Made by a program: the position numbers and the translations under genes. This document shows positions 1 to 64,000 of a DNA stretch of 64,000 nucleotides, one piece after another (position 1 is the first letter of the stretch; every line of letters begins with the position of its first letter). Source of the DNA: Naegleria gruberi. Taxonomy: Eukaryota. The notes below the pieces were generated by a model. That model had not been told where the DNA came from, made no database searches, and worked only from the letters and a program-made list of their open reading frames with translations. The stretch lies in the NCBI GenBank assembly GCA_000004985.1, contig GG738876.1; one strand, given 5' to 3'.

Positions 1-24
1 GAACACAACACACATCACAAGGAA

Positions 25-909
25 ATGACTTTGATGAATGAACATACAAAGGCTGACATGTTAGAAAAAATCGCTCACAAACTTGTTGATATTGAAATGA
101 GAAAGAATGATTCTGAAATTTTGAGTGTTAAAGCTTTATACGGACAATTATTGGCTTTCAAATCTACTAAGGATTCTTTGAAGATTTTTGAATTGTTGGA
201 ATTGAAGCACGGAAGAGATGTTAAATATCATTTTAACAGAATTGTTGAAGGTTCATTCTATGAAAAGTTGAAGAGTAATCTTAAATACATTCCTGATGAA
301 GATGCTACCATTGTTGCTATTTACTTTGGAAAGCAAGTTGAAAAGGAAGAAGATGGTCAACAAGTTATGGCTGAAAAGAATGAAACTATCACCTTTGAAG
401 TTAACAAGTCAACAGGAAAGTTGGAACAAATCAAGAAGAACGAACACACTAGGAATTATTACACTTTGAACTATGTTACTCCAATAACCAAGGGACGAAC
501 AGAATTGAACGATTTCAAGATTACCATTGCTAGTTATGTTCCAAATGAAGTTGAACAAGACGAAAAGAAGGCAGAAATTGATTCATTCTTGAGTGGATGT
601 ATTAATACTTGGGATAACCAAAATAATACTCTCAATACTGAATTGTTGAAGAACCCACCAAGCCCTTACAGATTCAAGGGAACTATTGTCAAGTTCAAGA
701 AACACTACCACTCTGAAGATGGTGCTATCAAGGTTACTCTCCACGAAATTCACGATCTTGATACTAAGGCTATCAACTATGAAGTTGTTGTTGTCAGTGA
801 AGAACTTTACAGATACTTGGATGACAAGGAACTGAAGCCAGCTGACAAGAAGAAGAAGTATAAGGAAAGTCTCGAAAAGTTGACTGACTGGTTGTTCACA
901 AACCAATAA
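25..909 (+). CDS. Hypothetical K/E-rich protein (294 aa), no recognisable domain
   Basis: Long ORF from ATG at 25 with eukaryotic codon usage; no motif recognised by eye. Confidence 0.5.
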   Translation: MTLMNEHTKADMLEKIAHKLVDIEMRKNDSEILSVKALYGQLLAFKSTKDSLKIFELLELKHGRDVKYHFNRIVEGSFYEKLKSNLKYIPDEDATIVAIYFGKQVEKEEDGQQVMAEKNETITFEVNKSTGKLEQIKKNEHTRNYYTLNYVTPITKGRTELNDFKITIASYVPNEVEQDEKKAEIDSFLSGCINTWDNQNNTLNTELLKNPPSPYRFKGTIVKFKKHYHSEDGAIKVTLHEIHDLDTKAINYEVVVVSEELYRYLDDKELKPADKKKKYKESLEKLTDWLFTNQ

Positions 910-1038
910 ATTTACACAACTGCTTGAGTGTTTAATTTATTATCATTTCAATTATCCATTTTTTGTTATCCTATTTCAATTCAGTTTTCAAGTGTGGAGA
1001 ACTTGTGTTCATAGTACTCTGAACTTTAAATCAAAAAA

Positions 1039-1320
1039 ATGACTAACAAGTATAGCCTGCATAGTGACATGAAGATCTTTAGAACTCGTTTATTATTTGT
1101 TGGATGGGTGTTTGTCTTTCTATTCCCACCTGCTGTTCCTTGTCTATTGATGTATTATGAGAAGAGAAAGGTTGAGGCTGAGCACACTGAGACTGGAATT
1201 GGATGTTGTACGAATTATTATTTTGTTTGTGGAATGGTGGATGTTTGTACCATACTGTTGACAATACTAGGTTGGCTTCCTGGTTCAATATTCACAGCAG
1301 TACTATTATCTGGAATATAA
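1039..1320 (+). CDS. Pmp3/UPF0057-family plasma-membrane proteolipid with an inserted loop
   Basis: Two hydrophobic helices carrying the family motifs LFPPAVPCLL and DVCTILLTILGWLPGSIFTAV, comparable to yeast Pmp3 LFLPPVAVFL...ILTILAWFPG. Confidence 0.65.
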   Translation: MTNKYSLHSDMKIFRTRLLFVGWVFVFLFPPAVPCLLMYYEKRKVEAEHTETGIGCCTNYYFVCGMVDVCTILLTILGWLPGSIFTAVLLSGI

Positions 1321-1553
1321 TCATCTCCAACACAAAATTATACACTCACCCTATGAAAATAATTTGAAGAAAGAATAACAATTTTGAAGAGAATATTTAG
1401 AAAAGAAAATATTGCCATGGAGAACAATTCATAGCAATCATGAAAAAGTACCTTCCGATACCATTTGATCAAGTAATTAATTTGATAATAATAAATATCA
1501 TACGGCAATGATAATTTTAAAAATGATCAAGTATTGGAGATGAACTTAAAAAA

Positions 1554-2867
1554 ATGGAAAAGCAAGAAGAAATAGAAATTACAAACAATAACTTTGATTC
1601 GGAGGAGAGAATGGATCAACGAATGGATCAAGGGAAGGAAGGAATGGCTGATCATTATGGTTCTAGTGAAGATGAAGATACATTGTCTGATCAGTTGGTT
1701 GTTGAAGATGAAGAAGAATATGCTTATTATGATTGGGAAACGGTTGGATCTTCCTTACAAAATCAAGAAGAGGAACTAATTGATTTGTGGATGAGAATTA
1801 ATGATGCCTTTTCCGATAGGAAGAAATCCCTTGTCAACAAGTTTCAAGGAATTTCTAATAATTTGAAAAGAGAATTGGAAAATCAAAAGTTACAACTCAA
1901 ACAAAAGAAGGAAACATTAGTAAGGGAAATGAATCAGCCAGAGAATGTCAAGACCAAGGACAAGTATGCATTTACAATTGGTGTTTTGATTATGGTTTCT
2001 TCAACTTTCCTCTTGGCAAAATATCCCTACCTATTACCAGATTATTACATTGTAATGAGTGTAATTCTGATGGTGATTAGATTCTTTCACTATCATGGAA
2101 TGGGATTCCACTACTTTATGTTAGATTTTTGCTATTTGGCCAACTTTATCTTGATCTTTTATTTGGGATTTTATACAAACAGTCCTCACCTGTTTTTACT
2201 GAACTTTGTAAACAGCAGTGGACCTCTTGCAATTGCCATTGTAATGTGGAGAAATTCATTGGTATTTCATTCGATTGAAAAGGTAACTTCAGTCTTTATA
2301 CACATCTTCCCAGCCATTGTAACATTTGCGTTGAGGTGGTTAATGTTTAATGACAACACTCAAACACCAAAAATTATAACACCAATTGGGGAGAGCTACT
2401 CTATTTGTGTCAATGAAGATTGTTATGTATCATTGGTTGACATTTACGTACCTCACATTTGCTTATTCATATTTTGGCAATTAAGCTATACAATCAAGAC
2501 ACATTTCCTTGACAGAGAATATCTACAAAAACAAAATAATATTCAAACCAGCTACAATTACCTTATCAAGTCTAAAGCGTTCATTCAAACATTGAGTGAC
2601 AAGTTGTATGGAAAGGAACATAGACTTTTAGGATTCATTTCTTTACAATTTTTATTTCATATGTGTACTTTGATTCCTATAAAATTTATGTTTGACCATT
2701 TTTGGGTTCATGTGGCTGTGTTGACAAGTGTATTCTTGGTTTCTGTTTGGAATGGAGCCAACTTTTACTTTGAGAGATTTGCAAAGGTTTATCTTCATGA
2801 CTTGAGAAAGATGGCAGAAAAATTGGAGATGGAAAACAAAGAACAAACTTCAGCAATCACTCAATGA
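1554..2867 (+). CDS. Polytopic membrane protein, probable glycerophosphocholine acyltransferase (GPCAT/DUF2838-like)
   Basis: Acidic N-terminus then about 8 TM helices; the motif HYFMLDFCYLANFILIFYL resembles GPCAT-family proteins. Family assignment is from memory and needs an HMM check. Confidence 0.45.
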   Translation: MEKQEEIEITNNNFDSEERMDQRMDQGKEGMADHYGSSEDEDTLSDQLVVEDEEEYAYYDWETVGSSLQNQEEELIDLWMRINDAFSDRKKSLVNKFQGISNNLKRELENQKLQLKQKKETLVREMNQPENVKTKDKYAFTIGVLIMVSSTFLLAKYPYLLPDYYIVMSVILMVIRFFHYHGMGFHYFMLDFCYLANFILIFYLGFYTNSPHLFLLNFVNSSGPLAIAIVMWRNSLVFHSIEKVTSVFIHIFPAIVTFALRWLMFNDNTQTPKIITPIGESYSICVNEDCYVSLVDIYVPHICLFIFWQLSYTIKTHFLDREYLQKQNNIQTSYNYLIKSKAFIQTLSDKLYGKEHRLLGFISLQFLFHMCTLIPIKFMFDHFWVHVAVLTSVFLVSVWNGANFYFERFAKVYLHDLRKMAEKLEMENKEQTSAITQ

Positions 2868-3106
2868 TAGCGACAAGCAATTTGTAGAGATGACATAATT
2901 TTTTCCAATATTATACTTTTCTAGATAGTACGGTTAAAAAAGCCCTTACAATTTGGAGCTGAAGAACTGATTTTTCTTACTAATTCGTCTAATATTTGCC
3001 ATGGCAGGATTTTTCAGTGATTCTCAGGATGATGCGGTGAGGACACTCTGTAAACTTTTATGAATGTACTCAGGAGTTTGACAGATATTAATAATTCAAA
3101 AAGAAC

Positions 3107-4006
3107 ATGTCGACAAGGGTGACTGAAAGTATTCACAGGTTGCTCTCCTCCTTCAGATCTCTTGACTCTCTGTTGGAATCTTCAGGAGTGGAACACAAAC
3201 ACGAATCACTCAATGTTCTCAAAGGTTATCTTGTAAATAGAAGGAATAGCGAATTGATGGAGTGTATTCTCTTCATCAGAAATTGTAATAATAATGTATA
3301 TACTGTAGATAGTTTCATAGAATTTTATAGAGAGTTTATCAATGTAAATAGTAACAAGTCCTTGAATTTACCAAGCCAAGCAATTCAACAAGCTTTTGAT
3401 CTCTATCAACAATTAACCTGTACAAAAGTCATTTCAAATCATCAATTAATTTCACTCAAGATTGAATCAATTATAAAGAATATTTTCAATCTTATTGAGT
3501 ATCAGATAGATATTGAAATATTACCACAATTCAGAAAGTCAACTGAATACAAGACATATATTTTAGAGAAAGTCATCGAGTTGGGAAGTGATAATCCGCA
3601 ACAACCATCTGGTTTATCTTCTTCACAGAGGGGAAGTTGCCATGACTTGACAGCACATTTAGATGATGCACTTTCGGATTCTGATCAAGATCAGCTCGAT
3701 AAGTCAACAACTATCGAACATATGTTAAAGGAGGGTAACATGTTGGAACATCTCAAAGCATTCCAAAAGAAAAAATTAATTCATCTCTATCAGATTAAAG
3801 ACTTTACAACGCAAGATCTAAAAGACAAGATTGGTATTAAAAAGATTGGACATTTGAAAAGAATTGTACGTCTAGTTAATCAACATTTCAATAATAAACC
3901 CAACGATCTTTCATTGTATTGGTTTGGCTCATTCTCTTTTCACATTTTGTTCCTAACATTTCTCATTGAGAAAGAATGTATTCAGTCTCAATTAGATTCT
4001 GATTGA
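3107..4006 (+). CDS. Hypothetical protein with a C-terminal SAM (sterile-alpha-motif)-like segment
   Basis: ORF of 299 aa; the segment EHLKAFQKKKLIHLYQIKDFTTQDLKDKIGIKKIGHLKRIV fits the SAM consensus. Confidence 0.4.
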   Translation: MSTRVTESIHRLLSSFRSLDSLLESSGVEHKHESLNVLKGYLVNRRNSELMECILFIRNCNNNVYTVDSFIEFYREFINVNSNKSLNLPSQAIQQAFDLYQQLTCTKVISNHQLISLKIESIIKNIFNLIEYQIDIEILPQFRKSTEYKTYILEKVIELGSDNPQQPSGLSSSQRGSCHDLTAHLDDALSDSDQDQLDKSTTIEHMLKEGNMLEHLKAFQKKKLIHLYQIKDFTTQDLKDKIGIKKIGHLKRIVRLVNQHFNNKPNDLSLYWFGSFSFHILFLTFLIEKECIQSQLDSD

Positions 4007-4332
4007 TTCTCAAGGTTTTACGATAATTCCTTCCCATTGAACGTTGATATATATTTAAGTAAATAATTCAATTCAAAACTCTCCAAATATTTCATTGTAA
4101 TGGCCAGCTCATTCCAAATCTCAAATGTCTTTCCTTATAAAGGGAGATTTCTGGATGCCCCTAATTACCTTTCTCTACAAATTCAATAAAACGGTAAAAT
4201 CTATTTATTAATACATTATAGAAACTAGATGTATTTACTATTTCACTCCAAAGACCAAATACAAATTGATTCAATTCTGCCTTAAATAGTTCGATTTCCA
4301 GCAAACTATTAGAAAACAACAAAAAAAACAAA

Positions 4333-5310
4333 ATGAAAACAAGTTTAATTATTGCAGCAATTGCAATTCTACTCTTCATTGCAGTTGTACAAGCAACTGA
4401 CAGCTATGCTCCAAAGCCTGACAGTTATGCTCCAAAGCCAGACAGTTACAAGCCACCTGTTAAGAGAGTGTGCAAGAAGAAATGTGTTGCTCACAAGTAT
4501 GTCAATGGAAAGTGTTTGAAACATAAGATTGTTGGTCAAAAGAAGGTCTGTGATAAGTATGCTATTGTTGGTGCTGGAAAATGCTTGAAATACAAAAAGT
4601 TCTCCAAGTGTGACAAGTACAGTAAGCCAATTAAGAAGTGTGTTAAGCATGCATACAAGAAGACTACTTGTGCTAAGAAGAAGTACTGGAAGGTTTGCGA
4701 TTCTTATGGAAGTAAGAAGGTCTGTGCTAAGAAGGCAAGCAAGAAGTATTGTGCCAAGTATGAAAATGTCACCAAGTGTGTCAAACATGCTACCAAGAAG
4801 GTCTGTAAGAAATTCAAGAAGGTTCCAATTAAGAAGTGTGAAAAGAAGAAGGTCTGTGACAAGTACACCACTGATTCATATGCTCCAGCCAAGTGCAAAT
4901 ATGTTAAGAAGTGTAAGGTTGTCTCCTATGCTAAGAAGTGTTGTCAATATAAGAAGATTAAGTATTGTAAGCAAAAGAAGACTTTCAAGAAGTGTTGTCA
5001 ATATAAGACTAAGCATTATTGTGCCAAGCATAAGACTATCAAATTCTGTAAGCACAAGAAGACTTTGAGCAAGTGTATCAAGTACAATAAGAAGAAGTAC
5101 TGTTGTCAATATAAGACCATTCCTTCCAAGTGTATCCATAAGAAGCATTGGAAGAAGTGTGTTAAAAAGTCAAAGGGAAAGAGAATTTGTAAGAAGCACA
5201 AGTTGACTGGTGGAAAGAAGGTCTGTAAGAAGTATGCTCAAAAGAAGGTCTGTGCTAAGAGAAAGAAGGTCTGTAAGAAGGTTGACTCTTATTTTGGTAA
5301 GAAGTGGTAA
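4333..5310 (+). CDS. Secreted, extremely Lys/Cys-rich repetitive protein
   Basis: N-terminal signal peptide MKTSLIIAAIAILLFIAVVQA; DSYAPKP repeats; dozens of KKVC / KKCCQYK units. The antisense ORFs in this region are repeat artefacts. Confidence 0.7.
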   Translation: MKTSLIIAAIAILLFIAVVQATDSYAPKPDSYAPKPDSYKPPVKRVCKKKCVAHKYVNGKCLKHKIVGQKKVCDKYAIVGAGKCLKYKKFSKCDKYSKPIKKCVKHAYKKTTCAKKKYWKVCDSYGSKKVCAKKASKKYCAKYENVTKCVKHATKKVCKKFKKVPIKKCEKKKVCDKYTTDSYAPAKCKYVKKCKVVSYAKKCCQYKKIKYCKQKKTFKKCCQYKTKHYCAKHKTIKFCKHKKTLSKCIKYNKKKYCCQYKTIPSKCIHKKHWKKCVKKSKGKRICKKHKLTGGKKVCKKYAQKKVCAKRKKVCKKVDSYFGKKW

Positions 5311-5417
5311 GGTGAAGGAGATGAAACAATTTTGAAAATTTTGTAATTTTGAAATGAAATAGTGAGAATAAATGTGTTCACCTTAATATATATTCGAAAT
5401 GATCATATCATGCTTCT

Positions 5418-5913
5418 CTAATCAATAATTGATTGTAAACTTTGTAAATGAGCCTCAATTCGAGAAGATTTCTTTTTCATATCTTCAATTTCCTTATTAA
5501 ATTGTTCAGTGAGAGGTTCCACTAGCATCATTTGTGATTTTTCAAATCGGAGTCGTATTGTTTTTTTCTCATTCTCTAGTGAACTAATTACTTTTTGAAT
5601 GGTGGCATGATTTTTTTTGGATTTGATGATTTCCTCTTGTTTTAATTCGAATAGTTCGAGAAGGTTCATTTTGGCGACTGTGTAATTCTCTGCTCGAATG
5701 ATCGTGAATGATTTTAAGTGGTACTTTCACAATAATTACAATTAATTTCGAATAACCTTCCAGCAGATTCCTCCAAAATATTTCGGAATTAATTAATTGA
5801 TCGTGAGTTGATTTGTCGATAGAGAGAATACTTCCAAGATGTTTCACGGAGAGGAATGTAAATATTTCTATTAGAATTTCTGTTGGTAAAGAGATTGACA
5901 TTTTTTTAAACAT
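5418..5913 (-). CDS. F-box protein with C-terminal coiled-coil (probably two exons)
   Basis: N-terminal F-box LPTEILIEIFTFLSVKHLGSILSI...FWRNLL (ORF 5584..5913). An in-frame coiled-coil ORF 5418..5669 lies immediately downstream; a short intron near 5670-5720 probably joins them but I could not fix its borders. Confidence 0.45.
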
Positions 5914-6076
5914 GAAAACTAACCTAACACGTTCGAAACTTTAATTTTGAAGGTTTGGATGGCTTCATATCATTTTCTTGTCATGGTGATAGAACATGTA
6001 CCAATTTCTTCAAACACATAATAAACATTTCGTTTTTGTTTCATTGAAATCATAAAGATCTCAAGTACTTAGTTTT

Positions 6077-8014
6077 TTAAAGCTCCTTTTTAATGAAAAC
6101 TGAATGATAGGAACGAAATGGATTTCTAATATCTTGATTTCTTCTATAAGAAGATGATGAGGATGTTTGTTGTGATATCTGATCTACATCTTCACTATAG
6201 TCCACTTCAAATCCATATAATTTTTCACCATCTTGATATTTGAGAGAGCTAATGAGATTGGACCACTCTTCTCTAGATCTATATTCTGCATAGTATTCAG
6301 TGCAAAAATTTGGCATTTCTCTAGGAGAAGACCAAACCATAGAGTACAGTCCGTGCATAATGTCCAACACGAGTGAAATCTCTGTGGGTGTGCAATCGTG
6401 TTCTCTAATAATGAATACACCACCAGGTTCTAAAACTCTGTGAATTTCCTTGATGGTCTCCTCTACATTCTTAATGTGATGAAGAGACATAAGGGCTACC
6501 ACAAGAGAAAACGAATTAGACTCATAGGGAAGCTTATTATTATCCTCACTGATGAGTGTAAAGGTAAATCCTGTTGTGTAACTCTTTCCAATATCTCTGA
6601 CATCGCAGCCGTGAATGTTTTCCTTACTTAATCCCAATTCAGTACCAACTACAGCAGTAATGGATCCTTCTGAACATCCAATGTCTAACATGTTTCTTAT
6701 TTTTGCATTGCTTGGAAGAATTTCCTTAATCTTACTCGATCTATTGTTTGCTCTATATGACGTATCAACAGATGAATCAGATGTCATTTTGGTTAAATTC
6801 ACAGGATTTTCTTGAAGATATTCACGTGATTTGAATATTTCGTTCTGAAACAAGTTGTAAAGTTGATCATAAATTTCCTGATCCTTCTCGTATTGTTCTA
6901 TAATTTTTCCAATCTTGTTTTGTACAATTTCTTGTTGCTTGAAACATTTCCTGAGCATTTGTTTTGAAAGAATTTGAATAAATCTCTTCTTGATATCTCC
7001 AGCAGAATTGAACCAAACATAACTGAATTGTTTTTGGGAGAGTACAGTTGGAAGACCATTCTTATCCAAATCCGTTTCCTTATCTGTATCTGATTCGAGA
7101 ATTGGCAATATAGCTACCATTGTATGGCCATCTTGAATGTTTCTATTTTCAATGATTTTTCTCGTTTTGCATTTTCCCTCTATTTGTTTCACCAGAGCTT
7201 CTGATTCTTCGTCTCTACCTCTGAAAATAAGTAAGGGACATTCTAAATCTTCCAAAATCTCTCTACTCATTTCACAAAGTGAATTAGTTTTGTCCTCAGC
7301 AGATTCGAATAATTTTGTCTTTGAAAAGAGGTCAATGTCAACATATATTATAGATTTGAAATATTCTACTTTTGAGTAGGATTCCCTCATCCAATCCATG
7401 AAATCCTGATTTACACAATTTACCAAATCATTAAATTTGAAGGATTTCAAATTATCTTTCAAACATTCAAATATTTCTCTATTATTTTCTACAGCCACAA
7501 TATTATCAAAGGATCCACTCTTTCTAATTAATAATAAACTTGTAGCTCCAACTCCAGCAAAACCATCTATAAGAGTATTCTTACTTCTACTCTTCTTTGA
7601 ATAGCTGAGTAATGGACAATTTTCATCTCTTACATCCAAAATCCAATTCATCATTAAAAGTTGTGATTCTTCTGGAACGAAACTCTTATAATCCAAACCA
7701 GCCAACTTGGCTAATTTATAATCACGGAATGGAAAGGCATCCTCCAAGTCTCTACATTTACTTGCTCCAATTTTATTCCTCTTATTGTAACTTCCTCTAT
7801 CATTGTGATGAGAAGATGATGAAGAAGAGTAATTCTGTTTCTTTCCATCATGATTATATTCATCTTTATTGTATTTTCCATAATCATCATAATTTCTCTT
7901 CTTATTGTAGGAACCATATGATGATGTCGAGTAATTATTCTTGTTATTACTTCGTCCCGAGGAATTATTGTATGAAGAATTGGATGATGAATTGTGATGA
8001 TAATTTCTTCTCAT
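6077..8014 (-). CDS. Two-domain tRNA-modification-like methyltransferase: Met-10+/Trm5-TYW2-like domain plus Trm9/ALKBH8-like class I SAM MTase domain
   Basis: N/S/Y-rich low-complexity N-terminus. LIDGFAGVGATSLLL...IVAVENNREIFECLKDNL fits the Met-10+ motifs (DxFAGxG; acEwNP...L..N). The C-terminal MLDIGCSEGS...LMSLHHIKNVEETIKEIHRVLEPGGVFIIREHD fits the Trm9-type motifs (VLDVGCGNG; AVIHHL; VLRPGG). Confidence 0.55.
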   Translation of the reverse strand: MRRNYHHNSSSNSSYNNSSGRSNNKNNYSTSSYGSYNKKRNYDDYGKYNKDEYNHDGKKQNYSSSSSSHHNDRGSYNKRNKIGASKCRDLEDAFPFRDYKLAKLAGLDYKSFVPEESQLLMMNWILDVRDENCPLLSYSKKSRSKNTLIDGFAGVGATSLLLIRKSGSFDNIVAVENNREIFECLKDNLKSFKFNDLVNCVNQDFMDWMRESYSKVEYFKSIIYVDIDLFSKTKLFESAEDKTNSLCEMSREILEDLECPLLIFRGRDEESEALVKQIEGKCKTRKIIENRNIQDGHTMVAILPILESDTDKETDLDKNGLPTVLSQKQFSYVWFNSAGDIKKRFIQILSKQMLRKCFKQQEIVQNKIGKIIEQYEKDQEIYDQLYNLFQNEIFKSREYLQENPVNLTKMTSDSSVDTSYRANNRSSKIKEILPSNAKIRNMLDIGCSEGSITAVVGTELGLSKENIHGCDVRDIGKSYTTGFTFTLISEDNNKLPYESNSFSLVVALMSLHHIKNVEETIKEIHRVLEPGGVFIIREHDCTPTEISLVLDIMHGLYSMVWSSPREMPNFCTEYYAEYRSREEWSNLISSLKYQDGEKLYGFEVDYSEDVDQISQQTSSSSSYRRNQDIRNPFRSYHSVFIKKEL

Positions 8015-8089
8015 TTTTTTTAATAATTAAAAATAGAAATTATTTACAAAATTAAATAATTAAAAGTAAAATAAATATTATAAAATGTA

Positions 8090-9760
8090 TTATATCAAAT
8101 TAACGTAGGATTTCTTTCTATAAATTCTACAATAAATAGTGGTCACTGAAATGATTAGTCCAGCCACCAGTAAAGCTCCAATTATACTAAACGAAACTGA
8201 AAGAGGAACAACTAGATCATTCACTGGACTTGGAGTATAAACTTGGAATGAGAATGAACACTGCTCAGATGGATCAGTACTTGAACATTGCAAAAGGAAT
8301 GCGATATTTTTGGTGGTTTCTGAAATTGGTAAGTTGAATTTTCTCTTTTCTTGTTTTGGTAATAAGGTAAACTTTTCTGAAAAGCTAACAGGAGATGGCA
8401 ATGGAATGCTATCATAAACATCATCTTGGATATAAATTTCCAGTTTTGTTTCATCAGATTTTGAGAGGGTATTGAAATTACCTTCCATAACGAGCTTTCT
8501 TGAATTTGAGATTGGAATTGCAAAGTAAATATTTTCTCCCACCTTGATAGTACCATTGATTTGTTCGTAAACTTTGTGGATGACCGGGGATGGTTTGAAT
8601 TCTGTTTGACCCATGATTGATAGGACAGTTTGATTCTTAATTGGATTCAATTCGAATTGCAAAATTTCAGATGTGTTGGAGGCAAGTTTAGTATAGCTAG
8701 ATTCGTAAAAGACTCCTTCGAATTGTGTAGCTACCAATAAACTATCATCTAGTAAATTCACTTGTTTTCCATTAATATCTGTTCTTGTGTTGTTAATCGA
8801 TTCAAAAGTATACTTGATGGTAAGTCTTGAAATATAATCTGGAATATTTGCTGTTCCATTATCTGTTTTGAAAGTGAATGAAAATGCATCCAGGAAGATA
8901 TACTCTCGATTTCTAAAACGGTGGAATTTCATATCTTTGGAATTGTAAGGGTTAAGATTAAATTGAATTGGAATGCTTGGTTGTGAAAATAATAATCTCA
9001 TTCTTCTATCAGGAAATTGAGTGAGTGGCAATGAGAAGGAAGAATGATAGGATAAATCAACATTCTCTCCCATTTGAATTTCCTTCTCAATTGGCTTACT
9101 ATTAGACACAATTTGAATAGTAATATTTTCAATGTTCCATTTTTCAAGTGCACCCAAATCAAATTGCAAACCATCTTTGAAACTGGAAGAATCTATTATT
9201 TCCTCCTTGTTTCTTACTAGAATTCTCATAGATTTTGGATCCACATTCAATACACCAATTTTATCCCAAACAATAAAACCCATTGTCACATTGTGTGAAT
9301 TATTGAAAGATTCCCTCGGGAAGTAAAATTCATACGAATCCATCAAGTAATAAGTCGAGTTATCAATCATTGAAAAGCATCTCCCTTCACAATTCTTTGT
9401 CGCCTCAAATTCAATGATTGGTTCGGAACTGTTTCCTTCAGGAATTGGAGCTGCAAAGATCAAATTGACACCAGCCAACTCTGACAAGGCAGATGGTAAG
9501 AAGAATAATTCACTCAGTGCCGTTTCATTATTAACACGAAACCATTTTGAAACTCTGCCCAACTCGCCAATATTACACGAATCAGCCTTCACCATATTAT
9601 CCATTCCATTCACTATCATCATCAGCAGCACTATTGCAATCATCAACATGCTTGAAATCACAGAATGCTTTCCCAATCGGTGATAATCAACTAGAGCACG
9701 ATTATTTCCTCTTCTTCTTGTTACAGCAGCTGCTCCGTTAAAATCTTGAATCATTTTCAA
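8090..9760 (-). CDS. Type I membrane glycoprotein-like hypothetical protein (556 aa)
   Basis: N-terminal signal/anchor MLMIAIVLLMMIVNG, large N-glyco-sequon-rich ectodomain, single C-terminal TM IIGALLVAGLIISVTTIY plus short basic tail. Confidence 0.5.
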   Translation of the reverse strand: MKMIQDFNGAAAVTRRRGNNRALVDYHRLGKHSVISSMLMIAIVLLMMIVNGMDNMVKADSCNIGELGRVSKWFRVNNETALSELFFLPSALSELAGVNLIFAAPIPEGNSSEPIIEFEATKNCEGRCFSMIDNSTYYLMDSYEFYFPRESFNNSHNVTMGFIVWDKIGVLNVDPKSMRILVRNKEEIIDSSSFKDGLQFDLGALEKWNIENITIQIVSNSKPIEKEIQMGENVDLSYHSSFSLPLTQFPDRRMRLLFSQPSIPIQFNLNPYNSKDMKFHRFRNREYIFLDAFSFTFKTDNGTANIPDYISRLTIKYTFESINNTRTDINGKQVNLLDDSLLVATQFEGVFYESSYTKLASNTSEILQFELNPIKNQTVLSIMGQTEFKPSPVIHKVYEQINGTIKVGENIYFAIPISNSRKLVMEGNFNTLSKSDETKLEIYIQDDVYDSIPLPSPVSFSEKFTLLPKQEKRKFNLPISETTKNIAFLLQCSSTDPSEQCSFSFQVYTPSPVNDLVVPLSVSFSIIGALLVAGLIISVTTIYCRIYRKKSYVNLI

Positions 9761-10053
9761 AGATTTGGTGTGGGACTTTTTTTTTTGGTTTGAGATTTTT
9801 CAAAAATCGTTTTTCTAGAATGCTTCCAATTTGTTTTGACTGAATTTTGATGAGCCAAGCAAAGCGCGTAAAATAGTATTGTAACACAACAAAATTGTTC
9901 CATTGCACAATGAGAAGATATTGAGGGTAACCATCTAAAAGATAGGTTAGGACCTAGATATATGGTATAAGGCAGGTTGACTTGTATTGAAAATAAATAT
10001 TATTTAAATATTTACAATTTAATAAAATTTAAATTAAATATTCCTTTAAAAAA

Positions 10054-11635
10054 ATGAATCAAGATGAAACTCTAGAAAATTCATCACCATCATCATCCGC
10101 TCTACCCAATTCAACTTCCGATATTAATCCTTCAGCTCCTATTATTAACAATGGTAATAAGAGTTTCTTTGCATTTGAAAAGAGTCCCATCGACATTGAT
10201 AGAGTAAAATTAATTCCAACCCAACATGTTCTCCAATCTCAAGTTTATGAAGCCATTTCCATGATGAATGATAAGAATGATTTAAATAATAACAATAATA
10301 ATAAGGAAATATTATCATCATCATTAATGTTGAAGAATTTTCCATTGTTAGAATGTATTCCACGTGTTCCGATGACAACTTCCTCTCATCAGATGGTCTA
10401 CGTTCCGAATATGAGAAGTATTTTAGTATGGGGAGGAGCAAAGGTTGAAATTAGACCTTTGGATTATAATTTATTGAGTGGAAGATATGTTAATGATGAG
10501 AATAGTGAGAAGGAGATTGGATTGAATCATTGGATTGATTCGGATGGATTGAAGATTGATGTTTCTGAAGTGAATGATAATGTCTTGTCGAGTTATTTGG
10601 ATACTTCATTCTCATGTTTGGATTTGAAGAGTGAGAAATGGGAAACTAGGATACATTGCTCTTTTAAAGAGTTTGAATCATCTATTCAAATGGAAAGTGG
10701 AAAATGATGAAAATGTGGAGACTATTTTCAATTGTTCACCAACTTCTTCAAAGACAAGTCATTCATGTATTTACAATGATAAGGATAATTTAATTTATAT
10801 TTTGGGAGGTGTTTCACATGATGTGGAACAAACATTGAAAATATTTACTTTTTCATTACAAAATAGACAGTGGACTTGTTATAATTTCAAAGATACACTC
10901 AATCCTAATATCCCTTCTCCACATTTGAAAGGTCAAGTTGCCACCTATAGACCACAAACAAACACTATCCATGTCTATGGAGGTCAATATATAGATGACT
11001 ATGAATTAATATCAAACGATTGTATTTATGTTTACAATTGCACCACTAGTAAATGGGAAAATAGGTTGGTACCAGACTTACCTATTCTAGGTCGTTCCTT
11101 TTCCACCTGTGCATATTGCAAGAAGGCAGATTCCATGTTTGTATTTGGTGGTGTTCTAAATGTTATTGGAGAATTGACCAATGAATTGTGTCAGTACAGT
11201 TTTTCAGAAAACCAATGGACTGTCTACAAATACGCCTCCTCTAAGCCAATTAAACCAGTTTATGGACATTGTATGTGCTTAATTGACGATCGTTACATGT
11301 TCATTTATGGAGGTTGTGAACAAGCATTGACACCAATTCCTTCCTCTCAGTGTATTGTTTTTGACATTCTTGCTCAGAGATGGTACGATTTGAGTGAAGT
11401 TTTACAATTATTCAATTCAGTAGAAAATCCAGCTCAGATGCCACCTCTCAATTCTTCATCAATAATTTTCGATGAAAATAGTAGAAGAATTATCATTTAC
11501 GGAGGAAATGAAATTGAAAATGGAAACAAGACTTCCAATACCAGATTTTTATTCTTACTCAAAGATGGAAATAACAATTTAGAAAATATGATTGGAAAAC
11601 CAAAACTTTCAGATGTTCTAGTGGAGACCTTATAA
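10054..11635 (+). CDS. Kelch-repeat (galactose-oxidase-like beta-propeller) protein; unresolved frame break at about 10631-10707
   Basis: Repeated hhhGG...W kelch signatures (LIYILGG, IHVYGG, MFVFGG, MFIYGG, IIIYGG). Two overlapping ORFs (10054..10707 and 10631..11635) in frames +0/+1 both carry kelch repeats; I could not place a clean GT-AG intron, so this may be a frameshift, a sequencing error or a tiny intron. Confidence 0.55.
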
Positions 11636-11712
11636 AATGTCTATTTTCTATGTGAAATTCTTGATACTTCCAGTATCCACTCGAACTTCGTTCTCATACA
11701 CAAACCAAAAAA

Positions 11713-12213
11713 ATGCCAAAACCTGCACCGAGCAGAACTAAATTAACAACATCAATCGTATCCCATCCCTATGCAAAAAAGAAGGAAGAAATTAATCAAA
11801 TCAATTCAAAAATTCAAAAACTCACCACTTTTCAGAAAAGAGTGTATGTTGCATTAACTAGAATTCCTTCGGGTCGGGTTACAACTTATGCCGGGTTGGC
11901 CAATTACTTGGATTGTAAATCGTCACAAGCAGTTGGTCAGGCATTGAAGAGAAATCCATTTGCTCCTGAAATTCCTTGTCATCGTGTTATAAAATCCAAT
12001 ACGTTTCATATTGGAGGATTTATGGGGAAAACCGAGGGAGATGAAATTGTAAAAAAGACAAGGTTATTGAAAGAGGAAGGAGTTGAATTTGATTCTAGTG
12101 GTGTGTTGATTGATAGAAAATTGATTCATTCCTTTGCAGATGATTCTGAATTGGAGAAGGATGACAAGGAGCTTGATTCACTTCTTTGTGATTTGTTAAA
12201 TTTCAAAAAATAA
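11713..12213 (+). CDS. O6-methylguanine-DNA methyltransferase (MGMT/Ogt family)
   Basis: Conserved suicide-acceptor motif IPCHRVI plus the upstream helix-turn-helix region VYVALTRIPSGRVTTYAGLA. Confidence 0.85.
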   Translation: MPKPAPSRTKLTTSIVSHPYAKKKEEINQINSKIQKLTTFQKRVYVALTRIPSGRVTTYAGLANYLDCKSSQAVGQALKRNPFAPEIPCHRVIKSNTFHIGGFMGKTEGDEIVKKTRLLKEEGVEFDSSGVLIDRKLIHSFADDSELEKDDKELDSLLCDLLNFKK

Positions 12214-12250
12214 TATTGTAAATAGATTCCAATATTTGTAAATAATTACA

Positions 12251-13326
12251 TTATTTCATTTCCATCTTTTCTTCATACTTTTTATATTCTATAATTTCGT
12301 AGAGCTCGCTTCTAGTTTGCATTGTAGAAAGTACAGGTTCAACAGTTCCATTCTTGGAAATTGATTCGTACACATTCTTTGCAGCTTTAGCCATAGCTCT
12401 AAATGCACTCAATGGGTGGAGAACCATTGAAACACCAACACTAGCCAATTCTTCTCCAGTAAACAGAGGTGTTTTACCTAAAATTTAGATATTGAAATAT
12501 TGAAATTCAAATCTTTGAAATATTCGAAATAATACTTACCAAATTCTGTAATATTGGCCAAAATTGGAACATTTACTTGCTCTACAAAGGCTTTATACTC
12601 TTCCAGAGTTGTGCATGCTTCAGGGAACAACATATCTGCACCAGCATTCACATACTGTTTTGCTCTTTCAATTGCCTTTTCCAATCCTTCAACTGCCAAC
12701 GCATCAGTTCTAGCAATAATGACAAAATCCGAATCCACCCTAGCTTCACAAGCTGCCTTAATTTTCTCCACCATTTCCTCCGTACTAACTATTTGCTTAT
12801 TAGGTAAATGTCCACAACGTTTCACACTTTGAATTTGATCCTCAATATGAATAGCTGCTACTCCAACTCGTTCCATCTCTCTTACACACCTCATCACATT
12901 CAAAACTCCTCCAAATCCTTTTTCAAAATTAATATTTATTTCCATTCAATATAAATATAATATTAAATATAATATAATAAATATAATAATTAAAATATCA
13001 ATTCCATAAAAACACATACCAGTATCCACATCCACAAGTAATGGCAAATTAGTACATGATGTAATTCTCCTTGCATCCTCCAAAACATCACTCAAATTAG
13101 TCATTCCCATGTCTGGTAATCCAAAACTAGCTGTGGCCACACCACTTCCACTCAAATAAATTGCCTGATGACCACATTCTTCTGCTAACAAGGCTGTAAA
13201 TGCATTGATGGTTCCGACAATGTGGAGTGGTTGTTTATTGTTTTGGTTTTGGTTTTGGAGGGAAAGTTTGAATTTCTTCCCTGGAGAGAGTTTGGTAGAG
13301 GGTGATTGGCAAATTGTGTTGAGCAT
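12251..13326 (-). CDS. 2-methylisocitrate lyase, bacterial PrpB type (ICL/PEP-mutase superfamily); 3 exons
   Basis: Exons 13326..13020, 12917..12540, 12477..12251 (minus). Introns 13019..12918 (102 nt, GTATGT...AAAAAG) and 12539..12478 (62 nt, GTAAGT...TTTTAG). The spliced protein aligns end to end with PrpB: IVGTINAF...[10 protein letters not shown]...LLVDVDTG|FGG...EDQ...KRCGH...IARTDA...ANITEFGK|TPLFT...MQTR.ELY. Confidence 0.85.
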
Positions 13327-13854
13327 TTTTTTTTTGGTTTTGGAAATTTGGAATTGTTTTGAATTTCGAATAGAGGAATCGCTTAATATTTGGAGGATTA
13401 TTTGGTCAATATTCTTGAGGTTAATGAGAAGTGTTGAATTAATAAAGTTAGCTCTTAAAATTTATTCTATTTGTTTCAAGTTCTTGTTTGAACTATGTGA
13501 GGATTAGGATACGAATTTGATGTGGTGCTGTTTTAAACATAAATTCTTATTGGAAAGTTGTTTGATTTAATCAGAAAGGTCAATTGCTAAATTTTGGGTT
13601 TCCGATAGCCAAATTGTGGATTCGAATAGACTTCCTAGACCTGTAAGAACATGGCGACGAACTCTATAGAATTCCATTCCCTCTCCAAGCTCAAGTTCTG
13701 TGCGCTACATGACAACATGTGAAAGAAACTTACTGCAATAAAAACCTTCATATCTGCGTACATTTCGTACCAATAGAAAGAAAACTAAACCAATTTCCAA
13801 ACACCCAAAAAAAAACGAAACAAACTCTCAAGAACCCAACAACAAATTCTCAAA

Positions 13855-15183
13855 ATGAATCATCTTAAACGATTGATTGTTTTGGCTCTTGTAGTTGTAC
13901 TCATGTTTGTCGTCTCACTTTCACATGCTCAAGACGAACAACAGGAAAACAACAATAAGAGACCACCAAGACCTTTACCTTCAGGTAGACCACCAAGACC
14001 ACATCCAGATCATTCTGGAGGGCGACCACCTCGCCCATTCCCATCTGGAGGAAGACCACCACGTCCAGATCATTCAGGAAGAAGACCAAGACCAGATCAT
14101 TCTGGTGAGAGACCACATCCACCAGGTCCACAACCAGATCATTCAGGAAGAAGACCACCAAGACCTGGTCCACATCCTGGTCAATCAGGATTACCACCAC
14201 GTTCTGATGAACAAGATGGTCAAAGTGAAAATAGACCTCGTCCACCAAGACCTCATCCAGAACGTTCAGGTGAAAGACCACATCCAAGACCTTTCCCATC
14301 TGGAGGTAGACCACCAAGACCAGACCACTCAGGAAGAAGACCAGGTCCACATCCAGATCATTCTGGAAGACCACCTCGTCCACATCCAAGACCAGAACCA
14401 TCTTCTGAAGATGACGAACACTCTGATAGACTTGAACAAGGAAACAGACCTCGTCCACCAAGACCAGATCGTTCAGGTTTGCCACCTCGTCCATTCCCAT
14501 CTGGAGGAAGACCACCAAGACCAGATCATTCAGGAAGAAGACCACATCCAAGACCTGAACACTCTGGTGAGAGACCACATCCAAGACCAGCTCACTCTGG
14601 TGAAAGACCACCAAGACCAGATCATTCAGGAAGAAGACCAAGACCAGGTCCACAACCAGACCAATCGGGAAGACCACCTCGTCCTTATCCAGAACATTCT
14701 GGTGAAAGACCAGGCCCACGTCCTCAACCACAAGAATCAACTTCATCCTTAATAGGTGAAAGACCACCAAGACCTGATAGATCTGGAAGACCACCTCGTC
14801 CATTCCCATCTGGAGGCAGACCACCAAGACCAGGCCCATCTGGAGGAAGACCAGGTCCTGGACCAGGTCCACAACCTGATGTTTCATCTGTTGAAGATCC
14901 ACTCATTGATGCTCAAAATAATACCAAGAATGAAATTCCAAATGGACCATCCAATGGTTCTGATGCTTTGGCCATTGTCTTTGGTGTTATTGGTGCAATT
15001 GTTGTCATGGCTGCTATTGCTCTTGTCATTGGAAGTGGAATTGCTGTTTTTGTTTTGAAGAAGAAGGGTTATTCACTCTCATTGAAGAAACATCAAATGT
15101 TGAGAGATGAAGACGAATTTGAATATCCACAACAAGACCAAACTCCAATTTACTCTGTCAATCAACCAGTTGCTCAAAATTAG
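13855..15183 (+). CDS. Pro/Arg/His-rich tandem-repeat type I membrane protein (extensin/mucin-like)
   Basis: Signal peptide MNHLKRLIVLALVVVLMFVVSLSHA; about 25 degenerate units of RPPRPDHSG(R/E)RP; C-terminal TM IVFGVIGAIVVMAAIALVIGSGIAVFVL and cytoplasmic tail. Antisense ORF 13901..14902 is a repeat artefact. Confidence 0.75.
   Translation: MNHLKRLIVLALVVVLMFVVSLSHAQDEQQENNNKRPPRPLPSGRPPRPHPDHSGGRPPRPFPSGGRPPRPDHSGRRPRPDHSGERPHPPGPQPDHSGRRPPRPGPHPGQSGLPPRSDEQDGQSENRPRPPRPHPERSGERPHPRPFPSGGRPPRPDHSGRRPGPHPDHSGRPPRPHPRPEPSSEDDEHSDRLEQGNRPRPPRPDRSGLPPRPFPSGGRPPRPDHSGRRPHPRPEHSGERPHPRPAHSGERPPRPDHSGRRPRPGPQPDQSGRPPRPYPEHSGERPGPRPQPQESTSSLIGERPPRPDRSGRPPRPFPSGGRPPRPGPSGGRPGPGPGPQPDVSSVEDPLIDAQNNTKNEIPNGPSNGSDALAIVFGVIGAIVVMAAIALVIGSGIAVFVLKKKGYSLSLKKHQMLRDEDEFEYPQQDQTPIYSVNQPVAQN
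13960..14880 (+). repeat. Coding tandem repeat array (27-36 nt units encoding RPPRPDHSGRRP)
   Basis: Recurring agaccaccaagaccagatcattcaggaagaagacca-like units are visible directly in the sequence. Confidence 0.8.
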
Positions 15184-15579
15184 GTTCAATTTAAGTTTTT
15201 CAAAGATTATCGAGCGATAATAACACATTAATTTGCACTACTCTAAAGTGTGCATTCTCTCCTTGTGAGTACAAATTTACAAAATAAATACATTATTTCA
15301 TTGGTAAATTGATTGGTCTGAAAACTTAATTGTAATCTTTCCTTTATTAAAATCTCAAAGTAAAATTCCAACATCATCAATTTAAAAAATTGTCGTTAGA
15401 GCTCCTTCTCTTTGTTCATCATCATCAGTAATAATAATACTTGTGCGTTGAGAAGAATTGTTCTTTTGGTGGATCATCACAATTTGACTTGAGGAATTTA
15501 AATTATCTTTCACAAACAATTCAACGTTTTGATTAAACCTATTGCTTTTTTGTATATTTGTGGAACATTAGGTATTAGG

Positions 15580-17409
15580 ATGAAGAATAGTTATTCCACA
15601 TCAACGAGTGGTGGAATTTTATATAGTTCCGAATTTATTCAAGTTAATTTAGCTGCTGATGCAAAGGGTGATGAAGAAAATGGTTTTCAACCCAAGGCTG
15701 CATGTGTCTCTTGTAGAAAGCTACATCGTCGATGCTCAAAGGAATTTCCGAAATGCTCTGAATGTGTTACTCATCACAGAAAGTGTATTTACATGGATAC
15801 AAAAACAAAAGAAAGAAATCTAGCCTCATCATCATCAACAGATCGCACTACTAGTAGAGATAGTAGGGGTAATAACCAGAATAATAATAACAGCAAACGA
15901 TCAATGAGGAGAGCAGCGTCTACAATTGAAGAACCTCAAATTGCAATCACAGAGGGACTAATTAAGAAAAGTATCAAGAGACAAACGTTCAATGTCTATA
16001 TGGACTTGGTTTGTATGGGACTACCATTCATTACCCCTCAAAATTTTGAAAACATGCTCTTTTCTGAGAATATTCTGAATCAAAACACTAATGCAACCAG
16101 TATTAAGGCATTATTTCTATCAATACAGTCATTGTGTGATCAACGGTTTGGAAGAAGGGATGCTGCTATTGCTGCCTTCAATGAAGCAAAAAGTGAGCTA
16201 CATCAAGTTTTTGAAGATTACGATAACTATCTAAATATTTGTACATATAATAATTTAGCTTACTTTTCTGGTGCTGAGGGAGAGGATCAAATGTCACAAT
16301 GGTTCATGTCACCAGTAGAGTATTACCTATCAAAATATTCTGAATTGAATTTTAATTCCCATAACGAGCTGATAGGACTTGCCTTTGAAAATTTGAACAA
16401 AGGGAGTGGAATAACTAAATTATTTTATTTTGATAATAGATACAAATGGACAAGTCTCACTTTTGGAGATTATATAGGAATACCTTTCAAGTTATCTACT
16501 GGGAAAAGATTACCTCCTGAATTGAAGCAATTGGTGGATCGTGATTTGAATGAAAACACAGCACAAGCTGAGTCAGCAGTTCTTCAATGCATTCTTCAAT
16601 TTATGAAACAACACCATCAAAAGCTTGTGCATTCACCTGGTTTTCTCAACTTGTCTCGCATAGTGGATGTATCTAGTTTTACCAAAACAAGAATAGAATC
16701 ACTCCGAGTACTCTATTCAAAAGCAAATAGCCAAGAAAAGAGAGAGTTATTTTTCAAAGAAATGCTCAATCTTGCAAATACGACTACTGAACTAAGCAAG
16801 GATGATCTATTCCCATACATTTTACCTACCAATATTTTTGGTTTTGCTCTAGCTGCAGAAATTCATTTGGAAGCATTGTCTAATTTTTCTCATTTAGTAT
16901 CTGTTAGCGAAATTTTAGGGCATCTCAAACAAGATTTCCTAGCCCTTACTGTCCTTGCAAGGAAATATGGAAGAGTGCAGAAAGTTTATGGGTACATCTA
17001 TGATGAAATTCAGTCGGTATTGTTAAATAATGGAGTTCCTGCTGAAGAGTTATTGAACCTCATTTCTAATAATTCATTCAAAACACCATCTACCCCTAAA
17101 TTATATCCCCCTATTACTGTAAATAATCAAACCCATACAATTTCTCCCACCAACAACTCAACAGATCAAGTTATAACTTCTGAAAACTCTTCGCCCACTT
17201 CTGAAAATGTATCAAAGAAGAAGGATTTTCCATCGGCAGCTTTTCTTAATAATACGCTTCGTAATTTCAAGAAAACAATTTCCAACCAAGAAATTTGCAC
17301 GATAACTCCTCGAAGTTCTACAACATCAGATAGCCCAATTAATGAGGAAGAAATATCCTGCTTGAAAAATCAAACACTCTCAATACTGCAACAAACATTT
17401 TCAAAATAA
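15580..17409 (+). CDS. Zn(2)Cys6 (Gal4-type) transcription factor
   Basis: CVSCRKLHRRCSKEFPKCSECVTHHRKC gives the CX2CX6CX7CX2CX6C spacing. First in-frame ATG is at 15580; the track start at 15529 is non-ATG. Confidence 0.75.
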   Translation: MKNSYSTSTSGGILYSSEFIQVNLAADAKGDEENGFQPKAACVSCRKLHRRCSKEFPKCSECVTHHRKCIYMDTKTKERNLASSSSTDRTTSRDSRGNNQNNNNSKRSMRRAASTIEEPQIAITEGLIKKSIKRQTFNVYMDLVCMGLPFITPQNFENMLFSENILNQNTNATSIKALFLSIQSLCDQRFGRRDAAIAAFNEAKSELHQVFEDYDNYLNICTYNNLAYFSGAEGEDQMSQWFMSPVEYYLSKYSELNFNSHNELIGLAFENLNKGSGITKLFYFDNRYKWTSLTFGDYIGIPFKLSTGKRLPPELKQLVDRDLNENTAQAESAVLQCILQFMKQHHQKLVHSPGFLNLSRIVDVSSFTKTRIESLRVLYSKANSQEKRELFFKEMLNLANTTTELSKDDLFPYILPTNIFGFALAAEIHLEALSNFSHLVSVSEILGHLKQDFLALTVLARKYGRVQKVYGYIYDEIQSVLLNNGVPAEELLNLISNNSFKTPSTPKLYPPITVNNQTHTISPTNNSTDQVITSENSSPTSENVSKKKDFPSAAFLNNTLRNFKKTISNQEICTITPRSSTTSDSPINEEEISCLKNQTLSILQQTFSK

Positions 17410-18062
17410 TTCATGAAATAATACACCAAGTGACTTGATACATGATTGGTTTCAAGTTGGAGATTTGGAAAAGGAAAGAGAATATGATATTTAAAATAAT
17501 TCTTCCAACAAAATTCTCAGCAACTCATCCCTTCCCTTCTTGTCCAATATAACAAGAGAAAAAGTTTTTGCTGATTTCAGCAAGGAATTGAATTGGAACG
17601 CACGTTTAAAGCTAAAGAAAATTCTATTCCATAGATTATTGTAAAATGTTTTCAATTATACTCTTAATAAAACAAAACTCAAACTGGACCACCCTTTACA
17701 AAATCTTCACAACCTGTACAAAGATTCTCTCTCCTGAATTTCCCGTTGATGTCCTTCAAGCAATTTTTCAGCGATTGGCGACGGAAAATTAAAATCTAAA
17801 CATCGAAAAAAAAAATTCTCTCTCGTTGATTCTGTGTTTTCATCAATCATCACATTATCATTTTGTGCGGAGAGGATATCATCAAGAACAATAACAACAA
17901 CATCATTTCTCTCTCTGTGTGTGTAGACAAAGTAGAACAGGAGAAGATTTTATAGTAACAAAACCCGACGAGTGATTTTGATATCATCACGAAAGATTGT
18001 ATTTTCGATATTATACATCATCAATATAATTTATATAGTAGTACTACATTATTTAAATAAGA

Positions 18063-20207
18063 ATGCCTGCAACACACTCAAAAGTAGAATTGCCAACCAA
18101 GAGTGATTATTGGCTTGAACAAATGATTCTTGATATGATTCATTCGTTTGATGGACTCACCGCTAGGAAAGTACTCACAAGTAAATATACATACATTGCA
18201 ATTGCACTTGCTGTTGCTGTCAAGTTTGGTTCATCCTACTTGTTAAAAAAGAAGAAGAAGAATTTACCAGCACACAACAAACCACGTTCCTCAAATACAT
18301 CAAAAGATTCCACTTTGAAAAAGTTCTGGAGTTTGGTTAAAATTGGTCTTTTTAATCCAAATGGAGCAGGAAATTCTAGTGCAATGAAATATAAAACAGA
18401 TCCTGCCAATGGAAGAGAAATATGGATTATGGTTGGCCTTGCTTCCCTTGTTATCTTCCAAACATATATTGTTAATAGAAACAACAGTGTCAGTGGTGAC
18501 TTGATGGCTAGTTTAGTTGCCAGAGATTCTGCAACTTGTATTTATAGATTACTCCAAATTACAGGTATTTTAATCTTACAATCTCTGGTCAATCCATCCG
18601 TTACATCACTTATTGAAACACTTGCTTTGAGAATGAGAAAGAATTTGACTATGGATATTCATGATCGTTATTATACAGATATGGTTTACTATAAGATTTT
18701 GAATTTGGATAAGAGAGTTGGTGCTCCAGATCAAAGAATTACTCAAGATGTTGAAGTTTTCTGCAAACAATTCTCTGAATTATTTATGGATCTCTTGAAT
18801 CCAATTGTAGAAGTTTTATTGTATACTTACGAGCTTACTAGATTGATTGGTTCTGGTGGTCCACTCAGTATTATTTCATATGTCGTCATTGCCTTTGGTG
18901 TTTTGGGTATGGTCACACCAAACTTTACAAAGATGTCATCTGAAGTTCAAAATAAGGAAGGTAAATTCAGATCCATTCACAATAGATGTAAGAATAATGC
19001 CGAACTTGTTGCCTTCTATGCTGGTGAAGAAACTGAACGTTTGAAGATTGAAAAACAATTCGAAGAATTGACATCATACAGTGACTATGTCATTAACAAG
19101 AATTTCTTATTCGGTGTTGTTAATGATTACTTTACCAAATATTCTCCTCATGCTGTTACCTCAGTCATTGTTGGTATTCCAGTCTTCTTTGGTAGATTAC
19201 GTCCATTGCCAAAGGACAAACTTATGGGTCAATTGAGATATTTAATCTCTGTTGTTGCATTTGAATTCTTTGCTTTGGGTAAAATCATTGAACTTTTCAG
19301 AAAGATTTTGAAATTGTCAGGTATGACACAACGTGTCCACTTGTTGTATCAAGTCATGGATGAACTCAAGCATGGTAACTCTGATAATGTTAACTTTAAG
19401 TTAAAGTCTGCCAAGGCTGGTGGTTCAGGAGGTGAAATTCTTGAAAGTGATGAAATCAAATTTGACAATGTCATTATCAGAACACCAGATAATATTACAT
19501 TGGCTCGTAATTTATCTTTCAATGTTGGTAAGAATCAACACATTGTTATTACTGGTCCAAATGGAGCTGGTAAATCATCATTGTTTAGAATTTTGGGTTC
19601 TTTGTGGCCTCTTCACAGTGGTATTGTCTACAAACCACAAGCTAAGGGTTCAAATGCTCAAGGTTTGCACAAGGAAATCTTCTACTTACCTCAAAAGCCA
19701 TACAATGTTATTGGATCTCTTCGTAGTCAAATTATCTATCCTGATACGCAATTGAAGGATGGATGGAAAGATTCTAATTTGAAGGAACTTTTGGATGACT
19801 TTAGTATTGGTTATTTGGCAGGACGTCACTCAGATGGATTTGATGGTAAACAAGATTGGGACACCTTGTCAAGAGGTGAACAACAAAAATTGGCCATGGT
19901 TCGTCTTTTCTACCACAAGCCAAAGTATGCCATTTTGGACGAATGTACCTCATGTATTTCTGCCGACTCTGAACAAGAATTATACGGAAGATGTGCCAAG
20001 AATGGTATTACTTGTATCACTATTTCACACAGACCAGCCCTCGAAAAGTATCACACTCAAAGACTTGTTTTCAATGGTATGGGTGGTTGGAAATGGGAAG
20101 CCATTAAGGAATGGACTGAAGAAAGTTCTAGTTATGAAGTTAAGGGTGAAGATAATACATTCCGTGACGATAAGGAAGAGGAAGCTGTTGAAGCAACCAA
20201 AGAATAA
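18063..20207 (+). CDS. ABC transporter, subfamily D (peroxisomal-type half transporter)
   Basis: N-terminal TMD then NBD with Walker A GPNGAGKSS, ABC signature LSRGEQQKLAMVRLFYHKPKYAILDEC and ABCD-specific C-terminal region. Confidence 0.85.
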   Translation: MPATHSKVELPTKSDYWLEQMILDMIHSFDGLTARKVLTSKYTYIAIALAVAVKFGSSYLLKKKKKNLPAHNKPRSSNTSKDSTLKKFWSLVKIGLFNPNGAGNSSAMKYKTDPANGREIWIMVGLASLVIFQTYIVNRNNSVSGDLMASLVARDSATCIYRLLQITGILILQSLVNPSVTSLIETLALRMRKNLTMDIHDRYYTDMVYYKILNLDKRVGAPDQRITQDVEVFCKQFSELFMDLLNPIVEVLLYTYELTRLIGSGGPLSIISYVVIAFGVLGMVTPNFTKMSSEVQNKEGKFRSIHNRCKNNAELVAFYAGEETERLKIEKQFEELTSYSDYVINKNFLFGVVNDYFTKYSPHAVTSVIVGIPVFFGRLRPLPKDKLMGQLRYLISVVAFEFFALGKIIELFRKILKLSGMTQRVHLLYQVMDELKHGNSDNVNFKLKSAKAGGSGGEILESDEIKFDNVIIRTPDNITLARNLSFNVGKNQHIVITGPNGAGKSSLFRILGSLWPLHSGIVYKPQAKGSNAQGLHKEIFYLPQKPYNVIGSLRSQIIYPDTQLKDGWKDSNLKELLDDFSIGYLAGRHSDGFDGKQDWDTLSRGEQQKLAMVRLFYHKPKYAILDECTSCISADSEQELYGRCAKNGITCITISHRPALEKYHTQRLVFNGMGGWKWEAIKEWTEESSSYEVKGEDNTFRDDKEEEAVEATKE

Positions 20208-20235
20208 CTCGATTCAAAAAATACAATTAAATTAT

Positions 20236-21282
20236 TTATTTCAAATTCTCCAATTCATCGAGTGGGATATCCTCCTCATAAATATCTCGATTTCTCTTCT
20301 TTCCAGTTTCTTCGATTTCCAATGAAAAATCAGCATCAAGAGCAGCATTAGGTGAAGTCAATTGAGCAATTTCATCCTCATCATTTTGTTTTGGAATTGT
20401 CTTAATCTCGAGTAATTTGGTCTTTGGAGCTGCTTGTTGCTTCTTAGGTTTGTGGGTTCTATTATTGAGCTTTGTTTCAACAATCGAAAGCTTGTTTGCA
20501 GTTTCATTCATATGAGAAACAACTCCATTCTTCAAATTTTGTAAATCAGTAACACTAACATTTCTACCAAACGTTTCCTCGCAAGATTTTAACAATGCCT
20601 CTTCTGCTTCCAGACCAGAAGAAGCATTTGTTGATAAAATATTTCCAAATGAGCAAATATATGATTCTAAAACATCTGTCAGCACATTGAGGGCACCTGC
20701 TTTAGCTCCTTCAAATCCTTCATGACATAAAATCATTGATGTAATGCAACTGAGAGCAGAATGTGCATTCTCTTTGGAAAGATTTTGCTCTAACATTTCA
20801 TCTGGGCTCGAACTACTAGCTGAACCTTCAGAGCTTGCACTTACTGCTTTAAGGGGAATGAGAAGGTTCTTTTTCTTTTCTCTTAATTGAATAATCTTAT
20901 CTACATTTTGTTTAACTAGAGTATTGCTTGGCGAATAAATAAATGTGTCATCTTCATTGGAAATGGATGAGATTTGTTTCTTTCCTGGTGGTGGTGGACT
21001 TGTTGGCTCTCTACTCATTTGCAATGTTTGCAATAAATTATTACTTCCACTATTGCAAGAATTTTTGAGAATAGTTTGGGCCAAGTTCTGAAGTTTTGGT
21101 TCCTGTTGAGCTTTGTGAGATTGGCTATATATTTTCTTAATGGTTGACACATCTCGTAATCCCAATTTATATCCTAGATTGGAAATTATACTTAATTGTT
21201 GTTTTGCAAAATCTTTTGAGTTGTTTCGTGTTGCTATCGATGTTAAATGTGAATTTGAGAGACTTTCACCATAATCTGGCAA
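20236..21282 (-). CDS. Histone-fold (Bromo_TP/TAF8-like) protein with S/N-rich N-terminus
   Basis: The segment AHSALSCITSMILCHEGFEGAKAGALNVLTDVLESYICSFG resembles the TAF8/Bromo_TP histone fold (AL..LTDLLQSYI). Track start is TTG; the true N-terminus is uncertain. Confidence 0.4.
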   Translation of the reverse strand: MPDYGESLSNSHLTSIATRNNSKDFAKQQLSIISNLGYKLGLRDVSTIKKIYSQSHKAQQEPKLQNLAQTILKNSCNSGSNNLLQTLQMSREPTSPPPPGKKQISSISNEDDTFIYSPSNTLVKQNVDKIIQLREKKKNLLIPLKAVSASSEGSASSSSPDEMLEQNLSKENAHSALSCITSMILCHEGFEGAKAGALNVLTDVLESYICSFGNILSTNASSGLEAEEALLKSCEETFGRNVSVTDLQNLKNGVVSHMNETANKLSIVETKLNNRTHKPKKQQAAPKTKLLEIKTIPKQNDEDEIAQLTSPNAALDADFSLEIEETGKKRNRDIYEEDIPLDELENLK

Positions 21283-21398
21283 TGTCTCATCATATGTATA
21301 TTCTGGGAAAATACATCTACTATTACTACTTAGGTTTTCAAAATAGAATGAGCTTAGAGAGTTCTCGTGGATACATTTTTGAGTTGATTTTTCTCCTC

Positions 21399-22694
21399 TT
21401 AGTTTCTTTTTAAATTATTGTTAAAATTCAAATAAGCTATATTCAAACTTACTAATTTTGGAAGTCTAACTTGTGCTGTTGATAAATTCCATCTTTCTTC
21501 CCTGTCGAAAATATCTACATTTTTAATTTCTTTTTGATTCTCTTGTTGAATTTTTTCCTTCAAATCTAAATAAATATCCAAATCCTTTGATGGAAGTATT
21601 TCTACAGTATTTACCTTTTGAGCCATCTCTGTATCAATTATATTCCAAGAATCTGGATCTGAATCCTTATCCTGTAAAGTGCTGAGTTTTATCTTTTTTC
21701 TTGGCTTTGATGTTGATGGCACAGTTGGTGTTTGTTCAGATTCAGAATCAGACATTGGTAATACCATAGAGCTGGCATCTTGCATTTTGGAGAGAGCATC
21801 CAATTTTTCCTCGTCATAGATAGCATTTATAGATGTTGTAGGATTATATAAATTAGAAATGATCATTTGATCAATTTGATTATACTTGTAGAGATCCACA
21901 ATATTTGTATTTTCATCATTTTGCAAATGCATATTTTCTAATAAATCCCTATCTTTTTCCAATGTGTGAAATTCACTCATTTGGAAATATGGCAATAAAG
22001 AAATGTCATCATCGTACAATACATGATTTGTTACAAATGAATCGTATAAAATTGATCTCAATCTCAAAGATAATTCCATAATTAAATTATGTGACACTTC
22101 TCCAGAGGCTTGATTATTGTTCCAGAAATTACCAAATGTATCCTTATTCACAGTAACTTGTTGATACAATTTATACAATTTATCATTGCTAGCTTGTTGA
22201 AAAATGTTGGAAATCTTCTTTTTAGGAGATCGATCCAATTCTTGAACAAGTGAAAACCACTGATCAGATGATGATGTTTGTAGCATACAAGGAGAACAAC
22301 AAGAAGACGAAGTAGGTGAATAATCAGATGGTGATACAACAGCTCTCCTTCCTCCAACAACAATACCTCCCGACGATGATAACAGTGGTGTATTATTATT
22401 ACCAGGCTTTCTCTTTCTTCGTGTATTTGGTGTTTTCAATTGTGTATTATTATTATTACTAATGCTGCTACTACCACAACTCGTTGAAGATGGTGGAGTA
22501 TTATTTCCACCTCCTTGTTGTTGTTGCAATGTTGTAGTACCATGAATACCACTTGTATTGACCGTCAGTTGATGCTGTTGCTGTTGTTGCTGAAGTAAAG
22601 AAGAAGCTTCGCCAACTTCTTTGCCCGTTATTATTGTTGGTGTTGCTTCATGTAAATGGTTGGGCATTTTTTGGAAATGATAGGTTGGCGCCAA
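21399..22694 (-). CDS. Hypothetical Q/N/S-rich nuclear-type protein
   Basis: 431-aa ORF with poly-Q, poly-N and Ser tracts; no domain recognised. Confidence 0.45.
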   Translation of the reverse strand: MAPTYHFQKMPNHLHEATPTIITGKEVGEASSLLQQQQQQHQLTVNTSGIHGTTTLQQQQGGGNNTPPSSTSCGSSSISNNNNTQLKTPNTRRKRKPGNNNTPLLSSSGGIVVGGRRAVVSPSDYSPTSSSCCSPCMLQTSSSDQWFSLVQELDRSPKKKISNIFQQASNDKLYKLYQQVTVNKDTFGNFWNNNQASGEVSHNLIMELSLRLRSILYDSFVTNHVLYDDDISLLPYFQMSEFHTLEKDRDLLENMHLQNDENTNIVDLYKYNQIDQMIISNLYNPTTSINAIYDEEKLDALSKMQDASSMVLPMSDSESEQTPTVPSTSKPRKKIKLSTLQDKDSDPDSWNIIDTEMAQKVNTVEILPSKDLDIYLDLKEKIQQENQKEIKNVDIFDREERWNLSTAQVRLPKLVSLNIAYLNFNNNLKRN

Positions 22695-22989
22695 ATAATA
22701 TTTTCCTTTTCTCTTCTTGCTTCTTGTGATGGTGATGATGAATTAATTGTCATCATATTGAACAAGAGGATAGATATAATTTGATATGTATGTTAGGAAG
22801 ATGGTTGCTGAAGAAGAATTTTAATGTGAGGATTTGAATTTTGAGTTTTTTGCTTCACCTTCAAGAGAGAAGGTTCTTCATTGAAAAATTAAAGTTAAAA
22901 AAATGTATTGCAATAGTATGTAGGAGATGTTTTTGAAGATTGTTCTAATGTGTTGTGTTATTAATCCTTGTTGTTGTTTGTATTGTGTG

Positions 22990-24499
22990 ATGCGGATTCT
23001 AGTTAGTGAAACAGCACCACTTCATCCTGTAATTTCTAAAAAGACTGGACACTTGTTTGAAAAGAGTTTGATCTTAAAGTATATTGAAGAACACGGAAAG
23101 TGTCCAATTACTGGACAAGATTTAACTCCTAATGATTTAATTGATGTAATTTGTAGGTATCGGATCTTTAATTTCTCTCATCATTGATCATCTTGTATTA
23201 TTGTTCATCTGAATAATTGTTTTAATAGATAAGAAAGGCACTGAATCATCGGTGAAGCCTAGTCAAGCTATTGCCAGTATTCCAAGCATGTTACAAACAT
23301 TCCAAAATGAATGGGACTCTGTAATGTTGGAAACTTTTACTTTGAGACAACAATTGGATAAATCAAGAAAGGAACTTTCACACTCACTTTATCAACATGA
23401 TGCTGCTTGCAGAGTTATTGCAAGATTAATGAAGGATAATGATGACACAAAGAGTATTCTCAGAAAAAATCAAAATAATATGGAAGATGAAACTTCTAAT
23501 ACTCTCTCAGAGACTGTTTCAGAAAGACTTACAAATACTGCAGAAATTCTCTCATCAAATAGAAAACAAAGAACTATTTCACCATCTCTTAAATCACCAG
23601 AGGAAATGTCAAATTCCAACACTCGTTTGTTAAATAGTGAATACAGACTCCATCAAGGAAAGGGTATTCAATCCATTGACGTTTTAAATTCATTGATTTT
23701 AACTGGAGGTAGAGATGGATCAATTTCAGTTTTTGATAAGCAATATAATACTTGTATTGGAGAGTTGAATTCTAATTCTGGACCTGTAAATTGTGCCATT
23801 TTCCACAATACTCCTGAATTTGCCTTTTCAAGTCACAATAGAGATGTTAAAATATGGTCTCTTAAGGATTCTACCTGTCTTCACACTATGGAAAAACTTC
23901 ATTTGGAACGTGTTACTGGACTTGCCTTGCATCAATCTGGTCACTACTTCTTGACATCATCTCTCGATCAGACATGGTCTTTCTGTGAAATTGAAACTGG
24001 AACTAGTTTGTTAAAGAGTAGCAATGATGAATCAGGATATACTTGTATTCAATTCCATCCAGATGGTTTATTATTTGGTACTGGTCTTCAAAATAATGCT
24101 GTAAAGATTTGGGACGTCAAGTCTCAACAAGTAGCTGCTACATTACAAGGACACTCTGGAGAAGTTACCTCACTTTCATTCTCTGAAAATGGTTACTATC
24201 TCGCTTCTTCATCAAAGGATAAGACTGTTCGTATTTGGGATTTAAGAAAAGTGGTACCTCTGCACACATTGCAATTCAATTCACCAGTTAGCAATGCTTC
24301 CTTCGACTATTCTGGTATTTATCTAGGTGCAACCTGTACTGATGGTACTGTTGGAGTTTATCAAGCTAAGGTTTGGACTGAACTCATTAATACAACAGTT
24401 CCAAACACCTGTTCTCCATCAAGCATTCGCTTTGGACCTAATGCTAGTTTTATTGCTGTTTCCGGATTGGAGGACAGCACTTTGCGATTCATTGAATAA
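22990..24499 (+). CDS. PRP19: Pre-mRNA-processing factor 19 (U-box E3 ligase with WD40 repeats); 2 exons
   Basis: U-box LHPVISKKTGHLFEKSLILKYIEEHGKCPITGQDLTPNDLIDV. Intron of about 76 nt (GTAGGT at 23153 ... TTAATAG at 23228). Exon 2 begins ...KKGTESSVKPSQAIASIPSMLQTFQNEWD, follows the conserved SLYQHDAACRVIARL and ends with WD40 repeats. ATG at 22990. Confidence 0.85.
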
Positions 24500-24559
24500 A
24501 AAGAAATTGTAAAGTAAACGAATTTAACACGAACTTCGAGATCAAAAAACAAGAAAAAA

Positions 24560-25478
24560 ATGGGTGTAGACGTTACCGTGCTAATGGTCAATCTGGACCA
24601 ATTTGAAGATTTGGGTATGCATCTACTTTTTTACTTTATTATTTAATACTTTGTAAATAGCTGAGAAACTTGTCTCCGATGAAACAGAAGATCCATCTTC
24701 CTACAAACAAGATTTGTTAGAATTAGATAGCAGATTTTATATTAACAGTTTCCGCTTGAGAGCTGCCGGTGAATTAGCAAAATTTGCAGCTAAATTCGGA
24801 TTATCAGAAACTTGGTCTGATTCAACCCAATTAGATGAATTGTTGTGTAGTATTGGCACATTTAGACAAGACAGTACAATCATACTAACTCAGGAAAACT
24901 CTGATGAAGTGGAGGAATATGTTGAATTTCCTAACTTGATTGAGTTGGGAGAAGCTTACCAATCAGTTGCAGAGTACACTTTCACATTCATTCATCCACT
25001 TTTGATTGCAGAATTGAGTGCTCATTTCGAACATCAAAATAGCATTCCTATTGAATTATTGGAAAAAGTATTCGAAAATGAATATGAAGAATATGTTCGT
25101 CCAAAGAAATTGAGAAAACCAAATTCCAATGAAGAAAGCATCGATGGAATAAGAGAATGGTTAAGCCATAATGATGAATATGTATTCTTCACCAATATCC
25201 TATTGTATTACAATACACCTGAACGTGTCTTTTCTCTTTTGGAAAAACCAAAAATTGGAAAGGAAAAAGTGAAAAATATTTTACAACCACTGCTGATGAA
25301 ATTTGAAGATATTGCAGATGAATATTGGATTTTAATTATGGAATTTATTGAAGATCCATTTTCATTGACAAGATTTGGAATGGCTCATTCGAAATTCTAC
25401 AATATTCTTTGTAAGAATCGAAAAGAATGGTATGCAGAATTCAAAAGAAATATTGGATTATTCTCATACCTGAGCTAA
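24560..25478 (+). CDS. Hypothetical protein, 2 exons
   Basis: ATG at 24560; exon 1 24560..24614 (MGVDVTVLMVNLDQFEDLG). 46-nt intron 24615..24660 (GTATGC...TAAATAG) restores the frame of ORF 24714..25478. No domain recognised. Confidence 0.55.
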
Positions 25479-25603
25479 TTACCCTTCAAATGTTCTTCAC
25501 ATTGTACGAATTAGTTCTTGTTTTGCTAGATCATTAAATTTATTAAAGCATTCTCTAATAATTTGTAAGAAAGTATTCAATTAATTTAAAAAGAGTTCCA
25601 GCA

Positions 25604-26338
25604 ATGTATGTTGCTAATCAAGCTGTATTGGCATTGTATTCATCTGGAAAGACTAATGGAATGGTTATGGATTCAAGAGATGGAATTACACATGCTGTTC
25701 CAATTAATGATGGATTTGCCGTTTCAGATGCAATTGTGAGTTTAGAATTGGCAGGCAGTGACATTACTGATTGTTTAATGGAAATGTTGAAGGGGAAAGG
25801 GTTTCCTCAACTCCAATCCTTAACAAACGAAAGAAGAATCTTTAGAGATATTAAGGAGAAGCACTGTTATATTTCTCTTGATTTCAATACTGAAATGGTA
25901 AATGAAACATCTTTATCTATTCAAAGAGAATATGAACTACCAGATGGGTCTATCATTCCAATTGATAAAGAACGATTCAAATGCACAGAAGTTCTTTTCC
26001 AACCAAATTTGATGGAATTAGAATGTGCCTCCATTCATGAAACTATTCTCAGCTCAATTGGTAAATGTAATATTGAAATGAGAAAGAATTTGTTCAGTAA
26101 CATTCATATATCAGGTGGAAATACAATGTTTGAGGGAATTTCTGAACTATTGACCAAGGAACTGACTGCACTAGCTCCATCTGCAATGAATGTTAAGATT
26201 ATTGCTCCTCCTAAGAGGAAATATTCTGTTTGGATTGGTGGTTCGATTCTTGCGAGTTTTATTGAACATGATATGTGGCTTTCGAAAGAGAATTATGAAG
26301 AATTTGGATATGAAGTTGTTCATAGAAAGTGTTATTGA
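25604..26338 (+). CDS. N-terminally truncated actin-like protein (aligns to actin residues about 132-375 only)
   Basis: MYVANQAVLALYSSGKTNGMVMDSRDGITHAVPI...LAGSDITDCLM...IKEKHCYISLDF...YELPDGSIIPI..ERFKCTEVLFQP...ISGGNTMFEGI...KYSVWIGGSILAS..HRKCY is colinear with the actin C-terminal two-thirds. Only about 125 nt separate it from the upstream gene, so subdomain-1 and the phosphate-1 loop are not encoded. Confidence 0.75.
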   Translation: MYVANQAVLALYSSGKTNGMVMDSRDGITHAVPINDGFAVSDAIVSLELAGSDITDCLMEMLKGKGFPQLQSLTNERRIFRDIKEKHCYISLDFNTEMVNETSLSIQREYELPDGSIIPIDKERFKCTEVLFQPNLMELECASIHETILSSIGKCNIEMRKNLFSNIHISGGNTMFEGISELLTKELTALAPSAMNVKIIAPPKRKYSVWIGGSILASFIEHDMWLSKENYEEFGYEVVHRKCY

Positions 26339-26675
26339 GTTCAGTATTCTTCTTGCTGGAATACTATTGATCACCATTCAGAGATGTCAGATGCGAAGAA
26401 CGCAGAAGTGTTTGTTGTTTGTAAAAATTATTACGGAAATATTTACTGAAATTTGTTTTAGTTATTCGAAAGAAATGCATTTACGAATCCACAAAGATGC
26501 ATCATCATATCTTAAAGGATAATAATGCCGATCCAGTAGGGCGGCAATCCTCTTATTTCTAACAATTTGTACGAAACCAAGTTGAAATTGTAGAATCTTG
26601 TTTGTAAATGGAAAGAGATGGTATTTTACAAATTAATTTAAACTGTCCCTAGTACGTACATTTTGTTTGAAATGA

Positions 26676-28520
26676 TTGAAAGAAAGTAAGAGTAAAGGGT
26701 TTATTAATCATTCAAAAAGAATGTCAACAATACTTTCGAATAGTTTATTCATCATTACTTTACTCTTGCTTGTTGTTTCGAATAGTTACCAATCAACCAA
26801 CAACAGCAACTTGACAACCGTTACTTCATTCTACTACCCACAATACGAATGTCTCAAACACACTCCAGTCAACCAATTCTACTATCCTTTCATGTTCACT
26901 CTCGATACTCCCTTCTATGATTATTGTAAATTGCCAACGATTGGAAATGCACCACAAGATTTCTATAAGGACTCTCAATTGATCAGTTCATTATTGGATG
27001 GTTCATTCTCTTGTGTTGATTTCCTGTGTTCCAATGACAAGGAATGGAACCTTTCGAATAAGACTCAGCTCACTACACTTGGAGTCATGTGGAATTATTG
27101 TTTTTATTGTAATACTGAGGGAAGAAATTCATCATCAATTAATTCGACAAGTGAAATATTTAGAGAAAAACTAATGTTGGGTCAATGTGATGCATTTTCA
27201 ATTGCAAATTCATCGTTGAATTTCTTGGAGAATTTCAATCGAGTTTCGAATAGGCATTGTAATGGAGATAGCTATGTGGAGAGACGTCATTTACCATTCC
27301 TTGAATATTACTTTTTCCAAACAGATTACTTTATCAATTCGTTTGCTAGATATAGAAAGAATAATTTCAATGAAGTTTATTCTGATGCAAAGACTTACAT
27401 TTCCAAAGTTAAACTTCAATCCATTCTCACCTTTTATTTTAAAGATTTATTCGAAAGGTCAACACTTGATTCAGCCCCTCTCAACATTCCAGTTTCATGT
27501 TGGTGTGATTATGGATCTAGCTCCAAAACCATTGGTTTTCAATGCTACGATTATTATCAGGGATGGCAATTATTATGTACCTATAGAATATGTGTTGTGA
27601 TATTTACTCTATTATATGGCAGTTGTTCATTGTTTTATTCATTGGTTTTGGTGGTACCGAGAATTGTGGAGAGAATTTCCTCATTCAAACAGAGAAATGA
27701 TATTAGATTAATGGAAACTAATTGTAAGAAACCTCTCTATTTCATTAGACATTTTTTAGATATTGTAACACAACCTCCAATTTTCTTTACATTATCTGCA
27801 TTCTTTGGAATGTTGGAAAACTGTTTCAGATTTCTATTTAATTTTAGTGTTTTTAATGGATTTTTCAATTCTTTCTATTCGGGAATTTTTAGATCGATTT
27901 CAATTGGTTTGGCATGTTGTGGATATTCTGCATTGGTTATTTCATGGGCTCATGTGATTGATTTGGCAAAGAGAAAGACATCCTCTGCTCCCTTTTCAAG
28001 TCAATTGTCAAAATTGAATGTTGTAATCTTGACAATTTGTTACATTGGCATGTTAATATCAGGAATTGTGAGTGCAATCATTTTGATTGTTGTGAAGAAC
28101 TCATCTACTGGTTATATCTTCTTGACAGTTGCTGTACTGATCTATCTCTTTACATTTGTAGTTGGCTTTGCATTTTATGGAATCAAGATTTTACTTTCCC
28201 TCAGAAAAACCTCAGATACTAGCTCAATTATTGAGTATCGTTTCACCAAATTCATTCTATTAGAAACGGTCTTCTTCCTTATTGGTTGGATTGTTTCACT
28301 CTTCATGTTAGTTTCGTACGTGTTTGGTTTCGATTCGATGGGACTTTTCTGGGGACTCAATAGAAATATTTTCATGGATACCATGTTGAATGCAGTTTCC
28401 ATTCTCTCATGTTACATTACTTTCAATAGGAATGCATTCGAAATGGTGTATGGAAAGAAGTTTCTTTCATTGTGTTCATGTGAAAAGAATAATGATACTA
28501 CAAGTGATAATAAACAATAA
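26676..28520 (+). CDS. 7-transmembrane receptor-like protein with signal peptide and Cys-rich N-terminal ectodomain
   Basis: Signal peptide. An ectodomain of about 300 aa carries about 13 Cys and many N-glycosylation sequons. Seven hydrophobic helices follow (VVIFTLLYGSCSLFYSLVLVV ... ISIGLACCGYSALVISWAHVI ... IFMDTMLNAVSILSCYITF), then a short tail. Confidence 0.6.
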   Translation: MKESKSKGFINHSKRMSTILSNSLFIITLLLLVVSNSYQSTNNSNLTTVTSFYYPQYECLKHTPVNQFYYPFMFTLDTPFYDYCKLPTIGNAPQDFYKDSQLISSLLDGSFSCVDFLCSNDKEWNLSNKTQLTTLGVMWNYCFYCNTEGRNSSSINSTSEIFREKLMLGQCDAFSIANSSLNFLENFNRVSNRHCNGDSYVERRHLPFLEYYFFQTDYFINSFARYRKNNFNEVYSDAKTYISKVKLQSILTFYFKDLFERSTLDSAPLNIPVSCWCDYGSSSKTIGFQCYDYYQGWQLLCTYRICVVIFTLLYGSCSLFYSLVLVVPRIVERISSFKQRNDIRLMETNCKKPLYFIRHFLDIVTQPPIFFTLSAFFGMLENCFRFLFNFSVFNGFFNSFYSGIFRSISIGLACCGYSALVISWAHVIDLAKRKTSSAPFSSQLSKLNVVILTICYIGMLISGIVSAIILIVVKNSSTGYIFLTVAVLIYLFTFVVGFAFYGIKILLSLRKTSDTSSIIEYRFTKFILLETVFFLIGWIVSLFMLVSYVFGFDSMGLFWGLNRNIFMDTMLNAVSILSCYITFNRNAFEMVYGKKFLSLCSCEKNNDTTSDNKQ

Positions 28521-29047
28521 TGTGATTGGTAAAGGATTGAATATTCTTGATCTCTGTTTCAATTTTCGTTCAAACTTGCACCTCATCTCCCATTTTCCTT
28601 GAAATTCAATTGTTCGGAGATGAGTGGGAGTTATTAATTGAAAATTCCGCAGTAGTAAGCACAATCTGTTCACAAGTCCATTACTTCTCCTCATGAAATC
28701 ATCAATTAATATTGAAAATTATTTGGATGTAGATATTGCAATTTCCTTCGTGTTCTCCATCTTTATTTCTCTGTGCATTATCAAAAACTACACACAGGTG
28801 CGCCCAATGATTGATCAATATTGAACCTTTTTTCATTCCTCCCACACGTGTGTGCTCCCTATCAATCATTAAGAGCATCAACATGATCCATTCAACAAAT
28901 GCAAGAGAGGCTCTCTTGAAAATTTTGGCGCGCAACTAAAATCTATGTGATTGTGTATTTGAGACTGATGGGAAGATGCTTTGAAAAAATATCTTTTTAA
29001 AATAATTTTAAATAAATTATTGTTGAAGAAAATTGATTCTAGAAAAA

Positions 29048-32017
29048 ATGTCTTCGTACGGAACGCACGGCGATGGTGGAGATGGGTTGGAATCGAGTAA
29101 ACAACTCAATGTGCTCCAAAAGATTGCTAGAAATAGAGTGGTGAATATTGTTGGTGCGATAATATTATCAATTATTTTATTATTGAGTATTGGATGTTGT
29201 GTTGTTGTTGGTGTGCTTCATTCACATTTGCTTTTCCAATGTGGATTTGCTGAATTTATATTTATGTTACTTCTTGAAGGCGCTACATTCTTCTTCTGTA
29301 TTTATCACTTGTACAATATTTACAAGTTTTTCAAGACTAGAGCACGACACTCTGGTAAGAAGGGAATTTCCGCTATTGTTGCTGCTTTATGTTCATCAGA
29401 AGTAAATCAATACAATGCATATTCTGATTCCAGACAAGGAAATGAAGAAGATGATTTTGATGATGAAGAAGATGATGAAGATGACGAAGAAGAGGAGGAA
29501 GAAGAAAGCAAATTTTCCAAGTTTGTTGTCGGCTTTTTGAAGATTGCTGCCAATGCTATTGCTGTTTTATGTTTCATCATTTTGGTACTTTTCACAGTTG
29601 TTGTCGTTCCATTGCAACAACAAACCTACCCAACTTATAACGGTACTCTTAAACTTCCAAAGTTTACACCAAAGGGATCTTCTGCTCCTACAATTTCACG
29701 TGAAAGTAATGGTGTTGTTCACATCAAGGCTTCACACGATTATGATTTATATTTCGCACAAGGTGTAGCTGTTGCTCAAGATCGTTTGTGGCAATTGGAA
29801 TTTAATCGTAGATTGTCAAATGGTATTTTGGCTGAAGTTGCTGGTGCTGATGCTGTCAATGTTGACAGTTGGTTCAGAACTCTCGGATTTGCTCGTTCTG
29901 CTGCCAACATTTTACCAACCATTGATGCTGAAACTCTTTCATTCATTCAAGCATATTGTGATGGTATTAACTCTTATATTAATAGTAATCCACCACTTCA
30001 ACCTGAATTTGTTCTCCTCAACACTAAACCAGTTGAATGGACTCCAAGTGATGTTATTGCTTATATGAAGTTTGTTTCATTCTCTCTTTCTGATAATATG
30101 GAAAAGGAAGTTTGGAGATTCAAGATGATGCAAAGAAATATCACAAAGGACAGAGTTAACGAATTGGTTCCTTTCTACCCAACTGATATGCCAACTATTT
30201 TGAGTTTGGAAGAAATGAATTTGCAAAACGTTCCAGTTGAAGAAAGAGAAAAGATTGAAAAGGCTCAACAAGATGATTCTGCTGCTTTTATTCCAAAGGC
30301 TATTCACAATTTGACCATGTCTGTCATGGAAGAAATGTTCGCTTCATTGGAAGAATCTGGTGAATGGGGTAAACAAGCTGTCAGATCAGTTTTGAAGGGT
30401 ATGGTTGCTCCAGATATCACTGGTAACAAGGCCTCAAACAATTGGGTTCTCGGAACCAAGATTACAGCAAACAATGGATCATTGTTGGCTAACGATCCTC
30501 ATTTGGATTTGACTGCTCCAGGTATTTGGTATTTGGCTCATTTGGAAGGTCCAACTCACAATGTTATTGGTTCTACTTTTGTTGGTCTTCCAGGTATTGT
30601 TATTGGTAAGAATGATTTCATTTCATGGGGTGTTACTACTGGTCTTGTTGATGCTCAAGATTTGTACGTCATGTCCGAAGTTGAAGAAGGTAAAACTTAC
30701 AACTACAATGGTAAAGTTCTCCAATATGAAACTCGTACCGAAACTATTAATGTTAAGGGAGCTGCTGCCAAGACTATTACTGTTAAGGAATCTGTCTACG
30801 GTCCAGTTATTAATGACCACTACCAAGTTGATGGTAACGTTTTGTGTTTGAAGTCTTTGACTACCTACACTAATGATACCACACTCCAAGCTTTCCTCAA
30901 GTTGAACAGAGAAGCTAAGGATTGGAACTCATTTGTTGATGTTGTCTCCTTGTTCGTTTCCCCATCCCAAAACTTTGTCTTTGCTGACAAGAGTGGTAAC
31001 ATTGGTTACTATTTGGCTGGTTTGGTTCCAATTAGAAAGGAAGGTCACAATGGTAGATTCCCAGTTATTGGTGATGGTAGCTATGATTGGCAAGGATTTA
31101 TTCCAGCTGCTGAAAAGCCAAGCGTTTACAATCCAAAGAAGGATTACATTGCTTCTGCAAACAACAGAGTTACTCCTGTTGGTTACAAGTACAGTATTAC
31201 CCAAGATTGGTACTCTTTCTATAGAGCTAGCAGAATTGTCTCATTGATTGAAACTGCTATTGAAAAGGGAACTCCACTCAATTTTGAATACATGAAGAAG
31301 ATGCAACACGACGTTCACTCACCAGTCTTTGATCAATTCAAGTTTGTTTTTGAAGCTATTCCAAAGTTCAGAAATCTCACTGAAAATAAGGAAAAGTTGA
31401 GAGAAAAGTTGATTAATTGGGACGGTGATGAAATTTTGTACTCTCAATCTGCTTCCATCTTTGAAATGTGGTACAAGATTATGGGTAACCTCACCAAGGT
31501 TGAAACTGTCAATAGATGGTCTTTCGGTCCATATCTTTACAATGCCTTGAAGAATGGTGATAGTGCTTGTGAAAATTATCACAACACTACTTGTATGTTG
31601 TTCGCTATTGACAGCTTTGAAAATGCCATTGATGCTCTTGAAGCCACTTACGGTTCTATTCCATTGTGGGGTTCTGATATTCACGAATCTGAATTCCCTA
31701 ACCCGGTAATGGATAATACTGTTCTCAAATGTTTGGCTGGAGCTACTCGTACTACTGTTGGTGGTTCTTCAACCATTAATGTTGGTGAAACTCAATATCC
31801 TGCCCTCAATTCAAGATGGGGTGTTTCTTATAGACAAGTTGTTGATTGGCGAGGCAATCAAGCTTCATTCATCATTCCACTCGGTCAATCTGGTAACTTC
31901 TTATCTCCTCTTTACACCAACTTGTTAGAAATGTGGTCTGACCCAACTGGTCAATACTTGGACATGAAATCTGCTGGTTACACTGCAACCAATACCCTTT
32001 CTCTTTCCTCTCAATAA
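29048..32017 (+). CDS. Membrane-anchored penicillin-amidase-family Ntn hydrolase (peptidase S45; AHL-acylase/aculeacin-acylase-like)
   Basis: N-terminal TM helices, poly-acidic linker EEDDFDDEEDDEDDEEEEEEE, further TM helix, then the full amidase domain. The beta-subunit N-terminal nucleophile context is GNKASNNWVLGTKITANNGSLLANDPHLDLTAPGIWYLAHL (compare E. coli PGA SNMWVIG...VNGPQFGW). ATG at 29048. Confidence 0.8.
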   Translation: MSSYGTHGDGGDGLESSKQLNVLQKIARNRVVNIVGAIILSIILLLSIGCCVVVGVLHSHLLFQCGFAEFIFMLLLEGATFFFCIYHLYNIYKFFKTRARHSGKKGISAIVAALCSSEVNQYNAYSDSRQGNEEDDFDDEEDDEDDEEEEEEESKFSKFVVGFLKIAANAIAVLCFIILVLFTVVVVPLQQQTYPTYNGTLKLPKFTPKGSSAPTISRESNGVVHIKASHDYDLYFAQGVAVAQDRLWQLEFNRRLSNGILAEVAGADAVNVDSWFRTLGFARSAANILPTIDAETLSFIQAYCDGINSYINSNPPLQPEFVLLNTKPVEWTPSDVIAYMKFVSFSLSDNMEKEVWRFKMMQRNITKDRVNELVPFYPTDMPTILSLEEMNLQNVPVEEREKIEKAQQDDSAAFIPKAIHNLTMSVMEEMFASLEESGEWGKQAVRSVLKGMVAPDITGNKASNNWVLGTKITANNGSLLANDPHLDLTAPGIWYLAHLEGPTHNVIGSTFVGLPGIVIGKNDFISWGVTTGLVDAQDLYVMSEVEEGKTYNYNGKVLQYETRTETINVKGAAAKTITVKESVYGPVINDHYQVDGNVLCLKSLTTYTNDTTLQAFLKLNREAKDWNSFVDVVSLFVSPSQNFVFADKSGNIGYYLAGLVPIRKEGHNGRFPVIGDGSYDWQGFIPAAEKPSVYNPKKDYIASANNRVTPVGYKYSITQDWYSFYRASRIVSLIETAIEKGTPLNFEYMKKMQHDVHSPVFDQFKFVFEAIPKFRNLTENKEKLREKLINWDGDEILYSQSASIFEMWYKIMGNLTKVETVNRWSFGPYLYNALKNGDSACENYHNTTCMLFAIDSFENAIDALEATYGSIPLWGSDIHESEFPNPVMDNTVLKCLAGATRTTVGGSSTINVGETQYPALNSRWGVSYRQVVDWRGNQASFIIPLGQSGNFLSPLYTNLLEMWSDPTGQYLDMKSAGYTATNTLSLSSQ

Positions 32018-32195
32018 TTTAAAGTCATTATTAAATAAATAATCTAGTTTGTATATATTTACTGTTGTTGTTAATATGAAAGAAGCGTTTCTGTGGCGAA
32101 ATTCAACATCTTCAACTGGATTCACTGAGGTTTGATCATTGTCACTTTTCAATATCTTCCTGAAAAGGGCACAAACTAAAGTTGAAAAAAACAAA

Positions 32196-33590
32196 ATGAC
32201 CAATGCCAGTTCTTCCACAACACGAACAACAAGTGCAAGCTACAGACAGCAAAAATTGAAAAGTAAACAAATAGATAATCAACTGTACGGAAATTTATCA
32301 GCACAACTTGTCTCCACCAACAACAATCAGCTCCAACTTGAACAATTACAAAAAACAACGAGACCTCTTCGAATATTATTGATGGGACCAAGAAATTGCG
32401 GAATTAAAACCTTTCTAATGAATGCTCTTGATATGGAAGCTGATGATTTCATGATTCGAACCATGTTATCAATGTCTCATAGAGTGAATCAAATTTCGAA
32501 TAGTAATCTTGCTGGACTTGATGATACAGAACTTACACGTCCATTGACTTTTCAACAAAAGGCAGAGGGTCTCTTTTCAGAGAAGAATAGAAATCTGACG
32601 CTCAATGTGTACATGTATATTTGTAGAGGAATCAAAGTTTTTGTAAAATGGGAATGGAAATATTTTGAAAGATTGAAGAGGAAAATTCATGAAAATTATG
32701 AACATCATCATTATCATGAGGAACATTTTGATTTGGTTTATAATTGGGAAGGTGACGAAGATGGTAAATTATTGGATGAGTTGATAAATGATTGTCGAGA
32801 GCAGAAACAATTGAATTCCAAAATTATTTCAATTTATTCCAAAATTGTGAATTATGGAAAAAAGGAAGTAATGAACGAATTTTACAATTCATTATTAAGA
32901 TCGACAAATATTAGATATTTGGATAATATTCAATAGTATGTTTGTCATAAGTTCAAATTTCATTCAAAAAATTTCAGTTTTTTCACACTTGATGCTTTCA
33001 ATAGAATTACTTCCAATGATTACAAGCCACTCAACCAAGATTTGCTCAAATCTCATCATCCAGACGATAAGGGAATTATTTCAATTCGGAGGGATGAGTT
33101 TGAATTTATTGACATTACAGGTCAATTGAATGAAAGAAGAAAGTGGATTCATCAATTTTCCAACTCTATTGATGTTATAATGTTCTTCATTCCAATTTCA
33201 GATTACAATCTAATCAATCCACTGACTGGAATGAATAGACTTGATGAGGCTTTTCATTTATACAATGAAATTCAAACAACGAAACTTTTTGAGAGAGCTG
33301 ACATTTCAATCATGTTAACAAAAATGGATTTGTTTAAAAAGAAACTAGTTTTGGATCCAATTTCGAATTATTTTGAAAAGTTTCAAGCGTCGAATGGAAA
33401 TTTAAAAGAAACTATGGAAGTGATGAGAGGAATATTTAGTCAAAATTTTGGGGAAGATTCGAATTATAGGAGACTGTTTGTGCATCAGGTTGATTTGACT
33501 GATGTGAATGATTTTAAAGTGGTTTATAGAGGAATTTCCAGTTCTCTTCGATTGGGAACTTTCATTTCAATTTTTGCTAGAAGGAGATGA
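32196..33590 (+). CDS. Divergent G-protein alpha-subunit-like protein with degenerate P-loop; 2 exons
   Basis: Exon 1 32196..32935 and exon 2 32978..33590, joined by a 42-nt intron (GTATGT...TTTCAG). The splice yields ...YFFTLDAFNRITSNDYKPLNQDLL...ISIRRDEFEFIDITGQLNERRKWIHQF, colinear with G-alpha YFL.DLDRI..P.Y.PT.QD.L..R..T.GI.E..F...DVGGQRSERKKWIHCF. NKXD is TKMD and the P-loop is GPRNCGIKT instead of GAGESGKST. Confidence 0.75.
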
Positions 33591-33613
33591 AACCTTTCGA
33601 ATAATTTACAATT

Positions 33614-35056
33614 TTATTGAGAATTTTGATGTTTCATAACCAAACCATGAATCTTTTTAACTCTCATTTCCTTGAGGAATTCCATCGAAAGTTTGAACCT
33701 GTAATGAGAATCCAACATTACAATTTCAATTTCCTTCTCCAAGAAATCAAACAAATCGTCTGGAAGCGACGAAATTTGACGATTCTTATACAATTCAATT
33801 TGAAACAAAACATCATGTGTGGACTTCTTATCAATATTTACAGATTTAGGGCCATTAACATTCAGGAATTCTTCATATATTTCCTGAGCTAATTGGAATT
33901 TCTTTGCTTCAACAACTTCTAATTCAGTTTCGAGTTCTTGAGTAGTTGAAAGATTTTTCTTTCTCTTGGTTGTTGGTTGACCAACACTGAGAGAAGTATT
34001 GGATTTGGAAGACTGATCAACAACAGAGATGGTGGAAGGAGTTGCGTTATTGGAAACTTCAGATAATTCGAAAGAAACGCTACCTAAACTATTAGAACTT
34101 TCAGTTTCTTCACTCAATGTTTGAACCAATTCAATTTGATATTCACACAATCGCTTGTACTGCTGAACTTTTTCAAGGAATTCAAAGTTTTCAGAGTTAA
34201 ATTCCTTCTTACAATGATTCTTAAAGAGATTTCTCAATCTGTCATTATTCATGGTGTGTGAAATGTCAACTGCTAGTGCTTCTCTTAATTTTTGAACATT
34301 GTTGGAGTCTGATCTAATAGCCAACCCAAAAACAAAGATAATGACTGGAACTGTAACTACAACTGCCAAGCAAATAATTGATAATGAAGTTATGGACATA
34401 GCATTAGTGATTTTTGACACTTGTTCTTGAGAAGCAAGTACATAATCAAGTACAACATCTTGTGCAGTTCTAAAAGTGTTTCTTCTTGCGATATAAGTGG
34501 CGGAAGTAAGCAATCGAACAGCTTCCGTAAAGTTTCCATCTCTAATATTCGAAACAGCTTGAGAATCAGTATCAGTCAAATAATTAACAATTCCCTGCAA
34601 ATTATTTCTATACTGCTGCGAAATACTCTGAGGTATCTTTTGAAGCATATTTTCAGTCAACTCATCATTCACTTTCGAATAATTATTATAATAAGCCAAA
34701 TATCCCTCATTTCCCGAATAGGCAGCCACCAACGTATAAGCTTGAATATAGGCAGTATACGTAGATACCTTCGCTCTAGTAGCCAACAAATCAATATCCT
34801 CATTCATCTGACTATTTTCACTATAAATCAGCAAACCAAGGAGAATGAGGAAAGTAATGGTATTGAGGACCATGGCAACCATTGCAAAGATTTTAATGAA
34901 ATTCAATTCGAGTTTGAAGAAACAGCAGTGGACTGTGAAGGTTTTTGGCTGTTTTTGATGTTTACGAAAGGAATCGTCGAGAGAGGATTGCTGGCGTTTG
35001 AGAGGAGGTGAAGATTCAATGCTTGTTTCGATTGGTTTCTTTGTTTCGTTTTCCAT
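33614..35056 (-). CDS. RGS-domain protein with two TM helices flanking a roughly 150-aa ectodomain (sensor-like topology)
   Basis: RGS motifs FKNHCKKEFNSENFEFLEKVQQYK, AQEIYEEFLNVNGPKSVNID and FDFLEKEIEIVMLDSHYRFKLS, with an S/T-rich insert. N-terminal TM FIKIFAMVAMVLNTITFLILLGLLIY and second TM ITSLSIICLAVVVTVPVIIFVFGLAI lie upstream of the RGS domain. Confidence 0.8.
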   Translation of the reverse strand: MENETKKPIETSIESSPPLKRQQSSLDDSFRKHQKQPKTFTVHCCFFKLELNFIKIFAMVAMVLNTITFLILLGLLIYSENSQMNEDIDLLATRAKVSTYTAYIQAYTLVAAYSGNEGYLAYYNNYSKVNDELTENMLQKIPQSISQQYRNNLQGIVNYLTDTDSQAVSNIRDGNFTEAVRLLTSATYIARRNTFRTAQDVVLDYVLASQEQVSKITNAMSITSLSIICLAVVVTVPVIIFVFGLAIRSDSNNVQKLREALAVDISHTMNNDRLRNLFKNHCKKEFNSENFEFLEKVQQYKRLCEYQIELVQTLSEETESSNSLGSVSFELSEVSNNATPSTISVVDQSSKSNTSLSVGQPTTKRKKNLSTTQELETELEVVEAKKFQLAQEIYEEFLNVNGPKSVNIDKKSTHDVLFQIELYKNRQISSLPDDLFDFLEKEIEIVMLDSHYRFKLSMEFLKEMRVKKIHGLVMKHQNSQ

Positions 35057-35980
35057 TGTGTAAGGTGAGAAGAGATGAATTTGGAGAGAAGTAATGCAAA
35101 TGTGTTGCTTAATTTGTTATTGTTGTTGTGGAGGAGGAGTGAATTTGTTTTTTTCAATGTGGAAATTAATTTTTTAACTTTTTAACATGGAGGTATTAAT
35201 AATATGGTGAGAATGAGGATGAGGATTGTAATTTTGGATTTTATATAATCCGAGGGTCTTTCAACTTACATTCTGGTAATACTTCTCGATATCCTGATAA
35301 AAATCAAAAGATTTAAAAAGTTGACCCCGAGTATCTCTCACACGTATGGAGTCAACTAAGGACTTTCCCAAAATGGATATCAATAACGATGAAAAATTAT
35401 TATACATTCCACATTTGAAAATTGTTGAATTTTATCAGTCTGTTCATTCAGCACGTTTCTTTTATTGTGAAATCCGTTTGTTGACTTTTGGCAGCCAGTT
35501 CTGTAACCAGTATACTTGAGGAGCAGATCATGCACACATAACCATCAAGAATGCAATCTTCGTAGCCGGTGATTATATCCTCAATATTAATAAATGTCAA
35601 GTGCCAATCACAATTTCCAATTCAAGAAAATTACGACAACTAACTTATTTCAAGTATAGAACATGAACATATGGACAGTAAAGTATTGGAGGTAGAATAC
35701 CATACTGTTTAATTTGTACAGCTTTTCATATTAGGACACCTAATTGCTTTTAGTGTAAAACCACATACAATTTCATATCCATAAGTTTCCAACACTTTCA
35801 ACTGTAAATCTTTCAAAAACACATTTGTAAACTGTTTTTTTTACCATCATTCTCCTCTGTTGATTAGTCAAAATCAACTTCACCACATTCACCAATTTCA
35901 TGACAAGTTCCAATCATCACCAACACTCATTGTAATGATGATGAACTATTCTAAAATTTTACAATAATTCAAAAAAAAAA

Positions 35981-36970
35981 ATGCAAAATCATACTTCACA
36001 AGTACAGGGTGATTCTTTCTCATTGCCACCTTCTTCATCACCACCACCACCACCACAAGAAGTCTCTACACAACAGCAAACATCGTACTATTCATGGAGT
36101 CCAACTAGTCTTTCAGAAGCTGCCAAACAACAGCAAACAGAGTATTACAGTGGAGGTTCTCCAAGCTATTCACCAACTTCACCGAGCTATTCACCAACTA
36201 CACCCGTCTATGCTCCAACTTCACCAGCATATTCACCAACTTATACTCCAACCTCTCCTTGTTATTCTTATACCTCTCCATATTATAGTACGATTTTTTA
36301 TCTTCCGAGAGAGACAGTGCTGAGTTTTGATTTGGATCAAAGTGTATTGGAAAGGATTGAGAAGGAAACAAGAAATTGGGGAGTGTTGAGGTGGAGAAAT
36401 CCAGAGTTGGGTGAAAGATTTTGGGGACATGTTTATATGAGTGTTGATTCAAAGATTGTGGAAATTATTAGAGAACATTATGGACCGAAGGGATTAATTA
36501 CTAAAGTTAGGGAATTGTTGGGAGAGGTAGGAGAATCGCACTCTACGGTTGAGTATAATGCATTCTTGTTGCCAACACATTTTACTGTAATTGGGAGTAA
36601 GGAGTGGCAACAGGCATTCTTGGGATTGGAGAAGGAGGTTGAGTATTTTACAGTTAAAAATCCTGCAGAAAATGTATTCGAAAGTTCAATTGAGTTTGTG
36701 AATAGTCCATATAAGAGTTATTCAAAATTGTTTAAGGAAGAGAAAATTCAGGAATTGTGCAATTTTACCTATTTTACAAGATCTGGATTTGCAAATTCAC
36801 TTCCCAACGAAATTGTATCCCACATTAAACAATTTCTAATCATTGATCTGAAAGAAAGTGGACGAAAGGTTAAATTCTCAATCACTGGCCAAATTAGTTT
36901 AGTTCCAAGACAGTTTGGAGAAAAGCTTGGTTTCATTCTCCATGTCGATTGTCCAGAAATGAATAATTGA
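35981..36970 (+). CDS. Hypothetical protein with RNA-Pol-II-CTD-like YSPTSPS heptad repeats followed by an unknown globular domain
   Basis: The segment [44 protein letters not shown] (about 36140-36290) is followed by a well-conserved-looking, non-repetitive roughly 220-aa region. Confidence 0.55.
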
Positions 36971-37238
36971 GAGAGAATACGGATTCCAAAGTATGGACTA
37001 TTCCATTCCTTTAGGACTTGATTGGCGTGATTACAAGTATCCTCAATTACCAAAAAAGGTAGTTATTAAGAATTTTTCAAAGAAGAGAACTCGTGACACA
37101 TTTGAAGAATGCAATATTAAATAAAATCTAAAAGCTTTTTAATAATCCATTTTGGTGGAAAACAAAGCAGTATTATTGGAAACTATTTAGAATATTGATG
37201 ATAAATAACACTTGAATAGCAATTTGTAATATTTGAGT

Positions 37239-38048
37239 TTATTCGAAATTTAGATCATCATAACATTCCACAAATTCATCAGAATACCAAAGTGCTCTGA
37301 GAAGAATCTTTCTTGGAAGATTCATCATTTCAGCTTCTTTCAACATTTCCTCAACAATTTGATTCAATTCCAATAGAAATTCTCCCATTCTGTCATAGAG
37401 TGAAGAATTGACTGATAACTCCTCAAGATGATTGGATGCTCTGTTCCAAGCAACTACAGCCTTGTTGAATAATTCATCTTCTTCTCCTACTAAACTGGAA
37501 TAGGTCTGAATAACTTCACTATATTTGTCAAGAACTGATCTTTTGGCCAACTTGAAACTTCCTTTTCTGTTGATGGAATCAATTAATTGGACCAGTTTAG
37601 TTCTGTTTTGTTGAGAATGTTCTGCTGGAGAGTTCAAAACACATTCACAATAATCAATCATAAGTTGGTCAACTGGAAATTCTGGAAGTGGATGCTCTAC
37701 AAAATTGTTGATTTGTTTGTAAACTTGATTTTGTAAAGTGATGAGGGAATAATCTTTTGGAAATAGCTCTTCACTCAAGTCATTTAACATGATGAAATTC
37801 TTTCTCTTCTTTCTACTACTTTCGAATGGTTTAAAAGAAACCTTTGCATTTGGAAAGAGTAATCTAAATGCAAAAGAAATGCTTCCACACACGAAAGGAT
37901 GAGATTCAGGAGAGTGAATCAAATTAATCTGATTAATCTTGGATGGAATCTCCTGCAATGCATATTTAGCAATGTGAAATAATTTGAAACAACTTTCAGA
38001 AATGGTCAACTCTTCACAATTTGGAAACATTTTAGCAATTTGCTTCAT
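37239..38048 (-). CDS. Hypothetical protein (269 aa), possibly the C-terminal part of the upstream F-box/LRR gene
   Basis: ORF starts within ATGA, which overlaps the stop of ORF 38045..38905; the frame is +1 relative to that ORF. Confidence 0.4.
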   Translation of the reverse strand: MKQIAKMFPNCEELTISESCFKLFHIAKYALQEIPSKINQINLIHSPESHPFVCGSISFAFRLLFPNAKVSFKPFESSRKKRKNFIMLNDLSEELFPKDYSLITLQNQVYKQINNFVEHPLPEFPVDQLMIDYCECVLNSPAEHSQQNRTKLVQLIDSINRKGSFKLAKRSVLDKYSEVIQTYSSLVGEEDELFNKAVVAWNRASNHLEELSVNSSLYDRMGEFLLELNQIVEEMLKEAEMMNLPRKILLRALWYSDEFVECYDDLNFE

Positions 38049-38905
38049 TCTAACCCCTTGTCCTTGAAATCAAAATCAAAGTCACCAACTGACAATTTCT
38101 TGACACTTGGCAGTATCTTGTCAACTGAACCAAGGTAATCAACTTTCAAGGTACATGGATTGGAATGTACATGTTCAATAGATGGTACACTGATACTTTC
38201 CATATTTTTGGCACAAGGTGGTACTTTGAAATTTTGTTTTTGGTTGAGGAATTTGACATTTCTGAGATTTCCAATACTTGCTTGAACTAATTTACAATCT
38301 TCTTCAGAAATTGGAGAGTTAAAGACGAGTTTTCTATATTGGGATGATTTCATATCCAAGAATTGAACGATCGAATTGAATGGATTGTGTTCTCTTTGGT
38401 AAACATTCTTAAATGAGATGGATGATAAGGTTGGGGTAATTCTGACAGGTTGTCTCTTTGGCAGTTGACTTGTGTCACATTGGCTATTGCTGAAATGCAA
38501 TTTTCTTAAATTGCAATCATGTGGATTGAGAATGGAGAGTAAAATTCTTGGATTAATTTCACATCCTTCAAATTCGAGTTCTGTAAAACGATTGATAAGT
38601 GACACATGCTTTTCCTTCAGCTGATCAACACCTGACAGTATCAGCTTGGCATCCATTGCAAATTTCTTCAATCCCAAATAATTTCCAACACATTCAATAT
38701 CTTTAACTGTACAACAAGTCAATTCTTCCCTTTCTCTCAACATTTTCCTAATATAGGATTGTTGAGAAGTAATTCCATCACATGCTCGATGACACAAACC
38801 AACCATTCTTCTCAACATGATCAAAATTGCATCATTTGGAATGAAACTCAATATTTGACATGCAATTTCTGGAACGAATAGAATAGAATAATTAATAGAA
38901 TGCAT
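38045..38905 (-). CDS. F-box / leucine-rich-repeat-like protein
   Basis: N-terminal F-box-like VPEIACQILSFIPNDAILIMLRRM followed by LRR-like L..L..L.. segments. Confidence 0.45.
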   Translation of the reverse strand: MHSINYSILFVPEIACQILSFIPNDAILIMLRRMVGLCHRACDGITSQQSYIRKMLREREELTCCTVKDIECVGNYLGLKKFAMDAKLILSGVDQLKEKHVSLINRFTELEFEGCEINPRILLSILNPHDCNLRKLHFSNSQCDTSQLPKRQPVRITPTLSSISFKNVYQREHNPFNSIVQFLDMKSSQYRKLVFNSPISEEDCKLVQASIGNLRNVKFLNQKQNFKVPPCAKNMESISVPSIEHVHSNPCTLKVDYLGSVDKILPSVKKLSVGDFDFDFKDKGLE

Positions 38906-39483
38906 TCTTTTCTAATATTAATAATATATTAATAAATAGCAGTAGATATATTAATAAAGCAGATCACTGATTGTCTGTTTTTTTTGTGATTTGAAAATCG
39001 AGAAAGTTTGCTTGAGCAAGGTATTTAAAAGGATTTTCATTATTTGTTGTGAATTCAAACGTGATGACGCCAATTTATTTTCGGAAGAGCAAATGTTCAC
39101 GTGAACAAAGCAAAACAAGCAAGAGTGGGAAACGTGTGAATTGGCAATGTTTGAAAAACGAGATGGAAATTAGGAATACATATCAATAGAGCTTTCAAAA
39201 ATATTCATTTCTATCAATATTTGACTTTGAAATGAATCATTGGAAGGTACTGTTGATAGTTTTGTTCAAAAAAGAGCAAATTTCAAAAGAAGAAACTTTT
39301 AAGAACTTGGAACTATTTAATGTTACAAGCAGTGAATTCATTGAAAGTAATCTTAAGATTGCCACACGAGATTGTCACCCTAGATACGCCATTTGGCAAT
39401 AAAAAAGAACAAGGAACATTTCCCATATGAATAAATACCACTTTCGAATAACATTCTTCAACACAACAACAATCAAAAAAAAA

Positions 39484-40068
39484 ATGTACAATCCAATCAT
39501 GCATATCATTCTCAATAAACCAAACACGAATCAAATCTGGACCACCACAAAACTCTACGATCCTCTCTTATTAAAATCCTTGGAATCTTTCAGAGAATTG
39601 ATAATTGCGGAATTTTATAGAGAACAATTTTTACAAGAATCATCATTGAAAGAGTTTGAGATTCTTGTGGTGAAGGTAAAGATGGAAGATGGCAATTACA
39701 AGACATTGAATGATGAATTGGAATGGGAACAATTTGTTCAACAAATTGTAAAGATGGGTCAAACTTTACAATTTCAAGTAAAATTAAAACCTGCTAGAAA
39801 AGTTTACAAAAAGCAATTGAGGGAAATTGAGCAACGTTTGAAGGAATTGGAACATGAAACTCAACTATTGAAATTGAAAAAGAAGATTATAGAGTTGAGT
39901 AAGATTAAATCTGAAGAGAAACCTCAAGATCCAAGAGATACACTATTGGAAAGTATTAGAAATGGAAAGAAACTCAAGAAAACTCCAACTAGCACCAAAA
40001 TTATAACAAATCCAAGAGATTTGTTGATGAATAGCATCAAGCAGCGTTCCAATAATTCTGAAAATTGA
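39484..40068 (+). CDS. WH2-motif actin-binding protein
   Basis: C-terminal DPRDTLLESIRNGKKLKKT matches the WH2 consensus (LL..I..G..LKKV); a second partial WH2, NPRDLLMNSIKQ, is also present. First ATG in a good context (aaaaaaaaATG) is at 39484; the track start at 39427 is upstream in frame. Confidence 0.55.
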   Translation: MYNPIMHIILNKPNTNQIWTTTKLYDPLLLKSLESFRELIIAEFYREQFLQESSLKEFEILVVKVKMEDGNYKTLNDELEWEQFVQQIVKMGQTLQFQVKLKPARKVYKKQLREIEQRLKELEHETQLLKLKKKIIELSKIKSEEKPQDPRDTLLESIRNGKKLKKTPTSTKIITNPRDLLMNSIKQRSNNSEN

Positions 40069-40235
40069 AATTTCCATTCATTTTCCTCATTGTAAATATG
40101 TAAATATAAATTCTTTATTATTCGAATCATTGATTTGCAGAAATGTTTCACAAGTTGTGGAGTGTGTGCACATTATCTTATTGAGATACCTTTTTGGTCA
40201 GTTTGTGATTATAATCATCTTGTCGAAAGTCATCA

Positions 40236-41946
40236 ATGTTTAAAAAAATGAAAAAACAAGTTTCGTCCACTTTCTTACTGGTTATTTATTGTATTTTCGC
40301 TGCTTGTTTCTTGCTCAGTTCTGCTGAAGGATTAGTTCCATCCACACAACCATACTTTTTATGGCCTAATCCACAAACAGGAGAAGCAACAGTTTATTTT
40401 AAAAACGGAGGTTCGAAACCAGTCGAAACTTTGTGGGTTGGTTATGCTGCTTGGAAAGATGCCCCACAAGTTAAAAGCAAAATTTCCAATTTGATTTCAA
40501 GAGGAATTGTTCCATTCATGTAGGTTTTGATTAACTTATTTTATTGGAAATATTATTGGAAAGTCAATCTTATCATTTTGGAGATAATGGACTCAGAGGA
40601 CAATTCGAATTAGCTCTTGCTTTTGATAGAGAAATTGCTAGTGCTATTGGAAACTCTTTTGCCATTGTAAATTTGGAACCAGAATGGGATGTTGATGTTG
40701 TTTTGAATTTATTCAAATCTTCTCAAGGAACTCAATCATTATTGAATAGAATTCAAACATTTAAGAGTCTGGCTCCAAATTCAGTGGTTGTGAGTACTCC
40801 AGGATTGTGGAAATCAGCTCAGGACTATTCATTCTTTAGCTCTGTAGATTCCAAATTGAATGCTCGTGCCATGTTGATGCATGTTGTGAATTCTGGAGAT
40901 GCATCATGTGCTAAGAAACAAGATGGATCATTGTGGCCATATGGTGTAAAATCTTTGAGTGAGGGAATTTCAATGGTCAAGAGTAAGATTGATGAAAATT
41001 TGAACAAGATGACACAAGCTTGGGGTGGTTCTTTACCATTTGAGTGGATTTTGAGTGATGTTGGTGTTACTAGTTGTGGATGGGGAGCTGATGGACAAGC
41101 TGCTATTGTTAATGAATTGATTAAGGTGAGTAATTTTTTATATAACAATGAATATTCGAATTATTGAAATATTGTGGAATTATTTATAATATCAGAATTT
41201 GGATTGTTTATATGCTAGTGGATTCCGTGGATTTAATTTGAGAAATTCAGGTCCATCTGATTTATGGGAAAGAGCTATGGGTATCAACAATGAAGGAATG
41301 TTCACATTCACCACAAGTGCAGCAACCATGAATGTTATTAAAACTGGATTGACCAAGGTTAATGCATTCCTTGTCAATGGCCAAAAACCTTCATGCTCTT
41401 CAAATAATGGTGGATCAAATTCTGGTTCAACTTCCTCATACAAGGTCAATGTCATTAGTGGAAGTAATGATTGGTGGACTCAAATTGAAGTTTTGCCAAC
41501 TTCATCTGTTCAAACAGTTGTCTTGAAATGTGGATCTGCATCAACTTCATTGGAAAGACCAGCTTGGTCCCAAACTCAATTTGTCAAAGGACTTTCCGCA
41601 CAATGCCCAATGGGATCAGATATTCAAGTTATTGTCAACTCAAAATATACCTATCCTATCAAGTATACTGTTGGAGCTAGCTCTGCAAATACTCTCAGCG
41701 ATATGCCACCTCTATTCCAAAATTCTCCAACCAAATANNNNNNNNNNNNNNNNNNNNNNNNNNNNNNNNNNNNNNNNNNNNNNNNNNAGTTTGAAGCAAA
41801 TTAGTGAAAATACTTGGGAAGGTGAAATGCAAAATGGTTTTTGCCCAATTGGTGCCAATGTTCAATTGTTTGTAGTGTTGAGAAATGGACATGTTGAAAG
41901 ATATGATATTATTTATGGTTATGATAATGTTGCCAGATTGTATTAA
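40236..41946 (+). CDS. Secreted protein of unknown family (possible C-terminal beta-sandwich carbohydrate-binding-like domains); at least 3 exons; interrupted by an assembly gap
   Basis: Signal peptide MFKKMKKQVSSTFLLVIYCIFAACFLLSSA. Intron 1 is 40520..40563 (44 nt, GTAGGT...GAAAG) and intron 2 is 41125..41194 (70 nt, GTGAGT...ATATCAG); both restore frame between track ORFs. A 50-N gap at 41738..41787 breaks the last exon. Confidence 0.55.
41738..41787. other. Assembly gap (50 N)
   Basis: Run of exactly 50 n characters; placeholder of unknown true length. Confidence 0.95.
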
Positions 41947-41991
41947 TAAATATCATTAGATTTTTCAATATTCCTTTGATTTGCCAAGTCT

Positions 41992-43323
41992 CTATTGGTA
42001 TGTCTCATCAATTGGTGAAATGCATGTTTCATGTTTCTTCCCAAACAAAAAACCAATTGTTTCAAAGACAGTCGCAAGAGTAACAGGTGCAAATGTGAAA
42101 TAAGAACAATGACCACAACCAAGTATTGCCAAACTGACACCTAAAGCAAAACGAGACAGTCCAAAAAAACCTACTTTAAGTTTCTCCTTAATATATAGGG
42201 CATTCACTTCCCAACTATCGGCCAATAGTGTGACTGCTATTGGAAGAGCACTCAAACATCCACCTCCCAATTTATAACACGACACTCCCAAGAATAGGGA
42301 TATTATATAATTTGATAGTAAGCTTTGGATAGTAACTGTTGGTGGCACAATCATTTTGAAAATCTTTTTCAACTCACTGATGCTTACAACTCCCAAATAA
42401 ATCCAAATTGGGAAGGAAAGATAATAATTGATCGTATTTACAAGTATATGGGAATAGCTCATCTCAATTCCAAGTATACTATACAGTAATGACTTTACAG
42501 AATACATTCCATATCCATTAAATAGTAGAATGAGTCCAGCAAATACAGGTATTGCCAAATTGGCAACGAATAAATTGACATCCTTATGAAATTTAGTGGT
42601 AAATCTATGAATATTCAATTTTCTCAATATTCCAATCCCTCTTAATAGTGAAAATGCTGTAAATCCACACCAAACACCTCCCAATAGAGTTTGCACGACG
42701 GCAAAGCAATACGGAATCCACCAAAACACTCCATTCCAATCTTTTTCACCAACCTGGTTACTGGAATACTGTCCAACACAAACCTGAGCAGCAATACTCA
42801 TCAATGTGAGTATCACACCAAACAGTACAGTTGGATCTCTCTTTGCCACACGTGCAATCAGCTCCTGAACTTTTCTATCAAAAGCAGAAAATTTAACATC
42901 CATTCTAGCAAAATAAAAAGCATTCACCAATTTCTCCTTTGAATTCAGTGCCATTCTACATTCCTCTCTCTTCTCCTCCTCACTTTTAATTTGCCTCTCT
43001 ATTATGGTGGCAGTGGAGGAGGAGGCGGTCCAGTAATCTCTCACCAAATCATAGATGGTTCCAAATGGTCGTTTTATCAATTTTTCAAATAAGAAACCCC
43101 TTCTCAAGTATTCACTTGTTTCAATCTTGATCATCTCGAATAGATTTATCGATTGATCATCATTTGTACTACTATTACTTGTATTGGAGAGAGAATTTTC
43201 AACAAGTTTTTCAAATCTCCGACAAGTATGAGATAATATGATTAAATCTCTTGGATTCCGAGAGGTAAAATTCAATATGGTGAGGAGCATTTCATCAGGC
43301 AATTCGAGTAGTGGTTGCTTCAT
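41992..43323 (-). CDS. F-box protein fused to a polytopic (about 8 TM) membrane domain
   Basis: N-terminal F-box LLELPDEMLLTILNFTSRNPRDLIILSHTCRRFEKLV; the C-terminal 300 aa contain multiple hydrophobic helices. Confidence 0.5.
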   Translation of the reverse strand: MKQPLLELPDEMLLTILNFTSRNPRDLIILSHTCRRFEKLVENSLSNTSNSSTNDDQSINLFEMIKIETSEYLRRGFLFEKLIKRPFGTIYDLVRDYWTASSSTATIIERQIKSEEEKREECRMALNSKEKLVNAFYFARMDVKFSAFDRKVQELIARVAKRDPTVLFGVILTLMSIAAQVCVGQYSSNQVGEKDWNGVFWWIPYCFAVVQTLLGGVWCGFTAFSLLRGIGILRKLNIHRFTTKFHKDVNLFVANLAIPVFAGLILLFNGYGMYSVKSLLYSILGIEMSYSHILVNTINYYLSFPIWIYLGVVSISELKKIFKMIVPPTVTIQSLLSNYIISLFLGVSCYKLGGGCLSALPIAVTLLADSWEVNALYIKEKLKVGFFGLSRFALGVSLAILGCGHCSYFTFAPVTLATVFETIGFLFGKKHETCISPIDETYQ

Positions 43324-43444
43324 TTTTTTTTGCTATTGTATGAACTTGTAAAGTTTACAATATTTTAAATATTTATTAAATATAATTAAATTCAATTATC
43401 CATATTAATACAAAAGAAATAATTTTTTAAATTAAAAAAAAAAA

Positions 43445-44275
43445 ATGGCCACACGTTCCGTGATGAAAATATTCATGAAGAGTTATATGCAATTTGCAAA
43501 TCGATACTATGTACCTTTCATGTTCAGGTTTGCATTGAAAAAGGCTTTGAAATTTGATCCGAATGTGATGAGTGGTCGACAATTATTGAAAGATATCAAG
43601 GATGAACAGGATATTTTGCTCCGATCACAAACTACAAGGAGTTTCATGGAGAAGGAAGCTCGTGAGAGGAATATGACTGATGATAGTTGGTTGCCTTTGG
43701 TTTGTCAATATATTGCATCGAATAAGGTGTTGGCTAGGGGGTTATTTGAAGGTGATGAAGCAAAAGCCATGTTGTATATTAATGATAGAGCTATTTCACC
43801 TCCTGTGGAAAGAATGATGCAATTGGTTTTGGGAAAAAAGAATCAGAAAGGTTTACTAGGTGGAATGTTATTTAGAAAGGATGAACAGAATGAAAATTCG
43901 GATGTTTTGGGAAATATGTGGACATTGATGTGTGTTACAAATGAAATGTTGCAATGTTGGATATTATCTCACGAAATTTATAATGAAATTTCTGAGCAGG
44001 ATGGTCATGTACATAGGGTATCTTCAATTAAGGTTCACGACTGTATGCTCAATAGATTTTTCAGAGAGCATGAGGCAACTCATTTGATGCCAGTAATTTG
44101 CTCTTTTGACTCTGTGTGGGCTAGGAATGCTTTTGAGAATACTGGATACAAATACAGAAGAAATCAAACACTCAGCTTGGGAGGAAATCATTGTGCGTTT
44201 GATTTTTCGAAAGGTTTCGAAGAGAATGAGAAGGATGTAGTATTGGATGAATTGGAAAAAATAAGAAAACAATAA
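43445..44275 (+). CDS. Hypothetical protein (276 aa)
   Basis: Clean ORF with ATG in an A-rich context; no domain recognised. Confidence 0.45.
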   Translation: MATRSVMKIFMKSYMQFANRYYVPFMFRFALKKALKFDPNVMSGRQLLKDIKDEQDILLRSQTTRSFMEKEARERNMTDDSWLPLVCQYIASNKVLARGLFEGDEAKAMLYINDRAISPPVERMMQLVLGKKNQKGLLGGMLFRKDEQNENSDVLGNMWTLMCVTNEMLQCWILSHEIYNEISEQDGHVHRVSSIKVHDCMLNRFFREHEATHLMPVICSFDSVWARNAFENTGYKYRRNQTLSLGGNHCAFDFSKGFEENEKDVVLDELEKIRKQ

Positions 44276-44287
44276 TGAAAATGACAA

Positions 44288-47200
44288 TTAATTTAATTTG
44301 TTCTTTTCCATTTCACTTTTAAGGATATTGGCCAACTTGTAAATATCAGGAAGTTGGAGATTTTGCTGTATCTCTTGAGGTATGTTTAGGGAGTAGTTGT
44401 CCTCGTGATTGTAAGAGTTGTTAAATAAATTATTTGGGTGTGACTGAAATTGAATACTTTCAAATAATTGGTTAGATCTTCTTTGCTTGAACAGTTCCAT
44501 TCTTTCAATAAGATAGGCATACTTATCATTTCCGTATCTATCTTTCCATGTATTTAGCGCATTAATATCCAAATCTATCATATCCAAGAGTTGCTGCTCG
44601 AATTGTGATATAACTTGTTTGTGAGCTAATGGATTTTGAATATCTTGTGCACTGAAAGTTGAACCAAAGTAATTTGAAAGCTCCAAAGTTTCTACAATGG
44701 AAGCAAATGGAAGTTGTGAAATTTCTGAAAGTGCCTCCAACAATTCTAAATGAACCTCAGCCGCACTCGCAACTGAATTCATCAAGTTTGGTTTCAACAA
44801 TTCAAAATTCTCAATAGTGGTACATTTTGTAACAACATTGGAGAGTTTTAAAATTTCAGAATTGAGAAAATGTAAAACTCCCTTATTTGTCATTGTGGAA
44901 TTAGGGGAGGAGTTCTTTTGGGTTGCTTTGGTCTTTCTGTATACTTCCTTAACAAGGAATAACTTGGTACCAAAGACAAACAAGTTGAAAATACACAAGG
45001 CCAATGGTAGCTGTAAATCATTGAATTTTCTTCTCTTTTCATGTTCTCTGTAAATCTTGGAGAGGTTATCGATTATTTCCATGTATGAGGATAGATTGTC
45101 TAGGGTTGGTTGTACCTCTGTTAACATGTGAAGTACATGCTTAGGGATTCTGCCTGTGATATATAAATGCATATCAGCCAAAATTTTACAAAAGTAAGAA
45201 CTGAAAGAATATCTCTTGAAATTGGATGAGTCCATCTTTACAAGTCCATCAGAGAGATGAAAAGTACCCTCTGGACTGACTTTACCCAACAGTGACAAGT
45301 CATTTGATGTTTCTGGTGATTTGATAGCAAATGGTGGATCGATACGTAACATGACAGGATATTGATCCTTGCCACATGCATCAAGAGTAATTCCACACAA
45401 AATTCTAAATTTGAGCAATTTAAAATCAGCCTCCTTTGGAAGTCTCTCATAAATGTGACGAGTAGGTGATGATTGAGTATTTCGAAGTAAGAGCTCAGTT
45501 GAATTAATTCCCAAATTTTGCATAATATTCTTAATATTAGGATCGTCAGCATGTTTGGTCATTAAATCCCTCAAAGAATTATCATTTGAATCTATTACAT
45601 ATTCTTCCAGTCTATCAAAGTCAATCTTGTGTCTATTTCCAAAGTAAAAATCAACAAAGTTCAAATAAAATTTTGCTGTATCAGAATCTCCCTTGCTTGC
45701 GCAATAAACAGACAAATGACAATATGTAGTAGCAACCAAAATATTTGACCAAGAATCAAAGAAATTAGCAAGGCAATTCTTTGCCTTTTGGAATGATAAA
45801 AATCCCTGTTGATCGTGTCCCAATGCCTGACAAGTTACAGCATGAATAGAGTATAACAGAGAAAGAATTTCAGGAGAGTAGTTTGAATTACTGTCAATAC
45901 TTTCGCTCTCAAATAAAGCTTGCTCTATTAAATTAATGTCTACAAGTGAATATCCTAGAGAAATTACTCCTTCATAAAGTTCAATAGTTTTCTTCCTATA
46001 AGCAGCAATATTCAATTTTTCAGCAATTTGATTTTGGAAAAATGGTAATTGTGAAGTGTTTGATAGCATTTCAGTCCAGTTAATTCCATGTTGATCCAAA
46101 TTATTTGAAAATCCCATTTGTGAGGCAAGAATTCGTTTAAGCTCATCTGTAAACTCTAAATGAACATCATTATTCTTACTTGTTTGTGGATATGGTTGAT
46201 ATCTAGAGTTATTGCTGTTGTTTGTAGTTGCTACCACTGTTGTTGATGAACTAGCTTTGGCTGATTTAGTATTTGATTGATTATTATGTCTTCCCTTCTT
46301 TTTTGGTGACCTGTAAAGACAATCAACACCTCTTTTTGTGCATTGCGAACAAGAAGGCCACATTTTATCACACTTTAAAGTAATAAATATTAATTTGTTG
46401 TTAAATTGTTATTCACTTACCTTTTTGTGCCTACTTCTGCAGTTAACACAAGCAATTGGGAAATACATCTTCTCAGGATCTTGATTCAACTCGAGTGAAC
46501 CAGGATGTGGCACGTGTTCATCTTGATTATTATCCATAGGCTTTTCTGTCAAACTTCCATTACTGCTGCTTGTAATCATTTGGTTATCATTTAAATTGGT
46601 AACATCCAAACTAGGGTTTTGGTTATTATTATTAAACATATTGGATGAATTAGATGTCGTTACTGTTGTTGGTTGAAGAGTGTTAATGATTTGTTGTAGT
46701 ATCTCATCGTTTGAATTATTCATATTTACTGTTGATACATTGTCGTTCGGTTTCATATAATTATTTACATCAGAAAGTAATAATTGTGTCATATTATCCA
46801 TATTATTGTTGTTATTCATATTATTGTAATTGTTATTATTATTATTAGAAGGGAAATATTGATTTGTTGATTGTAACAATTGGTTTAAATCGAGATTATT
46901 CAATAAATTATTATTAGTGGAGGGGTTTGGTTGATTAATGGCTTTAGGAGTTTGTAATCCCATCATTAAATTTTGAACAATACTTGATGAATCCATAGTA
47001 CGAGAATTTAATTGACCATTTGATGTTGATGATGGAATTAAGTTATTGTTACTACTTGAATATTCTCCACCATTTTGCTGTTGTTGTTGTTGAGAGAATA
47101 ACAAATTGATGAGCATATCCTGTTGATTGTTTGTTGTATTCATCATTGATTGTCCTCCAACAGTGTTATTATTATTGCTTTGATTTGTTTTAAAGGAGGA

Positions 47201-47623
47201 AGGAGTATTGCCGATGATGTTTTCCAATGATAATGCTCTATTCATAGAAGAGGAGGTTGCTGTTGGATTGTTTAGTTGTGTGGATGGAGATAGAAATTGT
47301 TGGTGTACACTCGACGATAGATTCAAAGTATTGGTGAGTTGGCTGTTCAATCCATGTGGTGGACTATTTTGGGTGTTCGTAAATTGTTGACTATTAATTA
47401 GGTTTTGGAGTTGCTGTTCGAGCAATAAATTTTTATTATTGTTATTACTCAAAGATCCATTATTATTATTATTCAACAGTGTCGTTGTTGTTGATATGGA
47501 CGAATTGTTTGTCGTGAGCATCTGTGATGATGAGGAATGCTGCAGCGATTGTTGCTGTTGTTGTCCAGAGTTTGATGGTTGTTGGTTTGTCCTCATTTTT
47601 TTTTGATGATGTGAAACAATCAT
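44288..47623 (-). CDS. Zn(2)Cys6 transcription factor with long N/Q/S-rich N-terminal region; 2 exons
   Basis: Track ORFs 46409..47623 and 44288..46363 are joined by a 68-nt intron (46430..46363; GTAAGT...CTTTAAAG) that lies inside the zinc cluster. The splice gives PIACVNCRSRHKK|CDKMWPSCSQCTKRGVDCLY, an exact CX2CX6CX6CX2CX6C. Confidence 0.8.
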
Positions 47624-47805
47624 GGAAAGGATAAACGTATTTTTGTGGCCAAATTTTCCAGTTTCTATTTTTTTCCTAGAACATATTGGGCATTACATAC
47701 TATTTGAAAACAAGTGGACACATAAAGAAAGTAAGGAACAAAGTTTGGTAAGGATCCTTCTGTGTAATGGAAGAAGAACTAAGCTGGTTGGCCCACTCTA
47801 TGTTA

Positions 47806-50000
47806 CTAACGAGTATGTAAAAATCTGTGAGGATGATTTCTCTTGGTTTCTTCATAAACTTCCAAACAAAATCCAACATGCATTTGAAGGTGAAGATATC
47901 TTCTGTGTAAAAGTGGTGACCTCTCTGTCATTTGTTTGAGGTTTCTCAGGTCTTGATAGAGATATTGAGCGAGCTCTTCTACGTAATCATACAATAAATT
48001 AATGCTTGGATCATTTAGTAGATTGGATAACACATCATAGTGAATCTTGGCAGCAACTTCAACTGAGTAAATAACAGGGAGTTGGCAATACTTGAAAAAT
48101 GGTAATTGGGTTACCTTGGTAATTTCATTGGCGGCAGAGGTTATATCTGCCGAAGAAGATATTCTGTACTTGTGTTGTTTGAATAGAATCAAAGCTTTAA
48201 CTCCAAGACAAACAACAAGGAATGTGTAGGTACGATCAGAATTCATACTTGAAAATACCTTCACAATCATGTCCAATTTTGTCATTATTTGTTGAACTGG
48301 TTCTTCCAAGCTGAAAAGTTGTGGCCTTCCAGAGTGGGACATAATAGATGACCTAAGTTGGTTGAATGTAGGACTGCTCACAGCAGTATTGAGACACGCA
48401 ATGTGCTTCTCAACAACAAATTTAGAATACTCATCAAAATCTAAAATGTCACCAAATGTCAAATTGTTGACAATTTTCTTATTAATTGCATCAATCTCAC
48501 TTTCCACAACATCTGTTAGTGAGGATAATTAGAAAATTAATAACCAAAATTTAACAACATACCACTCAAATAGAATAATTCTGAAACACATAGACCTTGT
48601 CTAATAAAACTACAATGTTCATCCATGTCCTTTTCTCTTTCTTTCAAATACCATGTGCAAATAGAATAGAAATATTTGGATCTTGCCACACAATCCAAAT
48701 AACATTTAGAGTTGGCTGCTTTTGAACATGCTGTGGCTGAAGAACATTTGGATGGACTTTTGCATTCAGCACTCAATAGATAGTATGCCATCAACGTGTA
48801 CGTATAAATGACAGAACTGTCATTGGTTTGATCGAAACACTTGGAAATGTGATCTCTTCCCTTCTCGAAAAATATTTTAGCAAATCCCATATTACCAATC
48901 CTGAAGAATGAAATAGCATGCATTAAAAACAAGAATGCCAGCTTGGAGTTTCCTAGGGGCTCTCTAGGGTCAATCTTGTCTTCCAGCTCGCTCTCTAGGT
49001 CAGTTTTTCCTGTAATAGAAACACTGAGCCAATACATTAATTCATCTCTGTTGGATGGTGGGACCATAGAATAGGAAAGACTCTTATACACATCTAATGA
49101 AATATTGTCAAAATATTTTCTATCAAGCTCAATTTGTCGTAAGTTATTGAGATAGGCTCTTTCATTGATATACCTTGATTCTCTTTTCACTGGAATTGGA
49201 ACTGATGGAGGTGATTCCTTCCTTTTGGATATTGTTTTGCTCTTTCTCTCAGTAATTACAGATGAGTCATCAACAAATTGATACTCTACAACACCTGTCA
49301 ATGAATTATTCGAATTTAGTATGGTTTTTGGACCTCTTTTTCTTGCTTGAGCATAAACACATTGCTTTTGTGAACGTAGACAATTGGAGCAACCAGGATA
49401 AGCCACACGGTCACACTTTTTGTGATTCAACTTGCAAAAGATACAAGCATTATTCATCAATACAACATCTACATTTGTTGATTGAGCTGTTATTGAATCT
49501 ATATTTGAAGGACTTGTTTTATCACATGAATTAGAGGCTTTAGAAGATGCTGTAAATGTTGATGAACTCTCGGATGAGTTGTGTACAAGTAAACCTGTAT
49601 TCAGCATTGTGAATGGAGTATTTACCTGTGTAAGATTGAAGAAGTGATCAGTTGTATTGTTGGTAGTGTTTGTTGGTAATGTTGGAGTCTTCTTCTTCGT
49701 ACTTACAAAGGCTGGATTGAAATTGTTTTCCATTTGATTATTACTCCTCATCACATCACTTGATGAAGTGGCTGATGAGGTTGCATGATGATTAGATTGT
49801 TGCGCCATCATTTGTGTGATGTTATTGTTGGAGAACATGTTTTGTGAATTAAATAAGAGGTTTGAGCCAACATTAGGAAGAGTCACCCTTTCGCTCTGAC
49901 CAGTCCAGGAATTTGTCTGTTGGCATGTTGACGAAGAAGGCTGCTGATGCAAGTTCAAATTAAATTGCTGATGTTGTTGTTGATGATGTTGCATTATCAA
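47806..50000 (-). CDS. Zn(2)Cys6 transcription factor; 2 exons
   Basis: ACIFCKLNHKKCDRVAYPGCSNCLRSQKQC zinc cluster after a poly-Q N-terminus. A 50-nt intron (48562..48513; GTATGT...CACTAACAG) joins ORF 48537..50000 in frame to ORF 47806..48507 (...ELFYLS|DVVESEIDAINKK...). Confidence 0.7.
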
Positions 50001-50557
50001 AGGCTTCCGAAATGTGTGTTGATAACGATGAAAAATCTAATGGTGAACACCTCCTAAAAGATATATTAACAAATCGCAAGATGCAGCTGTATGCAGATTC
50101 GCTTTTTTAGAGAGAGGTACAGCTGATGAGAGCAAGAGAGCTTGGAACTTGTATTTTTTTGTTGGAAATCGCCGTTACTCTCGTGGCCAGCAACTCCATG
50201 CTTTGTGTCAGATTGTATCTGAAAATTTCACTATTTTGGAGTTTGAAAGGTGAGATTCAATTTTTTTAAGAGATAAAACAGACGCTTCGTTAGGTTGAAA
50301 TACAATACTAAAAAAGATCTTTTTTTTTTATATAAAACAAAAACTTGGTGAACCGAGTTTTTGAATTATCGACAATTGTATTCAATGTTTGAATAGGAAT
50401 TAACTTTAACGTGAGATATTCCATATTGGAATCAAAGTTATGTTATTATTGGTGATCAAGCTCATTATGAAAAGAATTCTTAATTAGCAACCATTCCAAG
50501 CTAATAAGTTGCCAAGTTGTGATCGAAATTTAGGAGTTTATTGATTTTCGATATGAA

Positions 50558-50932
50558 TTACTTGTCAACTGACTTGGACATCTTTTTGAGAGTTTTCTTG
50601 AATGCTTTTGATGATTCATCCAAACATTGATTTGCTTTCTTTTCAGTTTCTGCATGAAGAATGCATTGTGCCATTGGTAAACTCAAAGCTGATTTACAAT
50701 AATCCAAACAGCTCTGTTGCCATTTCTTCATGGAATCTCCCGATTGTTCTTGAATGGCTTGATGAGATGATTTTTTAATATTTAAAATCTCCTCTCTGAG
50801 TGTTACTTGTTTGTTCTTATCATAGAGAAGGGGAACGAGATGAGAACAAACTGTTTCGCATTGATCTTGGTTGGTTCCTGTTCTTCTCAATTGCTCCTTC
50901 ACTTCTTTGGTGTTCTTTTTGTCTTTGCCCAT
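50558..50932 (-). CDS. Small hypothetical protein with paired CX3C motifs (possible mitochondrial IMS twin-Cx3C-type)
   Basis: 124-aa ORF; QDQCETVCSHL and QQSCLDYCKSAL CX3C pairs. Confidence 0.35.
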   Translation of the reverse strand: MGKDKKNTKEVKEQLRRTGTNQDQCETVCSHLVPLLYDKNKQVTLREEILNIKKSSHQAIQEQSGDSMKKWQQSCLDYCKSALSLPMAQCILHAETEKKANQCLDESSKAFKKTLKKMSKSVDK

Positions 50933-51077
50933 TTTTTTTTTGAAAAGATTGTTGTTTGAAGGGATCGTCCATTTTGGGTTTAACTTGATTTGTGTGTTTC
51001 GTATTTGTTGATTTACTTAATGAATTAAAAACCTTACATAGCATTTTCCAACAAGTATAAAGCTAAAAAATTACAAC

Positions 51078-51150
51078 CGCCCCACGTGGGGCTCGAACCC
51101 ACGACCGTTGGATTAAAAGTCCAACGCTCTACCGACTGAGCTAGCGGGGC
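51078..51150 (-). tRNA. tRNA-Lys (anticodon UUU), intronless
   Basis: Minus-strand read GCCCCGCTAGCTCAGTCGGTAGAGCGTTGGACTTTTAATCCAACGGTCGTGGGTTCGAGCCCCACGTGGGGCG. It has a 7-bp acceptor stem with one G-U pair, D-loop AGTCGGTAGA, anticodon loop CTTTTAA and T-loop GGTTCGAGCC. Confidence 0.9.
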
Positions 51151-51292
51151 TGCTCATGAGTAATGAAAATTAATGTTTCTTGAGGCTAATAACGAAACTA
51201 ACTCTGAATTATTACGTTGCAATTGGTTTGTTATGTCTGAAATTACAAATTATTGCTATTTGGTATCTTCATATGAATAATAGTTTGAAAAA

Positions 51293-51847
51293 ATGATGCG
51301 TAAAGCCACCGTGGAAACGGAACAACCTCTTCATGTACAAACTTTTGATAAAATAATAGAAGATGTGATGAGCAAGGAAGAAATTACTCTCCCAATCGGA
51401 TTGTGTATTGAAGATTTGGAAATTTTGTGTGAGGCAATTAGTAATGTTTCTACTCTCCGAAAATTGACCTTCATCGGAGAACTTTCTGGCATACAACAAC
51501 AAGAATCTAGTTTTGTTGATGAGGAACAATTTGAATTAATTTCAAAATCAATTTTAGGAGGAGCCAGTAGCTTGCAATCCATCGGGTTCTTGGCAATGCA
51601 CTTGAGAGATGATCATTTAAATTTCTTCTTGAATATTGCTAAAAGTTTGTCAGAAACTAGCTTGCCTGTTTCTTCATTGGAATCGATTGTTTTTTGTGGA
51701 AATGAATTTACTGCTGAAATGACAACAACAGCCACTTTGCAAATTAAAGAAATCTTTAAGAATGTTAAGGAAATACATATGGATGAAACAACAAGAGTGG
51801 ATGAATCTGCCTCTATTTCTCAACAAGTTTCAAACTTGGAGCTCTAA
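51293..51847 (+). CDS. Hypothetical protein (184 aa), weak LRR-like periodicity
   Basis: ORF only; no confident domain. Confidence 0.35.
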   Translation: MMRKATVETEQPLHVQTFDKIIEDVMSKEEITLPIGLCIEDLEILCEAISNVSTLRKLTFIGELSGIQQQESSFVDEEQFELISKSILGGASSLQSIGFLAMHLRDDHLNFFLNIAKSLSETSLPVSSLESIVFCGNEFTAEMTTTATLQIKEIFKNVKEIHMDETTRVDESASISQQVSNLEL

Positions 51848-52324
51848 TACATTTATATTCTTTAGTTCAAATTATAATACATGTTTCAAAAATTATGCAG
51901 ATTCTATTCCAACATGTTATGGAAATAACTCTTATTCTTGCTTCCTATCTATCTCTTTTCAAGGAGCTGGAAAGTTTTCATCTTTTGGATTACGATACAA
52001 CTCAAAGTTTAATCCATTCTAATTGGAATAATTCTAATCCTCACCAATAATCTGTAAAGACATTTTAAAGTGGTGTAAATAATTATTTGAAAAACTGATA
52101 ATACAATCACTTTCCAAAAACATCCTTACAATTCTTCCTTCCTTTCATGGCTTTCTTTTTAAATTACGAATGTTGACAACAGCAAACCCAAAAAAAACAA
52201 TCGTTCATTACGACGACAATTAATCATCTGTTTTCGTTCTGTGGAAGTGACATTGTTTTCCATCTTACCACACAATCCATTATTCAACAATTGTGTTCGA
52301 GGTGTCAACCACAAGTGTTGTTAG

Positions 52325-55300
52325 TTGACCATCATCATCAAAAGCATGGGCAACAAGGCCACAAAATTCGAACCAACTCCTAACAACAATCATCATGAGG
52401 AAACTCCACTATCTTCCCTAAGAAAATCCTCCACTACTACTAATAACAACAACAACTCAACCCGATCCTTTCGTTCCAACTTATCGAGAGCAAACACCAA
52501 TTCACTCTCAAGACCAGGAGGACTCACTTCAAGTCGTTCTCAGCCTACATTGGTTCGTTTCAGAGAGAATACTACTGATGATGAAGATAGCAGTGATGAG
52601 GATGAAGACAAAAACCGCCAAAATTCTGAAACTCTAAAAAGAAAAACACCAACAGGTTCATCGCCAGCGGCTGTTACTGATAATTCTTCTTCCTCTTCAC
52701 CATCAAGATCTTCCGTGTCTTCGCCAGCAGCTAGGAACAAACGACGTTCAATTTTATTGTTTTTAGGAAGGAATAATGAAGATGAACAACAACAGGAACA
52801 ACAACAAAATGGGATGCAATATTTGGGGAATGATATAGTGATGAGTGATAAGGTGATGGATAGGAGTACGGAATTGAATGAATCGTTTCTGAGGCAAATG
52901 AAGAGAAGAACATTGAATTTGGGTTCTGCATTGTTTAATAGAAAATTAGTTTCTAATAACTCACCATCTTCGAGCAGTGGTAGGTTACAATCACCTCTCA
53001 CAGCATTGAATAGTTCTACCGTTAGTGTGCTTGCACAAATGCCACTTTCGGATGATGATTCGGATATGGAGGAAGAAACTCCAAAAACACCAACAAATAA
53101 CAGATTATCACTTGTGATAGAGAATGTTCCTACAGTTTCAAGCCCAAATTCTTCTCCTACAACAAATACAATGAATTACAGTGGTGAACAATCAGTCATT
53201 TCCTCTCCTCTTAGTGGTCCAAATAACAAACAACTCAATTCACCTGGTAACAGAAAGAGTCAACTCTTACTCAACCTAGTTATGATGGGCAGAAAGAATG
53301 TGAAAAATGTGGAATCAGCATCTGAAAGTAGTGGAAATTTGAATCAGAAAACAGTTGTGGAGCTAATTCAAATGGAAAATGAAAACCTGTCAAGGACTCC
53401 ACCTTCTCCTTCTGGATCTTCAACAAATTCATCCACATCAATGAACTCTATCCAGATGACATTTAGTCAAGCACAATCGAACAACAAACTTCCATCTCCC
53501 ACTCCTTTGCATGCTACAACATCTAGCTCAAACCTTACAAGACAACATTCCCAGTTGTCCTCTCGAAGAAAGAGTATTGGTGCTTTTGTTTTTGAGCCAT
53601 TAAGATTCAACAAAATTTCCAATCATTCTATATCACCAAATACCAACAGTATCACTTCCTCTCCTAATATTAATAACAGTAATTCTAAAACTACAATTAC
53701 AAATGATGTATCCACTACTAACAGTCCTTTTAGTAATTCTTTACATACCTTACCAACAAGTACTACTCGTAACACTAGTCCTTCAACCTCTACATCTATC
53801 ATTTCTTCACCTAACATTGTCAAGAATACAAGTGCTAACAATCTATTGACAATCAATTTTCCAAGTCATGCAACATTGACACCTACAACATCTCAAAACT
53901 CTATTTCACCTTTATCTCCTAGGTCACCAAGATCACCAATCGATAGAACTCTTGGTGAATCAAGAATAGAGCTTAGAAAGAAAGTCTTCTCAGTTCGTCT
54001 TGAAAATAAGGAAGGATCCAATAATTCTCTCGTTTCACTTGCATTCAATGGAAAGGCAATAGACGAAACCAACCATTCGCATCATCATGAAGGTGTATCA
54101 GATCAGGAGGCTGCAGAAATTGATCATGCCAACCTGATAGATTACAAGTTCCACTTTTTATTTTCAATGAGTACAACTGAAGGACTAATTGATAAACAGT
54201 TGGACTTGGAGGATTTGGAAAATTCATCACTCTCTGGAACTATAGAGACCGACTCACACCGATTGAATCAGAGTATGATATTTCTCTCATCTGCCAGTAA
54301 CTTCCACGATAGGAATAGTAGAAAGGCCTCATACATCAAGGGATTGCAAACCATATTCGAGAAATTATACAAAACCCAAATGAATTTGAACGAGAGCCAT
54401 GTGGAAGATTATGAAATTCACCAACAAGACAGAGATACATTCAAGATGACTCTCATGTTAGGTATTCCTCACCTTGCCGACAAGATGATCAAATCAGAAT
54501 TGGATCAAGTTCTTCAATTTAATGGAGAATATGAAACCTATGTGGAGAAAAAGAGAAAGGAGAAGAGAGACCTAACTATTGCTTTACAAAAAATGGTGCC
54601 CAACACAACAGAATACGAGTTTACAAAGGGTAAAATTGATAACTTTTTAATTTTGAAGAGGGAAGAATTTTTCCTTGCTGGAAGTGATGTTGAATCTTCC
54701 AAGGTTTCTTCAAAAGACAACTCATCCAACAACTTACTAATTGACACTTCAAATGTTTTCAGAATTGATAGAATCGATTCGACATCTAACTTTATTTCTG
54801 AGAAGGAACGAGTTTTAATTGAGCAAGACCAAATCAAGCTCAAACATCCAATCAAATTATTTATCCTCTTTACAACTAACAATAACCAAATTACAAATGC
54901 TCCTAATGTTCCAGGAACATTTGTAAATTCTAAATTTTTCATCAAGTTGTTATCCAAGATTGGTAAGATTACTGGTCTTTTGCCACAGTTTGGATTTTTG
55001 CACATGTCTTTGATAGTATCATCAATGAGATTTGATTGGCTAGATAGTGAGCTGTGTGTTCCAAAGACCAAACTCAAGTCCATGAGGGCTATTGCTTGTG
55101 TGGAGGTTGGATCTGTTGACAACTTTTCAGATTTAAAGAAGGTGACCAAAATTATGGGCAGCAAAATTAGTTTCTGGAATAGAAATATTCACTATTGCAG
55201 AGGAATTGGATATCACTATAACACTAGTACAGTGGAAGAGAAGGCCAATCATCAAGGTAGTTGTCATCAATTTGTATTTGATCTGTTGGATTCTCTCAGT

Positions 55301-56251
55301 TCTGATATTACACTAGTATCAGAAAAACCATCTATTATTGGTATGCACGATTTGTTGAAAGACGATTTGCTGCTGGGAAAGAAAGGATGTATTGGGTCAT
55401 ATCTCGATTGGTGTGCCAATAATCTGGTTAGAGATTCACCTCAACCAGACAATTCAGAATGGTGCAGAATAGAATTGGGTGAAGCAAGGAGAAAGCAATT
55501 TGCCCCTCTACTTAGAAACAAGATTAACCAACTCTCCTCTCAGATGATTATTGATGAAGAGGAAGATGATTCTAGAGAAATCCAACTCACGAGCTATAAC
55601 AAGACTCTCAACTTGATTCTATTTGGTAATTCGTTTATTTCCAGTCAAAAGAGGAGAAAATCCAGAGCTCTTTCGATTGGCATAGTTAGATCTCCAACCT
55701 CCTCTCCATCAACACCATTATCTGAGGATTCTCCACGTAAAAAGAAGAAGAGTGATTCTGTTTCGAGTGGAACTGTTGTTATTTGTTTCCCAACTCATTC
55801 CTCTTTGGATGAATTTGTACGGGATATGGTTGAAGTTTCCAAAGATGAGCAAAAACCATTCAGTATTACTCCAGAATTTTACTTGTTGAAGAGTTTTGAT
55901 AGAGCTCTTTGGTTGAGAAATAATTTTGACAAGAATAAGATTTGTAGAGATTTGGACAATTCTAAACTCCCAACTCATGAATTTCTTGTTGGTGACAATA
56001 GAAAACGAATCATTCAAGGCAAAGACCCTCTTACCTCTCTAGATTATTTAGATGAATTATTGTACAATGATGAGGAAGATTCTGCTCTGGAATTGATTAA
56101 ATCACTCAAGAATGAACCAGCTAAAATCAGAATTTCAAATTCCAAGAACAATGGAAAGGCCAGTTTACCGACTATGAAATGTTTGTGCCCATTCGGTGAC
56201 CCTAGAAGAGAACTTCCCTTCATAGAAAATGCCACAATTCCAACTGATTAA
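52325..56251 (+). CDS. Large (1308 aa) S/T/N-rich low-complexity protein with a more ordered C-terminal half
   Basis: Single uninterrupted ORF; the N-terminal 600 aa are dominated by Ser/Asn/Thr/Pro tracts, the C-terminal roughly 600 aa are non-repetitive. No domain recognised. Confidence 0.55.
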   Translation: MTIIIKSMGNKATKFEPTPNNNHHEETPLSSLRKSSTTTNNNNNSTRSFRSNLSRANTNSLSRPGGLTSSRSQPTLVRFRENTTDDEDSSDEDEDKNRQNSETLKRKTPTGSSPAAVTDNSSSSSPSRSSVSSPAARNKRRSILLFLGRNNEDEQQQEQQQNGMQYLGNDIVMSDKVMDRSTELNESFLRQMKRRTLNLGSALFNRKLVSNNSPSSSSGRLQSPLTALNSSTVSVLAQMPLSDDDSDMEEETPKTPTNNRLSLVIENVPTVSSPNSSPTTNTMNYSGEQSVISSPLSGPNNKQLNSPGNRKSQLLLNLVMMGRKNVKNVESASESSGNLNQKTVVELIQMENENLSRTPPSPSGSSTNSSTSMNSIQMTFSQAQSNNKLPSPTPLHATTSSSNLTRQHSQLSSRRKSIGAFVFEPLRFNKISNHSISPNTNSITSSPNINNSNSKTTITNDVSTTNSPFSNSLHTLPTSTTRNTSPSTSTSIISSPNIVKNTSANNLLTINFPSHATLTPTTSQNSISPLSPRSPRSPIDRTLGESRIELRKKVFSVRLENKEGSNNSLVSLAFNGKAIDETNHSHHHEGVSDQEAAEIDHANLIDYKFHFLFSMSTTEGLIDKQLDLEDLENSSLSGTIETDSHRLNQSMIFLSSASNFHDRNSRKASYIKGLQTIFEKLYKTQMNLNESHVEDYEIHQQDRDTFKMTLMLGIPHLADKMIKSELDQVLQFNGEYETYVEKKRKEKRDLTIALQKMVPNTTEYEFTKGKIDNFLILKREEFFLAGSDVESSKVSSKDNSSNNLLIDTSNVFRIDRIDSTSNFISEKERVLIEQDQIKLKHPIKLFILFTTNNNQITNAPNVPGTFVNSKFFIKLLSKIGKITGLLPQFGFLHMSLIVSSMRFDWLDSELCVPKTKLKSMRAIACVEVGSVDNFSDLKKVTKIMGSKISFWNRNIHYCRGIGYHYNTSTVEEKANHQGSCHQFVFDLLDSLSSDITLVSEKPSIIGMHDLLKDDLLLGKKGCIGSYLDWCANNLVRDSPQPDNSEWCRIELGEARRKQFAPLLRNKINQLSSQMIIDEEEDDSREIQLTSYNKTLNLILFGNSFISSQKRRKSRALSIGIVRSPTSSPSTPLSEDSPRKKKKSDSVSSGTVVICFPTHSSLDEFVRDMVEVSKDEQKPFSITPEFYLLKSFDRALWLRNNFDKNKICRDLDNSKLPTHEFLVGDNRKRIIQGKDPLTSLDYLDELLYNDEEDSALELIKSLKNEPAKIRISNSKNNGKASLPTMKCLCPFGDPRRELPFIENATIPTD

Positions 56252-56306
56252 TAATTTAGTCTAAAATTTACAAGTAATGATCCAATAAAATAGAAAGCTC
56301 TAAAAT

Positions 56307-57611
56307 TTATACTCTACTAAGCCAAATATCACTCTTACCAACTCCATTGATAATAAATCTGGCTATTTGATCGTAGGTTGGATTGATAAAGGTTTGGGAA
56401 GGAGCTCTCTTAACGAAAAATCCCCAAACATAACGAGGCTCTTCCAAAACTGTTATTTTGTTAAAACCTGCTTTCATCAAAGCTCCCAAAACATTCAAAG
56501 TATATCTGGTAATTTCCACAACAGTATTATCAACGAGTGGGAGTAATTGTTTACCACCTTCAATCACAGATCCTTCATTTCCTTCAACATCAATTTTAAG
56601 AATTGTAATTCTCTTCTGTTTTTTAATGTGCTCACTGAATGCATCATCCAAGGATACTGATAATATTTGATCATTTGAAACTGTAGTACTCTCAAATGCA
56701 TAGGCAGATCCCTTATTTTGATCATCTCCATATCCAAATGAGAATGATTTACCAGAAACCTATATTACATCCAAAATTTAATTTCCACATTGCAAAATGT
56801 TAAATAATTGTGAATAAATAGATGAATTATTGCTAAAACTTACACTAGTTACAGCATTATTATGGACTTGAATATTCTTAAATCCATTAATTGTAGCAGA
56901 AGCTTTAATTCTCTCAACCATTTCAGGTTGAACTTCAAAAGTAGAAACTTGACATCCATAAGCTGCACTCAACAAGGAGAAGAATCCTAAATTTCCACCC
57001 ACATCAATCATATTACACTCAACATTTGGTTTCTTGAATACGTCATCCAACACTTCCTCAAATGTTTTTTCAATAGCACTTTCCCACCATCCTCTACGAA
57101 CTAATTGATTAGAAATCCAAACATCACTCTTCGGAGATAGTGTCAAAATCAAGAATGAAGGATTTGTATTCGTCTTGACCAAATACAAACTCTCCTTATT
57201 CTTATTAGCATAGACTGGACCTGCCATCTCTACGGCCCAATCAGGTCCATTATACACATAAATAAACCATCTCAATATGAACAAAATTATAAAAACAATT
57301 AATAGGAGAATGAATAATCCCTTTCGAGTACAGAGCAAACTTCTCAACATGCCTCCAATCCTACGCGGAAGTGTTGATGTTTTAATTTGATCGTATTGTC
57401 TTGTTGATGATGATGATACTGATGAAAAACTCTCGGAACGTTGTGTTGATGATGACGGCATATTCTTTTCAATATCGAAAAGTTCATCACCGACATGTTG
57501 TTGTTGTTGTTTGGAGTGATTCTCATCATCCGTATTGGTGTAATTATTCTGATGAGGAGGGTTGTTGTTGGATGATGATGGGGTGATGGTAGAGTTTCGT
57601 TGTTGCAACAT
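56307..57611 (-). CDS. FkbM-family methyltransferase with N-terminal membrane anchor; 2 exons
   Basis: IDVGGNLGFFSLLSAAYGCQVSTFEVQP and ILKIDVEGNEGSVIEGG are characteristic FkbM motifs. An 84-nt intron (56843..56760; GTAAGT...ATATAG) joins ...HNNAVTS|VSGKSFSFGYGDDQ... in frame. N-terminal TM LFILLLIVFIILFILRWFIYVY. Confidence 0.75.
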
Positions 57612-57746
57612 TTTTTTGTCTTTTGAAATGTTGGTGGATTACAAAATTGATCAGTGATTTGAAAAAGAAAAGAATGTTTTAAATCAGGATAGGTTGATCA
57701 GTTTTCATAAAATTGGTTTAAGGGAGATAAGTGAAAAAACAATGTT

Positions 57747-57819
57747 TGGAGATGCGGGGTATCGATCCCCGTACCTCTTCCATGCTAAAGAAGCGCTCTA
57801 CCATGTGAGCTACATCCCC
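57747..57819 (-). tRNA. tRNA-Ala (anticodon AGC), intronless, with G3:U70 identity pair
   Basis: Minus-strand read GGGGATGTAGCTCACATGGTAGAGCGCTTCTTTAGCATGGAAGAGGTACGGGGATCGATACCCCGCATCTCCA. Acceptor GGGGATG/CATCTCC gives G3-T70; anticodon loop TTAGCAT. Confidence 0.9.
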
Positions 57820-57887
57820 TTACATTCATTTTGCAAAAAAAGAACAAAATAGACTTGTTGCCTTAATAAATTACCTTTTGTTTTTTA

Positions 57888-58987
57888 TTAATATACACTG
57901 ATGGAGTTGATAATTTCAATGATTAGATTCTCAATTTTATAACCTAGTTGAGAAATGTCAGATGAGCTGCTCAATCTCTTTCTATATTCAATAATACACA
58001 TTCTATTACTCTTTCTTGGATCAATTCTGAATGAAGCCATTGAAATAAACATGTGCAAACCTTCTCTAGAGGTGAATGTCCACTTATCAATTGTACTTCT
58101 ATCAGAGAGACACTCATTCGATATCTGACTCTGAATATCTTTAGAGCGAGCAATGTTTTTGCAAGATCCATTCGAATCCTCATCCATTTCTCTTTTCAAT
58201 TCAACCACTTTACTATCTTCATTCACAATCATGATATTGAAAATGTCATACTCCAATGAGGCATCTTTCTTTGAGATAACCTCAAATGTGTTGGAGCATC
58301 CAGATGCTGTTGCACAATGTTCCAACATGTGAAAATTGGAAGGAAGCATAAAGTTGTATCCACTAATGGCATGCATTTCCATGGATGCTTGGTTTCTCTT
58401 TCGAAGTGATTTAGTTGGAGCTGATGTTTCATTGAGTGAGAGAGTGAAATGTACTTGGCATGCATTCAATGGTGCTGATGTTGATGCTTTCCTATTACAT
58501 GATGTAGATGGAGTGAGACCTAATAATTGGTCAAGAACAATTCCCTTATCACTTGATGCAGATGGAAATAAATCATTCATGGAGAATGTCATCATTCCCT
58601 CAAACATGTTCTCATTCTAATGCATCATCAAATTTTGAAACGAATTAACACATGTGAAAAACTATTTTTGAAATAACTACTTACTTTTTTGATAAACATT
58701 TTGGTGCATTCCTTGTAAAGTGCAATTGATATGGAATGTGAATGATTTCCTTTGAGAAAGACTTGATATTTAGTCTGAATAGGAACCTTCTCTTCATGAA
58801 CAGGCGAATTGACCAAGTTCATCTTTCCAAACTGTTCCAACGAATAGTTCCACACATGAATCGAGTCCACACAAATCTCCAACTGATACGGTTTCATATC
58901 AAAACTCCAATTCCTACCCTTGAACATTCTCTTATCCATGAATTGCAACACCAATGAATGAACATTAATATTCAACATGTTGTTCAA
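57888..58987 (-). CDS. Hypothetical protein(s); two adjacent ORFs (58628..58987, 57888..58607) possibly one spliced gene
   Basis: Both ORFs share the strand and are separated by about 20 nt. No domain recognised and the splice was not resolved. Confidence 0.3.
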
Positions 58988-59194
58988 TTATTATTCAGTT
59001 GTTGCTTTCTTTTTTTTTGAAAAGATAACTGAATGAATGGAATGCACATGTGTTCCAATGGATAACACATTTTGCTAGCATGGGAATACATCATTTTGGC
59101 AGATTGTCCAAATGTGGAAGTTGCATTTTTCAATACAATGACCAAATATTCACAGACATGGACAAATGGTGGCGTTGAGAGATACTGCTTCCAT

Positions 59195-60130
59195 TCATGG
59201 AAATTTGAATTTCTTCAAGTGAATTTTCAAGCCATGGATGCATGTTACATCAATATCTTCTTCCTTAAACTCCTCTTCTTTCTGTATTAAGGTTTCATGT
59301 TGTTTTGTTTTCTCCTCCGCATTGCCATCCCTATTACTCACATGATGTTGTAATTGATGATGTTCATGATGATGAGTATTCACCATTGGATTGATAGAGT
59401 ATTTTCTCCTATGAAAATCAATGCTATTACTTGTAAATATGTTAGTGGATTGAAAGTTGACATAACTTGCATGCAATAAACCTTCCTCTGATGCTGATAT
59501 GAATGGTAAAGATGAGGAAGGTATCTCCTCTCGTACTGGTTCTTGTACAGTAGAAGCAGCAGTTGCAGTAGCTGAAGATGCCTCAACATCCTCTGTACTA
59601 CTACAGGAGTATAGCAGAGGAGAGGATCCATCATACTGACTCTCACTGAGTGTATTGGTGGAAGAGTATTTGCTGTTTGATGTGGAGGATGAGGTCTTGG
59701 TGGCTATAGATGCATCCTCTATGGAAATAGATTCGGATGATGTCTGAACATGTGGTTCATTCACAACTTGGACTCCAGGAGATGCACTATGAAACCCTAG
59801 GACCATTTGTTTCTTGGAAGAGGATGCTTGTTCAACATTCTCTAAAGTAGCATTCATCTCGTAATGATTAGTGGAATCATCATCTTGTTGGTCTGTAATG
59901 TCTTTTTGAATAACATTCTCTTGATGTTCAGGAGTATTAATTGATGCAATTGTTTCAAACATAAGGAAGGATGAGAATCGACTGACCACTTGTCTGCCGA
60001 AACTCGATAAACCAAACACCAAGAGCAGCATGATTGAGCAAACTCCCTTAATAAACCTCTCTATCCAAACTATCATGTAAATATGTAAAAAATTGATGTG
60101 ATGATTGTTATAAGTGAAGATATTGAACAA
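59195..60130 (-). CDS. Hypothetical Ser-rich protein with N-terminal TM/signal anchor
   Basis: 311-aa ORF; N-terminal hydrophobic segment LLLVFGLSSFG, S/T-rich middle region. Confidence 0.4.
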   Translation of the reverse strand: MFNIFTYNNHHINFLHIYMIVWIERFIKGVCSIMLLLVFGLSSFGRQVVSRFSSFLMFETIASINTPEHQENVIQKDITDQQDDDSTNHYEMNATLENVEQASSSKKQMVLGFHSASPGVQVVNEPHVQTSSESISIEDASIATKTSSSTSNSKYSSTNTLSESQYDGSSPLLYSCSSTEDVEASSATATAASTVQEPVREEIPSSSLPFISASEEGLLHASYVNFQSTNIFTSNSIDFHRRKYSINPMVNTHHHEHHQLQHHVSNRDGNAEEKTKQHETLIQKEEEFKEEDIDVTCIHGLKIHLKKFKFP

Positions 60131-60966
60131 TCAAGTTGAAGAAAAGAGAGAGTGCGTTGATACTTTTTTAAATACACACTTGTGTGTGAAACAGAATATT
60201 GCGTGTCGTTGTTGATAATCTCGTTTTGTGTCTGTGTGTTGTGGTGTGAGAATTTAACAACCAACAACAACAACCAACTGTTTATGTACAATATGAGACT
60301 GTAAATGCATCATCTTATCAGCATCACACGAAATGGAGACCTTTGAGGGATTATTTGTTAATCATCCTCAAAGTGAAAATACGAATGGCGAAAGCATGAA
60401 TTAATTGGATTCAAAGAAAACATGCAGGGATCATGGCAAGTATATTTGGCAAGTCAAACGCCTTAAAATGTATAAAACAACTTTCCAAAAAAGCATCCCC
60501 TTACTTGCCTTAATAAATTATCTGACCTATCTAACACACTCGGGCTAATAAATTGTATCACCCTTCGCATTCCAATTTGTTATAGCATACATGAAATCCA
60601 TATTGAAACAACAAGCTTATATTTGATGACGAGATTCGGTCATTCGTTTACTTTATACTTTATAGGCGGGTGTTTGATTTTGGATCATGAAATTATCTAA
60701 TAAAGGTTGAATAATTTCCCAATTCATCAATTCATTCATTTCAATAATTATTTGTAGACCTGAAGAAGAATCTACAGCAAGAGAGTGTGATCTTTGACAT
60801 TTTCACATGTAGAGCAATTGGTATTCCTTAAATTTTCTCACATTTGTGAAATTAGAAGAAGAAGATTAACCTATTTCTTTAATCAATTCTATCAATTTAA
60901 TCAGTAATAATCTCAAAGATTATCAATTTCAAATTTTCTAAATTTTGATTAAAGTGTTTAAAAAAA

Positions 60967-62418
60967 ATGGAAATTGCTCATCAAGAAGCGCTCAATGTTG
61001 CTAATTTTCTCGTCATTGATGATATTATTTATGAGGTAATGACCTTTTTACATTCGGAATTTATCATTCGGAATTGTTTGATGGTTTCTAGGCAGTGGTA
61101 TGGTGTGGTGAGGAGAGTTTCTTTAGAATTGAATATTAAAAATTCTGATCAATTAAATTTATTAATTGATGGCTATGATGATGGACTGAATCCAAGAATG
61201 GGTCGATTAAATATTCTGCCACAAGTGAATAGGTTTATTTATGAGTATTATTCAAAACTTGGAAAGGATTTGGTGAGGAAAATAACAAATTCGATGAAGA
61301 ATTTGAGAGAATTGGTACTTGTTGGAGTTGAGTTAGAAATTGATGATGTTAAATGCTTGGTAAATAGTCAATTGACCAGTTTGGATGTTTGCGACAATAG
61401 TATTGGAGATGAAGGGGTTACTCTAATAGCTAATTCATTAAAGCAATTAACAAAATTAGGAATTGGACAAGTAGGAGTTGGAGATGAAGGTGTTAGACAG
61501 TTAGAAAAATTAACTCAACTTACAGAACTCGATGCTAGTTGTAACGATTTCACAATATCTGTTCTTGTACAGGTTATAGATAACTCTCTGAAGCAATTGA
61601 AAACACTTTCAGTTTATTCATGTAACATAGAAGATGAGCATATGAAAGATATTACCACTCTCTCCCAGTTGACATCCCTCTCGGTCGGTATCAATAGAAT
61701 AACCGGAAATTCATTGAAACTTATAGGATATTCAATGAAGGACTTAACATATTTGGAAGTTGCAAATAATGAAATTGGAGATGCAGGTACTGAATACCTT
61801 TGTAATTTGAAAAAATTGAAGGAGCTCAGTATTTCCTCAAACAAGATTAGCCAGTTAGGATTTGAACATATAAAATCCATGGACCAGTTGAGAATACTTC
61901 AATGCAATAACACCAACATAATGAACCAAGTATCTACAATGTCTCATTTGGAAACACTAGTCGTTATTAGCGATTGCAAAATTAATATTGAAATATTTGA
62001 AAGCATGAGCAAGAATATGAAAAGCTTGACGAAATTAAATCTATACAAAAATGCTATCAATGACATGGACTTTGTGAGGTTTATTGCTTCTATTCAGCAT
62101 TTACGTGAGCTGCACCTCGAAAGCTGTTCTATTAACGATAATTCAGTAGAAATTATTAGCTCAATCCAAAATTTAAGAGGTTTATTTGTCCCTTCAAATG
62201 ACATTACAGATGGCGGTGTAAAGCATTTAACAAAATTGACCAGTCTCAGAGAGCTGGACATTTACTGTAATCCTATTGGCCTTGAAGGTGTGAAAATTAT
62301 TAGTTCAGGATTAAAAGGATTGACCTCACTAACCATTAGCAAGAAAGATATTGGAGAAAGGGGACAATATTTGATTCGTTTAATGAATTTGGATACACTT
62401 ACTTATGTGGATAAATGA
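60967..62418 (+). CDS. F-box-like / RNI-type leucine-rich-repeat protein
   Basis: N-terminal F-box-like DIIYEVMTFLHSEFIIRNCLMVSRQWY followed by about 14 RNI-like LRRs (L..L.L..N.IGDEG...L). Confidence 0.65.
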   Translation: MEIAHQEALNVANFLVIDDIIYEVMTFLHSEFIIRNCLMVSRQWYGVVRRVSLELNIKNSDQLNLLIDGYDDGLNPRMGRLNILPQVNRFIYEYYSKLGKDLVRKITNSMKNLRELVLVGVELEIDDVKCLVNSQLTSLDVCDNSIGDEGVTLIANSLKQLTKLGIGQVGVGDEGVRQLEKLTQLTELDASCNDFTISVLVQVIDNSLKQLKTLSVYSCNIEDEHMKDITTLSQLTSLSVGINRITGNSLKLIGYSMKDLTYLEVANNEIGDAGTEYLCNLKKLKELSISSNKISQLGFEHIKSMDQLRILQCNNTNIMNQVSTMSHLETLVVISDCKINIEIFESMSKNMKSLTKLNLYKNAINDMDFVRFIASIQHLRELHLESCSINDNSVEIISSIQNLRGLFVPSNDITDGGVKHLTKLTSLRELDIYCNPIGLEGVKIISSGLKGLTSLTISKKDIGERGQYLIRLMNLDTLTYVDK

Positions 62419-62980
62419 AAAACAAATTGTAAGATGTAGTTTAATGAGCTGGACTAGTGGCAAAACTATTTATTTTGGAAACATTTCACAAAAAATGGGA
62501 AACAATTCTCAAATCTTGAAGTGAGGTATAGCAAACATTTTGATGAATCAGATGATGATTATGAAACCTCTCTTAAATATTAGTAAGAACCAACTTTTAA
62601 TTTTCCTTGCCATTGGTGAATAGAAAGTTCTTGAAGATTCTTCTAACTTTCTTTGAAACATAGTAAATAGTTGAATTGGTAGCATGTTTTATCCAATACA
62701 GCATTCTCTTAATGTTGCACTTTTCTGCAATGGTAGCATACAGCATGAGATTGTGGCATAGCTCATTTGTGCAAGGAGATTCATCCATGATTTTAAGGTC
62801 TGCCCTTCATTGAATCTTCCCAAATCTATGCCAGCAAAATGACACAAATAGTCCAACATGAATGTTTTGACATTATTTTCAACTCAAAGTTTGGCGAAAC
62901 ATTTGTCGAATAATTTTTGAAAGATGTATGTTTTAATTCGGAAAATTTTAAATCTACATGTGTCCAGTTTACAAAAGATT

Positions 62981-63250
62981 TCAAGTACCAACTCTATAAA
63001 TTTCACTACTCATCAATTTCTTCCGCTGTTTTGCTTTCTTTTCCTGCAAATCTTCAGCAAATTCAAAAAAATCGGAACGAGTGCAAATAATTAGCAAATC
63101 AGAAAATTTCCCAAATTTGAAATTTTCTTCTTCCTCTTCTTGAACTTGCTGAAATAATTTGGTTTTAAATTGAAATTTGGAGTACATTTCCAACATTTCG
63201 GTGAAATAAATTGGTGCACTTCCTATGCAAATATGAACAATTGGTCTCAT
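62981..63250 (-). CDS. Small hypothetical ORF; weak resemblance to the sedlin/longin-fold N-terminus, possibly first exon of a spliced gene
   Basis: MRPIVHICIGSAPIYFTEMLEM loosely resembles the sedlin motif FVIVGHHDNPVFEMEF. Unresolved and low confidence. Confidence 0.25.
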   Translation of the reverse strand: MRPIVHICIGSAPIYFTEMLEMYSKFQFKTKLFQQVQEEEEENFKFGKFSDLLIICTRSDFFEFAEDLQEKKAKQRKKLMSSEIYRVGT

Positions 63251-63440
63251 TTTTTTTTAATATTTAATTAAATTAAATATTTAAGTAGTATAATTTTGTT
63301 GTAAAGTATTGCTGCTTCAATTTAGCTCAACACATGTCCAAGCGCGTATTAATTCATTTTCATAAAATTCTATTACAATAAAATAATTAATACGTACTTC
63401 AAATTCTTAAAATGTAAGATCAACAACATTTCAAAAAAAA

Positions 63441-64000
63441 ATGAAAGCACAAGTCATTAATGATTATCTACAACCTTCTGAATTTAAATCTGATTGGGAA
63501 TTGCCAACATTCGATCCAAAGAGTGACCAAGTGATGGTTCGAATGAAATCATCTTCCATGAATCGTGGCGATTACACAATTAGAAGTGGAGCAGTCAAGA
63601 CTTTTGTTTCCTTAAAGTTTCCATATATTTTGGGAAAGGAAGGCAGTGGTATTGTGGAGAGAGTTGGAGAGAAGGTAAAATCAATTCAGATTGGTGAGCA
63701 AGTTGCTGGAATTTTTGGTGAGGTCACTAAAAATGGAACATTTGCAGAGTTTGCAGTTTTTAAAGAGAAGGAATTGGTTAGAAAACCTGATTGTCTGGAT
63801 TTTGATCAAGCTTCGATAATGCCTGCTATTGGAATGGCTATTGTGGAAATGTGTCGATCACATGATTGGATTTTACCAATTATTGAAAGAGAGGCAGATA
63901 GAATTGCCAATGGTCAAGGGCTGACACCAGAATATGATGAATCTGAAAAGAAATCCATGACCATTGTTGTGATTGGAGCTAGTTCAGGAACTGGATGTAT
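63441..64000 (+). CDS. Medium-chain dehydrogenase/reductase (quinone-oxidoreductase/zeta-crystallin-like), 3'-truncated by the window end
   Basis: ATG at 63441. VMVRMKSSSMNRGDYTIRSG...FPYILGKEGSGIVERVGEKV..IQIGEQVAG...GTFAEFAVFKEKELVRKPDCLDFDQASIMPAIGMAI match the MDR GroES-like and nucleotide-binding signatures. The ORF runs off the end and is not in the supplied track. Confidence 0.75.
   Translation, partial: MKAQVINDYLQPSEFKSDWELPTFDPKSDQVMVRMKSSSMNRGDYTIRSGAVKTFVSLKFPYILGKEGSGIVERVGEKVKSIQIGEQVAGIFGEVTKNGTFAEFAVFKEKELVRKPDCLDFDQASIMPAIGMAIVEMCRSHDWILPIIEREADRIANGQGLTPEYDESEKKSMTIVVIGASSGTGC

What the first reader, a model, noticed from the sequence alone, without database searches (positions are those of the whole stretch)
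4333..5310. Secreted protein with extreme Lys/Cys content and KKVC / KKCCQYK repeats
After a clear signal peptide and three DSYAPKP repeats, the protein is mostly Lys and Cys: more than 50 Cys, recurring CxK, KKVC and CCQYK units, and Lys at about one third of residues. This composition is reminiscent of antimicrobial or defensin-like polycationic peptides, metallothionein-like metal binders or structural cross-linked wall proteins. It has no obvious homologue by eye.
Basis: seen in the sequence. Interest (0 to 1): 0.5.

Follow-up and report, generated by a model that had tools for sequence, protein, structure and literature searches.

The report
Secreted lysine-rich cystine-ladder hairpin protein
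This is a real, conserved gene of a Naegleria-type amoeba for a secreted protein that is one-third lysine, and its 30 framework cysteines sit in mirror-image positions, implying one very long disulfide-runged beta-hairpin rod; the family occurs only in Naegleria and Willaertia and its function is untested.

Summary
The ORF at 4333-5310(+) is real: 325 aa, a signal peptide, 32.6% Lys and net charge about +97. It has 33 Cys, not more than 50. A 326-aa metagenome orthologue keeps 32 of the 33 Cys, with pN 0.22 against pS 0.72. Relatives are few: 23 hits among 1.84 billion representative proteins. The named ones are hypothetical proteins of Naegleria gruberi, N. fowleri, N. lovaniensis and Willaertia magna. 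Pfam and PDB give no match.

The main result is structural. The Cys sites are mirror-symmetric about the DSYAPAK linker (175|188). All four subfamilies have equal numbers of sites on each side (15/15, 17/17, 18/18, 19/19). Irregular gaps fall at matching rungs, and cysteines are lost in mirrored pairs. Gene duplication cannot produce a mirror pattern, so the two halves must pair antiparallel. That makes one long beta-hairpin with about 15 disulfide rungs, one every 9 residues. An AlphaFold2 model (pLDDT 75.7, all-beta) agrees. Tyr/Pro/Lys "DxY" motifs sit at both tips of the rod.

Function is inferred only. I favour an extracellular cross-linked wall or matrix polycation. A bacteria-binding or antimicrobial polycation is the main rival. 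A metallothionein-like role and an ORF artefact are rejected.

The parts
4333..4395 (+). Signal peptide, aa 1-21 (MKTSLIIAAIAILLFIAVVQA, predicted cleavage VQA|TD)
   Evidence: Hydrophobic core with mean Kyte-Doolittle 3.05 and a V-x-A cleavage motif. Equivalent N-termini occur in all full-length relatives. No SignalP-type tool was available.
4396..4470 (+). N-terminal Cys-free tail, aa 22-46: DSYAPKP, DSYAPKP, DSYKPPVKRV (Tyr/Pro/Lys 'DxY' motifs); lies at the open tip of the hairpin
   Evidence: 21-nt tandem repeat at 4399-4448, 2.4 copies, 93% matches. AF2 pLDDT is below 50 here, so the tail is probably disordered. The DxY motif recurs at the termini of relatives in variable copy number, e.g. 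KVDTYKPPK x4 in P0053 and IDSYKP x3 preceded by IDTYKP in N. fowleri P0007.
4471..4857 (+). N arm of the hairpin, aa 47-175: 15 Cys sites (47, 51, 61, 73, 84, 93, 103, 113, 122, 131, 140, 149, 158, 169, 175), mostly 9 residues apart
   Evidence: Cys positions and spacing. Mirror match to the C arm. AF2 strands 45-67, 70-79, 84-96 and 100-175.
4858..4893 (+). Hairpin loop or linker, aa 176-187 (DKYTTDSYAPAK), carrying DxY motifs at the closed tip
   Evidence: It is the largest Cys-free gap and the centre of the mirror symmetry. AF2 predicts no strand at 176-187. Relatives have a DxY motif at the same place.
4894..5274 (+). C arm of the hairpin, aa 188-314: 15 Cys sites (188, 194, 203, 212, 221, 230, 239, 248, 257, 267, 276, 286, 298, 307, 314), plus three extra Cys (204, 222, 258) as the second residue of CC doublets
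   Evidence: The outward spacing vector 6,9,9,9,9,9,9,9,10,9,10,12,9,7 mirrors the N-arm vector 6,11,9,9,9,9,9,10,10,9,11,12,10,4. AF2 strands 188-263, 267-279, 283-292 and 295-316. Degenerate 27/54/81-nt DNA periodicity at 4932-5117, 64-77% matches.
5275..5310 (+). C-terminal tail, aa 315-325 (KKVDSYFGKKW), with one DxY motif, followed by the TAA stop
   Evidence: AF2 pLDDT is below 50 for residues 318-325.
5367..5372 (+). AATAAA hexamer 57 nt after the stop codon (possible polyadenylation signal)
   Evidence: Its function is inferred only.

Best explanation
The ORF is a genuine gene of a Naegleria-type (vahlkampfiid heterolobosean) amoeba. It encodes a secreted member of a small, uncharacterised, lineage-restricted protein family.

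After signal-peptide removal, the 304-aa protein has a pI of about 10 and a net charge of about +97. I infer that it folds as one very long antiparallel beta-hairpin. The N arm (aa 47-175) zips against the C arm (aa 188-314) through about 15 cysteine rungs spaced 9 residues apart. The predicted pairs are 175-188, 169-194, 158-203, 149-212, 140-221, 131-230, 122-239, 113-248, 103-257, 93-267, 84-276, 73-286, 61-298, 51-307 and 47-314. The result is a stiff, disulfide-laddered, lysine-coated rod. Fully extended, the arms would span tens of nanometres.

Short Tyr/Pro/Lys 'DxY' motifs sit at both tips of the rod: in the two tails at the open end and in the loop at the closed end. One to three extra cysteines lie next to rung cysteines and have no mirrored partner.

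The most likely function is an extracellular structural or adhesive building block, either in the cyst wall or in a surface matrix. In this reading the lysine arrays bind anionic wall polymers, and the tip motifs and spare cysteines cross-link rods to each other.

Shown here: the gene is real and under purifying selection; the family exists, and its named members are all Naegleria or Willaertia; the cysteines are mirror-symmetric and are lost in mirrored pairs.

Inferred: the disulfide connectivity, the rod shape, secretion, and the whole function.
For: Gene reality. The ORF is complete, with an upstream in-frame stop. The orthologue on metagenome contig L006 is 326 aa and 67% identical, with pN 0.22, pS 0.72 and dN/dS of about 0.1. 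It keeps 32 of 33 Cys, and 97 of 105 aligned Lys remain Lys or Arg. About 26 Cys columns are invariant in 10 full-length relatives. Orthologue identities are ordinary: 52% between N. gruberi and N. fowleri, and 63% between N. gruberi and N. lovaniensis.

Family. There are only 23 hits at E<=1e-3 in 1.84e9 representative proteins, and the three weakest look like unrelated Cys-periodic repeat proteins. Every named member comes from Naegleria or Willaertia. There is no Pfam or PDB match.

Hairpin.
- Cys-site counts are equal left and right of the largest gap in subfamilies A, B and C: 15/15, 17/17 or 15/15, and 18/18. In subfamily D, where the centre was found by scanning every split, the count is 19/19.
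- Spacing vectors match in mirror orientation (sum|d| 6-22; P<=2e-4 against shuffles) and not in direct orientation (18-48).
- Large irregular gaps fall at the same rung: 17 against 18, 17 against 24, 12 against 12.
- Cysteines are lost as mirrored pairs.
- Residues at -1, +1 and +3 from each Cys are hydrophobic, and those at -2, +2 and +4 are basic, as expected for a beta-strand.
- The AF2 model with a 17-sequence alignment has pLDDT 75.7, is all-beta, has long strands 100-175 and 188-263, and has strand breaks at roughly mirrored positions.
- The best, non-significant, Foldseek hits are long beta-hairpin pore stems.

Secretion. The signal peptide is present in the query and in the full-length relatives, and there is no other hydrophobic segment.

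Possible high expression. Lys codons are 90% AAG, against 52% in other ORFs of the window.

Structural role. This rests on the elongated rod, the variable-copy Tyr/Pro/Lys tip repeats, the unpaired extra Cys in most members, and the ordinary evolutionary rate.
Against: No expression, localisation or biochemical data exist for any family member. Gene identifiers were found in no paper or held supplement. One review states that stage-specific expression data for Naegleria are very limited (PMC9928731).

The model coordinates could not be inspected, so Cys-Cys distances are unverified.

A 9-residue (odd) rung spacing puts successive rungs alternately in hydrogen-bonded and non-hydrogen-bonded register. 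Cross-strand disulfides are normally found only in the non-hydrogen-bonded register (my own knowledge). Regular bulges, strong twist, or non-rung bonding of some cysteines would therefore be needed.

The divergent paralogue P0002 does not show significant mirror matching (P=0.45).

The AAG codon bias is not shared by the orthologue L006 (61 AAG, 43 AAA), and it could simply reflect avoidance of poly-A runs.

Neighbouring genes give no functional hint.
Confidence: 0.45

Rival explanations
1. It is a bacteria-binding or antimicrobial polycation. The amoeba secretes the cationic cystine-laddered hairpin, or delivers it to phagosomes, to agglutinate or permeabilise bacterial prey or competitors. 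On this reading it is a giant relative, in principle only, of protegrin-, tachyplesin- or theta-defensin-type hairpins.
For: The charge is extreme (+97, pI about 10), and all relatives are basic, with pI 9.2-10.8. There is a signal peptide. The strands are disulfide-braced, with hydrophobic residues alternating with basic ones. Naegleria is a bacterivore (my own knowledge). The cystine-ladder hairpin is the architecture of known cationic antimicrobial peptides (PMC13408038 and PMC6152268, listed).
Against: The protein is 304 aa when mature and is conserved as one unit, with no conserved processing sites. Orthologues evolve at an ordinary rate under purifying selection, not the rapid diversification typical of antimicrobial peptides. 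Subfamily D members are over 700 aa with only 13% Lys, yet keep the same framework. A rod tens of nanometres long is not a membrane-inserting hairpin.
Confidence: 0.25
2. The protein has the same function but a different fold. On this reading the C-x8-C units form local disulfide-closed short hairpins (a beta-meander) or a disulfide-cored beta-solenoid with 18-residue coils, rather than one giant hairpin.
For: The 9-residue period is strict. Gly, Thr and Pro are enriched 4-5 residues from each Cys. A C-x8-C loop would place both Cys in a favourable non-hydrogen-bonded register (my own reasoning). AF2 confidence is only moderate, the alignment is shallow at 17 sequences, and pTM is 0.28.
Confidence: 0.2
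3. It is a polyprotein precursor that is cut at basic sites into many small Lys/Cys peptides.
For: There are 35 KK positions, 3 KR and 1 RK. A KR lies immediately before the first Cys (aa 44-45).
Against: With 33% Lys, KK sites are expected everywhere and carry no information. The KR at aa 44-45 is absent in subfamilies B and C. The mirror symmetry spans the whole molecule. The units are not separated by conserved spacers.
Confidence: 0.05
4. It is a metallothionein-like metal-binding protein.
For: It has many cysteines (33).
Against: It has a signal peptide, so it passes through the oxidising secretory pathway. Cys is only 10%. There are no CxC or CxxC motifs and only one CxxxC. It contains 25 Tyr, 6 Phe and 3 Trp. 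The mature protein is 304 aa.
Confidence: 0.02
5. The ORF is an artefact: an open frame kept open by AAG-rich, low-complexity DNA.
For: Other frames of the same region also carry ORFs of 139-152 codons. The DNA is AAG-rich.
Against: A full-length orthologue is under purifying selection. The Cys framework is conserved in four subfamilies and four named species. The DNA repeats are old and degenerate, at 64-77% matches. The signal peptide and start position are conserved.
Confidence: 0.01

Closest known systems
Cystine-ladder cationic beta-hairpin peptides (theta-defensins such as RTD-1; protegrins, tachyplesins)
   Same: They have two antiparallel strands held together by parallel disulfide rungs, are strongly cationic, and are made through the secretory pathway. 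The concept is described in PMC13408038 and PMC6152268.
   Different: Those peptides are 16-18 residues long, with 2-3 rungs two residues apart. This protein has about 130 residues per arm and about 15 rungs nine residues apart. There is no sequence relationship. No antimicrobial activity has been shown for this family, and the protein is not processed into small units as far as conservation indicates.
Cys-rich repeat wall and matrix proteins of other protists: Entamoeba Jacob lectins, Acanthamoeba Leo lectins, Cryptosporidium COWP, Dictyostelium EcmA/B and spore-coat proteins (recalled from my own knowledge)
   Same: They have a signal peptide, many regularly spaced cysteines in short repeats, and low-complexity Pro/Thr/Lys-rich spacers. 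They are lineage-restricted and act as extracellular structural proteins.
   Different: No Pfam model of any such family matches the query or seven relatives. The cysteine pattern here (C-x8-C, mirror-symmetric over the whole protein) and the 33% Lys content are unlike them. Wall localisation is untested for this family.
Tyr/Lys/Pro(/Cys)-rich cross-linking proteins: mussel foot proteins Mfp-1 and Mfp-6, plant extensins with the Val-Tyr-Lys motif, trematode eggshell precursors (recalled from my own knowledge)
   Same: They carry tandem short motifs that combine Tyr, Lys and Pro (here DSYAPKP, DSYKP and KVDTYKPPK), in variable copy number. They are secreted and basic, and Mfp-6 contains Cys.
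   Different: In this protein the motifs are confined to the tips of a Cys-laddered core. Nothing was examined that bears on DOPA, dityrosine or hydroxyproline formation in Naegleria. There is no sequence homology.
Disulfide-braced repetitive beta-structures such as the Tenebrio molitor antifreeze protein (12-residue coils with one internal disulfide per coil) and granulin hairpin stacks (recalled from my own knowledge)
   Same: A short sequence period carries one Cys per half-repeat, there is little hydrophobic core, and disulfides act as the main brace.

Membership tests
The uncharacterised Naegleria/Willaertia Lys/Cys family (e.g. NAEGRDRAFT_67458, _76199, _64508, _48501, _66117, _57793; FDP41_004030, _008345, _002578; C9374_009239; ABK040_005866) | Significant full-length sequence similarity | tested here: met
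   E-values run from 1.6e-88 to 1.3e-21 against six relatives. The profile search gave 23 hits.
The uncharacterised Naegleria/Willaertia Lys/Cys family | A conserved Cys framework that is mirror-symmetric, with equal numbers of Cys sites on the two arms | tested here: met
   About 26 Cys columns are invariant. The query has 15/15 sites, with mirror sum|d| = 8 and P = 1.5e-4. The same holds in subfamilies B, C and D.
The uncharacterised Naegleria/Willaertia Lys/Cys family | An N-terminal signal peptide and DxY motifs at the termini or linker | tested here: met
Metallothionein | A small (<10 kDa) cytosolic protein with 15-30% Cys in CxC/CxxC/CC clusters and few or no aromatic residues | tested here: not met
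   The mature protein is 304 aa, has a signal peptide and is 10.9% Cys. It has no CxC, no CxxC and 3 CC. It contains 25 Tyr, 6 Phe and 3 Trp.
Defensins (CS-alpha-beta, or alpha/beta-defensin folds) | A 30-50 aa domain with 6-8 Cys in the family-specific pattern, recognisable by Pfam models or PDB relatives | tested here: not met
   The only Pfam match up to E=10 is DUF4148 on the signal peptide, at E=0.2. The PDB profile search gave 0 hits at E<=10. The spacing is C-x8-C.
Cystine-ladder beta-hairpin antimicrobial peptides (theta-defensin, protegrin, tachyplesin) | Two antiparallel strands joined by parallel disulfide rungs | tested here: inconclusive
   Mirror symmetry and paired loss of Cys support the topology, and AF2 predicts all-beta structure. 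The disulfides themselves were not observed.
Cystine-ladder beta-hairpin antimicrobial peptides | A mature peptide of about 16-20 residues with demonstrated antimicrobial activity | tested here: not met
   On size, the feature fails: the mature protein is 304 aa and is conserved as one unit. Activity cannot be tested with these tools.
Known protist wall-protein families with Pfam models (e.g. the Dictyostelium Cys-rich repeat, oocyst-wall and chitin-binding families) | A match to the family's profile HMM | tested here: not met
   No Pfam family matched the query at E<=0.1, and none matched seven relatives at E<=0.01.
Cyst-wall protein (functional class) | Induced during encystment and located in the wall | not testable with these tools
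   No expression or proteomic data for the family were found in the held papers or supplements.

The most novel reading that the evidence does not exclude
The family represents a protein architecture not described before. It would be a two-stranded beta-ribbon rod tens of nanometres long, braced by 15-19 mirrored disulfide rungs at a 9-residue pitch. That pitch may be matched to the natural half-twist of a two-stranded ribbon, which would bring all rungs to one side. The rod would carry Tyr/Pro/Lys 'sticky' motifs at both tips and spare cysteines for inter-rod links. It would polymerise into the cyst wall or surface matrix of vahlkampfiid amoebae, including the pathogen N. fowleri.
Probability: 0.3. 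Interest if true: 0.7.

Novelty: new variant of a known kind. Interest (0 to 1): 0.55.

Why it matters
Every family member is annotated only as a 'predicted' or 'hypothetical' protein, and none has a Pfam or PDB relative.

If the mirrored-rung hairpin is real, it is an unusually simple way to build a long extracellular rod, and its design can be read directly from the sequence. It would extend the cystine-ladder principle from 18-residue peptides to a protein of about 300 residues. That would interest structural biologists and protein designers.

If the proteins are cyst-wall or surface-matrix components, they would be among the first molecular components proposed for the Naegleria cyst wall. 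That wall gives N. fowleri its resistance in the environment and to disinfection. Being lineage-restricted and extracellular, the proteins would also be candidate diagnostic or intervention targets.

If they turn out to be antibacterial polycations, they would be a new class of amoebal effector against bacterial prey.

Tried and rejected
Searches that found nothing:
- An exact-sequence look-up found the query and the N. gruberi relatives on no recorded contig. Synteny with N. gruberi could therefore not be examined.
- Pfam on the query and on seven relatives gave nothing. The PDB profile search gave nothing.
- The first AF2 run, with 6 sequences, was poor (pLDDT 54) and was replaced by the 17-sequence run.
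- Literature searches for the gene identifiers, for Naegleria cyst-wall proteins and for lysine/cysteine-rich cyst-wall proteins found nothing relevant.
- Supplements of three transcriptome papers held no usable identifiers. The 1967 paper on the chemistry of the N. gruberi cyst wall is not held.

Genomic context:
- Neighbouring genes are unrelated: a DUF2838 protein, a SAM-domain protein, methyltransferases, a Kelch protein, a Zn-cluster protein and an ABCD transporter.
- There is no second family copy in the window.
- There is no family gene within 10 kb on either side of the N. fowleri orthologue of the neighbouring ABC transporter.
- The alignment-based metagenome locus search failed for lack of conserved blocks. 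The single-protein search then found one orthologue.

Ideas rejected:
- An internal direct duplication of two half-modules. Direct-orientation spacing fits much worse than mirror orientation, and BLAST between the halves shows only register-shifted repeat matches.
- Metallothionein, a defensin fold, a polyprotein precursor and an ORF artefact. These are covered under the rival explanations.
Full report
**1. The observation**

The window is AT-rich (about 33% G+C). A single ORF runs from 4333 to 5310 on the + strand and encodes 325 aa. An in-frame stop lies 22 codons upstream, with no earlier ATG. An AATAAA hexamer lies 57 nt after the stop.

It is not so for cysteine: there are 33 Cys (10.2%), not more than 50. 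There are also 25 Tyr. The mature protein has a pI of about 10 and a net charge of about +97.

Only two DSYAPKP units are exact. The third is DSYKPPV. At the DNA level this is a 21-nt repeat of 2.4 copies. KKVC occurs 7 times, CxK 20 times and CCQYK 3 times.

The cysteines are strongly periodic at 9 residues. There are 16 lag-9 pairs against 3.6 expected, and the maximum in 10,000 shuffles was 11.

The N-terminus MKTSLIIAAIAILLFIAVVQA|TD has the form of a signal peptide. No other hydrophobic stretch exists, so there is no membrane anchor.

**2. It is a real gene of a small, lineage-restricted family**

A word-indexed search of 5.8 billion proteins found six relatives. An exhaustive profile search of 1.84 billion representatives found only 23 hits at E<=1e-3. 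The three weakest look like unrelated Cys-periodic repeat proteins.

Cluster look-ups name the members:
- N. gruberi: NAEGRDRAFT_67458, _76199, _64508, _48501, _66117 and _57793.
- N. fowleri: FDP41_004030, _008345 and _002578.
- N. lovaniensis: C9374_009239.
- Willaertia magna: ABK040_005866.

All are annotated as 'predicted' or 'hypothetical'. The remaining hits come from soil and water metagenomes.

A neighbouring ABCD transporter in the window is 86% identical to its N. fowleri orthologue and 100% identical to an unnamed metagenome contig. The window is therefore from a Naegleria species that has no named entry in the collections.

No Pfam model matches the query or seven relatives. A family profile finds nothing in the PDB.

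A full-length orthologue was recovered from a metagenome contig (L006, 326 aa, 67% identity). Against it, pN is 0.22 and pS is 0.72. That gives dN/dS of about 0.1, although dS is saturated. It keeps 32 of 33 Cys, and 97 of 105 aligned Lys remain Lys or Arg.

About 26 Cys columns are invariant across 10 full-length relatives. Orthologue identity between Naegleria species is 52-63%, which is an ordinary rate.

The DNA-level repeats are old and degenerate, at 64-77% matches. The 'low-complexity artefact' reading is excluded.

**3. The key structural finding: mirror-symmetric cysteines**

I split the Cys sites at the largest Cys-free gap, which in the query lies between 175 and 188 (the DSYAPAK linker). 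CC doublets were counted as one site. This gives 15 sites on each side.

Read outward from the centre, the spacings are:
- N arm: 6, 11, 9, 9, 9, 9, 9, 10, 10, 9, 11, 12, 10, 4.
- C arm: 6, 9, 9, 9, 9, 9, 9, 9, 10, 9, 10, 12, 9, 7.

The summed difference is 8. In direct orientation it is 18, and the mean for shuffled spacings is 23.4 (P = 1.5e-4).

The same holds independently in the other subfamilies, even though they have different insertions:
- Group B has 17/17 sites, or 15/15 in the N. fowleri-type members. A 17-residue gap lies opposite an 18-residue gap at the same rung.
- Group C has 18/18 sites. A 17-residue, Pro-rich, DxY-containing gap lies opposite a 21-24-residue gap of the same character at the same rung.
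- The C-terminal domain of the 700-aa group D has 19/19 sites around a C-x-C tip. Here the centre was found by scanning every possible split.

Where cysteines have been lost, they were lost as mirrored pairs. Alignment columns 208 and 309 are both lost in group B. The two innermost rungs are both lost in the N. fowleri-type group B members.

Gene duplication creates direct repeats, never mirror images, at the protein level. The pattern must therefore reflect physical pairing of the N-terminal arm with the C-terminal arm in antiparallel. The predicted rungs are 175-188, 169-194, 158-203, 149-212, 140-221, 131-230, 122-239, 113-248, 103-257, 93-267, 84-276, 73-286, 61-298, 51-307 and 47-314.

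One divergent paralogue, P0002, has 15/15 sites but its spacings do not match significantly.

**4. Independent support for beta structure**

Across the family, positions -1, +1 and +3 relative to each Cys are hydrophobic in 45-53% of cases. Positions -2, +2 and +4 are Lys or Arg in 36-49% of cases. Gly, Thr and Pro are common 4-5 residues away. This is the alternation expected of a beta-strand.

AlphaFold2 with a 17-sequence alignment gave pLDDT 75.7, with 252 residues at 70 or above. The model is all-beta from residue 45 to 316, with two uninterrupted 76-residue strands (100-175 and 188-263) flanking the linker. Its strand breaks fall at roughly mirrored positions: 68/293, 81/281 and 98/265. 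The tails are disordered.

I could not read the model coordinates, so Cys-Cys distances are unverified.

One caveat comes from general knowledge. An odd rung spacing alternates hydrogen-bonded and non-hydrogen-bonded registers. Regular bulges or strong twist would be needed for every rung to be a simple cross-strand disulfide. A half-twist per 9 residues would also bring all rungs to one side of the ribbon and all hydrophobic clusters to the other. This is speculation.

**5. Anatomy beyond the ladder**

Short Tyr/Pro/Lys motifs of the form (V/I)D(S/T)Y(K/A)P occur only in Cys-free segments. They are found in the N- and C-terminal tails, which lie together at the open tip of the hairpin, and in the central loop at the closed tip. 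In group C they also occur in the two opposed bulges.

Their copy number varies between orthologues. Examples are KVDTYKPPK x4 in P0053, IDSYKP x3 preceded by IDTYKP in N. fowleri P0007, and three units at the N-terminus here.

Most members also carry one to three extra cysteines as the second residue of a CC doublet, with no mirrored partner. In the query these are residues 204, 222 and 258, and the orthologue L006 has two.

Lys codons are 90% AAG, against 52% in other ORFs of the window. Val, Thr, Ile and Phe codons are also biased. This could mean high expression or avoidance of poly-A runs. The orthologue is less biased.

**6. Function (inferred)**

No expression, localisation or activity data exist for any member. 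A pangenome review states that stage-specific expression data in Naegleria are very limited (PMC9928731).

From the architecture alone, I favour an extracellular structural or adhesive building block, in either the cyst wall or a surface matrix. The protein is a secreted, stiff, disulfide-braced, polycationic rod with variable Tyr/Lys/Pro motifs at both tips and spare cysteines. On this reading the lysine arrays bind anionic polymers, and the tips and spare thiols cross-link rods. By analogy (my own knowledge) this resembles the Cys-repeat wall proteins of other protists and Tyr/Lys/Pro cross-linking proteins such as extensins and mussel foot proteins.

The main rival is a bacteria-binding or antimicrobial polycation, because the cystine-ladder hairpin is the design of theta-defensins, protegrins and tachyplesins (PMC13408038, PMC6152268). 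Four things argue against it: the size of the protein, its conservation as one unit, its ordinary evolutionary rate, and the weakly basic 700-aa group D members.

Release of repeat units at dibasic sites is not supported. A metallothionein-like role fails on every defining feature.

**7. Novelty and verdict**

The gene belongs to an uncharacterised family known so far only from Naegleria and Willaertia. The general kind, a secreted, Cys-periodic, cationic repeat protein built on a cystine-ladder hairpin, is known. The scale and the mirror-symmetric design are not known to me from any described family: about 130 residues per arm, with 15-19 rungs at a 9-residue pitch. Neither the structure searches nor the literature searches returned a precedent.

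I rate it a new variant of a known kind, with moderate-to-good interest (0.55). My confidence is high that the gene and family are real, fairly high (about 0.75) that the arms pair as a mirrored hairpin, and low to moderate (about 0.4) for a structural wall or matrix role.

Noticed in passing
window 13855-15183 (+): This ORF of 442 aa has a signal peptide, then about 370 aa of Pro/Arg-rich repeats of the type GGRPPRP(D/H)HSG, then one transmembrane helix and a short tail. It coincides with a local G+C rise to 41%. Pfam finds nothing. It looks like a type I surface protein with a highly basic proline-rich ectodomain.
   Followed up: partly
L007 290-1264 (Logan SRR32051688): A group-A relative of the query carries an in-frame TGA at the position of query residue T112, immediately before a conserved Cys. 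The reading frame continues in register to the normal C-terminus. It could be a pseudogene, a sequencing error or a read-through/recoding site. This was not resolved.
   Followed up: no
N. gruberi NAEGRDRAFT_76199 (P0003): The annotated 443-aa protein joins a SAM and PB1 N-terminal part to only the C-terminal arm of a group-A family member, which is 72% identical to the query. It is probably a chimeric gene model, or a disrupted locus, in the reference annotation.
   Followed up: partly
window 18063-20204 (+) and N. lovaniensis C9374_009235/C9374_009239: An ABCD-type transporter lies 12.7 kb downstream of the family gene in the window. In N. lovaniensis a paralogous ABCD transporter (53% identical) is four locus tags away from a family member, on the same contig. 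This may be an old linkage or a segmental duplication.
   Followed up: no
P0013 and P0027 (relatives): Group-B relatives appear to have an intron after the motif CLGHG. A metagenome gene call reads through into unrelated sequence there, and the N. gruberi model _48501 lacks the next four residues (GYKQ). The query gene (group A) is uninterrupted.
   Followed up: no
window 51078-51150 (-) and 57747-57819 (-): tRNA-Lys(UUU) and tRNA-Ala(AGC) genes.
   Followed up: no
window 3107-4003 (+): The gene immediately upstream encodes a protein with a C-terminal SAM domain (Pfam SAM_1, E=2.7e-6). It showed no similarity to the SAM/PB1 part of P0003 in tblastn.
   Followed up: partly
P0011/P0030/P0054/P0055/P0059 (group D relatives; L003 4825-7053): These members of about 700 aa carry an extra N-terminal region of about 350 aa made of 'CP...C' Cys-rich repeats with no Pfam match, ahead of the mirrored-ladder domain.
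   Followed up: partly

What the first reader, a model, noticed from the sequence alone, without database searches (positions are those of the whole stretch)
6077..8014. Single polypeptide combining a Met-10+/Trm5-TYW2-like domain with a Trm9/ALKBH8-like methyltransferase domain
The N-terminal half carries the Met-10+ family hallmarks (LIDGFAGVGATS; VAVENN...L.DNL). The C-terminal half carries Trm9-type class I MTase motifs (LDIGCSEGS; LMSLHHIKN; VLEPGGVFII). These two tRNA anticodon-loop modification activities are normally separate proteins. I am not aware of this fusion as a standard architecture. It is flanked by long low-complexity N- and C-termini.
Basis: partly seen in the sequence, partly recalled or inferred. 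Interest (0 to 1): 0.55.

Follow-up and report, generated by a model that had tools for sequence, protein, structure and literature searches.

The report
Dead cap-methylase domain fused to methyltransferase
This Naegleria gruberi gene really does encode one protein with two methyltransferase-fold domains, but neither looks like a tRNA enzyme: the first is a decayed copy of an RNA-cap guanine-N2 methylase, and the second belongs to an unstudied protist and giant-virus family that is often fused to mRNA-capping enzymes.

Summary
Window 6077..8014 (-) is one uninterrupted 645-aa ORF with two class I methyltransferase folds, and the quoted motifs are all present. It matches 642/642 residues of Naegleria gruberi XP_002675799.1. 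That public model (1163 aa) probably merges it wrongly with the upstream membrane-protein ORF.

C-domain (res 322-645): generic Methyltransf_11 with no specific Trm9/ALKBH8 link. It belongs to an uncharacterised "IREHD" family of protists and giant viruses. Viral members are fused to capping enzyme, cap N7 methyltransferase, FtsJ, VP39-like, PCIF1 and TGS domains.

Best reading: an RNA 5'-cap-associated methyltransferase with a TGS1-derived non-catalytic module. Substrate is inferred, not shown. The architecture recurs in about 25 protein clusters. Interest is moderate.

The parts
6077..8014 (-). Complete single-exon ORF of 645 aa plus stop. It is the 3' part of the public model NAEGRDRAFT_69083.
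   Evidence: It matches residues 522-1163 of P0028 at 642/642 identity.
7763..8014 (-). Residues 1-84: low-complexity tail rich in S, N, Y, K and R. It is predicted disordered and contains basic clusters. Orthologues carry a similar tail, but the sequence is not conserved.
   Evidence: Composition; alignment. It was not included in the AF2 model.
7052..7762 (-). Residues 85-321: N-domain. It is a TGS1/MimiTgs-derived class I methyltransferase fold (helical N-terminal extension plus a seven-stranded sheet) with a degenerate catalytic motif.
7580..7633 (-). Residues 128-145, VRDENCPLLSYSKKSRSK: a motif (R-D/N-x-x-C-P-x-x-S-Y-x4-R-S) in the loop between the N-terminal helix and strand 1. It is characteristic of the two-domain family, and 17 of the 24 two-domain relatives keep CP...SY exactly.
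   Evidence: R129, C133, S137 and R143 are invariant. The motif is seen across N+C proteins and is absent or shortened in N-only TGS-like proteins.
7538..7573 (-). Residues 148-159, LIDGFAGVGATS: N-domain motif I (SAM loop). It is intact in Naegleria but degraded in Willaertia and in more distant family members.
   Evidence: only G156 is close to conserved across the family.
7325..7342 (-). Residues 225-230, VDIDLF: remnant of motif IV. It aligns to the flDpPWgg of TGS-like enzymes. The Asp is kept, but Pro-Pro-Trp and Gly-Gly are lost.
   Evidence: HMM alignment; family comparison. W766 of the SPPW motif is essential in human TGS1 (PMC2709555).
6740..7051 (-). Residues 322-425: helical region shared with the stand-alone C-type family. 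It carries QF..W, D..IY..L and the nearly invariant R421 and R425 just before strand 1. It is the presumed substrate lid of the C-domain.
   Evidence: R337 and R341 in model numbering; helices.
6080..6739 (-). Residues 426-645: C-domain catalytic core, a class I SAM methyltransferase (Methyltransf_11) of the 'IREHD' family.
   Evidence: Pfam E = 2e-15. The invariant residues are D444, G446, C447, G450, D471, M509, H512, H513, G532, R537, E538 and H539.
6653..6688 (-). Residues 443-454, LDIGCSEGSITA: C-domain motif I (SAM-binding loop).
6395..6412 (-). Residues 535-540, IIREHD: signature motif that separates this family from generic Methyltransf_11 proteins.
   Evidence: It is kept (ITEHD in L028) in all 14 family members compared, viral and otherwise. 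It is absent from the generic hit P0027.
8007..8192 (-). The 186-nt GT..AG 'intron' of the public gene model, which joins the upstream ORF (8090..9760) to this ORF. It is probably not a real intron.
   Evidence: Splicing 9754..8193 to 8006..6077 reproduces P0028 exactly. The segment holds the hydrophobic segment, tail and stop codon at the end of the upstream ORF and the methyltransferase ATG. Orthologues start with their own Met at the same place.

Best explanation
The gene encodes a two-domain protein.

The conserved, catalytically competent part is the C-terminal unit, made of the helical lid (residues 322-425) and a class I SAM methyltransferase core (426-645). It belongs to an uncharacterised 'IREHD' family found in protists and giant viruses.

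The N-terminal domain (85-321) descends from a MimiTgs/TGS1-type RNA-cap guanine-N2 methyltransferase. It has lost the (S/D)PPW motif, whose Trp stacks on m7G, and the downstream P-R-N element. So it most likely no longer methylates guanine N2. I infer that it acts as a non-catalytic module for substrate (5'-end or cap RNA) binding or for scaffolding the C-domain, with a family-specific R-D-x-x-C-P-x-x-S-Y-x4-R-S loop.

The most likely substrate of the C-domain is the 5' cap region of RNA, because viral members of the family are fused to other cap-forming and cap-modifying enzymes.

Shown: the architecture, the folds, the family relationships, the motif loss and the fusion partners.
Inferred: RNA-cap substrate, non-catalytic role of the N-domain, and the role of the tail. 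The atom that is methylated is unknown.
For: N-domain is TGS1-derived:
- A profile search of 1.8e9 proteins finds N-only relatives that carry DPPWGG.
- 53 of 58 of these are PF09445, RNA cap guanine-N2 methyltransferase.
- P0036, named as an L320 homologue by its source, matches profile positions 3-229 at E = 5e-20. L320 makes 2,7-dimethylguanosine caps (PMC4402537).
- The orthologue P0002 carries a precomputed PF09445 hit.

N-domain has lost catalysis:
- VDIDLF aligns to flDpPWgg.
- None of the 24 two-domain relatives compared keeps PPW, and motif I is degraded in many.
- W766A abolishes human TGS1 activity (PMC2709555).

C-domain is the conserved enzyme:
- 12 residues are invariant across 27 sequences, including motifs I and II.
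- The family occurs at 34 giant-virus loci.

Link to the cap, with signature motifs retained in each case:
- L018: guanylyltransferase + mRNA_cap_C + N7 methyltransferase + C-domain
- L028: C-domain + N7 methyltransferase
- L008, L009, L025, L026: FtsJ + C-domain
- L037: PCIF1_WW + C-domain
- P0053: TGS + VP39-like + C-domain
- BFVD hits include a Pithovirus protein named for PCIF1.

A pTM of 0.86 for the two-domain model suggests a fixed arrangement between the domains.
Against: - No biochemical data exist for any family member.
- The closest solved structures by sequence are small-molecule methyltransferases (JHAMT, RebM, AtmM). Some database names read UbiE or UbiG.
- Some viral fusions are unrelated to the cap: a Ulp1 protease, an OTU domain and a weak kinase-like hit.
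- FtsJ domains are not exclusively cap enzymes.
- In Naegleria itself the N-domain keeps motif I (AGVG), the motif II Glu and the motif III Asp-Phe. It may therefore still bind SAM and could have a new activity.
- If the N-domain binds the cap, it must do so without the canonical stacking Trp.
Confidence: 0.5

Rival explanations
1. One reading: a bifunctional tRNA-modifying enzyme that fuses a Trm5/TYW2 (Met-10+) domain to a Trm9/ALKBH8-type domain. Both would act on the anticodon loop.
For: PF02475 is the top Pfam hit for the N-half (28.1-29.1 bits, cut-off 28). The N-domain profile hits archaeal Taw2 (MJ1557) at E = 1.3e-4 and Trm5 at 9e-3 in the PDB. The C-half is Methyltransf_11, the Pfam family that also contains Trm9.
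Against: - The PF02475 and PDB matches cover only about 60-70 residues (motifs I-III). TGS1 and RsmD score almost the same.
- No NLP/NPP catalytic motif is present.
- The nearest relatives across the full domain are cap guanine-N2 methyltransferases.
- No Trm9 or ALKBH8 chain appears in the best 60 PDB profile hits or the top 50 Foldseek hits.
- Viral fusion partners are cap enzymes, not tRNA enzymes.
Confidence: 0.04
2. A truly bifunctional enzyme. In Naegleria the N-domain still binds SAM and has acquired a new methyl-acceptor specificity through the CP..SY..RS loop. The protein would then install two different methyl groups on the same RNA 5' end.
For: Naegleria orthologues keep motif I (AGVG), the motif II Glu and the motif III Asp-Phe, and D226 is invariant among the seven closest homologues. 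Multi-methyltransferase cap proteins such as P0053 exist.
Against: Motif I and the motif II acid are not conserved in Willaertia P0003, P0005, P0006 or many other family members. That pattern is not expected for a catalytic SAM site. The residues following D226 are variable.
Confidence: 0.15
3. The C-domain is a small-molecule or protein methyltransferase (UbiE/UbiG-like or JHAMT-like) unrelated to RNA. The N-domain would be a regulatory or oligomerisation relic, comparable to the vestigial domain of nematode phosphoethanolamine methyltransferases.
For: The best PDB sequence hits are JHAMT, RebM, AtmM and PMT. The best Foldseek hits are tandem-domain phosphoethanolamine N-methyltransferases. 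Automated names include UbiE and UbiG.
Against: These matches are generic (about 10-20% identity, SAM core only). They do not explain why at least five kinds of cap or RNA enzyme recur as fusion partners, nor the TGS1 ancestry of the N-domain.
Confidence: 0.2
4. The public 1163-aa model is correct. The methyltransferase would then be the cytoplasmic part of a larger protein that begins with the upstream 520-residue extracellular-type region.
For: A GT..AG segment of 186 nt can be spliced in frame and reproduces XP_002675799.1 exactly.
Against: The 'intron' removes a hydrophobic segment, a basic tail and a stop codon that complete the upstream ORF. It also removes the ATG of this ORF. The orthologues in N. 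fowleri, P0002 and Willaertia are 541-671 aa and start with their own Met and a similar tail. The N. fowleri gene has different upstream neighbours.
Confidence: 0.07

Closest known systems
Trimethylguanosine synthase family (human TGS1, Giardia Tgs2, mimivirus L320/MimiTgs; Pfam PF09445 Methyltransf_15)
   Same: The N-domain shares the fold, including a helical N-terminal extension. It shares the F-V-P-E junction (SVTPE in TGS1) and motifs I-III. It aligns end to end with L320-like proteins.
   Different: The catalytic and m7G-stacking (S/D)PPWGG motif reads D-I-D-L-F with GG deleted, and the P-R-N element is lost. The PF09445 score is below the cut-off (19.6-21.4 vs 22). There is an extra CP..SY..RS loop. 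The domain is always followed by a second methyltransferase domain.
Trm5/TYW2 (Met-10+; Pfam PF02475)
   Same: Similar motifs I-III (D-x-F-A-G-x-G ... A-x-E-x-N). The Pfam score is marginally above the cut-off.
   Different: The match covers under half of the Pfam model. There is no NLP/NPP motif. No Trm5-specific accessory family was hit in the Pfam scan. The nearest relatives are not Trm5/TYW2.
Trm9 / ALKBH8 methyltransferase domain (Methyltransf_11 members)
   Same: Same broad Pfam family and same fold.
   Different: There is no specific similarity. None appears among the best 60 PDB profile matches or the top 50 structural matches. The C-domain has its own signature (DxGCxEGxIT, HGCDV, IREHD, LDxxHGxY) and a helical lid of about 100 residues.
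Tandem methyltransferases with one vestigial domain, and pseudo-methyltransferase partners (METTL14, Trm6)
   Same: An active class I methyltransferase is paired with a degenerate methyltransferase-fold module. Tandem-domain phosphoethanolamine methyltransferases are the top Foldseek matches to the whole model. That nematode PMT-1 and PMT-2 each keep one vestigial domain, and the METTL14 and Trm6 cases, come from general knowledge.
   Different: There is no sequence relationship beyond the fold (TM 0.24-0.29). The domain ancestry is different (TGS1-type plus IREHD-type), and the likely substrate is RNA.
Giant-virus multi-domain capping proteins
   Same: The same C-type domain is fused to guanylyltransferase, N7 methyltransferase, FtsJ, VP39-like, PCIF1 and TGS domains at viral loci.
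   Different: The Naegleria protein has no guanylyltransferase, N7 or 2'-O domain. Its TGS-type partner is degenerate. No Naegleria-type N-domain was found in IMG/VR, though that search had limited sensitivity.

Membership tests
Trm5/TYW2 (PF02475, Met-10+) | Pfam model matched above the gathering score over most of its length | tested here: inconclusive
   Score is 28.1 bits (whole protein) or 29.1 (domain alone) against a cut-off of 28. Only profile positions 32-101 of 164 are matched.
Trm5/TYW2 (PF02475, Met-10+) | Catalytic motif IV (N-L/P-P-K/H type) after strand 4 | tested here: not met
   The sequence after strand 4 is V-D-I-D-L-F. No NLP or NPP motif is present in any family member.
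Trm5/TYW2 (PF02475, Met-10+) | Nearest relatives are Trm5/TYW2 proteins | tested here: not met
   53 of 58 nearest N-only relatives match PF09445, and 25 of 58 also match PF02475. P0036, the closest full-length one, hits PF09445 at 72 bits and has no PF02475 hit.
TGS1 / RNA cap guanine-N2 methyltransferase (PF09445) | Homology over the whole catalytic domain, including the N-terminal extension | tested here: met
TGS1 / RNA cap guanine-N2 methyltransferase (PF09445) | (S/D)PPW(GG) motif with the m7G-stacking Trp | tested here: not met
   The motif is replaced by D-I-D-L-F, and it is absent from all 24 two-domain relatives compared. The Trp is essential in hTGS1 (PMC2709555).
TGS1 / RNA cap guanine-N2 methyltransferase (PF09445) | P-R-N element after strand 5 (Arg807 binds the cap beta-phosphate) | tested here: not met
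   The consensus LKLPxN of TGS-like relatives aligns to LLIFRGRDEE in the window protein. The role of Arg807 is taken from PMC2709555.
TGS1 / RNA cap guanine-N2 methyltransferase (PF09445) | Guanine-N2 methylation of m7G caps | not testable with these tools
   This needs an enzyme assay.
Trm9 / ALKBH8 tRNA methyltransferase | Specific sequence or structure similarity beyond generic Methyltransf_11 | tested here: not met
   The Methyltransf_11 hit (2e-15) is generic. No Trm9 or ALKBH8 chain is in the best 60 PDB profile matches or the top 50 Foldseek matches.
Trm9 / ALKBH8 tRNA methyltransferase | Trm112 partner dependence; mcm5U34 formation | not testable with these tools
   This needs biochemistry or genetics.
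Uncharacterised 'IREHD' methyltransferase family (protists and giant viruses) | Signature motifs R..x..R before strand 1, DxGCxEGxIT, HGCDV, LMSLHH, IREHD, LDxxHGxY, Y.A.Y and a terminal NP..Y strand | tested here: met
   All are present in the window ORF. 12 residues are invariant across 27 sequences. The motifs are retained in 14 other family members and absent from the generic hit P0027.
Two-domain (pseudo-TGS + IREHD) subfamily | N-domain with W..R(D/N)xxCPxxSYx4RS and no PPW, followed by the lid and the IREHD domain | tested here: met
   About 25 clusters share the architecture, including N. fowleri, Willaertia magna (two copies) and Acrasis kona.

The most novel reading that the evidence does not exclude
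The 'IREHD' domain is a previously unrecognised RNA 5'-cap (or cap-adjacent nucleotide) methyltransferase that installs a cap methylation with no assigned enzyme. It would be used by Heterolobosea and other protists, and by many giant viruses. In the Naegleria-type proteins, a TGS1-derived pseudoenzyme would have been recruited as the module that positions the RNA 5' end.
Probability: 0.3. Interest if true: 0.75.

Novelty: new variant of a known kind. Interest (0 to 1): 0.5.

Why it matters
If the inference holds, this defines an unstudied methyltransferase family tied to mRNA or snRNA cap chemistry. It would be shared between free-living and pathogenic amoeboflagellates (N. fowleri has an orthologue) and giant viruses.

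It would also add a clear example of a cap-methylase fold recycled as a pseudoenzyme.

The family offers candidate enzymes for cap modifications whose writers are unknown, and possibly new tools for mRNA cap engineering.

On the practical side, this work flags a probably mis-merged public gene model in N. gruberi. It also corrects a tempting but wrong tRNA-enzyme annotation.

Tried and rejected
- A word-index homologue search with the N-domain alone found nothing. The same search with the whole protein found only 6 proteins, perhaps because the low-complexity tail took up the candidate list. The index-free profile search was needed.
- The Foldseek afdb50 library was unavailable.
- A viral-contig scan with the 7-sequence N-domain alignment failed for lack of a conserved block. 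A scan with 4 closer sequences found no viral relative. So I could not show a viral origin for the pseudo-TGS domain.
- NCBIfam gave only sub-threshold generic hits such as UbiE, BioC and RsmD.
- No tRNA genes lie in the first 20 kb of the window, and the neighbouring genes are functionally unrelated. Genomic context therefore gives no clue.
- Literature searches for the locus tag, for the IREHD motif, for a TGS pseudo-methyltransferase, and for PCIF1 in giant viruses found nothing on this family. The medusavirus Cap3 methyltransferase paper concerns a VP39-type 2'-O enzyme, not this family.
- Model coordinates are not exposed. I could not inspect the domain interface or the position of the CP..SY..RS loop relative to the C-domain active site.
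- I considered an origin of the Naegleria gene from an integrated giant virus. The gene's GC content (0.33) matches the window (0.34), and orthologues exist in three other heterolobosean species. That argues against a recent insertion, but I did not test it further.
Full report
**What is there**

Window 6077..8014 (minus strand) is one uninterrupted ORF of 645 codons, running from ATG at 8014 to TAA at 6079..6077.

The window comes from Naegleria gruberi. The ORF matches residues 522-1163 of XP_002675799.1 / NAEGRDRAFT_69083 (P0028) at 642/642 identity. GC content is about 0.33 for both the ORF and the window. No second copy lies in the window.

**Gene model**

The public 1163-aa model is reproduced exactly by joining 9754..8193 to 8006..6077 over a 186-nt GT..AG segment, 8192..8007. 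That segment contains four things:
- the last 33 codons of the upstream ORF 8090..9760 (a hydrophobic helix plus a basic tail)
- the stop codon of that upstream ORF
- a 75-nt AT-rich spacer
- the ATG of the methyltransferase ORF

Orthologues are 541-671 aa and begin with their own Met and a similar low-complexity tail. P0002 starts MSHRRNNYH, against MRRNYHH here. The N. fowleri gene is an intronless 2016-nt ORF with different upstream neighbours. I conclude that the 645-aa ORF is the real product and the public model merges two genes. This is an inference, and cDNA would settle it.

**Anatomy**

- Residues 1-84 form a tail rich in S, N, Y, K and R.
- AF2 on residues 85-645, using a 27-sequence alignment, gave pLDDT 86.4 and pTM 0.86.
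- Residues 85-321 form a helical N-terminal extension plus a seven-stranded Rossmann-type sheet.
- Residues 322-425 form a helical region.
- Residues 426-645 form a second seven-stranded class I methyltransferase core.
- The only poorly modelled parts are short stretches around residues 596-599 and 612-625, between the last two strands.

So the 'low-complexity C-terminus' is really an internal loop, and the terminal strand NPFRSYHSVF is conserved.

**N-domain identity**

Pfam gives TRM5/TYW2 at 28.1 bits for the whole protein and 29.1 for the domain alone, against a cut-off of 28. Only profile positions 32-101 of 164 are matched. RsmD (PF03602) and TGS1 (PF09445) score a few bits lower on the same stretch. 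A profile of seven orthologues hits Taw2, Trm5 and TGS1 in the PDB over about 60 residues only. This level of evidence cannot choose between the families.

An index-free profile search of 1.84 billion representative proteins gave 91 hits. These split into two groups:
- Proteins that also carry the C-domain.
- Shorter N-only proteins with canonical VDGTAGLGG, AIELD and (D/A)PPWGG motifs.

Of 58 N-only relatives, 53 match PF09445 (RNA cap guanine-N2 methyltransferase), 42 match PF03602 and 25 match PF02475.

The closest full-length N-only relative is P0036. It matches profile positions 3-229 at E = 5e-20, hits PF09445 at 72 bits and has no PF02475 hit. It is an Andalucia godoyi protein named after mimivirus L320. 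L320 is the cap guanine-N2 methyltransferase that makes 2,7-dimethylguanosine caps (PMC4402537).

Taken together, the N-domain descends from the TGS1/MimiTgs family.

**Loss of the TGS active site**

In the HMM alignment, the TGS motif flDpPWgg pairs with VDIDLF (residues 225-230). The Asp is kept, Pro-Pro-Trp is replaced and Gly-Gly is deleted. The LKLPxN element pairs with LLIFRGRDEE.

In human TGS1 the m7G base stacks on Trp766 of the SPPW motif, W766A leaves under 1% activity, and Arg807 binds the cap beta-phosphate. MimiTgs and Giardia Tgs2 carry DPPW (PMC2709555).

None of the 24 two-domain relatives compared keeps PPW. Motif I is reduced to a single near-conserved Gly (G156), and the motif II acid is missing in several members.

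N. gruberi, N. fowleri and P0002 still have AGVG, the motif II Glu and the motif III Asp-Phe. SAM binding by the Naegleria domain therefore cannot be excluded.

The two-domain family has a characteristic conserved loop, R-D/N-x-x-C-P-x-x-S-Y-x4-R-S (residues 129-144), between the N-terminal helix and strand 1. Its function is unknown.

**C-domain identity**

Pfam gives generic Methyltransf_11/25/23/31/12 hits (2e-15). NCBIfam gives only far sub-threshold UbiE/BioC-type hits.

The best PDB sequence matches are JHAMT, RebM, AtmM and other small-molecule methyltransferases. No chain named Trm9 or ALKBH8 is in the best 60. Foldseek finds tandem phosphoethanolamine methyltransferases and generic class I enzymes at low TM-scores.

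Real relatives do exist:
- 22 proteins in the 5.8-billion-sequence collection match the C-unit, including its helical lid.
- 34 IMG/VR loci match, mostly giant-virus MAGs.
- One ENA contig has typical giant-virus neighbours: EsV_1_7_cys, Rpb5 and eIF-1A.

Twelve residues are invariant across 27 sequences. They define the motifs DxGCxEGxIT, HGCDV, LMSLHH and IREHD. LDxxHGxY is nearly invariant, as are two arginines just before strand 1.

**Clue to function**

Viral members are either stand-alone proteins of about 300 aa or fused to other domains:

| Locus or protein | Length | Architecture |
|---|---|---|
| L018 | 1310 aa | guanylyltransferase + mRNA_cap_C + mRNA guanine-N7 methyltransferase + C-domain |
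| L028 | 807 aa | C-domain + N7 methyltransferase |
| L008, L009, L025, L026 | 698-989 aa | FtsJ-like + C-domain |
| L037 | 1227 aa | PCIF1_WW + C-domain + OTU |
| P0053 | 1384 aa | TGS-type repeats + VP39-like 2'-O-methyltransferase + C-domain |

BFVD structural matches include a Pithovirus protein named for PCIF1, and large proteins named DNA ligase or RNA polymerase subunit.

The signature motifs are intact in all of these fusions, whereas a generic Methyltransf_11 hit (P0027) lacks them. Partners unrelated to the cap also occur: Ulp1, OTU and a weak kinase-like hit.

The recurring theme is cap formation and modification, and that agrees with the TGS ancestry of the N-domain in the Naegleria-type proteins. 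This is guilt by association, not proof.

**Distribution of the two-domain architecture**

It is found in N. gruberi, N. fowleri, Willaertia magna (two paralogues) and Acrasis kona, which are all Heterolobosea by general knowledge. It also occurs in about 20 unnamed clusters from metagenomes and read-archive assemblies. The two contexts I inspected looked eukaryotic rather than viral. No Naegleria-type N-domain was found in IMG/VR, but that search had limited sensitivity.

**Verdict**

The tRNA (Trm5/TYW2 + Trm9) interpretation is not supported, except that the N-half does resemble that group in its SAM-binding core.

The best-supported reading has two parts:
- The N-domain is a TGS1-derived, probably non-catalytic module.
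- The conserved C-terminal 'IREHD' domain is the enzyme.

I put the probability that the C-domain acts on the RNA 5' cap region at about 0.5. The methylated atom is unknown.

The protein is already in public databases as a hypothetical protein. I found no paper on the family. I rate it a new variant of a known kind (tandem methyltransferase with a degenerate domain), of moderate interest, with upside if the family turns out to be a new cap methyltransferase.

Noticed in passing
window 8007-8192 and 8090-9760 (-): The public N. gruberi model XP_002675799.1 (1163 aa) joins the upstream 556-aa membrane-type ORF to the methyltransferase ORF over a 186-nt GT..AG segment. That segment contains a hydrophobic segment, a stop codon and the methyltransferase start codon. 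The model is probably a merge of two genes.
   Followed up: yes
L018:1034-4963; L028:5872-8292; L008:4708-6813; L009:4714-6807; L025:3592-6558; L037:3844-7524: Giant-virus ORFs fuse the same 'IREHD' methyltransferase domain to guanylyltransferase + N7 methyltransferase, to N7 methyltransferase alone, to FtsJ-like domains, or to PCIF1_WW + OTU.
   Followed up: partly
P0053 / P0119 (1384-1386 aa, metagenome): A single protein carries two or three TGS-type (Methyltransf_15) repeats, a VP39-like (PARP_regulatory) 2'-O-methyltransferase and the IREHD domain. It looks like an all-in-one cap hypermethylation protein.
   Followed up: partly
P0048 (1234 aa, metagenome): An RNA polymerase Rpb1 domain 5 is fused to a C-terminal TGS-type cap guanine-N2 methyltransferase domain.
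   Followed up: no
L016:3814-6720: A 969-aa giant-virus ORF with a TGS-like domain lies about 3 kb from a stand-alone IREHD-type gene (L016:44-838).
   Followed up: no
window 4333-5310 (+): A 325-aa ORF with a signal-like N-terminus, DSYAPKP repeats and an extremely Lys- and Cys-rich body. It has no Pfam match.
   Followed up: partly
window 5418-5913 (-): Two overlapping ORFs in different frames. The upstream one carries an F-box-like motif. They may be one gene interrupted by a short intron or a frameshift.
   Followed up: partly
window 10054-11635 (+): Two overlapping ORFs. The second is a Kelch beta-propeller protein. They are probably one gene with an intron.
   Followed up: partly
window 14001-16000 and 30001-32000: Local GC rises to 0.41 and 0.39, against a window background of about 0.33. 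I did not examine these regions.
   Followed up: no
L001:12018-13265 (N. fowleri): In N. fowleri an RNA_ligase (PF09414) gene lies two genes downstream of the orthologue. The N. gruberi window shows no such neighbour within 10 kb, so local synteny is not conserved.
   Followed up: no

Follow-up and report, generated by a model that had tools for sequence, protein, structure and literature searches.

[quoted passage not shown] The gene lies on the minus strand of a 64,000-nucleotide stretch of contig GG738876.1 (the window), in which positions 12251-13326 run exactly from the ATG to the stop of a three-exon gene. By every feature that a sequence can be tested for, the product appears to be a PrpB, and by the corresponding features it falls short of the sister families. 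From these comparisons we infer enzymatic activity, pathway role, localization and direction of transfer. The gene, its exact exon structure and its name are already in GenBank and UniProt, and a bacterial-type PrpB in a eukaryote has already been characterized in Toxoplasma. What is added here is small: an intron shared with an uncultured relative, a PrpB clade in eukaryotic context that includes Acrasis, host-like codons, a likely cytosolic location and an odd catalytic loop. In the open literature, no treatment of NAEGRDRAFT_69085 or of a Naegleria methylcitrate cycle was found, nor any report on the activity, transcripts, biochemistry, proteomics or localization of N. gruberi PrpB.

Gene model and likeness to bacterial PrpB

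Exon 1 (13020-13326) begins with the ATG at 13326-13324 and carries codons 1-102 and the first base of Gly103; upstream, back to the nearest in-frame stop, there is no other in-frame ATG, and residues 14-103 pair with E. coli PrpB residues 4-88. Intron 1 (12918-13019; 102 nt, GTATGT...AAG, phase 1, 11% GC) separates it from exon 2 (12540-12917), which takes in the remainder of codon 103, ends on the first base of Gly229 and specifies the core of the barrel together with the catalytic loop. Intron 2 (12478-12539; 62 nt, GTAAGT...TAG, phase 1, 18% GC) is followed by exon 3 (12251-12477), which runs from the remainder of codon 229 to Lys303 and ends in a TAA stop at 12253-12251, 37 nt from the stop of a convergent MGMT-like gene (11713-12213). 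The spliced coding sequence of 912 nt is in frame, has a GC content of 39% and yields a protein of 303 amino acids, identical at every residue to the public N. gruberi NEG-M model XP_002675800.1 / EFC43056.1. UniProt (D2VJL8) names this product 'Methylisocitrate lyase', and NCBI calls it hypothetical.

The two GT-AG introns of 102 and 62 nt, with GTATGT and GTAAGT donors, had been proposed in a sequence-only reading of the window; both are confirmed on the minus strand and agree with the public model. Retention of either intron brings an in-frame stop within ~25 codons (ORFs 12946-13326 and 12478-12945), and removal of both gives a gap-free alignment to E. coli PrpB across DVDTG|FGG and ITEFG|KTPLF. 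With canonical GT-AG borders, a restored frame and restored motifs, and comparative support for the first site, these look like real spliceosomal introns of a eukaryotic gene.

Both PrpB equivalog models recognize the protein over almost their whole length, by margins of ~55-105 bits and far beyond chance (NCBIfam E = 4e-138), with NCBIfam PRK11320 (NF008455) scoring 459.6 bits vs a cut-off of 353 and NCBIfam TIGR02317 prpB scoring 408.9 bits vs 354.4. Pfam PEP_mutase covers residues 30-268 (E = 6.5e-49), and there is a partial ICL match. The top PDB matches are E. coli PrpB 1mum (E = 2e-105, residues 14-301 vs 4-286) and the PrpB proteins of P. aeruginosa, Salmonella, Coxiella and Burkholderia. 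Identity to the E. coli enzyme is 62% over 282 aligned positions, so that the colinearity with proteobacterial PrpB claimed from the sequence, KRCGH motif included, holds up and is gap-free at both junctions. This identity predicts the barrel fold of the PEP-mutase/isocitrate-lyase (ICL) superfamily, colinear with the solved PrpB structures. The best 120 homologues are all PrpB-like, and each one that its source names is a methylisocitrate lyase.

Fungal ICL-derived methylisocitrate lyases are ~540-600 amino acids long. The Naegleria protein had been held not to be of this type, and rightly: it has 303 residues, it passes the PrpB cut-offs, and ICL models align to residues ~94-196 only, at 46-86 bits vs cut-offs of 276-562 (76.1 bits vs 275.9 for TIGR01346 and 86.3 bits vs 562 for NF011645), which is below the level for an isocitrate lyase. 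The fungal enzyme (Mcl/McIA) shares its reaction and pathway role with PrpB but differs in descent, being derived from eukaryotic isocitrate lyases and distant from bacterial PrpB (PMC3593168).

In pairwise alignment, 21 of 22 active-site, metal-site and substrate-site positions of E. coli PrpB are identical in the Naegleria protein. The matching E. coli positions include Tyr43, Ser45, Gly46, Asp58, Asp85, Asp87, Glu115, Arg158, Glu188, Asn210, Thr212, Arg241 and Arg270, in a list of substrate- and metal-site residues drawn partly from Grimm 2003 and Liu 2005; conserved in Naegleria numbering are Tyr57, Asp72, Asp99, Asp101, Glu128, Arg172 and Glu202. The sole mismatch, E. coli Gly47 to Ser61, recurs in the displayed eukaryote-context sequences, in the uncultured-eukaryote relative L012 and in P0011, a protein from a bacterial MAG. 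Phe200, Leu248 and Pro250 are conserved as well and correspond to E. coli Phe186, Leu234 and Pro236, presumably (after Grimm et al. 2003) the hydrophobic C2-methyl pocket that separates PrpB from ICL.

The mobile catalytic loop, Q130-K143, is encoded at 12796-12837 on the minus strand. Its motif K135-R136-C137-G138-H139 (12822-12808) occupies columns that are invariant in 123 of 123 aligned sequences. Directly before the motif a valine, Val134 (12825-12823), is inserted, lengthening the loop by one residue, and this insertion occurs in none of the 122 other aligned sequences; directly after the histidine, Leu140 replaces an arginine that is present in 121 of the 123. The insertion and the Arg-to-Leu140 change could affect kinetics or specificity. 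Two further substitutions, Tyr-to-His249 and Gln-to-Val274, are common to N. gruberi and L012 only among the 123 aligned sequences.

By homology, the enzyme would be a homotetramer of the PEP-mutase/isocitrate-lyase superfamily. The substrate, (2R,3S)-2-methylisocitrate, would be bound on an Mg2+ held by Asp72, Asp99, Asp101 and Glu128, and the mobile loop (residues ~130-143) would shut over it. Cleavage between C2 and C3 would then release pyruvate and a succinate carbanion, the latter to be protonated by Cys137 of the KRCGH loop. The lyase mechanism, including the roles of the loop and the cysteine, is described for Coxiella PrpB, in which Tyr40, Asp54, Asp81, Glu110, His120 and Arg152 are confirmed as functional sites, mutagenesis supports catalytic roles of the cysteine, two aspartates, tyrosine, histidine and arginine, and C118S kills activity (bioRxiv 10.1101/2025.01.06.631558).

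Probable pathway role and location, and other possible functions

The 2-methylcitrate cycle would clear the propionyl-CoA that odd-chain fatty acids and branched-chain amino acids give rise to, converting it to pyruvate and succinate. Fatty-acid oxidation is the main livelihood of N. gruberi trophozoites (PMC6205838), and propionyl-CoA would thus arise from odd-chain substrates. The proteome table of PMC8134430 lists a mitochondrial citrate synthase and an aconitase for N. gruberi. Trophozoites did not oxidize labelled isoleucine or valine (PMC6205838), a result that was counted against the pathway reading.

The enzyme may instead be a PrpB by descent that works in the absence of a dedicated methylcitrate dehydratase, with bulk propionyl-CoA passing through the B12-dependent methylmalonyl-CoA route. 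It could then detoxify methylisocitrate that citrate synthase and aconitase form as a by-product, act on another 2-hydroxy acid or serve as an oxaloacetate decarboxylase. This is unlikely, but several observations favour it. PrpC and PrpD were not found within the 64-kb window (tblastn E <= 1; Pfam scans), and neither gene is adjacent to PrpB on the eukaryote-context contigs that were inspected, whereas the bacterial relative P0011 retains a prpB-prpC-prpD operon (56% GC). In the cobalamin-associated-protein phylogenies of PMC8085122, N. gruberi proteins fall in eukaryotic clades, which hints at a B12-dependent propionyl-CoA route. The two loop changes, seen almost nowhere else, point the same way. 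However, pathway genes in eukaryotes are normally dispersed, so that missing clustering says little. The identity at 21 of the 22 checked positions, of which 19 are substrate-binding or catalytic and three presumably form the methyl pocket, and the scores so far above the equivalog cut-offs speak against a new use, and the retention of an intact gene in several eukaryotes implies selection.

On the preferred reading, that of a methylisocitrate lyase in its usual pathway, N. gruberi may have a complete methylcitrate cycle. Because N. gruberi is represented in the clades of cobalamin-associated proteins, the methylcitrate route may run alongside another pathway or be kept in reserve, or the lyase may be put to other use.

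Compared with E. coli PrpB, the N-terminus has ~9 extra residues, after which the alignment enters the folded protein. No such extension is present in Acrasis, in L012 or in most of the other relatives in eukaryotic context, and neither a C-terminal PTS1 (the protein ends in EMK) nor a convincing PTS2 was seen by eye. The short N-terminus, the relatives without an extension and the lack of a PTS1 favour the cytosol, which is the most likely location; a short presequence is possible. The N-terminal mitochondrial targeting raised for checking in the earlier reading is doubtful, since the extension goes only ~9 residues beyond E. coli PrpB.

It is very improbable that the protein belongs elsewhere in the PEP-mutase/ICL superfamily, as an oxaloacetate acetylhydrolase, a 2-alkylmalate lyase like the petal death protein, a dimethylmalate lyase or a carboxy-PEP mutase. 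These proteins have the same fold, a similar size and a K-x-C-G-H-type loop, and both the loop insertion and R140L are atypical of PrpB. Nevertheless, the model for carboxy-PEP mutase (carboxyvinyl-carboxyphosphonate phosphorylmutase, TIGR02319) gives 223.7 bits, below its cut-off of 420.05, that for PEP mutase gives 137.4 bits, below 319.55, and phosphonopyruvate hydrolase is well under its cut-off. Among PDB entries, the petal death protein (2e-55), dimethylmalate lyase (1.3e-44) and oxaloacetate hydrolase (1.7e-39) match 50-65 orders of magnitude less well than PrpB (2e-105), and the best homologues are uniformly of the PrpB kind. The variant of the oxaloacetase or PEP-mutase family that the sequence-only reading had left open is therefore disfavoured. 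The same reading had named grouping with carboxyvinyl-carboxyphosphonate phosphorylmutase-like proteins as the outcome that would overturn a PrpB assignment; with family scores and structure matches far better for PrpB, this objection fails.

Residence in the genome and origin of the gene

The window is AT-rich (~33% GC) and gene-dense, and it is part of an N. gruberi scaffold of 396,977 bp. The gene has a GC3 of 0.303, vs 0.286 +/- 0.046 in 20 other ORFs of the window, and its RSCU correlates with that of the window ORFs at r = 0.86; for E. coli prpB (56% GC) the correlation is r = -0.25. Its neighbours are eukaryotic: Kelch, MGMT-type, Zn2Cys6 factors, an ABCD half-transporter, Prp19, actin, RGS and F-box. 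To all appearances, this is a well-integrated resident eukaryotic nuclear gene. The earlier claim of residence, not contamination, is upheld by the introns, the codon measures, the neighbours, the scaffold and the intron site shared with L012.

That the gene is a bacterial contaminant, or a pseudogene in which AT-rich insertions pass for introns, is effectively refuted, for although its identity to bacterial PrpB (58-67%) is very high, it sits among eukaryotic genes in a 397-kb scaffold, has 39% GC and host-like codons (vs 56% GC and the negative correlation of E. coli prpB), contains two interruptions with consensus GT...AG whose removal restores frame and motifs exactly, shares one intron site with an independent eukaryotic contig (L012) and is otherwise an intact reading frame.

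Full-length matches are 58-67% identical, Acrasis kona (a heterolobosean) being first, followed by a few unnamed metagenomic proteins and then by hundreds of bacterial PrpBs. The Acrasis gene is intronless and lies among PPR, clathrin-adaptor and ThiF/rhodanese genes. The neighbours of the environmental relatives are a GCN2-type kinase for P0004, Nas2 and an OSCA-like channel for P0003, enkurin for P0002 and LCAT for P0009. The eukaryote-context contigs inspected are of low GC content (35-40%).

A search with exon 2 only led to P0129, encoded on a metagenome contig from ENA on which Nckap1 is found as well. The gene rebuilt from this contig, L012, encodes a PrpB of 300 amino acids with 71% identity to the Naegleria protein. 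At the codon and phase of intron 1 it has an intron of its own, 44 nt long (GTAAGT...CAG), and hence intron 1 predates the split between N. gruberi and L012. At the site of intron 2 there is no intron in L012, Acrasis or the other relatives inspected; Acrasis and four environmental members of the clade are intronless. No named Naegleria protein was among the matches of the exon-2 search, in which the fragment that stands for a 90% cluster can hide orthologues. Absence of the gene from N. fowleri, suggested by the lack of a closer Naegleria match among the best 120, was considered and rejected: the 90% cluster of the N. gruberi protein itself is represented by a 96-amino-acid fragment, and such a cluster can hide orthologues.

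NJ bootstrap trees were built from sequences picked by similarity to the query, alveolate sequences not being among them. In the first tree, made without L012, the eukaryote-context clade was recovered in 195 of 200 bootstraps; N. gruberi was sister to it in only 89 of 200, and in 60 of 200 it was sister to P0011+P0025+P0055, a group that includes a protein of candidate division WOR-3. The addition of L012 broke the long N. gruberi branch: the two were paired in 298 of 300 bootstraps, and the pair was sister to, or inside, the eukaryote-context clade in 239 (80%). One old acquisition of PrpB, common to N. gruberi and Acrasis, is likely, and is put no higher because the tree method is simple and the sampling biased towards the query. 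The acquisition was likely separate from that of the alveolates, since no alveolate sequence is among the best 120 matches.

The N. gruberi gene groups with the eukaryote-context clade (Acrasis kona and uncultured protists). Its codon usage would since have come to match that of the host, and two introns would have been inserted, intron 1 before the lineages of N. gruberi and its uncultured relative diverged. A fuller picture is possible but, taken as a whole, rather doubtful. It would have one old PrpB lineage in Naegleria, Acrasis and several uncultured protists, of a bacterial origin independent of the alveolates; the methylcitrate lyase step would be cytosolic and would run parallel to the B12-dependent methylmalonyl-CoA route, perhaps as a fallback that needs no B12 in a cell living by the oxidation of lipids; and the loop, with its added Val134 and R140L, would tune kinetics or specificity.

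Known PrpB systems and significance

Bacterial PrpB is represented by solved structures from E. coli (1MUM/1OQF/1XG3), Salmonella (1O5Q), P. aeruginosa (6T4V), Coxiella (9HGK) and Burkholderia (3EOO). The Naegleria protein resembles these enzymes in length (~290-305 amino acids), in the KRCGH loop, in the Mg2+ ligands and in the substrate-binding residues, and it is colinear with the E. coli protein from end to end. Unlike its bacterial counterparts, the Naegleria gene is nuclear, has two spliceosomal introns and host codon usage, and is not part of a prpBCDE operon, while its product differs in the 9-residue N-terminal extension, a QNQNN insert, a shorter C-terminal tail, the inserted Val134, and the changes of Arg to Leu140 and Tyr to His249.

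The closest precedent in a eukaryote is TgPrpB of Toxoplasma gondii, a bacterial-type enzyme ascribed to horizontal transfer and proven to be a methylisocitrate lyase, its function being backed by genetics and metabolomics (PMC3593168). TgPrpB is largely cytosolic, with the pathway divided between mitochondrion and cytosol, and PrpB-type lyases have been inferred for other alveolates (PMC3593168). The predicted Naegleria lyase is like TgPrpB in being of the bacterial PrpB type, not ICL-derived, and in having no strong targeting signal. The two differ in that identity to bacterial PrpB does not exceed ~50% for TgPrpB, whose active site is described as 'exotic' (PMC3593168: 'exotic active site'), whereas it is 58-67% for the Naegleria protein, with its canonical site.

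There would be a second PrpB lineage, apparently apart from that of the alveolates, in free-living amoeboid eukaryotes. The gene is also a clean case of bacterial derivation combined with full host codon usage and introns, one of which is shared with a relative. For an amoeba that burns lipids and has the pathogen N. fowleri among its relatives, it raises the possibility of a B12-independent disposal of propionyl-CoA; if the pathway also exists in N. fowleri, it would be a candidate metabolic vulnerability.

The PrpBs of Acrasis kona and the uncultured eukaryotes (P0001-P0009 and L012) are alike to it at 62-71% identity and in a eukaryotic context without prpC or prpD. The Naegleria protein has the signatures SGSGVATAS and EFGKTP in common with them. 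Within this group, the Val134 insertion and intron 2 are found in N. gruberi alone, and intron 1 is shared with L012 only.

The catalytic loop and the nearest relative of the lyase

In an alignment of 123 PrpBs, the mobile catalytic loop of the Naegleria 2-methylisocitrate lyase corresponds to residues 130-143 (12796-12837, minus strand) and departs from the family at two positions. Val134 is an insertion that is present in none of the 122 other aligned proteins, and position 140 is occupied by Leu, where 121 of the 123 sequences carry Arg. Neither feature is found in the same alignment in the nearest relative of the lyase, the product of a gene on a metagenome contig from an uncultured eukaryote (L012; ENA ERZ27315067, contig k141_1923131, positions 4260-5206). 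This protein, at 71% identity, is the closest known relative among the matches listed, and its gene is interrupted by a 44-nt intron at the site of intron 1 of the Naegleria gene. The neighbours of the L012 gene are Nckap1, DOMON and ferric-reductase genes, and the contig shows no synteny with the Naegleria lyase locus.

The 90% protein cluster that contains the 303-aa Naegleria lyase has a 96-aa Logan fragment as its representative, and because of this the full-length protein is missing from its own best hits. Lyase orthologues of other Naegleria species could be hidden likewise behind fragment cluster representatives.

Genes around the lyase

Downstream, the lyase gene (12251-13326, minus strand) converges with a plus-strand gene (11713-12213) for a 166-aa protein that matches the 6-O-methylguanine-DNA methyltransferase DNA-binding domain and retains an intact PCHRV motif. 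Only 37 nt separate the two stop codons, and the two genes must therefore meet or overlap at their 3' ends. On the other side, a spacer of ~530 bp divides the lyase gene from a divergent gene (13855-15183, plus strand) for a 442-aa proline-rich protein, which is composed of repeating units that resemble PRPDHSG(R/E)RP, has a hydrophobic stretch close to its C-terminus and has no Pfam match. The composition of this ORF is unusual, with a GC content of 0.47, yet a GC3 of just 0.13.

An ABCD-type half transporter (XP_002675719.1; 18063-20207, plus strand; ABC_membrane_2 and ABC_tran) is encoded ~5 kb from the lyase gene. Peroxisomal acyl-CoA importers belong to this family. The closeness of the two genes is probably coincidental, though both are tied to lipid catabolism.

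A penicillin amidase-type ORF and other features of the window

At 29033-32017 (plus strand), where local GC climbs to 0.39, lies an uninterrupted ORF of 994 aa that matches Pfam Penicil_amidase very strongly (PF01804; 8.7e-180, 600 bits). Judged by sequence, this ORF of an amoeba genome encodes a predicted penicillin/acyl-homoserine-lactone acylase of bacterial type, an Ntn hydrolase, and it is possibly a second bacterial-derived gene within the window.

Rfam and ARAGORN identified tRNA-Lys(TTT) (51078-51150) and tRNA-Ala(AGC) (57747-57819), both on the minus strand, and found no other match over the window. A DNA-binding domain of the 'fungal' Zn(2)-Cys(6) binuclear cluster type is present in two proteins (15529-17409, plus strand; 48537-50000, minus strand) of this non-fungal genome.

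What the first reader, a model, noticed from the sequence alone, without database searches (positions are those of the whole stretch)
25479..26338. Intact ORF encoding only the C-terminal two-thirds of actin
The ORF begins at the position equivalent to actin Met132 (MYVANQAVLALYSSG...) and runs, well conserved and without stops, to the actin C-terminus (...HRKCY). There is no room upstream for the N-terminal 130 residues (phosphate-1 loop, DNase-I loop), since the preceding gene ends about 125 nt away. A decaying pseudogene would be expected to accumulate stops; this one has none. It could be a recent truncated duplicate, a gene with a distant unrecognised 5' exon, or a functional actin-fragment.
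Basis: seen in the sequence. Interest (0 to 1): 0.65.

Follow-up and report, generated by a model that had tools for sequence, protein, structure and literature searches.

The report
Truncated divergent actin gene, Naegleria
This is a real, already annotated Naegleria gruberi gene model for a very divergent actin copy that has lost its first third; it evolved as a protein-coding gene for most of its history, but it is most likely a truncated leftover of a large actin family, not a new kind of protein.

Summary
ORF 25604-26338 (+, 244 codons) matches actin residues 132-375 (E 4e-92). Nothing in the 64-kb window encodes actin residues 1 to about 115. The window is Naegleria gruberi, and the ORF is the annotated model NAEGRDRAFT_69091.

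The ORF is only 56-59% identical to every actin, yet it carries Naegleria-type residues, so it is a fast-evolving local paralogue. It is not a long-decayed pseudogene:
- The fragment branch has omega of about 0.2.
- All three indels are in frame.
- Neutral decay to this divergence leaves no stop in only 0.1-0.2% of simulations.
- Substitutions avoid sites that are conserved across actin-like proteins (p = 7e-9).

The ORF sits in a 4.5-kb interval that is absent from the syntenic Prp19 to penicillin-amidase locus of N. lovaniensis and of a metagenomic Naegleria. I found no orthologue anywhere.

Homology to actin runs 10 nt past the ATG and stops right after an AG. A 90-nt GT...AG segment separates it from a weak in-frame match to actin 117-127, which follows an ATG in good start context. 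The coding region may therefore extend about 29 codons upstream. Segments that normally pack on the missing N-terminal half show no extra relaxation, while the phosphate-2 loop carries G156R.

Best reading: a divergent actin paralogue truncated by rearrangement, probably fairly recently. A functional fragment is not excluded. Transcript data are needed.

The parts
25604..26338 (+). Intact 244-codon ORF (stop included), identical to NAEGRDRAFT_69091. It corresponds to actin residues 132-375: the end of subdomain 1, all of subdomains 3 and 4, and the C-terminal helices of subdomain 1.
   Evidence: It is 56-59% identical to all actins. There are three indels (+2, -1, -1 aa), all in frame.
25676..25678 (+). 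AGA codon (Arg25 of the ORF) at the position of actin Gly156 in the phosphate-2 loop, changing DSGDG to DSRDG.
   Evidence: Gly is kept here by 95% of diverse actin-like representatives. The other changes at sites that are at least 90% conserved are A220S, G273S and R312L.
25594..25603 (+). Ten bases upstream of the ATG, A GTT CCA GCA. Nine of the ten match canonical N. gruberi actin (TC)A GTT CCA GCT, which encodes Ser128-Val-Pro-Ala131. Homology stops abruptly on the 5' side, right after an AG at 25592-25593.
25504..25593 (+). A 90-nt segment, GTACGA...TTAAAAAG, containing four in-frame stops. It is either an intron in phase 2 or an insertion that interrupts the old reading frame.
   Evidence: The segment is unique in the window. 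Its splice sites are weaker than those of the three other inferred introns in the window, which read GTATGT/GTATCG/GTATGC...TAG. Canonical Naegleria actin genes have no intron.
25427..25503 (+). Candidate 5' exon in the same frame as the ORF, encoding MVCRIQKKYWIILIPELITLQMFFT. Its last 11 residues resemble actin 117-127 (EKMTQIMFETF). It overlaps the last 17 codons of the preceding ORF in another frame.
   Evidence: The collinear BLOSUM62 score is 17, p about 0.002 per junction. The five identical codons differ from canonical actin at third positions only. ATG 25427 has the A-rich context aaaagaATG typical of start codons in the window, and ATG 25604 does not. This part is unverified.
24560..25478 (+). 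Neighbouring ORF of 290 aa (exons 24560-24614 and 24661-25478, with a 46-nt intron). It is unrelated to actin and occupies the space where an actin N-terminus would lie.
   Evidence: It has no Pfam family and no relatives.
24501..29047 (.). Interval specific to the N. gruberi lineage, between Prp19 and penicillin amidase. It holds the orphan ORF, the actin fragment and a 7-TM-like ORF. N. lovaniensis and a metagenomic Naegleria carry a single LRR gene here instead.

Best explanation
The ORF is the surviving 3' two-thirds of a highly divergent member of the very large N. gruberi actin family.

Shown:
- It descends from a Naegleria-type actin.
- It changed about 42% of its residues while under purifying selection on an actin-like fold.
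- It lies in a lineage-specific interval.
- The part encoding actin residues 1 to about 115 (phosphate-1 loop, DNase-I loop, most of subdomain 1) is absent from the locus.

Inferred:
- A rearrangement or partial duplication removed the 5' part, placing the remnant next to an unrelated ORF.
- This happened late compared with the long divergence of the paralogue.
- The frame has therefore not yet decayed, bases just upstream of the ATG still match actin, and the segments that need the missing half are not specifically relaxed.

If a product is made, it starts at Met132 (244 aa) or at ATG 25427 through a 90-nt intron (273 aa). It would contain the inner domain plus orphaned C-terminal helices. 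With no phosphate-1 loop and with G156R in the phosphate-2 loop, it could not bind nucleotide or polymerise as actin does. I therefore read it as a gene remnant disabled by truncation, or at most weakly functional, and not as an actin in function.
For: - Identity and organism: the ORF is a 100% match to NAEGRDRAFT_69091.
- Actin homology covers residues 132-375 only, and no N-terminal match exists in the 64 kb.
- Naegleria-type residues are present (SIGKC, TMFEGI, CYI.LDF, FQPN), although identity to all actins is an even 56-59%.
- Coding history: dN 0.25-0.28 against dS 1.07-2.45 versus canonical N. gruberi actin, and fragment-branch omega about 0.21.
- Neutral-decay simulation gives 6.2 expected stops and P(no stop) of 0.001-0.002. 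All three indels are in frame.
- The canonical residue is kept at 90% of sites that at least 90% of diverse actin-like proteins keep, against 24-34% at variable sites, p = 7e-9.
- Lineage-specific locus: synteny ABC transporter - bromodomain - Prp19 - [interval] - penicillin amidase is kept with N. lovaniensis and a metagenomic Naegleria, which carry an LRR gene in the interval instead.
- No closer relative turned up among 5.8 billion proteins, 1.84 billion representatives or JGI metagenome contigs; the best matches were 59%, 58% and 52%.
- For late truncation: 9 of 10 bases upstream of the ATG still match actin, although synonymous sites are saturated. The subdomain-1-derived segments (132-144 and 338-375) keep 86% of highly conserved sites, against 74-80% in subdomains 3 and 4. 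ATG 25604 has an internal-Met-like context, not a start-like one.
- For loss of actin chemistry: G156R, R312L and T303N.
- Precedent: seven potential actin pseudogenes in Dictyostelium, most of them short partial actin domains (41-135 aa) (PMC2441452); N. gruberi is credited with 78 actins and Arps (PMC7594500).
Against: - No disabling mutation lies inside the 244 codons, and average selection on the branch is clearly purifying, so continued function cannot be excluded.
- 'Late truncation' is an inference from 10 bases and from the lack of regional relaxation. No full-length sister copy or orthologue was found to date the event.
- G156R could equally mean the protein has long worked without ATP.
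- The possible upstream exon with a good start context would fit a maintained transcription unit.
- Expression could not be examined. The rest of the N. gruberi genome could not be searched for a complementary N-terminal fragment.
Confidence: 0.45

Rival explanations
1. It is a long-maintained, functional N-terminally truncated actin-like protein of 244 aa, or about 273 aa with a short new 5' exon. It would be an 'inner-domain' protein that no longer binds ATP or polymerises. It would act through retained actin surfaces, for example by binding actin or actin-binding partners.
For: The ORF is intact, omega is about 0.2, indels are in frame and substitutions avoid conserved sites. G156R in the phosphate-2 loop is what one expects once the phosphate-1 loop is gone. 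A candidate exon begins at ATG 25427 in a start-like context and is joined by a GT...AG segment whose length is a multiple of three. The 125-nt spacing from the upstream ORF is normal for this dense genome.
Against: The C-terminal helices and the 132-144 segment are buried against the missing N-terminal sheet in actin, yet they are conserved at least as well as the rest. That is odd if the partner had been absent for long. The 9/10 identity of supposedly untranslated bases upstream of Met132 is also unexpected. No orthologue or family of such proteins was found. Other roughly 250-aa 'truncated actins' in the databases start at conserved Met123 or Met132 and look like gene-calling artefacts.
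Confidence: 0.25
2. It is a chimeric gene. The actin part is spliced to the preceding unrelated ORF, or to that ORF's first exon, giving a new N-terminal domain fused to actin residues of about 129-375.
For: In-frame GT-AG combinations exist. The donors are 25411 (ttt|GTAAGA, in the frame of the upstream ORF) and 24615 (the upstream ORF's own intron-1 donor). The acceptors are 25595|25596 and 25601|25602. Joining the exon-1 donor to 25596 would recreate ...FEDL-VPAMYVA. Both ORFs are on the same strand, 125 nt apart, and both lie inside the same lineage-specific interval.
Against: Combinations like these are expected by chance, given five acceptors and dozens of GT dinucleotides. The upstream ORF has its own stop. 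The donor-24615 option needs a 981-nt intron, whereas the inferred introns in the window are 46-88 nt. The annotated model is the 244-aa ORF alone.
Confidence: 0.1
3. It is a full-length actin-like gene whose N-terminal exons lie outside the window, on another scaffold, or are supplied by a separate gene. That would mean a mis-annotation, a mis-assembly or a split gene.
For: Homology ends exactly after an AG, as at a splice acceptor. The subdomain-1-derived parts stay under constraint.
Against: No match to actin 1-135 exists anywhere in 25 kb upstream or 37 kb downstream. An N-terminus as conserved as the C-terminal part (57%) would be obvious. Inferred Naegleria introns in this window are under 100 nt, and canonical Naegleria actin genes are intronless. 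Flanking synteny argues against a gross mis-join.
Confidence: 0.08
4. It is an old, neutrally decaying pseudogene fragment that kept an open frame by luck.
For: The gene is truncated, the ATP motif is damaged, it is unique to one lineage, and GC3 has drifted down to 0.25 from 0.40 in canonical actin.
Against: P(no stop) is 0.001-0.002 at this divergence. Synonymous divergence far exceeds non-synonymous divergence. All three indels are in frame. Site-class selectivity is strong, p = 7e-9.
Confidence: 0.03

Closest known systems
Partial-actin-domain pseudogenes of Dictyostelium discoideum (act34_ps, act35_ps, act36_ps and others; Joseph et al. 2008, PMC2441452)
   Same: Both are amoebae with greatly expanded actin families that carry gene remnants encoding only part of the actin domain.
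   Different: The Dictyostelium remnants are short, 41-135 aa of homology. This one keeps 244 uninterrupted codons, is far more divergent from the major actin, and shows a clear signature of past purifying selection.
[quoted passage not shown] 2010 as cited in PMC7594500)
   Same: Same genome and same family. Naegleria-type residues are present. One fairly divergent full-length paralogue, NAEGRDRAFT_44432, shares D-C at position 188, GGNTMF and TALAP with the fragment.
   Different: Those paralogues are full length and 82-99% identical to canonical actin over this region. This one is 56-59% identical and lacks about 115-131 N-terminal residues.
Database 'actins' of about 250 aa that start at conserved Met123 or Met132 (for example NAEGRDRAFT_54894 = P0050; representatives P0316, P0358, P0370, P0383)
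   Same: Same apparent architecture, with the model starting at a conserved internal Met.
   Different: Those cases are most simply truncations from contig ends, or from introns being ignored by gene callers. P0050 is 99% identical to a full-length paralogue and sits on a 4-kb contig. Here the upstream DNA is present and contains no actin N-terminus.
Filactin and other actin fusion proteins (Dictyostelium; PMC2441452)
   Same: An actin-derived module lies downstream of unrelated sequence. This is relevant only to the chimeric-gene rival.
   Different: Filactin keeps a complete conventional actin domain in one ORF. Here the actin domain is incomplete, and a stop separates the two ORFs.

Membership tests
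Actin family (Pfam PF00022; actin/Hsp70/sugar-kinase ATPase fold, with the five motifs of Bork, Sander and Valencia 1992, named from my own knowledge) | Significant sequence match to the actin profile | tested here: met
   PF00022 scores E 7.8e-69 and 232.7 bits against a cut-off of 27, but only over model positions 126-409 of 410. The best solved-structure match is to cytoplasmic actin residues 132-375, E 1.7e-88.
Actin family (Pfam PF00022) | A complete two-lobed fold: subdomains 1 and 2 with the phosphate-1 loop (residues 11-18) and the DNase-I loop | tested here: not met
   No match to actin residues 1-135 in the ORF, in the 125-nt spacer, or anywhere in the 64-kb window.
Actin family (Pfam PF00022) | Intact phosphate-2 loop (D154-S-G-D-G158) and adenosine motif (G301-G-T-T-M-F/Y306) | tested here: not met
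   The ORF has DSRDG (G156R; Gly is kept by 95% of diverse actin-like representatives) and GGNTMF (T303N). Q137, D154, D157, G158, H161, K213, E214, G301, G302 and K336 are retained.
Truncated (unitary or duplicated) pseudogene | Loss of an essential part of the parental coding region | tested here: met
   About 115-131 N-terminal codons are missing from the locus.
Truncated (unitary or duplicated) pseudogene | Frameshifts or premature stops, and dN/dS near 1 | tested here: not met
   No stop and no frameshift in 244 codons. Fragment-branch omega is about 0.21. Neutral decay is rejected at P of 0.001-0.002. A short recent neutral phase cannot be detected with these data.
Truncated (unitary or duplicated) pseudogene | No transcription or translation | not testable with these tools
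   No N. gruberi transcript data were reachable. No other sequence within 90% identity of the ORF is in the protein collection, and the exact-sequence look-up found no contig on record. However, N. gruberi's own Prp19 is also missing from that collection, so the absence carries no weight.
Processed (retroposed) 5'-truncated copy | Poly(A) remnant at the 3' end and target-site duplications | tested here: not met
   No A-run follows the stop codon, and no flanking direct repeats were found. Given the divergence, such marks could have decayed. Absence of introns says nothing here, because the canonical genes are intronless.
Virus-encoded actin-like proteins / integrated viral element | Relatives on viral contigs, and atypical base composition | tested here: not met
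   No pattern match for the ORF and no relative of its neighbour in IMG/VR contigs. GC in the interval is 0.31-0.33, against 0.33-0.39 in the flanks. Naegleria-type residues point to a cellular origin.

The most novel reading that the evidence does not exclude
N. gruberi maintains and expresses a 'half-actin'. This would be a protein made of the actin inner domain (subdomains 3 and 4) plus the C-terminal helices, possibly with a short new N-terminal exon. It would have given up ATP binding (no phosphate-1 loop, G156R) and would act as a non-polymerising binder or regulator of actin or actin-binding proteins. That would be an actin-fold lobe living on its own under selection.
Probability: 0.2. 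Interest if true: 0.6.

Novelty: new member of a known kind. Interest (0 to 1): 0.3.

Why it matters
If it is a truncation remnant, it matters mainly for curation. Counts such as '78 actins and Arps' in N. gruberi include models that cannot be actins in function. This one should be flagged as partial, and its 5' end re-examined for a possible 90-nt intron and upstream ATG. It also gives a worked example of a truncated paralogue whose intact frame reflects past, not necessarily present, selection. If it proved to be expressed and conserved, it would show that one lobe of the actin fold can persist as an independent protein, which would interest people who study actin-fold evolution. The present evidence does not favour that reading.

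Tried and rejected
- Looking for the missing N-terminus: TBLASTN of actin 1-135 against the window, DNA alignment of the canonical 5' coding region against 24500-25612, and BLASTP of the upstream ORF against actin. All gave only chance-level matches.
- Orthologue hunting: the 5.8-billion-protein search, the 1.84-billion representative search and a metagenome contig scan with peptides specific to the fragment. None found anything above 59%, 58% and 52% identity respectively. A scan for the upstream ORF found nothing either.
- Synteny anchored on Prp19 worked. It showed that the interval is specific to the N. gruberi lineage, not conserved.
- Exact-sequence look-up of the ORF in assemblies: not on record. 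The N. gruberi reference genome is evidently not in that index.
- Viral origin: rejected.
- Mobile-element insertion: no repeats or target-site duplications, and the 90-nt segment is unique.
- Fusion by splicing to the upstream ORF: in-frame GT-AG pairs exist but are expected by chance. My first hand-picked pair, donor 25430 joined to 25570 or 25594, creates a TGA.
- AlphaFold2 on the fragment gave mean pLDDT 39.6. A control with a canonical actin cut at the same Met gave 40.8. The low confidence therefore comes from the truncation and the shallow alignment and says nothing specific, so no fold search was run.
- Literature: no paper mentions NAEGRDRAFT_69091. The supplementary tables of the Naegleria actin paper are not held.

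Full report
What is there. The window is AT-rich eukaryotic DNA (34% GC). ORF 25604-26338 on the + strand has 244 codons. It translates to a protein identical to the annotated Naegleria gruberi model NAEGRDRAFT_69091, which UniRef names 'Actin'. It aligns to actin residues 130-376 with E 4.5e-92 and 56% identity. It matches Pfam Actin positions 126-409 of 410 and residues 132-375 of solved actins. The preceding same-strand ORF stops at 25478, 125 nt upstream of the ATG. A sensitive TBLASTN with actin residues 1-135 finds nothing better than E = 1.6 anywhere in the 64 kb. Only the stated start, 25479, is the end of the neighbouring ORF and not the start of this one.

What kind of actin copy it is. 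Over the shared region the ORF is 56-59% identical to every actin tested, whether from Naegleria, Willaertia or Dictyostelium. Those actins are 81-100% identical to one another. The ORF nonetheless carries residues typical of Naegleria actins (SIGKC, TMFEGI, CYI.LDF, FQPN). It is therefore a local paralogue on a very long branch, not a foreign gene. No closer relative exists among the best hits of the 5.8-billion-protein search or among 16,308 hits in the 1.84-billion representative library, where the maximum is 58%. Metagenome contigs scanned with fragment-specific peptides reach at most 52%. N. gruberi is credited with 78 actins and Arps (PMC7594500). No paper mentions this model.

Has it evolved as a coding sequence? 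Yes.
- Against canonical N. gruberi actin DNA (L001), dN is 0.25-0.28 and dS is 1.07-2.45.
- With N. lovaniensis actin as a third taxon, the fragment branch has dN 0.285, dS about 1.36 and omega about 0.21. The two canonical genes differ by dN 0.007-0.016 and dS 0.33-0.48.
- I simulated neutral decay of the canonical sequence down to 58% identity. It needs only about 188 substitutions, yields 6.2 stops on average and leaves no stop in 0.1-0.2% of runs.
- The three indels (+2, -1, -1 residues) are all in frame.
- The fragment keeps the canonical residue at 90% of sites that at least 90% of diverse actin-like proteins keep, but at only 24-34% of variable sites (Mann-Whitney p = 7e-9).
- Its GC content by codon position resembles that of neighbouring genes.

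An old, neutrally decaying pseudogene is thus excluded.

Genomic setting. The order ABC transporter - bromodomain gene (minus strand) - Prp19 - X - penicillin amidase is conserved between the window, N. lovaniensis (L002) and a metagenomic Naegleria (L003). In those two genomes X is a single 607-622-aa LRR gene. In N. gruberi X (24.5-29.0 kb) holds three ORFs: a 290-aa orphan, the actin fragment and a 7-TM-like ORF. The LRR gene is absent from the whole window. The interval shows no viral affinity, ordinary base composition and no flanking repeats. The fragment therefore sits in rearranged, lineage-specific DNA, which fits an origin by rearrangement or partial duplication.

The 5' boundary. 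In frame, the three codons before the ATG encode Val-Pro-Ala, as in actin 129-131. At the DNA level, 9 of the 10 bases upstream of the ATG match canonical actin. Similarity then stops immediately after an AG at 25592-25593. Ninety bases further upstream, in the same frame, lies ELITLQMFFT(L). It resembles actin 117-127, EKMTQIMFETF, with 5 of 11 residues identical, and the identical codons differ from the canonical ones at third positions only. The collinear score has p of about 0.002 per junction, or roughly 0.01-0.02 after allowing for the choices I made. The 90 bases between (25504-25593) begin GTACGA, end AAAAAG and contain four in-frame stops. That frame opens at ATG 25427, whose context (aaaagaATG) matches the A-rich context of start codons in the window. 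ATG 25604 (ccagcaATG) looks like an internal Met. A model of exon 25427-25503, a 90-nt intron and exon 25594-26338 (273 aa) is therefore plausible.

There are reasons for caution about that model. The splice sites are weaker than those of the three other inferred introns in the window, which read GTATGT, GTATCG or GTATGC at the 5' end and TAG at the 3' end. Canonical Naegleria actin genes have no introns. The putative exon also overlaps the last 17 codons of the upstream ORF in another frame. Even if the model is right, it restores only about 15 actin residues, so the N-terminal 115 remain absent. Other in-frame GT-AG pairs could join the ORF to the upstream ORF or to its first exon, but such pairs are expected by chance.

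Old or recent truncation? Two observations argue that the copy did not spend most of its long divergence without its N-terminal half. First, supposedly non-coding bases upstream of Met132 are still 90% identical to actin, although synonymous sites are saturated. Second, segments 132-144 and 338-375 pack against the missing N-terminal sheet in actin (structural fact from my own knowledge). They keep 86% of highly conserved sites, against 74-80% in subdomains 3 and 4, and are 62-77% identical overall against 53-60%. On the other side, Gly156 of the phosphate-2 loop is Arg, and R312L and T303N also occur. These changes suggest that nucleotide binding is no longer selected. A modest recent neutral phase would produce a few such hits without necessarily creating a stop. 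These data cannot separate 'recently disabled' from 'functional in a new way'.

Structure prediction did not help. AlphaFold2 gave mean pLDDT 39.6 for the fragment and 40.8 for a canonical actin cut at the same Met, using the same 56-57-sequence alignment.

Comparison with known things. The closest known category is the partial-actin-domain pseudogene of amoebae with expanded actin families. Dictyostelium has seven potential actin pseudogenes, most with only 41-135 aa of actin homology (PMC2441452). The present case differs in being long, intact and demonstrably shaped by purifying selection. Many roughly 250-aa 'actins' in sequence databases start at conserved Met123 or Met132. They include a second 244-aa N. 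gruberi model, NAEGRDRAFT_54894, with canonical sequence on a 4-kb contig. Those are most simply gene-model artefacts. Here the upstream DNA is present and lacks the N-terminus. The ORF belongs to the actin family by homology, but it fails the family's defining requirements for a complete fold and intact nucleotide-binding motifs.

Verdict. My probabilities are:
- 0.45: a divergent actin paralogue truncated by rearrangement, now a remnant or at most weakly functional.
- 0.25: a maintained, functional truncated actin-like protein.
- 0.10: a chimera with the upstream ORF.
- 0.08: a missing exon or an assembly problem.
- 0.03: an old neutral pseudogene.

This is a new member of a known kind. Interest is modest (0.3). 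Transcript data would settle the question quickly.

Noticed in passing
window 24560-24614 + 24661-25478 (+): A 290-aa ORF with a 46-nt GTATGC...AATAG intron and coding-like composition (GC1 > GC2 > GC3). It has no Pfam family and no detectable relative in the protein collection, metagenome contigs or viral contigs. It looks like a Naegleria orphan gene. It is absent from the protein collection, but so is N. gruberi's own Prp19, so I cannot say it is unannotated.
   Followed up: partly
window 26721-28520 (+) (ORF open from 26676): An ORF of about 599-614 aa with a Cys-rich N-terminal part followed by about seven hydrophobic helices, which looks like a receptor. It has no Pfam match. It lies in the same lineage-specific interval as the actin fragment.
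   Followed up: no
L002 11943-13811 (N. lovaniensis); L003 1986-3809 (metagenomic Naegleria); absent from the window: A conserved 607-622-aa LRR (FBXL15-like) gene lies between Prp19 and penicillin amidase in two other Naegleria genomes. In N. gruberi it is replaced by three unrelated ORFs, and TBLASTN finds no trace of it in the 64 kb.
   Followed up: partly
protein P0050 (NAEGRDRAFT_54894), not in the window: A second N. gruberi actin model of exactly 244 aa starts at the same conserved Met. Its sequence is canonical (99% identical to NAEGRDRAFT_48298) and it sits on a 4,096-bp contig. It is probably a truncated gene model or an assembly fragment.
   Followed up: partly
window: start codons of ORFs of at least 250 aa, e.g. 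4333, 29048, 35981, 43445, 26721: Likely true start codons in this window sit in an A-rich context (aaaaaATG, aaaagaATG). This could serve as a simple check on N. gruberi gene-model starts.
   Followed up: partly
window 29048-32017 (+): An intronless 989-aa penicillin-amidase-family gene is conserved in N. gruberi, N. lovaniensis and a metagenomic Naegleria. It is a mainly bacterial enzyme family (from my own knowledge) in a conserved eukaryotic locus.
   Followed up: no
window 21399-22694 (-): The N-terminal region of the bromodomain gene is rich in Gln, Asn and Ser low-complexity runs. It is much less conserved with N. lovaniensis than the rest of the gene.
   Followed up: no
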